From contig NW_021836374.1 of NCBI RefSeq assembly GCF_006345805.1, forward strand, positions 1-28,706: a stretch of 28,706 bases of DNA, in the 5' to 3' direction. Shown here piece after piece: positions 1 through 28,706 of the stretch (the stretch's first letter is position 1; each line of letters starts with the position of its first letter). A program made the translations under genes and the position numbers. Origin of the DNA: Octopus sinensis. Taxonomy: Eukaryota. The notes under the pieces were generated by a model. It made no database searches, was not told the DNA's origin, and saw only the letters and a list, made by a program, of their open reading frames with translations.

Positions 1-96
1 TGAGCTGCACATATGAGTGCTTCTGTCTCTCTCTTCAGGTCACTCCTCCTCATCCATATCCACTGGTCCTCTACATCTGTCTTGGAGTACACATCT
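1..96 (-). mobile_element. R4/Dong-clade LINE ORF fragment (5'-truncated; continues beyond the window's left edge)
   Basis: The minus strand translates as DVYSKTDVEDQWIWMRRSDLKRETEALICAA(Q), matching the W-x-x-x-x-LKxETExxIxAAQ motif found after the RT domain in R4/Dong elements. It abuts a (TAA)n tract. Confidence 0.75.
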
Positions 97-109
97 ATTA
101 TTATTATTA

Positions 110-163
<54 letters not shown>
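97..163. repeat. (ATT)n microsatellite
   Basis: Direct reading of the sequence. Confidence 0.95.
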
Positions 164-164
<1 letters not shown>

Positions 165-168
165 GTGA

Positions 169-423
169 GGATGAATGGCCCAGGGGTTAGGGTGTTACAT
201 TCGTGATTGTGAGATATTTATATGATGTTCCTAATGGTGTCATGTAAAAGATCACTTTGTTGTGCCCTGGAAAAAGCACGCCATACACTCTGCAAAGGGG
301 TTGGCATTAGGAAGGACATCCAGCTGTGGAAATTAACCTTACTATGGAATCTGGTGTGGTTCTTGGCATTGTCTGTTCCTGTCAAATTGTCCAACCCATT
401 CCAGCATTGAAGATAGATGTTAA
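169..423 (+). mobile_element. Degenerate tRNA-derived SINE with RTE-type 3' tail
   Basis: A-box-like TGGCCCAGGGGTTAGG head. The tail AGGAAGGACATCCAGCTGT...GTCCAACCCATTCCAGCAT resembles the RTE 3' end at 5470-5590. Confidence 0.6.
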
Positions 424-643
424 CCCTTTCGTTACCAACCTGGCTGAAACTGGCTCTGGTTCTAAGTACAAATGCCTTGTTTTCATAAGTTTTGAATTAA
501 AATCTTCCACCAAACCTTAGTCACAATTTATGTTCCTAATACCAGCTTAATGATAACGAAGTTATTTTACTAAATTCTTTGTTATATTTAAAATAATTGA
601 AAGAAACACAGAGCATCTCAACAGAAATATGGTAACAAAAGGG
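424..643. mobile_element. piggyBac-like MITE, copy 1
   Basis: TTAA at 420-423 and 644-647 flank the terminal inverted repeats CCCTTTCGTTACCA / TGGTAACAAAAGGG. No ORF. Confidence 0.8.
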
Positions 644-674
644 TTAAAATATATAATAGGGAAACAATTCTTAG

Positions 675-867
675 CCCTTTTGATACCAACCTGGCTGAAA
701 CTGGCTCTGGCTCTGAGTACAAATGTCTTGTTTTCATAAGTTCTGAATTAAAATCTTCCCAACACTAAGCTTAATGATAACTAAGTTATTTTACTAAATT
801 CTTTGTTATATTTTAAGTAATTGAAAGAAACACAGAGCATCTCAACATAAATACAGTAACGAAAGGG
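675..867. mobile_element. piggyBac-like MITE, copy 2 (internally deleted)
   Basis: Closely similar to 424-643. Termini are CCCTTTTGATACCA ... CAGTAACGAAAGGG, flanked by TTAG and TTAA. Confidence 0.75.
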
Positions 868-936
868 TTAAATGATGGTGGTGATACTGATGATGATAAT
901 GATGATGGCGATAACAATGGTGATTATGGTTTTGTA

Positions 937-1129
937 TGAGGAGGTGCTGAAAAGTTCCTGGCTTTGAGTAAAAAAAAATACAGGAGGATCGGCTAATTAT
1001 GGTTTTATCCAACATATTCCCCCTCTCGGATTCACACACTTATTGCAGTGGTCCTTCAGTTTTTCTAAGCCCTGTAAAAGAACTCAGAAGGCTGGATCTC
1101 CAGCCAGGCCTTTTATGATACCCCACTTG
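937..1129 (-). mobile_element. Tc1/mariner-derived MITE
   Basis: TA flanks with imperfect TIRs (GAGGAGGTGCTGAAAAGTTCCTGGCT / AGCCAGGCCTTTTATGATACCCCAC). The internal minus strand encodes a transposase C-terminal relic (LEKLKDHCNKCVN). An inverted homologue lies at 12041-12228. Confidence 0.75.
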
Positions 1130-2627
1130 TATATGAATCTTCTGTCTATGTGATACTTCTAGCAAAGGATATGATAAACCAGTAGAATATACTTGGCCAA
1201 GGCACTATGTATTAGGACGAAACCAGGAATTGTATAGTCATAATTCTGAAATGAAATTCTAAACCACATAACCATTTCTATGACATTTTTAACAATAGAA
1301 AAACATAAGCTCGTCTGATATGAAATATATCTATTCCCACTAAATATGCATACATACCTATCTACATACAGAAATGTGTGTGAGTGTGTTGTATGTGCTT
1401 GTGTGTGTGTGTATGTAAGTGTATGAATATATAGGTGATTAATATTGTTATATATACAGGTACAGGTAAAAAAAAGATATGTGGATATTTGAAACAACTA
1501 AAAGCCATTGAGGTAATGTTATTAAATCTAAAATATTATCTGAATCCTGGAAAATAGGTAACAAAAAAAGAAACACAAAAATATCAATTCTGAATTATTA
1601 TGAAGGCTTTTTTTTTCTTTTTCTTTTTTTTTTTTTTTGCTTTGCTTTGCTTTTTTCCTATAAAATTGTATTATTTGAAGATTTACTAAATTAAAACTGG
1701 ATATATAAAAGAGCAGAGATTGAAGTCTGAAGAAATTTATAATCTGAATATGACATCATACAAATGCAATCGATAACTGAATAAAAAAATATATACACAT
1801 GTGTATATATACATACGTATGTGTGTATGTGTGTCTTTGTCTGTGTGTGTATCTTTGTGTATATATACACATATATTTACATACATGTTACATATGTATG
1901 CACATATTGATATATATATATATATATGTATATATGAATGTATATATGTATGTATATAAGCATATGAACTCATACATATATGCATTGTTTCTATGTGGAG
2001 TTACATTTAAGAACAATTTAACATTAAGTTGAAGGATTACTTAATTTTTGCAAAAGTACAAATTTATTAAATTGAACAGGGCGGGCAAAACTTCAAACTT
2101 ATTGCCAACCTTCTCCTTGTAAAAGTTCAATAATTATTACATACATATATACATACATACATACATATAAAGATTTGTGTAGCATCATCCGTTTTTCTGT
2201 TCTTGTTTCATATACATTCGATCCTTTTCCCAAGAAATCTAATGCTCGTAGCTTAGTTTTTCCTTGGGGTTGGCCAGATCGGAGCAATCTCAAGATTAAT
2301 CAGCCGAAATTGCGAGGATGATCCGGTTCTTGACTGAAGATTAAAGGCTTCGAATGACCCATCCTTGTTTTTTTCATCGTCTATTTGGATGTTTAGCATT
2401 CTTCTCCCAATTTGTTTTTTTATATATATATATATATATAATCATCATTACCATTATTTAATGACTGTTTTCCATCCTGGCATGGGTTGGACAGTTTGAC
2501 ACCCAGAGCTGGTAAGATCAGGGACCTGAGTGCCTTTTATATAGCACCATATATACACACATATGTATATATGTGCATATATAAATGTGTCTATATGTTT
2601 ATATATATATGTAAGTATATATATGTG

Positions 2628-2662
<35 letters not shown>

Positions 2663-2710
2663 AAACAAGTCAAAATAGAAAATGCTAAAATAATTTTATA
2701 AAGAACATTT

Positions 2711-2748
2711 CAGTACCGGTTTCGGTCATTTTGAGACCTTTTCAACTG
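2711..2748 (-). ncRNA. Minimal type I hammerhead ribozyme, U3-A8 core variant
   Basis: The minus strand reads CAG UUGAAAA GGUC ucaaaau GACC GAAA CCGG UA CUG. This gives stem I CAG/CUG, stem II GGUC/GACC, palindromic stem III ACCGGU and a GUA cleavage triplet. Confidence 0.7.
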
Positions 2749-3019
2749 TAACGATTAAATAATTAAATTAGAAAAATTAGAAGAAAAGTTTTTTAAAGGA
2801 ATATTTGTATAGTTCAAATATAAGTGGCATTCTGCCTTTCTTGTCTCCCTGTTTGCACTTGTGTGTTCGAGGCGTGAATTCAAACGGCCTCCAACACACA
2901 AGTGCAAACAAGGGAGTCAGAGAAAGGCAGAATGCTACTTATATCTGAACACTACTATAGAAATATCTTTAAAAAAACTTTTCTTCTAATTTTTTCTAAA
3001 TTTAATTATTTAATCGTTA

Positions 3020-3056
3020 CAGTTGAAAGGTCTCAAAATGACCGAAACTGGTACTG
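3020..3056 (+). ncRNA. Mutated second copy of the same hammerhead ribozyme
   Basis: CAG UUGAAA GGUC ucaaaau GACC GAAA CUGG UA CUG. One core A is lost and the stem III palindrome is broken. Confidence 0.55.
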
Positions 3057-3141
3057 AAATGTTCTTTATAAAATTATTTTAGCATTTTCTATTTTGACTT
3101 GTTTTTTCATAATATCAATCGTGGTTCCTTTTCACCCTTAT

Positions 3142-3192
<51 letters not shown>

Positions 3193-3290
3193 TTATATAA
3201 ACATATATATAGATACATACTTATATATCACATATATTTATATGTATGTATGTAAGAGTGTGTGTGCCCCCAATGCCATATATATATATA

Positions 3291-3622
3291 CAAAATGAGA
3301 AAATGGAGAAATATATCTAAATCAATCAGCAACTATCAGATAATACCGAATCATATACTTTATTAAAACACTACACAATAGCAATGAGATTAGACATTAA
3401 TACAGTACAATAATTACAATCAATATGGTGAGATATAACTAAATAAATATAACAAGATATAAAAATACATTTACATTATAACTGACAGCTGTTTCAGCCA
3501 TGAAGATAGGTATGTCTCATTTAACCTATTAGCCATATAATGCAGGTATAAATGAGACATTAACAAGAATATCTTACGGCCTCTTCGGAGATTCTAGTGC
3601 ATTTACAACCCCTATCTCATTT
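3291..3622 (-). mobile_element. Probable Penelope-like pseudo-LTR fragment (second family) within (TA)n
   Basis: A unique island between (TA)n tracts that contains a minus-strand HHR, with a downstream minus-strand AATAAA (+ strand TTTATT at about 3359). Confidence 0.6.
3480..3593 (-). ncRNA. Type I hammerhead ribozyme with extended stem II
   Basis: The minus strand reads AAUCU CCGAAGA [GGCCGUAAGAUA...AUGUCUCAUUUA...UAAAUGAGACAU...UAUCUUCAUGGCU] GAAA CAGCUG UC AGUU. Stem III is palindromic (ACAGCUGU) with a GUC triplet. Confidence 0.75.
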
Positions 3623-3660
3623 TATATATATATATATATAGAAGAGAGAGAGAGAGAGAG

Positions 3661-4028
3661 AGGCACAGGAGTGGAGGAGTGGCTATGTGTAAGAAGTTTG
3701 CTTTCTGACCACATGGTTCCGGGTTCAGTCCTACTGCAGGACACTTTGGGCAAGTGTCTTCTACTATAGCCCCGGGCCAACCAAAGCCTTACAAATGGAT
3801 TTGTAGATGGACACTGAAAGAAATCTGCTCTGTGTGTGTGTGACTTTGTGTTTATCTCCCACCACTGCTTGACAACCAGTATTGGTGTGTTTACATTCCT
3901 GTAGGCAAAATAGACAAATAGAATAAGTACTAAGTTGAATAAAATAAAGTGTCTGGGTCGATACATTCGACTAAAATTTCTCCAAAACACTGCTCCAGCA
4001 TAGCCAGTCAAATGACAGAAACATGTAA
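3661..4028 (+). mobile_element. tRNA-derived composite SINE (octopus-type), diverged
   Basis: B box GGTTCAGTCC and CORE-like CTTTGGGCAAGTGTCTT. Layout is the same as 21815-22230. Confidence 0.8.
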
Positions 4029-4035
4029 CAGATCT

Positions 4036-4143
4036 GCGTGGTACCTTGGGCAGGTGTCTTTTGCTATAGTTTCAGGCTGACAGAATCTTATTGAGTGGAT
4101 TTGTTGAGTTGAGGGAAACTGAAGGAAGCTTGTCATATGTATG

Positions 4144-4175
<32 letters not shown>

Positions 4176-4490
4176 TGGAGTGGTTGGCGTTAGGAAGGGC
4201 ATCCAGCTGTAGAAACACTGCCATATCAGACCGGAGCCTTGTGCTGTCCCTGGCTTCCCAGACCCCGGTCAAACCGTCCAACCCATGCTAGCGCGGAAAA
4301 CGGACGTTAAACGATGATGATGATGATGATGATGATGTGTGTGATTGCTGTGTGGTTAGGGAGCTTGCTTCCTAGCTATATGGTTTTGGGTTCAGTCCCA
4401 CTGCGTGGCACTTTGGGTAGGTGTCTTCTAGTATAGCCCCGCGCCAACCTAAGCTTTGTGATTGAATTCGGTAGGCAGAAGTTACTGCCG
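4036..4490 (+). mobile_element. Cluster of SINE fragments plus an RTE-type 3' tail (4178-4336) ending in (GAT)n
   Basis: Matches to the other in-window SINE copies. 4178-4336 is nearly identical to 5453-5610. Confidence 0.7.
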
Positions 4491-5039
4491 TGTGTGTATG
4501 TGTGCGTATAGCTGCTCAGTGCCTCTCCGAAAGAGAGAGAGAGGATATATATATATATATATATATAATATATATATATTATATAATATATATATATATA
4601 CTCAAACAAACTATTTTCCAGATTTTTTTAACAGCACTTATCATACAAAAGAATTATATACATTCAAAAGTATTTTAATCATCATCATAATTGTTATCAT
4701 CATCATTGTTGTTTTAACTTGGACATTTATATATTTGAATGGGTCAGATGGAATTCAGTGGAACAAATTTTCTATGGCCACGTCCCCTTCTTGTTGCCAA
4801 TCTTCAAGTAAGGTTTCCAAATTGGTGATAATTTCCCATGACTTGACATGTTTCTCACAGAAGACTGGAAATCAAGGACATCACTCACTTCCAACTATTG
4901 CATAAAGCCTAGACCAGGAACCACAAATGTACACACAAACCTATATACATGCACACATATGTACAGATCTGATGAAATGGTTAGGTTATGTAATAAATTG
5001 ATGTAACATATTATTGAGCAAATAAACAGCCTTCCTATA

Positions 5040-5610
5040 GAAACAGGATGAGGTGGGGAAGCACAATCTTCGAACATTAGGTCTTACTGAGGCAATGACT
5101 AGTGACTGAGACCTTTGGAAATATGCTGCGCGTGAGAAGACCTGGCAGGACAAGTGAGACCATAAACCAGGGCCTTTATCTCTGGGATGTAGCCATTGGA
5201 CACAAAACTCTGCTTGCAAAGACCTGTTGAGGAAAGTGAAATCGAAATCGATCAAAAAATCAATGGAAATTGTAGCTGTGATACCAGTGCCGGTGGCACG
5301 TAAAAAGCACCATCCGAATGTGGCCGTTGCCAGTGCTGCCATGACTGGCTTCCATGCCAGTGGCACATAAAAAGCACCAACCGATCGTGGCCATTGCCAG
5401 CCTCGCCTGGCACCTATGCTGGTGGCACATAAAAAGCACCCACTACACTCATGGAGTGGTTGGTGTTAGGAAGGGCATCCAGCTGTAGAAACACTGCCAG
5501 ATCAGACTGGAGCCTGGTGCAGCCTCCTGGCTTCCCAGACCCTGGTCGAACCGTCCAACCCATGCTAGCATGGAAAGTGGACGTTAAACGATGATGATGA
5601 TGATGATGAT
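5040..5610 (+). mobile_element. RTE-clade LINE 3' end (ORF C-terminus, 3' UTR and (GAT)n tail)
   Basis: Translates as KQDEVGKHNLRTLGLTEAMTSD*DLWKYAAREKTWQDK*, resembling the RTE C-terminal W...DL..LGL...A.DR..W pattern. The UTR has repeated GGTGGCACRTAAAAAGCACC and the element ends ACGTTAAAC(GAT)n. Confidence 0.75.
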
Positions 5611-5694
5611 ATGTACTTATATTTGTTTGTGTGTTATGTGTGATAACAAGGTATCATAAGCAAAAGATGTGCTTTTAATGTGGAAATAGCATGA

Positions 5695-5895
5695 GTGCTT
5701 TCTATGTGATGCTGGGATGTGCACCTTTTATACGACACCAGCGCACGTGCTTTTTTACATGGCACCAGCAAAAGTGATCTTTATGTGGTTCCAGCACCAG
5801 TGCTTTTTTGATGGAACCGGCATGAGTCTTCTATACATAGCACCGACACAAGTGCCTTTTACATGGCACTGGCACAAGTGCCATTTACATGGCAC
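5695..5895 (-). repeat. Degenerate ~23-bp tandem repeat related to the RTE 3' UTR motif
   Basis: Repeated TGCTTTTTACATGGCACC-like units, the reverse complement of GGTGGCACATAAAAAGCA at 5290-5440. Confidence 0.55.
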
Positions 5896-6620
5896 ATGCA
5901 TCACAACCATATGTGAGTGACATAGTGGTCTCATATCAAGATTAACAGTGCCTGACCTTGTAGTTGGGGGTCTAGTTAGAATTTTCTTCAAGTCGAGTAG
6001 TCATCCTTGCTCAAAAGGTCCCTGAATAAGGGTTGTTTAAGGATGTTGAACGAAGCACCCATGTTTCCAGAGGTGAATTATTCAAACCCCAAAGAATTCC
6101 TCTTAATACATGGCTAGAGGAATTACAACTGTGTTTCGTGGTCTGCTACCACAACAGCTCCTTTATAGGATCCAGTTTGCTCAAGACATCATCAGGAGGA
6201 ACCATGTCCGGTTTCGGCCCCTACTCCTCTACCGTTTTGACGTGGCGGGCCCCCCCCCTTTTGGAGGTGTCTCCAGCTCTGGTGTTGGGTGCATGTCTTC
6301 TTTCTTCTTCTTTCTTCTGTTCCCTGGCCTCTTTGATGTATCGTCAGCGAGTGCCAGCCGGTGACTGACTGTCTTGTCAAATTTTTCTCTCTAAATACCT
6401 GCCGCTAGGCTCCAGCATTCAGCCCAGCAAGTTGTCACGTGACACTGTCTCACCTTAACTGACTAGTGAACGCGTGTAGTTTTAGCCCGTGGTTTTTCTA
6501 AACGACTGCTTCAGCTCGTGATCAGAGATGCACATATCGTCAGCCACTAAGGGACATGCTCAACTGGTTAAGGTCAAACAACTGACAAGCAAATCTGTGG
6601 TATTGAGCAGAATATTTGCT
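5891..6620 (-). mobile_element. Interspersed retroposon repeat, apparently interrupted by a GC-richer insert at about 6117-6512
   Basis: 5892-6094 is homologous to 7552-7748, which carries an (AAT)n tail on the minus strand. Confidence 0.55.
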
Positions 6621-6893
6621 TTAATGAGTTTACACTGTACTTAGTAGCCTGTATTATTCTGTCTACAATGTATTCAGAATAAAGTGCATGTTGTGCACTC
6701 TTATTTCGAATGCAGTGTATTCTATAAAACAGCGTATTTAGCAAATTTCAGTTTTAAGAACTTCATTCACCATGTCTGCAAAAGAAAATATTAAAGTGAA
6801 AATGACAATGTATTCAGAAAAACCAAAAGATGCACAACGTAATTTAGAAACAGTAATTAACTGTAATATAATTAAATAACATTCACATATTAT

Positions 6894-6894
<1 letters not shown>

Positions 6895-6933
<39 letters not shown>

Positions 6934-7030
6934 CTCTCTCTCTCTCTCTCTCTTTCTTTCTCTCTCTCTCTCTCTCTTCTCTCTCACTCTTTCTCTCCCC
7001 CTCTCTCTCTCTTTCTCACTCTCTCTTCTG
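6895..7030. repeat. (CT)n microsatellite
   Basis: Direct reading of the sequence. Confidence 0.95.
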
Positions 7031-7409
7031 CTCACCTGTAATCAATGATTAGCATCTTACTTAACATGATATAGTTTTGATGTTACCAAACAACAAGGTA
7101 CGACAACAGAAACCAGGGCATCCAGGTGTGCAGCCCTGCCCGAAGAAATCTCACCCAACTCATTCTAGCATAAAAGGAGAAGAGATTAAAAATAATGATG
7201 ATGACGATGATGATGATGACAGTCATGATGATGATGAGGAGGAGGATGAGGGCTATTAATTTGAGTTCAAATATCACAAAACTTGACTTTCCCTATCATT
7301 CTTTCAGGCTCAAAGAAGGGAGTTGCAATTAAACAGTGGGGTCAATGTAATTGACTTATTCCCTTCCTTGATATGGCTGCTCTTGTGCCAATATTTGAAA
7401 CCATTACAA

Positions 7410-7748
7410 TTATTATTGTCATTGTTATTATTGTTATTATTATTATTATTATTGAGTGAGAGAGCAGTGCATGCCATCAAAGTGACACTGGGGTAAAATA
7501 TACAAAGCCCAGTAAACCATCATGACTACCTGTCTGATAAGGGTACACCAAGCACATGCATCACAACCATATGTGAGTGACATGGTGATTATCAGGATTA
7601 ACAGCTCATGACCTTGCAGGGGGGCCCAGTTAGAATTTTCTTCAAATCAAGTAGCCATCCTTGCTCAAAAGGTCCCTGAATAAGGGTTTTTTAAGTATGT
7701 TGAACGAAACACCCATGTTTCCAGAGGTGAATTATCCAAATCCCAAAG
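7410..7748 (-). mobile_element. Retroposon 3' end with (AAT)n tail
   Basis: The minus strand ends ...GCATGCACTGCTCTCTCACTC(AAT)n. A second copy begins at 5892. Confidence 0.6.
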
Positions 7749-8405
7749 CAAAGTCGACTTCAACGGAATTTGAACTCAGAACGTAACAGCAGACGAAATA
7801 CGTATTTCTTTACTACCCACAAGGGGCTACACACAGAGCGGACAAACAAGGACAGACAAACGGAATAAGTTGATTATATCGACCCCAGTGCGTAACTGGT
7901 ACTTTATTTAATCGACCCCGAAAAGATGAAAGGCAAAGTCGACCTCGGCGGAATTTGAACTCAGAACGTAGCGGCAGACGAAATACCTATTTCTTTACTA
8001 CCCACAAGGGGCTAAACACAGAGGGGACAAACAAGGACAGACAAATGGGTTAAGTTGATTATATCGACCCCAGTGCGTAACTGGTACTTTATTTAATTGA
8101 CCCCGAAAAGATGAAAGACAAAGTCGACCTCGGCGGAATTTGAACTCAGAACGTAGCGGCAGACGAAATACCTATTTCTTTACTACCCACAAGGGGCTAA
8201 ACACAGAGGGGACAAACAAGGACAGACAAATGGATTAAGTCGATTATATCGACCCCAGTGCGTAACTGGTACTTATTTAATTGACCCTGAAAGGATGAAA
8301 AGGCAAAGTCGACCTCGGCGGAATTTGAACTCCGAACGTAGCGGCAGATGAAGTACCGTTAAGCATTTCACCTGGCATGCTAATGTTTCTGCCAGCTCTC
8401 TGCCC
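7749..8405 (-). mobile_element. tRNA-derived SINE (Meta-domain-like) expanded as a 185-bp tandem array
   Basis: CAAAGTCGAC occurs at 7749, 7934, 8119 and 8304 (exact 185-bp period). Only the unit at about 8340-8405 has the 5' head. The core GTCGACTTTGCCTTTCATCCTTTCGGGGTCGAT..AAGTACC resembles the Meta/Sauria SINE domain. A monomer lies at 15429-15660. Confidence 0.8.
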
Positions 8406-8799
8406 TCCTGTTGAGCAGACAGTTCTGTGGATCAAAACTTCTGGAACCATCATCATTATAACCGATGGGGTACCGGTTAATTATTTCTACTTAAACGCTT
8501 GACCTTCCCATTCTCATTAGAGGATTAAACAAGATGATTAAAGATTCATTATTCCGATGACTGATCAGTTTGGTAAGAATATTGTTTCCAAGATCGATTA
8601 ACATCCAAGGTGACACTCAAGGTGCTGCTGGATTAGAAGTATTTACGGTTCAATGAACAAAGTCAGTTGGGATAAATTGCCATAATTAACAGGGAAAAGC
8701 TAAGGGTTACTAACAAGAAGAAGGGCATCTGAAGAGATGCTGCCGTCTCGAAATGTCTTGTCCAACTCTCCTGCATGAATGTGAAGAGCAAACATTAAT

Positions 8800-9550
8800 A
8801 TGAGGATGATGATGATAATGGTGAGGACATTGATGATGATGATGATGATGATAATGATGGTGAGATAGTGATGATGATGATGAAAGCAATGATGACGATG
8901 ATGACAACAACGATGATGATAATGATGGCAAAAATAGCAATGATGATGATGATGACGATGATGATGATGATGATGATGATGATGGTAATGGAGATGATGA
9001 CGATGATGATGATGATGGCAATTATGGCGATGATGATGATGATGGTGGTGATGATGATGGTGATGTTGATGATGATGATGACGATGATGATGGCAAATAT
9101 GGCGATTATGATTATGATTATGATGATGATGATGATGTTTGATAGTGATGGTAATGGAGATGATGACGATGATGATGATGATGATGATGATGGTGGCAAA
9201 GATGGCGATGATGATGATGATGATGATGTTTGATATTGATGGTAATGGAGATGATGACGATGATGATGATGATGATGATGATGGTGGCAAAGATGGCGAT
9301 GATGATGATGATGATGATGTTTGATATTGATGGTAATGGAGATGATGACGATGATGATGATGATGGGAATTATGGCAATGATGATGATGAAAGCAATGGA
9401 CACAACGACAATGATGATGGCAAAGATGGTGATGATGATTATGATGATGATGTTTGATAGTGATGGAAATGATGATGATGATGATGTTAATGGAAATGAT
9501 GATGATGATGATGATAATGGTGGTGATGATGACAATGATGATGATGAAGA
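8800..9550. repeat. Compound (GAT)n microsatellite with 91-bp higher-order units
   Basis: TTTGATA(G/T)TGATGGTAATGGAGATGATGACG recurs near 9139, 9230 and 9321. Confidence 0.9.
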
Positions 9551-9805
9551 TAACATCGATAACAAATTTGTTCTTGAGAGTATTCTTGTCTTCCATTTTC
9601 CCCCGCAAACACTTAAGAAGGTGTTTGATCAACTTTTCCAATAATATTTTAATTTTTGCCAGACTTATTACCGTCATCTGGCAAAACAGACGCTAACGTA
9701 TTTAAAGTTAACAAACCAAGAAGTTTAAATTAATAAAAATTACGTTCGAAAAAGACAATTTCATTTTCTTAATTTTTAATTATGGTCATGAAAGGTAAAA
9801 GGAGA

Positions 9806-9869
9806 CATCATTATCAACAGCATCATCATCATCATCATCATCATTATCTTCTTCATCATCATCATCTTC

Positions 9870-9906
<37 letters not shown>

Positions 9907-10150
9907 TATTACCTTCATCATCATCATCATCATCATCATCATTATCTTCTTCATCATCATCATTACCTTCATCATCATCATCATCATCATCATTACCTTC
10001 ATCATTGTCATCATCATCATCAACATTATTATCATCATCATCATTACCTTCATCATCATCATCATCATCTTCATCATCATCATTATCATTATCATCATCA
10101 TCATCTTCATCACCATCATCATCATCATCATCATTATCATCATCATTACC

Positions 10151-10183
<33 letters not shown>

Positions 10184-10237
10184 TTCATCATCATCTTCAT
10201 CATCGTCATCATCATCATCATTATCATCATCATTACC

Positions 10238-10273
<36 letters not shown>

Positions 10274-10490
10274 TTCATCATCATCATCATCATCGTCATC
10301 ATCATTACCTTCGTCATCATCATCTTCATCATTAACTTCATCATCATCATCATCATCATCACCTTCATCATCAGCATCATCATCATCATCATTTTGTGGT
10401 CGTTGTCATCTCGTAGTTGTTGTTGCTATTGTCATCATTCCTCATTGTCTAGAATCCTCCTCTTCATCATCATCATCATCATCACCACCA
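9806..10490. repeat. Compound (CAT)n microsatellite with recurring CATTACCTTCAT variants
   Basis: Direct reading of the sequence. Confidence 0.9.
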
Positions 10491-10707
10491 CTACAACTAA
10501 ACTATTACTAACCCCACCCCCCACCCACTATCATCCCAGTCTGTGATACCGTTTCTGTGCATTTACCTTCTGCCTGATCAGGTGCACTGCTTCGTTGCTT
10601 AGTTTCTCAGATCAAATAACACATAGCTACGAGCATACACTTCTGCTCCATCTGGGAGCTTTCACACCAGCAATGGCGTTAACGCTACCAGAGGCATCTC
10701 GGTTATA

Positions 10708-11087
10708 TCTTTATATATAAAAGTGAGGTTGTGTGTCTGTCTGTCTCCTACAATTTAGATTCCTAACTACTCCCACATTTTGCAGTGCAGTTTAACCACT
10801 TATAGTCGTGATTCATATCAAGCCCTTCTGGGTATTAGCGCGTGTCTACGATGAGTCTATGATTTAAAAGAAAACTTACCATCATTTTTTTCCATTTTAA
10901 TGCATTTTTTCGCTATTATATAAGGGAAGTAACCCTCTAAAAATGTCTACGATGAGTCAACGATTTTAAAAAAAATTTACCATAATTTTTTTTCCATTTT
11001 TAATGCATTTTTTGGCTATAACTCTCTAAAAATGCTTATATAGTTATTTCCCTTACAAACCCGAGCAACACTGGGCGATACTGCTAG
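10708..11087 (+). mobile_element. Non-autonomous Helitron, copy 1
   Basis: Starts A|TC, has a subterminal hairpin CCCGAGCAACACTGGG and ends CTAG. No target-site duplication. Confidence 0.85.
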
Positions 11088-11485
11088 TCTTTATATATAA
11101 AAGTGAGGTTGTGTGCTGTCTGTCTCCTATGATTTAGATTCCTAACTACTCCCACATTTTGCGGTGCAGTTTAACCCAAACCGAGTATCTTATAGTCGTG
11201 ATTCATATCGAGCCCTTCTGGGTATTAGCGCGCGTCTACGATGAGTCTACGATTTTAAAAATAATTTACCATTATTTTTTTCCATTTTAATGCATTTTTG
11301 GCATATATAAGGGAAGTAACTCTCTAAAAATTTATTATTAAATCTCAGAACGTAAAAAGCTACAGTAACACCCCCCCCCCTTTGTGATTAGTCATATTGA
11401 GATGGCTATTATACTTTACATCTCTAAAAATGCTTATATAGTTATTTCCCTTACAAACCTGAGCAACGCCGGGCAATACTGGTAG
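11088..11485 (+). mobile_element. Non-autonomous Helitron, copy 2
   Basis: Same TCTTTATATATAAAAGTGAGGTTGTG 5' end, hairpin CCTGAGCAACGCCGGG, and ends GTAG|T (mutated CTAG). Confidence 0.85.
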
Positions 11486-11564
11486 TATTTATATATATGT
11501 ATATGAGTATATATATATATGATTGAGTGCATCTGTGCTTTTGTGTGTCTCTGTGTGTGTTCTC

Positions 11565-11980
11565 TCTTTTCTCTTTTACTTGTTTCAGTCATTTGACTGC
11601 GGCCATGCTGGAGCACCGCCTTTAGTCGAGCAACTTGACCCTGGGACTTATTCTTTTTTGTAAGCCCAGTGCTTATTCTATCGGTCTCTTTTGCCCAACC
11701 GCTAAGTAACGGGGACATAAACACACCAGCATCGGTTGTCAAGTGATGCTAGGGGGACAAACACAGACACACAAACACATACACACACACACACACATAT
11801 ATATATATACATATATACGACGGGCTTCTTTCAGTTTCCGTCTACCAAATCCACTCACAAGGCATTGGTCGGCCCGGGGCTATAGCAGAAGACACTTGCC
11901 CAAGGTGTCACGCAGTGGGACTGAACCTGGAACCATGTGGTTGGTTAGCAAGCTACTTACCACACAGCCACTCCTGCGCC
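11565..11980 (-). mobile_element. Full-length tRNA-derived composite SINE
   Basis: Reverse complement of the 21815-22230 family, with A/B boxes, a CORE-like segment, internal (TA/TG)n and a GTAAAAGA tail. Confidence 0.9.
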
Positions 11981-12040
11981 TGTATAACTATGTATAACTG
12001 TATAACTGTGTGAGTGTGTGTGTGTATATGTGTGTGTGTA

Positions 12041-12228
12041 TGAAGTGGTGCTGAAAAGATCTTGGCTTTGAAGGGGTTGAGAAATCTTTTACAGAGTTTA
12101 GAAAAACTGAAGGACCGCTGCAATAAATGTGTGAACTTGAGTGGGGAGCATGTTGAATAAAATCATAATTAACTGATCCTCTTGTATTTTCCTTTACCCA
12201 AAGCCAGGAACTTTTCAGCACCCCTTCA
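12041..12228 (+). mobile_element. Tc1/mariner-derived MITE, copy 2
   Basis: TIRs GGTGCTGAAAAGATCTTGGCTTTG / CAAAGCCAGGAACTTTTCAGCACC. Encodes LEKLKDRCNKCVNLSGEHVE*, matching the mariner transposase C-terminus (KL..RW.KCV...G.YVE*). Confidence 0.8.
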
Positions 12229-12559
12229 CACACACACACACACTCTAATAACAAATGGGGTGAAAACGAATGCTCTCTCTGTGGTTTAACTAGGATATCA
12301 AGGCTTGATAATTGTTAAGACATTCAACTTTACTTGAAACCACTGGTAGCCTTGTTAGCTTACAAATAAAAGTATTATCTCACGCTTGGAATTTACTCCA
12401 TTTTTCTGTAAAATAGCAATGCTTGTTTATATATATGTATATGAGCAAAACGCCCCCCTCCCCCGTCCAATGGACGGTGCTGAGTTGTCAACCATTTAAA
12501 CCAAATTTTCTCAAAACAATTTGTCCGACCGTCCCATAGGCCTCCCCTTTGAGAAACAC

Positions 12560-12833
12560 TGATTTAACCTAAATTTGAGATACCATTAATTTTTCTTGCA
12601 TATGCGTAGTATCAATCGCAACAACTGATGTACTTGCGCATACAAATGCACGTTCCCACGGCTTTATCAATTGCTTTCTCACCTGGAATTGATTTTTGTA
12701 ATATTTTTCAAGACTTATACATGCTCTGATACCATCGGTGTCTTCATATCAAATTTGAGTGCAATCGGATGGAAGATCCCCGAGATCCTAGAAGACACAC
12801 AGACAGACAGACAGAACAGATTATATATAATAT
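12560..12833 (-). mobile_element. Probable Helitron/Helentron-type non-autonomous element, 5' portion
   Basis: The minus strand starts TATATATAATCTGTT(CTGT)n...CATCCGATTGCACTCAAATTTG, the same layout as the 5' end of the Helitron at 10708. The left boundary is uncertain. Confidence 0.5.
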
Positions 12834-12954
12834 ATATATGTCTGTGTGTGTGTATGTATATATATATATATATATATACAACAGACTTCTTTCGGTTTCT
12901 GTCTGCCAACTCCACTCAAATGTCTTTGGCTGGTCTGAGGCTATTGCAGAACAC

Positions 12955-12994
<40 letters not shown>

Positions 12995-13410
12995 CACACT
13001 ATTACATGTGGTTATGTATAGATATAGGTTTATATATATATATGTATATATATTTATATATATATATATATATAATATATATATATATATTCTATATATG
13101 TATATATATATGTATTTATATATATTATATATAATATATATATATATGTCTATATATATATATATTACAGAGAGAGAGAGAGGAGAGAGAGAGATAGATA
13201 GATGATAGAGAGAGAGAAAGACATTGATAGGCAGATAATTTTGTATGTACATAATTACGTGGATATATATGTGTAGTACATATCTGCATATATGTACATA
13301 AATTATGTGTAGGTGTGTATATGTGTGTGCATGTGTACCTGTAAAGATATACACAAACATAGAGGCATATACACACACACATATATACACACACACATAT
13401 ATACACACAT
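12955..13410. repeat. (TA)n, (GA)n and (CA)n low-complexity tract
   Basis: Direct reading of the sequence. Confidence 0.9.
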
Positions 13411-13559
13411 CCAAAGACATGAACATGTGTAGTCGTATATTTCTGCCATTGGAAGGCTTCATGTCATGTGTGTCTCCATAAAATATTTCCAATAATGGAA
13501 TTACAGTTTGTCAGGAAAGACATTGAGACCATCTCTTGAGGTGTTGGGGTAAGGTTGGA

Positions 13560-13990
13560 GGGAGGAGGGAGAAGTGAGATGTATTAAGATAGTGAGATGG
13601 AGAGAGGGAGGGAGAGAGAGAGAGACAGTGCAAGAGAGATGAGAGAACAGAGAGTGAGAGAAAGGGTGTGTGTGTGTGAGGATAATGACAGGAAGAAAGG
13701 AAGGAGAGAAAGGAGAGAGAGAGAGAAGGAAATGAAGAGAATGAGATATATTGAGAGAGAGAGAGAGAGAGGATGAGAGAGAGAGGGTGAGAGAGAAAGA
13801 GTGAGAAAGATAGAGAGAGACACTGCAAGAGAGAAGATGAGAGAAAGGGCGTGTGTGTGAGAGGATCATGACAGGAAGAAATGAAGGAGAGAAAAGGAGA
13901 GAAAGAAGGAAATGAAAAGAGTGAGATATATTGAGACAGAGAGAGAGAGGGTGAGAGAAGTGATAAAGAGAAATACACAGTGTGAGAGAA

Positions 13991-14021
<31 letters not shown>

Positions 14022-14330
14022 AACAGACAGAGAATGTGTGTGAAAGATCATAGAGAGAGGAAGAAAGTAAGGAGAGAGAGAGAGATGTAGAGAGTGAGAT
14101 ATATTGAGAGAGAGAAAGAGGGGGTGATAGTAGTGATAAAAAGAAAGAGAGAGTTAGAGAGGGGGAAAGAGAGAAAGACAGAGAGAGAGAGAGAAAGATA
14201 GAGAGAGAGAGAGAGAGAAAAGAGGGCATCGTAAGGAATGAGAAAGAGAGAGTAAGATGCAGAGTGTGAGAAAGAGGGAGATAAATTGATAGTTTGATGG
14301 ACAGACAGACAGACAGATAGACATGCAGCC
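13560..14330. repeat. Polypurine (GA)-rich tract with ~175-190-bp higher-order duplication
   Basis: GAGATATATTGAGA occurs at about 13743, 13923 and 14096. TGACAGGAAGAAA occurs twice. Confidence 0.8.
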
Positions 14331-14595
14331 AGGCAGTCAGGCAGCCAGATAGATGAGAGTGGCAGGGGGAGGAGATTGATTAACTGGAGAAATCTTGAAA
14401 GGTGGTTGTCAGAATGGGAGTGGTGGTGGATGATGGGAGTTATCATGTAGGGAGGTGCTAGGGGTGGTACTTGGTGATGGGTGATTGGTGGAAAATATGA
14501 GCAATTTATATATATATACATTACATACATTCACCTACCATAATATATATATATATATCTTATATAATATATATATATATACATTCATATACATA

Positions 14596-14630
<35 letters not shown>

Positions 14631-14684
14631 ATTCATATACATAATATATATATATTATATATATATATATATGTGTGTGTGTGG

Positions 14685-14950
14685 AGGCGCAATGGCCCAG
14701 TGGTTAGGGCTGTACTCACGAAGAACTGACCATCTCAACAGAATTGATACCAATATTGGTGCCATGGGAAAAGCAGCTAGTACCCTCTGTGGAGTGGTTG
14801 ATGTTAGCAAGGGCATCCAGCTGTAGAAATCAGGCCAAAACAGATAGTAGGGCCCAGTGTGGCCCTTGCATTACCAGCTCCAGTCAAATTGTCCAACCCA
14901 TGCCAGCATGGAAAAACGGACATTAAATGATGATGATGATGATTATGATA
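14685..14950 (+). mobile_element. tRNA-headed SINE with RTE-type tail and (GAT)n
   Basis: Head GGCGCAATGGCCCAGTGGTTAGG. Tail AAGGGCATCCAGCTGTAGAAA...GTCCAACCCATGCCAGCATGGAAAAACGGACATTAAA(TGA)n. Confidence 0.7.
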
Positions 14951-15428
14951 ATGACACACAGACACACAGATGTAAAGTAAGTCCCAATACATGGATTCAA
15001 GTAATCTAGTGGTACACATTAAAAAAAAGTTCCTTAATGGATCATTCAACAAAACATTTAAAATACATAACACAATACAAGAGAAAACCATTATTTTCTA
15101 CTAATTTTATTATCATTATTGTCTTCCATAACTCTTAAAGTTCTATTTTTAGTTATATTGCCTTTGAATTCTTGAAACGTTATGGTGAGAGATTATTGTT
15201 TAACATGAAATTTTCTCTCACCTAATAAGCTAGCTTAGTATCTACATTAATTTAAAGATTGTTTATATTAATGCAGGCATGTTGGTAATTTACTTATCAT
15301 AAAATATAATTAAATAAATTATCTTTGCATGCTTTAAGTCGCAAAACAATTGTTGTGATATAAGAATTTCCAAAGGTTAAATATATCTTACCATACTATA
15401 TTTCTTTCATTAGGTGGACAAACTCAAA

Positions 15429-15660
15429 GGTGACGAGCTGGCAGAATCATTAGCATTCCGGGCAAAATGCTTAGCGGTATTTCGTCTGTCGCTACATCCC
15501 GAGTTCAAATTCCACTGAGGCCAACTTTGCCTTTCATCCTTTCGGGGTCAATTAAATAAGTATCTGTTACACACTGGGGTCGATATAATCGACTTAATCC
15601 GTTTGTCTGTCCTTGTTTGTCCTCTCTGTGTTTAGCCCCTTGTGGATAGTAAAGAAATAG
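15429..15660 (+). mobile_element. Meta-domain-like SINE monomer with 18-bp target-site duplication
   Basis: Same family as 7749-8405. Flanked by TAGGTGGACAAA(C/G)TCAAA at 15411-15428 and 15658-15675. Confidence 0.85.
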
Positions 15661-15879
15661 GTGGACAAAGTCAAAAGTCATTGAAAAGGTTGCTAGTAAC
15701 AATGAAAGTGTATTGACAAATAAAAACCAAATAATTGACTTACTTCTTAACCAAATTAAACAAATAATCGATTAGTCAGTTCGATATTTAACCAGCTGAC
15801 TAATAATAAAAGAGTGGAATTTGAATCAGTGCATGTGTTAATAATATTGACATAATGACCCTCCCTAGACACAACAAAA

Positions 15880-16160
15880 TTGTGTGGTAAGAAGTTTGCT
15901 CCTCAATCAGATGGTTTCAGGATCAGTTCCTGCGTGGCACTTTGGCCAAATGTTTTCTACTATAACCTTGAGCTGACCAAGACTTGTGGGTGGATTTGGT
16001 AGGTGGAAACTGAAAGAAGACTGTCGTGTATATATGTATATATATCAATATGTATGTGTGCCTGTTTGTCTGTGTGTCTGTGTTTGTCTCCCACTCACTG
16101 CTTGACAACAGGTATTGATGTGTTTACATCCCTGTAACTTAGTGGTTCAACAAATGCGAC
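15880..16160 (+). mobile_element. Diverged composite SINE
   Basis: Similarity to 21815-22230. Confidence 0.75.
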
Positions 16161-16161
16161 T

Positions 16162-16422
16162 GATAGATAGATAGATAGGTGGGTAGGTAGGTAGGTAGGT
16201 AGGTAGGTAGATAAATAGATAGATAGATAGATAGGTACGTAGGTAGGTAGGTAGATAAATAGATAGAAAGGTAGGTATGTAGGTAGGTAGGTAAGTAGGT
16301 AGATAGATAGATAAATATATAGATAGGTCGGTAGGTAGTTAGATAGGTAGATAGATAAGTAGGTAGGTAGGTAGGTTGTTGGGTGAGTAGGCAGGTGGAT
16401 AGGTAGGTAGTTGGATAGATAT
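16162..16422. repeat. (AGAT)n/(AGGT)n tetranucleotide tract
   Basis: Direct reading of the sequence. Confidence 0.9.
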
Positions 16423-16424
16423 AG

Positions 16425-16582
16425 GGCGGTGAGCTGGCAGAAACGTTAGCACGCCGGGCAAAATGCTTACCATTATTTCGTCTGCCACTACGTTCTGAGT
16501 TCAAATTCCACCGAGGTCAACTTTGCCTTTCATCCTTTCGGGGTCGATTAAATAAGTACCAGTTGCACCTTGGGGTCGATAT
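16425..16582 (+). mobile_element. Meta-domain-like SINE, 3'-truncated
   Basis: GGCGGTGAGCTGGCAGAAACGTTAGC...GAGTTCAAATTCC...CCTTTCATCCTTTCGGGGTCGAT. Confidence 0.8.
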
Positions 16583-16904
16583 AAGAAATGGGATAGATAT
16601 ATATGTAGATAGATAGATATATGCACGTATGCATTTGTATATAGTTGCATGTATATATATGCATGCGTATGTGAGTTCATATATGTTTGCATCCCCTTAT
16701 CAAGATGGTTGTAAGAGAATGTCAATCTCATACAAGCAAGCTGTGTTATTTATTTCCAATCTTCCACCCCACCCCAAAAAATCCCCAAAACAACATGAGT
16801 AACTATTACCTTGCATAGGTGAGGGTTGGTGGCAGGGAAGGCATCCAGTCTTAGGAAATCTGCTTCAACATATGTTATCTGACGGAAAAATTAAAACAAT
16901 GTTG

Positions 16905-17079
16905 TTTATGACGATGGTGATGATGTTTATGTTGATGATGACAATGATGATGATGATGATGACAATAGTGATGATGATGATGACGATAGTGATGATGACG
17001 ATGACGGTAGTGATGATGATGATGATGATGATAGTGATGATAGCGATGATGATGATGATGATGATAATGATGATGAGAG

Positions 17080-17116
<37 letters not shown>

Positions 17117-17450
17117 AGTGATGATGATGATAGTGATGATTGTGATGATGACAATGATAATGATAGTGATGATGATGATGATGATGATGATAGTGATGAT
17201 GTTGATGGTGATGATGATAGTGATGATGATAATGATGATAGTGATGATGATGATGATGATGATAGTGATGATGATGATGATGATAATGATGTTGATGATG
17301 ATGATGATAGTGATGATAGTGATGATGATGATGATAGTGATGATGATGATGATGACCATGATGATGATGATGACTATGATGATGATGATGATAGTGATGG
17401 TGATGGTGATGGTGATGATGATAACGACAATGATAAAGATGATAATGATG
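16905..17450. repeat. (GAT)n microsatellite with GATAGT variants
   Basis: Direct reading of the sequence. Confidence 0.95.
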
Positions 17451-17830
17451 TGACAGCGATGAGGATATTGATGAAGATGAAAAAAAGATTCTGATGCTGT
17501 TGATGATAATTTATTTTGATAAATCTTACTCGATAAACTCAGCTTAACATTGTGGCACCCCTGCTCCATTTTCTGCGTGCCACCTCCACAACCCCCACAT
17601 CACACGAAAACTTTGCACCTCTCCCAAGATATATCTGCCGATTGTCAACGTTTCCTTGGAAGCTGGTTTTTTTAATCAACTAAAAACACTTTTCTCACAG
17701 AAAAATAAAGTCATTTTTATAGAAATACACGATAATAACAACAACATCAACAACAATAACAAGAACAGTGATAACAATAATAATGACAATAGTAACAACA
17801 ATATGGTGATGATGATGATGATGATAATAA

Positions 17831-17870
<40 letters not shown>

Positions 17871-17934
17871 CCATTATGCAAATTGATTCCTTTTAAAGAA
17901 ATATATGTCACTGAAAGGGAAAATGAAATTTTTG

Positions 17935-18381
17935 GTATATATATATATATTTTTGGTGTATATATATATATATATATAAATCTTTATTTAATGTATATAT
18001 ATTATTTATTTAACACATACATAAATATATGAGTGTGTGTATGTATATATATATGTGTGTATATATATGTGTGTGTGTATATATATATATATAAATAATT
18101 TATATATGTATGTATGTATAAATATATTCATATATACATATACATGTTTATATACACATATAAATATACATATATGCATTTATATGCATATATATATATA
18201 TATACACATACAGACAATATATACAAGCATAAATAAATATATATACATATGCTTTTTTGTGTTTGTATTATACAAATGTGTATGTGTGTATGTATATGAA
18301 TATATATGTGTGTATGTATATATACACAAATGCACATGTATACACACGCATATGTACTTACATTTATGCATTCATCTCTCT

Positions 18382-18418
<37 letters not shown>

Positions 18419-18460
18419 AATGCACACACATAGACACATACACATGCACTCACATCCATA
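17935..18460. repeat. (TA)/(TG)/(CA) low-complexity tract
   Basis: Direct reading of the sequence. Confidence 0.85.
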
Positions 18461-18918
18461 TCCATCCTACATGTTAAACAGAACCAAAAAGAAATCATAT
18501 TTCCGAAGAAATGGTAAAAAGTTTCCTGAGAAGAAAGACTGATATTTCCCGCTAAAAATCAATTGGAATGAAGAATATGGTAATAAGATGGATTCCTGCG
18601 ATGAATATTTTTGAAAGCAATCAGTACTCTCTGGTTTCAAAGATACATAATACATATTTGCTGTTTAGGGTCGGGGTAGAATTGGTTTTCACTTTTTGGA
18701 AGCATACCATACTTGTAGGTGTGTAACTAGTAACCTTCTTTTAATCTTTGGCGCTATCTGCTTCACAACACAATACTTTACCATTTGCTTCTGTAAGTAT
18801 TAAGAGACTTAAAGCTTTATCTTTACACCAAGAAGTCGATCTACAACATGTATGCATGCAAATGTATATACATGTTACATATATATAAAAGCATATATAT
18901 TATATATATATATATGTA

Positions 18919-18952
<34 letters not shown>

Positions 18953-19236
18953 TATATATATATCAAATATATGCATATGTATATAATATATATATATATA
19001 TTATATATATATATATATACACATATGCATATATATGAATATATATGAGGAGAAGATTGCATTGTTTATACCATTTATTCTTTTGAATAGTATTAGTGGA
19101 ATTTTCGAAACATGCGTCGAAGTAAAAATATTTGATTACATCTGCGTTAAACTCCATTATTTATTCATATATATATATATATAATATAATATATACATAA
19201 CTCTATATATTATATATATATACATATGCATAACTA

Positions 19237-19282
<46 letters not shown>

Positions 19283-19283
<1 letters not shown>

Positions 19284-19420
19284 TAGCAGAGATACCTGGC
19301 ATAGCCTGTGTTACATGCAATTGAAGAATTAGACTTTTCTGTTATATTTTCTCCAATGAACTGGAATATCTATTTTTCAAATTTCATCAGTATTTCAGAT
19401 GAGGGTTATTTCCCTCTTTA
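19283..19420 (-). mobile_element. Probable Helitron 3' end fragment
   Basis: The minus strand ends CAGGCTATGCCAGGTATCTCTG-CTAG|T (degenerate hairpin followed by CTAG) in a (TA)n tract. Confidence 0.45.
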
Positions 19421-20118
19421 CACACCCTCAACAGGAGCTGGCAGGGCCAGAGGCTGCACCAAGCCGCATAATCCATTATGGCTTGGTTTCTACAGCTAAT
19501 TCTAATTCTTCTTAGTCCCAACTTTTCCCTCAATACACCAGCACTCTCTCAGACTTATACACTCACATTGCACATTTGGGAAAACGCACTAGCTTCATTC
19601 CTCAGTAATATGTGTGTACACTTATATACATACACACACACAACACACACACACACAATACACACACAATACACATATACACACATCTGAAAATTAAATA
19701 GACGCCCTTCATTAAACCGTTTTATCATTATTGACACTGCTCATTAGTATAATTCCCAAATGAGTTAAATCATTAAAAACTGCAATGAGGTATATCTCTA
19801 CTTAATACTAAATTAAATATTTAAATGTTTCAAATGACATTCTCTTGTTTCCAGGAATAAATTGGAAAAAAGATTTAAAAGCAATGATGTCTATTTACTT
19901 TTGATACGTCTATATACATATGCATATGTAAACATATTCTGATATCCCTCAGTTTGGATATAGACTACACTGTAACAGTGTAATAATACTACCAAAACTA
20001 AATCAGTAACCAACACATAGCAAACCTATATCTCTTCTCAACGACTGCCTTCACCATTGCGACTGCACACGCCACACTGTACTATCTCTTTTATTTGGCA
20101 CACAGGCCATGATACAGA

Positions 20119-20183
20119 GGGGACTGAACCCAAAACCATGTGGCTGGTAAGCAAGCTACTTACCACACAGCCACTCCTGCGCC
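20119..20183 (-). mobile_element. SINE 5' head fragment
   Basis: Reverse complement of GGCGCAGGAGTGGCTGTGTGGTAAGTAGCTTGCTTACC...GGGTTCAGTCCC. Confidence 0.8.
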
Positions 20184-20189
20184 TATTTC

Positions 20190-21207
20190 TTTCTCCTTTT
20201 TACCTTTTGTTGGTGATGTTGTTGTACTTCTTTGTCACTAGCTCTCTATCATATCCATTTCTTCCTCCTTTTCCTTTTTCGGACTCTTTGGCAGTGAGTT
20301 CACACATTCCTTTCTCTTTTTTTTCTGTTCACCATGGTGATTGCATCCTCCGCTTCCTCTGTGTTCTTCTCAACTTCTAGTACTGCCATTTTGGCACTGT
20401 GTTCCTGTTTGGCACCCTACAGCTGTTTCTTCTCTTCACCTTCATTGTCTTTCTGGGGACACCTTGTGCTCATGTGTCACCTCTCTCCACATTAATAACA
20501 GGTTGGTAGTCATCCCCCCACCACCACTCTTAATCTCACATTGTCTGGCAATATCACTTCTTCTGCTATTTCGTGTAAGTCCTCTATACTGACTTGTATG
20601 GCCATTTCAAGGCCATATCCCCAACAATTTACCATTTCTGTCTTAGTTACTTTAAAAATTTCCGCGTCTTCCTCAATATTATGCATAATGGCTGCCACCA
20701 GTCACACTCCGGGGTTACTCTACCTATCCTTACTCTAGCCACTCTTTTGCCACAGTAAGTTGGCAGAAGTACCCACTCTTGCATCCTTAGCGTCACAGTG
20801 GAGTGATTTATTTCTTCCTGTTCACTAGCGAACGTCGCCTCCACTGTGCCGCATTTTCTCTCTCTCGTGTAGAATGTTGTAAAACTTTTTATTTCCTTCA
20901 AACACTCTTCTCTGACTTCCACTGTGGCTATTTCTGTTTTGTTTTTTTTGCTGAAGTGGACAGTGTTCTGTAGACCACTGTTCGCTTTGTTACGCTGGCT
21001 GTAAAATCTTCCACCAGGATCAGCCTTAAACTAGTTCCTTCCTTCTCAGTTAACTTGTATTCTTTTAGTTTCTTTCACTCAATTTTCACTTCTCAAACCT
21101 CTAATGCGTCAGTAGTTAAACCTCTTCCAGTGGCTGAAGCATAACAGCAGGCCTGTGCTTGAACTGGTTTTTACTCCATTCTTCTTTATTTTCTCCACTT
21201 CACCCAT
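20190..21207 (-). pseudogene. Decayed L1/Tx1-type LINE ORF1 (gag-like) with CCHC zinc knuckle
   Basis: Broken frames 20647-20922 and 20510-20698 continue through stops into RVVVGG*LPT-CY*CGER*HMSTRC-P, an exact CX2CX4HX4C at 20459-20500. A basic, charged tail follows. Candidate ATG at 21207. Confidence 0.7.
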
Positions 21208-21476
21208 AAATGGGGAAGAAAACAGCAATAATAATTCAACAATTCAACAAATAGGTTGACCCTTATGGGAGACCTTCAACAAATAATTAAAAATCCAACT
21301 TACATCTAATAAGGATCAAAAATGATTCAACCGAACAGAAAATCACTGGACTGTGCAAACACACTGTCCGTACAAATGCATCTTTGTAAGGTTTAGGAGA
21401 GTTCGTTTGCTAACCCACAGGGGTGTCAGGATTTCACCACAACACATATATGTATGTATATACATGTATGTGTGTG

Positions 21477-21517
<41 letters not shown>

Positions 21518-21547
21518 TATTTAAAGCAGTAGAAAATTCAACAAAAC

Positions 21548-21585
21548 CTGTTACTCTGAGTTTCCTGTTGCCGTTCATCGGACTG
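21548..21585 (-). ncRNA. Minimal type I hammerhead-like motif (U4C core), left arm
   Basis: CAGU CCGAUGA ACG GCAA CAG GAAA CUCAGAG UA ACAG. Stems I and II contain mismatches. Confidence 0.5.
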
Positions 21586-21600
21586 TTTTTCTAGCAAAAA

Positions 21601-21638
21601 CTGTCCAATGAACGGCAACGGGAAACTCAGAGTAACAG
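21601..21638 (+). ncRNA. Minimal type I hammerhead-like motif, right arm (G5A lesion)
   Basis: CUGU CCAAUGA ACG GCAA CGG GAAA CUCAGAG UA ACAG. Stem I CUGU/ACAG is perfect and stem III is ACUC-A-GAGU. Confidence 0.55.
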
Positions 21639-21774
21639 GTTTTGTTGAATTTTCTGCTGCTTTAAATAAAGCATATTACTCTACCCCTGGTATTTGAGTA
21701 CTCTTTTTTCCACCTTGTTTCACATTTATGTGTTTACTCTGGTATATATGTATGTATATATATATGTGTGTATA

Positions 21775-21814
<40 letters not shown>

Positions 21815-21816
<2 letters not shown>

Positions 21817-22230
21817 TGCAGGAGTGGCTGTGTGGTTAGTAGCTTGCTTACCAACCACATGGTTCCGGGTTCAGTCCCACTGCGTGGCACCTTGGCCAAG
21901 TGTTTTCTACTATAGCCTCGGGCCGACCAAAGCCTTGTGAGTGGATTTGGTAGATGGAAACTGAAAGAAGCCCGTCGTATATATGTATGTATATATATGC
22001 GTGTGTGTGTTTGTGTGTCTGTGTTTGTCCCCCTAGCATTGCTTGACAACCGATGCTGGTGTGTTTATGTCCCCCGTTACTAAGCGGTTCAGCAAAAGAG
22101 AGTGATAGAATAAGTACTGGGCTTACAAAAGAATAAGTCCCGGGGTCGAGTTGCTCGATTAAAGGCGGTGCTCCAGCATGGCTGCAGTCAAATGACTGAA
22201 ACAAGTAAAAGAGTAAAGAGTAAAAGAGTA
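21815..22230 (+). mobile_element. Full-length tRNA-derived composite SINE
   Basis: A box TGGCTGTGTGG, B box GGTTCAGTCCC, CORE-like CCTTGGCCAAGTG, internal (TA)/(TG) and a (GTAAAAGA)n tail. At least five copies occur in the window. Confidence 0.9.
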
Positions 22231-22316
22231 ATATATATGGCTAGGATTTGGTCAACAGAAATATACATTGTATGAATGTGTATGTGTTTGTGTGCATGTG
22301 TGTGTGTGTGTGTGAA

Positions 22317-22615
22317 GGTGCATGGCTTAGTGGTTAGGGTATTGAGCTCATGGTTATAAGCTTGTGAGTTCGATTCCTGGTGGTGTTTTGTGTCCTTGAG
22401 CAAGACACTTCATTTTTTGTTGCTCCAGCCCCCTCAGCTGGCAACAATGTTCTCTACCTGTATTTCAAAGGACAAACCTTGTCGCATTCTGTGTCACCTT
22501 GAATCTCCTTGAGAACTACATAAACGATATGCATGTCTGTGGAATACTCAGCCACTTGCATGTTAATTTCATGAGTGGGCTGTTCCATTAATTGGATCAA
22601 CTGGAGCACTTGTCC
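22317..22615 (+). mobile_element. Another tRNA-derived SINE family
   Basis: TGGCTTAGTGGTTAGG (A box), GAGTTCGATTCC (B box) and TGTCCTTGAGCAAGACACTT (CORE-like). Confidence 0.7.
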
Positions 22616-22670
22616 TCATAGCCAATGGAGTGCTGGTCGTTATTGTGTTTGTTGTCTGTTTTTGTCTGCA

Positions 22671-22831
22671 GCACTGGAGTGGCTGTGTGGTAAGAAGCTT
22701 GCTTACCAACCACATGGTTCCAGGTTCAGTCCCACTGCGTGGCATCTTGGGCAAGTGACTTCTGCTATAGCCCCGGGCCGACCAATGCCTTGTGAGTGGA
22801 TTTGGTAGACGGAAACTGAAAGAAGCCCATC

Positions 22832-22865
<34 letters not shown>

Positions 22866-23107
22866 GTATGTGTGTGTGTGTTTGTGTGTCTGTGTTTGTC
22901 CCCCTAGCATTGCTTGACAACCGATGCTGGTGTGTTTACGTCCCTGTCACTTAGCGGTTCGGCAAAAGGGACCGATAGAATAAGTACTGGGCTTACAAAG
23001 AATAAGTCCCGGGGTCGATTTGCTCGACTAAAAGGCAATGCCCCAGCATGGCCGCAGTCGAATGACTGAAACAAGTAAATGAGTGAAAGAGTAAAAGAGT
23101 AAAGAGA
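22671..23107 (+). mobile_element. Full-length tRNA-derived composite SINE
   Basis: Closely similar to 21815-22230. Confidence 0.9.
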
Positions 23108-23544
23108 GCACTGCTTAACAACTGCTGTTAGTTTCTTTACATCCCCAATAACTTAGCAGTTCAGGCAAAGAGACTGATAAATTAGATAGCAGACTTTGAA
23201 AAATAAGTACCGAGATCGATTTACTTGACTAAAACCTTTCTAAAAGATGCCCCAGCATGACCATAAACCAATGATTGAAAGAAAATTAGGCAGAAAAGCA
23301 CAAAACCTTGGTGTTGATAAAAGAAATTTGGTGAAGCTTCCATGCAATGAGATTGAAACCCCGACCACATGAATGCAAAGTGAGTTTCTTAACCACATGG
23401 CTAAATCAGCGTTCATGTAATATACGGATTTAATAACCATTAATGCTATTAATCCTGACAAGATTTCTCACTTATTTCGGAAGATTATCTGAAAGAAATA
23501 GATAACAAGCTTTGCGTGTTTATGCTCTGGGCATATATAATGGC

Positions 23545-23672
23545 GTAATATATATATACATACATATATATATATGTGTGTGTTTGTGTTTAGGTGTATT
23601 GTGTGTGTGTGCGTGCATGTAATATATATATATATATATGTACGTGTGTGGTATATATGTATATATAGCATG

Positions 23673-23707
<35 letters not shown>

Positions 23708-23751
23708 GTATGTATATATATATATATATAATATATGTATATATATGTATG

Positions 23752-23787
<36 letters not shown>

Positions 23788-23927
23788 TGTAATATATATA
23801 TATGTATATATATATATATTATATTATATATATATATATATATAGCATATATTTGTATGTATAACGTATATAGATAATATGGTGTGTATATATATATATG
23901 TGGGTATATATGTATATATATATATAT

Positions 23928-23960
<33 letters not shown>

Positions 23961-24120
23961 GTATGTCTGTGTGAAAGATACAAAGAGGGTAGGGAAGAGA
24001 GATAGAAAGAGGAAGCAAGAGTGAAAGAGTGAAGGAGGGAGGGAGAAGAACAAAAGGTTGAGGAAGAGAGGGGTAGAGATAAAGAGAGAGAGAGAGAGAT
24101 AAAAAGAGAGAGAGAAAGTG
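23545..24120. repeat. (TA)n tract followed by a (GA)-rich tract
   Basis: Direct reading of the sequence. Confidence 0.9.
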
Positions 24121-24224
24121 AAAATCTGTAAGTTTTAGAGAGTGACAGTGAATTAAATTGTTCCTCTTTTATTTTTAAGGTTAAATCCCTTATCAAGATT
24201 ATTCCCTCCCCTCCTCCCATCCCC

Positions 24225-25325
24225 ATCACTAACACCACCATCATCATCATCATTATCATCATCATCATCAACAACAGCAACAGGAACACTATCACTGCAA
24301 CTGCAACGATAGTCATCACTACTCCATCAAGTTTGACACCACCACTACCATCACCACCAGCATCATTATCATCATCATCATCATCGTCATCAACATCTTC
24401 GTCATCACTGTCCTCCTTCTCTGCCTTCTTGTCAGCATAATCTCCATCACCACCACTACCACCATCATCATCAACACGGTCGTTATCATCATCATCATCA
24501 TCATCATCACTACCATAAACACTGTTGCTATCTTTGTTATTATCATCATCATCACTTCTGTTGTCATCATTGTGATCATCATCATTCCACAACCACCACA
24601 ATCATTAGCATCATCATCATCATAATCATCACCCCCATCATCCTCATCACCATCATCAACATCATCATTATCATCACCATCATCATCATCACCATCATCA
24701 TCAACATCAACATCATCATTATCATCACTATCATCATCATCATTACCATCATCATCACCATTACCATCATCATCATCATCATCACTGTCATCATCATCAT
24801 TATCATCTCTGCTTCGAACAATAATGCTGATATTGTTATCATTGTCATTGTTGCTGATGTCATCATCATGATCGTCGTCACCCACCATCACCATCACCAT
24901 CTCTTCGACCATAACCATCATCGTCATCATCATCATCATCACCCCTACTACCACAATTACTCTTGTTAACAGTTGCAGGATTAGTTATCGCAGTATTTTC
25001 AGATTGTGCAACATCAGCAAAACCGTCATCACCAGCATCATCATCATCAGCAGCAGCGGTGGTAGCTACAGCAGCAGCAGAAACTCAACAAGAGTCACCA
25101 TCATTATCATTACCATCATCACCATCATCATCACCATCATCGTCAGCGGTAACACCATCACCATCATTGTCATCGTCATCATCACCACCATCGTCACCAT
25201 CACAAAATTCATTATCTTCATCATCATCACTATCAACTTCATCAGTAGCAGCACCACTACTATCATTGCCATCATCATTATCATCATCGTCATCATCACC
25301 ACCGCCACTGCCACCATCATTGCAG
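24225..25325. repeat. Degenerate (CAT)n/(CAC)n microsatellite
   Basis: Direct reading of the sequence. Confidence 0.9.
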
Positions 25326-25827
25326 CATATTCTTCAACAAGCAGTTCTTTAACACCAGTGAAAAAGGCTCTACCCTAAGCTGCTCCCACTTAAACAGTAT
25401 CTCATCACCCTTCAAGGGTCATTCTTTCTTTTGTCTTCCTTTTATGTGTTTCAGTCATTGGACAGTGGCCATGCTGGGGCACCAATGCAAAGGATTTAGT
25501 CAAACATTGAATAATGTAGTCCTAGTTACACAATGCCTGGAAATAAAAAAGCAAGTTGGGCATGTTTGAATGCTTTTGTTCATTGTTTTTATTTGATCAG
25601 GTTTGACTTGGTGTTAAAGGACAAAATTGAAGGGAGTCACATACTATAGTGTTGTCCTAGATACACAATGCCAGAAATGAAGATGATGCAGACATTGTTA
25701 GATTACTTTTGATCAATGGTCTGCATGATCAGGGCCACCCTGGAACTAAACAACAAACTCATAGAAAGACACATTGAATAGTGTAGTCCTAGATACACAA
25801 TGCCTGGAGTTTTTATCGCTGGCTTAT

Positions 25828-25863
<36 letters not shown>

Positions 25864-25865
<2 letters not shown>

Positions 25866-26071
25866 ACTTGTATACTTGTTTCAGTCATTTGACTGCGGCC
25901 ATGCTGGAGCACCACCTTTAGTCGAGCAATCGACCCTGGGACTTACTCTTTTGTAAGTCTTGTACTTATTCTATCGGTCTCTCGTGCCAAACCGCTAAGT
26001 TACGGGGATACAAACACACCAGCATCGGTTGTCAAGCAATGCTAGGGGGACAAACACAGACACACACACAT

Positions 26072-26102
<31 letters not shown>

Positions 26103-26273
26103 CATATATACGACAGGCTTCTTTCAGTTTCCGTCTACCAAATCCACTCACAAGGCATTGGTCGGCCCGGGGCTATAGCAGAAGACACTTGCCCAAGATG
26201 CCAATCAGTGGGACTGAACCCGGAACCATGTGGTTGGTTAGCAAGCTACTTACCACACAGCCACTCCTGCGCC
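25864..26273 (-). mobile_element. Full-length tRNA-derived composite SINE
   Basis: Closely similar to 11565-11980. Confidence 0.9.
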
Positions 26274-26948
26274 TGTATTTGATATTGGGTTTGTTCTCTG
26301 TTTGATCAGGATTGACTGAGAGCTAAACAGCAGCAGCAGCAACAACAACAACAACAACAACAGCAGCAGCAGCATAATTAAGACATTATTAAACCAGATG
26401 CCATAGATTGTGTGTTATCTTCCAACACAGCAACAAAAAAAAAATGATCCATTCTATTACATAATAATAACAATTATTATTTATATCGTTTTCTGAATAA
26501 TGAGATACCCGACCACAAATAAAAATACAATTCAAAAAATTCTTGCTATCCAAGATTTTTACTATGAAGCTTTTATGCGATTAATCCAAAACAGCAGAAA
26601 ATTTCTATGTTTGGCAGAATAATCAAACGCTAACGTAATTTGTGTACGGCACCATGAGAGAAAAGTTGGAAACAATCGCAATCATTTTAATTGCAGTAAT
26701 CCTTCATAATAATTCTTTTATATCTAATTGCCGAGGGATAAAGAAAAATTTAATCCAATTTGGAATCCATTTTTAATAGTCATTGTTTTTGCATTAAGAA
26801 TGAAATATTCAAAAAGAGAAAACCAAACAGAAAGAAAAATTAGTTTTTAAATTAACTTTTTTAAAATTGTGTTATTTGATAAGAAATACGTTTATTTTAA
26901 TTTTCATTTTTTTTATTGTATATTTCTTGTATTGGCTTTCATTGGAAC

Positions 26949-27386
26949 TTATATATATATAATACGATATATATATATAATATATATACTATAGATATAT
27001 ATATATATATCCATATACATATATATATTATATATATACATATATAGACATATATATATATATATACACATACATATATATACATCTATATATATATATA
27101 GCATACATATATATATATATATATACATATATATATACATATATATCCATATATATATACATATATATATATATAATATATATATATATATTATTATAGC
27201 ATACATACTATATATATATATATAGATAGATAGAGATAGATAGATTGATATATATATAGCATCTATATAATATATATATATATATATATATTATGATATA
27301 TGCATACATATATACATACACCTAGGATAGATAGAGATCTGATATAGCATATAATAGCCCCGGCAGCGGCGTATATATAATATATA

Positions 27387-27417
<31 letters not shown>

Positions 27418-27420
27418 AAT
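26949..27420. repeat. (TA)n-rich tract
   Basis: Direct reading of the sequence. Confidence 0.9.
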
Positions 27421-27649
27421 AGATGTGTATTTTTCCCTTGTTAACAATTAACATGGAAAAAATAGATAAATAGTTATCAGGGTAGCAAAAAAATCCCACA
27501 AGTAAAAAGGTTGTAACTCCTTGTTTTTAAAGGTAAAAACTTCAGGTTTCAATGGAATTTTTTGTATAATATATATAAATAAATAAATGGAGTTAAACAC
27601 AGGTGTTATTCAAATTTTTTTACTTCCGACATGTTTTCGAAGATATCAC

Positions 27650-28616
27650 TGATATTATTTTCAGTGATAAGGCCGAATTTTATAACTCTGCCTTACTTAA
27701 AGCAGGTTATACAGAGAAAGATATCTACATTGATTCCATTCAATCTTATTCTAACTTTACTAATGTAGATATGAAATCTAGTTGTAAAGAAATTAAAGAT
27801 ATCAATTTTAATTTATACACTAAAACAAAACGAAGAAAGGGGATAACGCTTATTTAATCCTCTATTTTCATTCTAAAGGTAAATTTAAGTCTTTCAAAAA
27901 TAATTACACTAAGAATAAGATAACTAGTAGTAATTTGGTTAATTATTCCATACAGGGGGCAAATTAAATCTAATCTCCCATTGCAGTTTAGTGAAGCTAT
28001 TATTAGGAATTTTCCAAAGAATTCTAGGTATTACTCTATTATCAACTCACATACGGTTAGGATTGGTTTTTCTAACACTAAAAATCTCTTACAAATTATC
28101 TCTTCATATAATATCAACCCGTTAAATATTAATACATTTACTAACACGAACATTAATTTAGTTAATACTATTCCTCCCTCTAGAAATATTAATAACAAGA
28201 TTATTGTAGCTGAAGTCAATTCCAACAGAATTAAGTTTATGTCAAGTAACTCTAAAATTAAACATTCTATATACCAGTGTAAAATAAGTACTCATAATAA
28301 AGTACAATCTTACATTGGAAGCACATCTTCACAGTTATATAAAAGAATTTCTATCCATTACTCAACATTTAGGGATAGGAATAAATGTAACAGTACAGGG
28401 CTTAGTAAATTAATTTGGGATCTAAAAGACCACAATGAACAATTTAATTTTAAATGGTTGATTCTCTCAATCTCGATACCTTATTAAAAAGGCAAGGAAT
28501 TCTGTCTTCTCTGTAATTTTGAACTATTTTTCATTATTTTTTCTAAAAATCCCCTTGTAAACACGGTTATAGAGCATGCAAACCGATGTAAACATTGGCA
28601 AAAACACACCTTTTAG
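27650..28616 (+). pseudogene. Penelope-like element ORF 3' part (RT thumb/linker and GIY-YIG endonuclease), 5'-truncated and disrupted
   Basis: Motifs are FYNSALLKAGY (thumb), NFPKNSRYYSIINSHTVRIGFS (linker) and SIYQCKI...SYIGST...KRISIHYSTF...STGLSKLIWDLK...W (GIY-YIG). After an internal stop at 28485-28487 it continues KGKEFCLLCNFE...LVNTVIEHANRCKH to TAG at 28614-28616. Confidence 0.85.
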
Positions 28617-28706
28617 TTCATATAAGCAATCTCTATCATTATACATATTTAAACATTAATTTTCTTTTTACATTTCACATTCACTAGTATATATTTCCTA
28701 GTCTAT

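What the first reader, a model, noticed from the sequence alone, without database searches (positions are those of the whole stretch)
2657..3145. 455-bp palindrome carrying twin hammerhead ribozymes with a compensated U3-A8 core
Seen: a near-perfect inverted repeat whose arms each contain a minimal type I HHR. The intact copy (2711-2748, minus) replaces the C3-G8 tertiary pair with U3-A8 and has a palindromic stem III (ACCGGU). Known: PLE pseudo-LTRs carry minimal HHRs thought to act as dimers, PLE insertions often have inverted 5' segments, and the 3-8 pair tolerates compensatory swaps. Inference: the arms diverge from the centre, so read-through from either strand makes the antisense arm first. 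The ribozyme would then be trapped in ~220 bp of dsRNA, a self-silenced ribozyme and potential ADAR/siRNA substrate.
Basis: partly seen in the sequence, partly recalled or inferred. Interest (0 to 1): 0.8.

Follow-up and report, generated by a model that had tools for sequence, protein, structure and literature searches.

The report
Head-to-head Penelope retrotransposon ends with hammerhead
This palindrome is two back-to-back end fragments of a very common jumping gene (a Penelope-like retrotransposon), each carrying that element's small hammerhead-ribozyme-shaped motif; it is an ordinary, likely inert insertion of a kind already described.

Summary
2657-3111 is an inverted repeat (arms 92% identical). 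The minus strand at 2711-2748 carries a type I minimal hammerhead motif with U3-A8 and a palindromic stem III; the right-arm copy is broken.

The stretch is a 5'-truncated insertion of a young Penelope-like element (RT plus GIY-YIG): two pseudo-LTR ends head-to-head in (TA)n, one with the 34-bp tail. The 38-nt motif has 1,647 exact copies in this genome, and 19 of 40 sampled loci hold head-to-head pairs. U3-A8 cores, opposite-strand hammerhead pairs and siRNA from inverted Penelope copies are all published.

The motif looks real in the lineage (a stem II pair swap between subfamilies; C3-G8 relatives), but inserted copies decay. 'Self-silencing' is right as folding for a read-through RNA but adds no function: a lone copy cannot form stem III, and no transcription evidence was obtained.

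Two side inferences. U3 is predicted to pair with A17, like the known inhibitory C3-G17 trap. One-tail-per-pair asymmetry and mismatched arms suggest each target strand is primed separately.

The parts
2630..2658 (.). (TA)n target microsatellite, left flank
   Evidence: 59 of 64 free element ends are followed by TA-rich repeat
2657..2873 (-). Left arm: 5'-truncated PLE pseudo-LTR end, without tail
   Evidence: 95-97% identical to the best genomic copies; matches the 3' end of RT/GIY-YIG elements such as L038
2711..2748 (-). Intact minimal type I hammerhead motif: U3 (2745), A8 (2740), stem II, palindromic stem III ACCGGU (2720-2715), A17 (2714); predicted cut 2714/2713
   Evidence: 1,647 exact genomic copies
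2874..2886 (.). Head-to-head junction centred on GAATTC (2876-2881), a few bases shorter than cleaner copies of the same junction
   Evidence: 5 other loci carry this junction within 2 mismatches; junction views
2876..3110 (+). Right arm: 5'-truncated pseudo-LTR end; its inner part carries a different subfamily haplotype from the left arm
3020..3056 (+). Broken hammerhead copy (one core A missing; C>T at 3049 in stem III)
3111..3144 (+). PLE 'tail' (about 34 bp), the sequence that follows the upstream pseudo-LTR in tandem copies; present on one arm only
   Evidence: L038 4245 onward
3145..3185 (.). (TA)n target microsatellite, right flank

Best explanation
The palindrome is a short, 5'-truncated insertion of a high-copy Penelope-like retrotransposon: two pseudo-LTR ends joined head-to-head in a (TA)n repeat, each carrying the family's U3-A8 minimal hammerhead motif, and it is likely an inert by-product of integration. 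Shown: the element identity (a 4.4-kb unit with RT and C-terminal GIY-YIG), the copy number, the one-sided tail and the TA target. Inferred: the element's protein nicked both strands of the TA repeat and copied element RNA from each end. One copy started at the tail site and one at the pseudo-LTR end, both stopped about 220-235 nt upstream, and the two products joined at the self-complementary GAATTC. Inferred: the hammerhead matters only in the source element's RNA, where it would need a partner copy (6-bp ACCGGU duplex) and probably protein help. A predicted U3-A17 pair would further hold it off. If read through, this locus would form an ordinary TE hairpin open to Dicer or ADAR, as is known for inverted Penelope copies.
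For: Element: family copies continue upstream into RT (Pfam RVT_1 E 4.6e-8) and GIY-YIG (E 7e-5). L038 shows pLTR-tail-ORF-pLTR with a 4,386-bp period. Layout: 1,647 exact 38-mers; 19 of 40 sampled loci hold head-to-head pairs; 19 of 21 pairs have exactly one tail against 3 of 25 unpaired arms; 59 of 64 free ends abut TA repeats. Literature describes the same layout, tail and TA bias (PMC8557442; PMC3846280). Motif kept in source lineages: the stem II closing pair is G-C in the young family and A-U in 80 of 100 listed older copies (counted by eye), and 2 homologous copies have C3-G8. Copies decay: 10 of 32 older copies picked without regard to the motif keep it intact. 0 of 30 copies picked by downstream sequence begin at the predicted cut. 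Monomers of a Schistosoma minimal HHR showed no cleavage (PMC4209133); an Anolis PLE HHR needs protein and is dispensable for insertion in vitro (PMC11167929).
Against: No cleavage, transcription, small-RNA or editing data for this family. No read-level check of the locus. The two-end priming step is contested by my own data: arms usually share a haplotype (343 of 357 marker comparisons agree; 1.1% within pairs against 4.2% across loci) and 4 of 34 pairs share a variant seen in no other sampled copy, which also fits fold-back copying or gene conversion. In older copies the motif varies less than the downstream flank (4.3% against 7.7%), so some constraint on copies cannot be excluded. The covariation rests on one stem II swap and 2 C3-G8 copies.
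Confidence: 0.88

Rival explanations
1. One reading: the palindrome is a self-silenced ribozyme whose dsRNA is a selected ADAR or siRNA substrate.
For: The read-through fold buries the intact motif. siRNAs map to inverted regions of Penelope copies in Drosophila (PMC3681739). Head-to-head copies are common, so collectively they could feed silencing of the family.
Against: A single arm also rarely forms the motif (stem I 2%, stem II 5% in the 217-nt arm) and cannot form stem III. The second copy is broken. Older copies decay. No convincing host ORF on the contig. Transcripts starting at the centre would contain only one arm (inference).
Confidence: 0.05
2. Same element, different origin of the inversion: one cDNA or RNA folds back at a short palindrome and copies itself (self-priming), so both arms come from one molecule.
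For: Proposed in PMC3846280 from palindromes at junctions. The junction here and at 5 other loci is centred on GAATTC. Arms mostly share haplotype and sometimes private variants.
Against: In 4 of 19 one-tail pairs the tail-less arm is the longer one, which a copy of a single first strand cannot give. The window's arms differ at subfamily markers, and L099 pairs a C3-G8 arm with a U3-A8 arm. Conversion or misassembly could explain such discordance.
Confidence: 0.35
3. The U3-A8/A17 motif is no longer catalytic even in the source element and is kept as a protein-binding or structural RNA signal.
For: The minimum-energy folds pair U3 with A17 in the monomer and the dimer. The analogous C3-G17 pair is the proposed trap that disables minimal HHRs (PMC3884650). 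No sampled copy starts at the cut site.
Against: The core and stems persist across subfamilies about 80% identical. The C3-G8 relatives show the catalytic tertiary pair is kept when position 3 changes.
Confidence: 0.3
4. The palindrome is an assembly or fold-back read artefact on a small unplaced contig.
For: The window is the whole 28,706-bp contig. No second copy of the flank, and no empty site, was found. The right arm has several single-base indels.
Against: The symmetry stops at the element's ends with a one-sided tail, as in 19 of 21 pairs. The arms carry different natural family haplotypes. The same junction occurs at 5 chromosome-scale loci. Single indels, including the missing core A, could still be sequencing errors.
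Confidence: 0.04

Closest known systems
Minimal hammerheads in PLE pseudo-LTRs, including the Schistosoma mansoni Cercyon U3-A8 variant (Cervera and de la Pena 2014, PMC4209133)
   Same: Type I motif in a pLTR; U3-A8 core (their row S. mansoni 4 reads UUGAAAA, the same seven bases); palindromic stem III; thousands of mostly truncated copies; dual motifs 100-700 bp apart on opposite strands.
   Different: No extra base between A9 and stem II; short 4-bp stem II; a 6-nt palindromic stem III; cleavage-site base A17, which can pair with U3 (their row 4 has U17).
EN+ Penelope-like elements of the Neptune/Nematis type (as described in PMC8557442)
   Same: RT with C-terminal GIY-YIG, CX4CX2C linker, CCHH motif, 5' truncation, partial tandems, inverted 5' copy, 30-40-bp tail on one end, microsatellite bias.
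   Different: No phylogeny was run, so the clade is not resolved. The window holds no coding part.
Anolis Poseidon PAc (Frangieh et al. 2024, PMC11167929)
   Same: The tail lies between two RT start sites; both target strands are cut and extended; AT-rich targets; the HHR is not needed for insertion.
   Different: There the HHR overlaps the start codon and has C3-G8. Here it lies about 120 nt upstream of the likely ATG. The part of the paper I read does not link two-strand priming to head-to-head inserts.
Inverted Penelope copies as siRNA sources in Drosophila (PMC3681739)
   Same: Rearranged copies with long inverted repeats proposed to give dsRNA; siRNAs map to the inverted parts.
   Different: No small-RNA data here.
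Non-LTR retrozymes (PMC7229834; bioRxiv 10.64898/2026.07.22.740005)
   Same: Short non-coding repeats with type I HHR, linked to PLE pLTRs.
   Different: Retrozymes are direct tandems that allow dimer cleavage and circles. This insert is inverted with one sense copy per strand.

Membership tests
EN+ Penelope-like element | RT in the parent element | tested here: met
   Pfam RVT_1 E 4.6e-8 in L038:6088-7827; YLDD motif
EN+ Penelope-like element | C-terminal GIY-YIG endonuclease with CCHH | tested here: met
   Pfam GIY-YIG E 7e-5 in L033; two Cys and two His read from the translation
EN+ Penelope-like element | Pseudo-LTRs from partial tandems, inverted 5' copy | tested here: met
   L038 pLTR-tail-ORF-pLTR; head-to-head pairs in 19 of 40 loci
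EN+ Penelope-like element | [quoted passage not shown] | tested here: met
   window 3111-3144; exactly one tail in 19 of 21 pairs
Neptune/Nematis clades | CX2-5CxxC linker between RT and EN | tested here: met
   CGRPNCGIC in L032, L033, L034 translations; definition from PMC8557442
Neptune/Nematis clades | RT phylogeny places it in the clade | not tested
   no reference set was gathered
Minimal type I hammerhead ribozyme | Core N3 UGAN N8 A / GAAA / UH with a 3-8 pair, helices I and II | tested here: met
   left arm; not met by the right arm
Minimal type I hammerhead ribozyme | Covariation in helices and the 3-8 pair | tested here: inconclusive
   one stem II swap G-C/A-U and 2 C3-G8 homologues; one search counts 2 pairs with double changes, but on 9 hand-picked rows
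Minimal type I hammerhead ribozyme | Palindromic stem III allowing a double hammerhead | tested here: met
   dimer minimum-energy fold contains the ACCGGU duplex (-8.3 kcal/mol alone), with U3-A17 also paired; a prediction
Minimal type I hammerhead ribozyme | Site-specific self-cleavage | not testable with these tools
   needs an in vitro assay
Non-LTR retrozyme | Direct tandem of 2 or more HHR-bearing units | tested here: not met
   arms are inverted; one sense copy per strand
Endogenous siRNA / ADAR hairpin locus | Read-through transcript, small RNAs or edits | not tested
   no read data obtained for the locus

The most novel reading that the evidence does not exclude
Head-to-head Penelope inserts record two-ended integration. 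A PLE protein dimer primes reverse transcription from both nicked target strands, one at each of the two internal start sites, on ordinary sense RNA and sometimes on two different RNA molecules. This explains the head-to-head polarity, the single tail per pair (19 of 21), tail-less arms longer than tailed arms (4 of 19) and arms of different subfamilies (this window, L088, L099), without the antisense self-priming proposed earlier.
Probability: 0.4. Interest if true: 0.5.

Novelty: new member of a known kind. Interest (0 to 1): 0.22.

Why it matters
The family is a useful resource for two open points. How PLE inverted repeats and tails form is called unresolved in PMC8557442, and this family gives countable asymmetries that separate two-end priming from fold-back. 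Whether U3-A8 minimal hammerheads cleave was not tested in the parts of PMC4209133 that I read, and this family offers natural U3-A8 and C3-G8 homologues and a predicted U3-A17 trap to compare.

Tried and rejected
Rfam scan of the window: no hammerhead among the 150 listed of 241 matches; the hits at the palindrome were sub-threshold miRNA hairpin models.

Sequencing-run search: no RNA holder listed; 20 rows from 9 studies hold under half of the words, unlaid, so no evidence either way. No reads or contigs were laid on the locus, so assembly accuracy of single bases and expression stay open.

Empty site or second haplotype: a search with the left flank gave only the window at full length, plus an unrelated repeat family.

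MITE or DNA transposon with terminal inverted repeats: rejected, because the arms are the 3' ends of an RT-coding element and most copies are unpaired or unequal.

Motif conservation among the 40 loci was not used as evidence, because those loci were chosen by an exact motif match. The same holds for the 'few fixed differences' and for 0 of 65 arms ending at the cut site. Motif-blind samples were drawn instead.

Earlier scan findings: two look-ups, nothing returned.

Paper searches: 'Penelope, twin priming, inverted' gave 2 papers, neither on PLE mechanism by title or abstract start. 'hammerhead, U3-A8, C3-G8' gave 2. 'octopus, Penelope, hammerhead' gave 4 listed, none describing this family by title or abstract start. 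The library lacks most subscription papers.

Full report
Observation. The inverted repeat is real: arms 2657-2873 and 2876-3110, 92% identical, 6 substitutions and 8 small indels, the outer 86 bp 99% complementary. It sits between (TA)n runs. On the minus strand 2748-2711 reads CAG-UUGAAAA-GGUC(UCAAAAU)GACC-GAAA-CCGG-UA-CUG, a type I minimal hammerhead with U3-A8, palindromic ACCGGU and a predicted cut at 2714/2713. My descriptor found this one hit in the window and none in the reversed window or 40 resampled windows. The right-arm copy (3020-3056) lacks one core A and has ACUGGU.

What it is. The window is a whole 28,706-bp contig of a 2.72-Gb genome. Its size and repeat make-up recall an octopus-type genome (from memory, not tested). 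The arm is a high-copy repeat (1,381 candidates). Copies continue upstream into a coding region with RT (Pfam RVT_1 E 4.6e-8), a CX4CX2C linker and GIY-YIG (E 7e-5; translations). L038 shows a partial tandem, pLTR-tail-ORF-pLTR, period 4,386 bp. It is therefore an EN+ Penelope-like element of Neptune/Nematis type; the clade was not tested by phylogeny. The window holds only two pLTR ends, of 222 and 235 nt; the right one carries the 34-bp tail at 3111-3144.

How common. The exact 38-nt motif occurs 1,647 times (839 + 808; reversed control 0). Among the first 100 listed, 26 neighbour pairs lie within 10 kb: 22 head-to-head, 3 direct, 1 tail-to-tail; 4 of the 22 are under 300 bp apart. I fetched the first 40 clusters on contig C1. 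19 of 40 hold a head-to-head pair. With the window, 19 of 21 pairs have exactly one tail, and in the other 2 an arm runs on into a tandem unit. 3 of 25 unpaired arms have a tail. 59 of 64 free ends abut TA repeats. 14 of 65 arms stop 195-240 nt upstream of the pLTR end, a hot spot that may be the RNA 5' end (inference). Five other loci have the same GAATTC-centred junction.

Is the hammerhead real? In the lineage, probably yes. An older subfamily about 80% identical (657 pattern matches) keeps U3-A8 in 96 of 100 listed copies. Its stem II closing pair is A-U in 80 of 100 and G-C in 0, against G-C in the young family (counted by eye). Two homologous copies have C3-G8 (L098, L099). With single changes at about 1 in 100 each, two doubles are more than decay would give, but the numbers are small. 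Inserted copies decay: of 36 older copies picked by upstream flank, 4 were dropped (2 duplicates, 2 ending before the motif) and 10 of 32 keep core and stems I and III. Their motif varies less than the downstream flank (4.3% against 7.7%), which fits constraint in source elements but does not exclude constraint on copies. Of 30 young copies picked by downstream sequence, 20 have the exact motif and none begins at the cut site (one has an N gap upstream).

Folding (predictions). The 217-nt single arm also rarely forms them (2% and 5%); a 61-nt piece does (78% and 97%). A15.1-U16.1 never forms in a monomer. The dimer's lowest-energy fold is the double hammerhead with an ACCGGU duplex, but U3 pairs with A17. 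By analogy with the proposed C3-G17 trap of minimal hammerheads (PMC3884650, 6 passages), this would lower activity, so 'compensated' may overstate the core.

How the inversion likely arose. Head-to-head polarity is what results if each nicked target strand primes on sense RNA. The Anolis PLE protein cuts and extends both strands, is predicted to be a dimer, and starts at two internal sites that bound the tail (PMC11167929, parts 1-2 of 4 read). For this reading: one tail per pair; the tail-less arm longer in 4 of 19 pairs; the window's arms differ at subfamily markers (6 of 213 sites); L099 joins a C3-G8 arm to a U3-A8 arm. Against it: arms agree at 343 of 357 marker comparisons, differ by 1.1% against 4.2% across loci, share a rare variant in 17 of 34 pairs (358 of 6,165 cross-locus pairs), and in 4 pairs share a variant seen nowhere else in the sample. 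That fits one active source per cell, but also fold-back self-priming (PMC3846280, 12 passages) or conversion. I leave this step at about 40%.

What is known. PMC4209133 (parts 1-2 of 4 and supplement parts 1-2 of 3) reports U3-A8 minimal HHRs in Schistosoma PLEs (about 1,300 hits), dual motifs 100-700 bp apart on opposite strands, palindromic stem III, no monomer cleavage and weak dimer cleavage. PMC8557442 (12 passages) describes inverted 5' copies, one-sided tails and microsatellite bias. PMC3681739 (5 passages) reports siRNAs matching inverted Penelope regions. PMC7229834 (12 passages) and bioRxiv 10.64898/2026.07.22.740005 (part 1 of 5; supplements not seen) cover retrozymes; PMC7151607 (1 passage) added nothing. 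My searches found no description of this family or of a U3-A17 trap, in a library that lacks most subscription papers.

Verdict. A new member of a known kind, interest 0.22. Activity, expression and single-base accuracy were not tested.

Noticed in passing
G000 loci L101-L129, e.g. L118:925-2073: A second repeat family with a canonical C3-G8 type I hammerhead and the same ACCGGU stem III, in direct tandems of about 360 bp, non-coding as far as seen and often with a head-to-head inverted unit. It looks like a non-LTR retrozyme inserted in PLE fashion. It makes up most of the 100 listed of 140 matches; no BLAST match to this PLE.
   Followed up: partly
L099:1438-1872: An older head-to-head pLTR palindrome whose arms carry different hammerhead cores, C3-G8 on one and U3-A8 on the other: a natural pair for activity tests.
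   Followed up: partly
40 sampled loci L053-L092: 14 of 65 arms have their 5' end 195-240 nt upstream of the pLTR end, out of a 4.4-kb unit; possibly run-off at the transcript start.
   Followed up: partly
L069:4479-5477: Two short pLTR palindromes side by side, separated by TA repeat, each with one tail.
   Followed up: no
window 2173-2440: Another abundant repeat of about 268 bp (5,293 candidates, copies 88-93% identical); no hammerhead found by the descriptor in 7 copies.
   Followed up: partly
window 27924-28487 (+): A 187-aa open frame with an IYQC...YIG stretch, weakly like the PLE endonuclease (BLASTP E 0.001 over 23 aa; no Pfam GIY-YIG hit); probably a fragment of another PLE.
   Followed up: partly
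window 7748-8357 and 10753-11524: Tandem arrays of 185 bp x 3.3 (94% matches) and 390 bp x 2.0.
   Followed up: no
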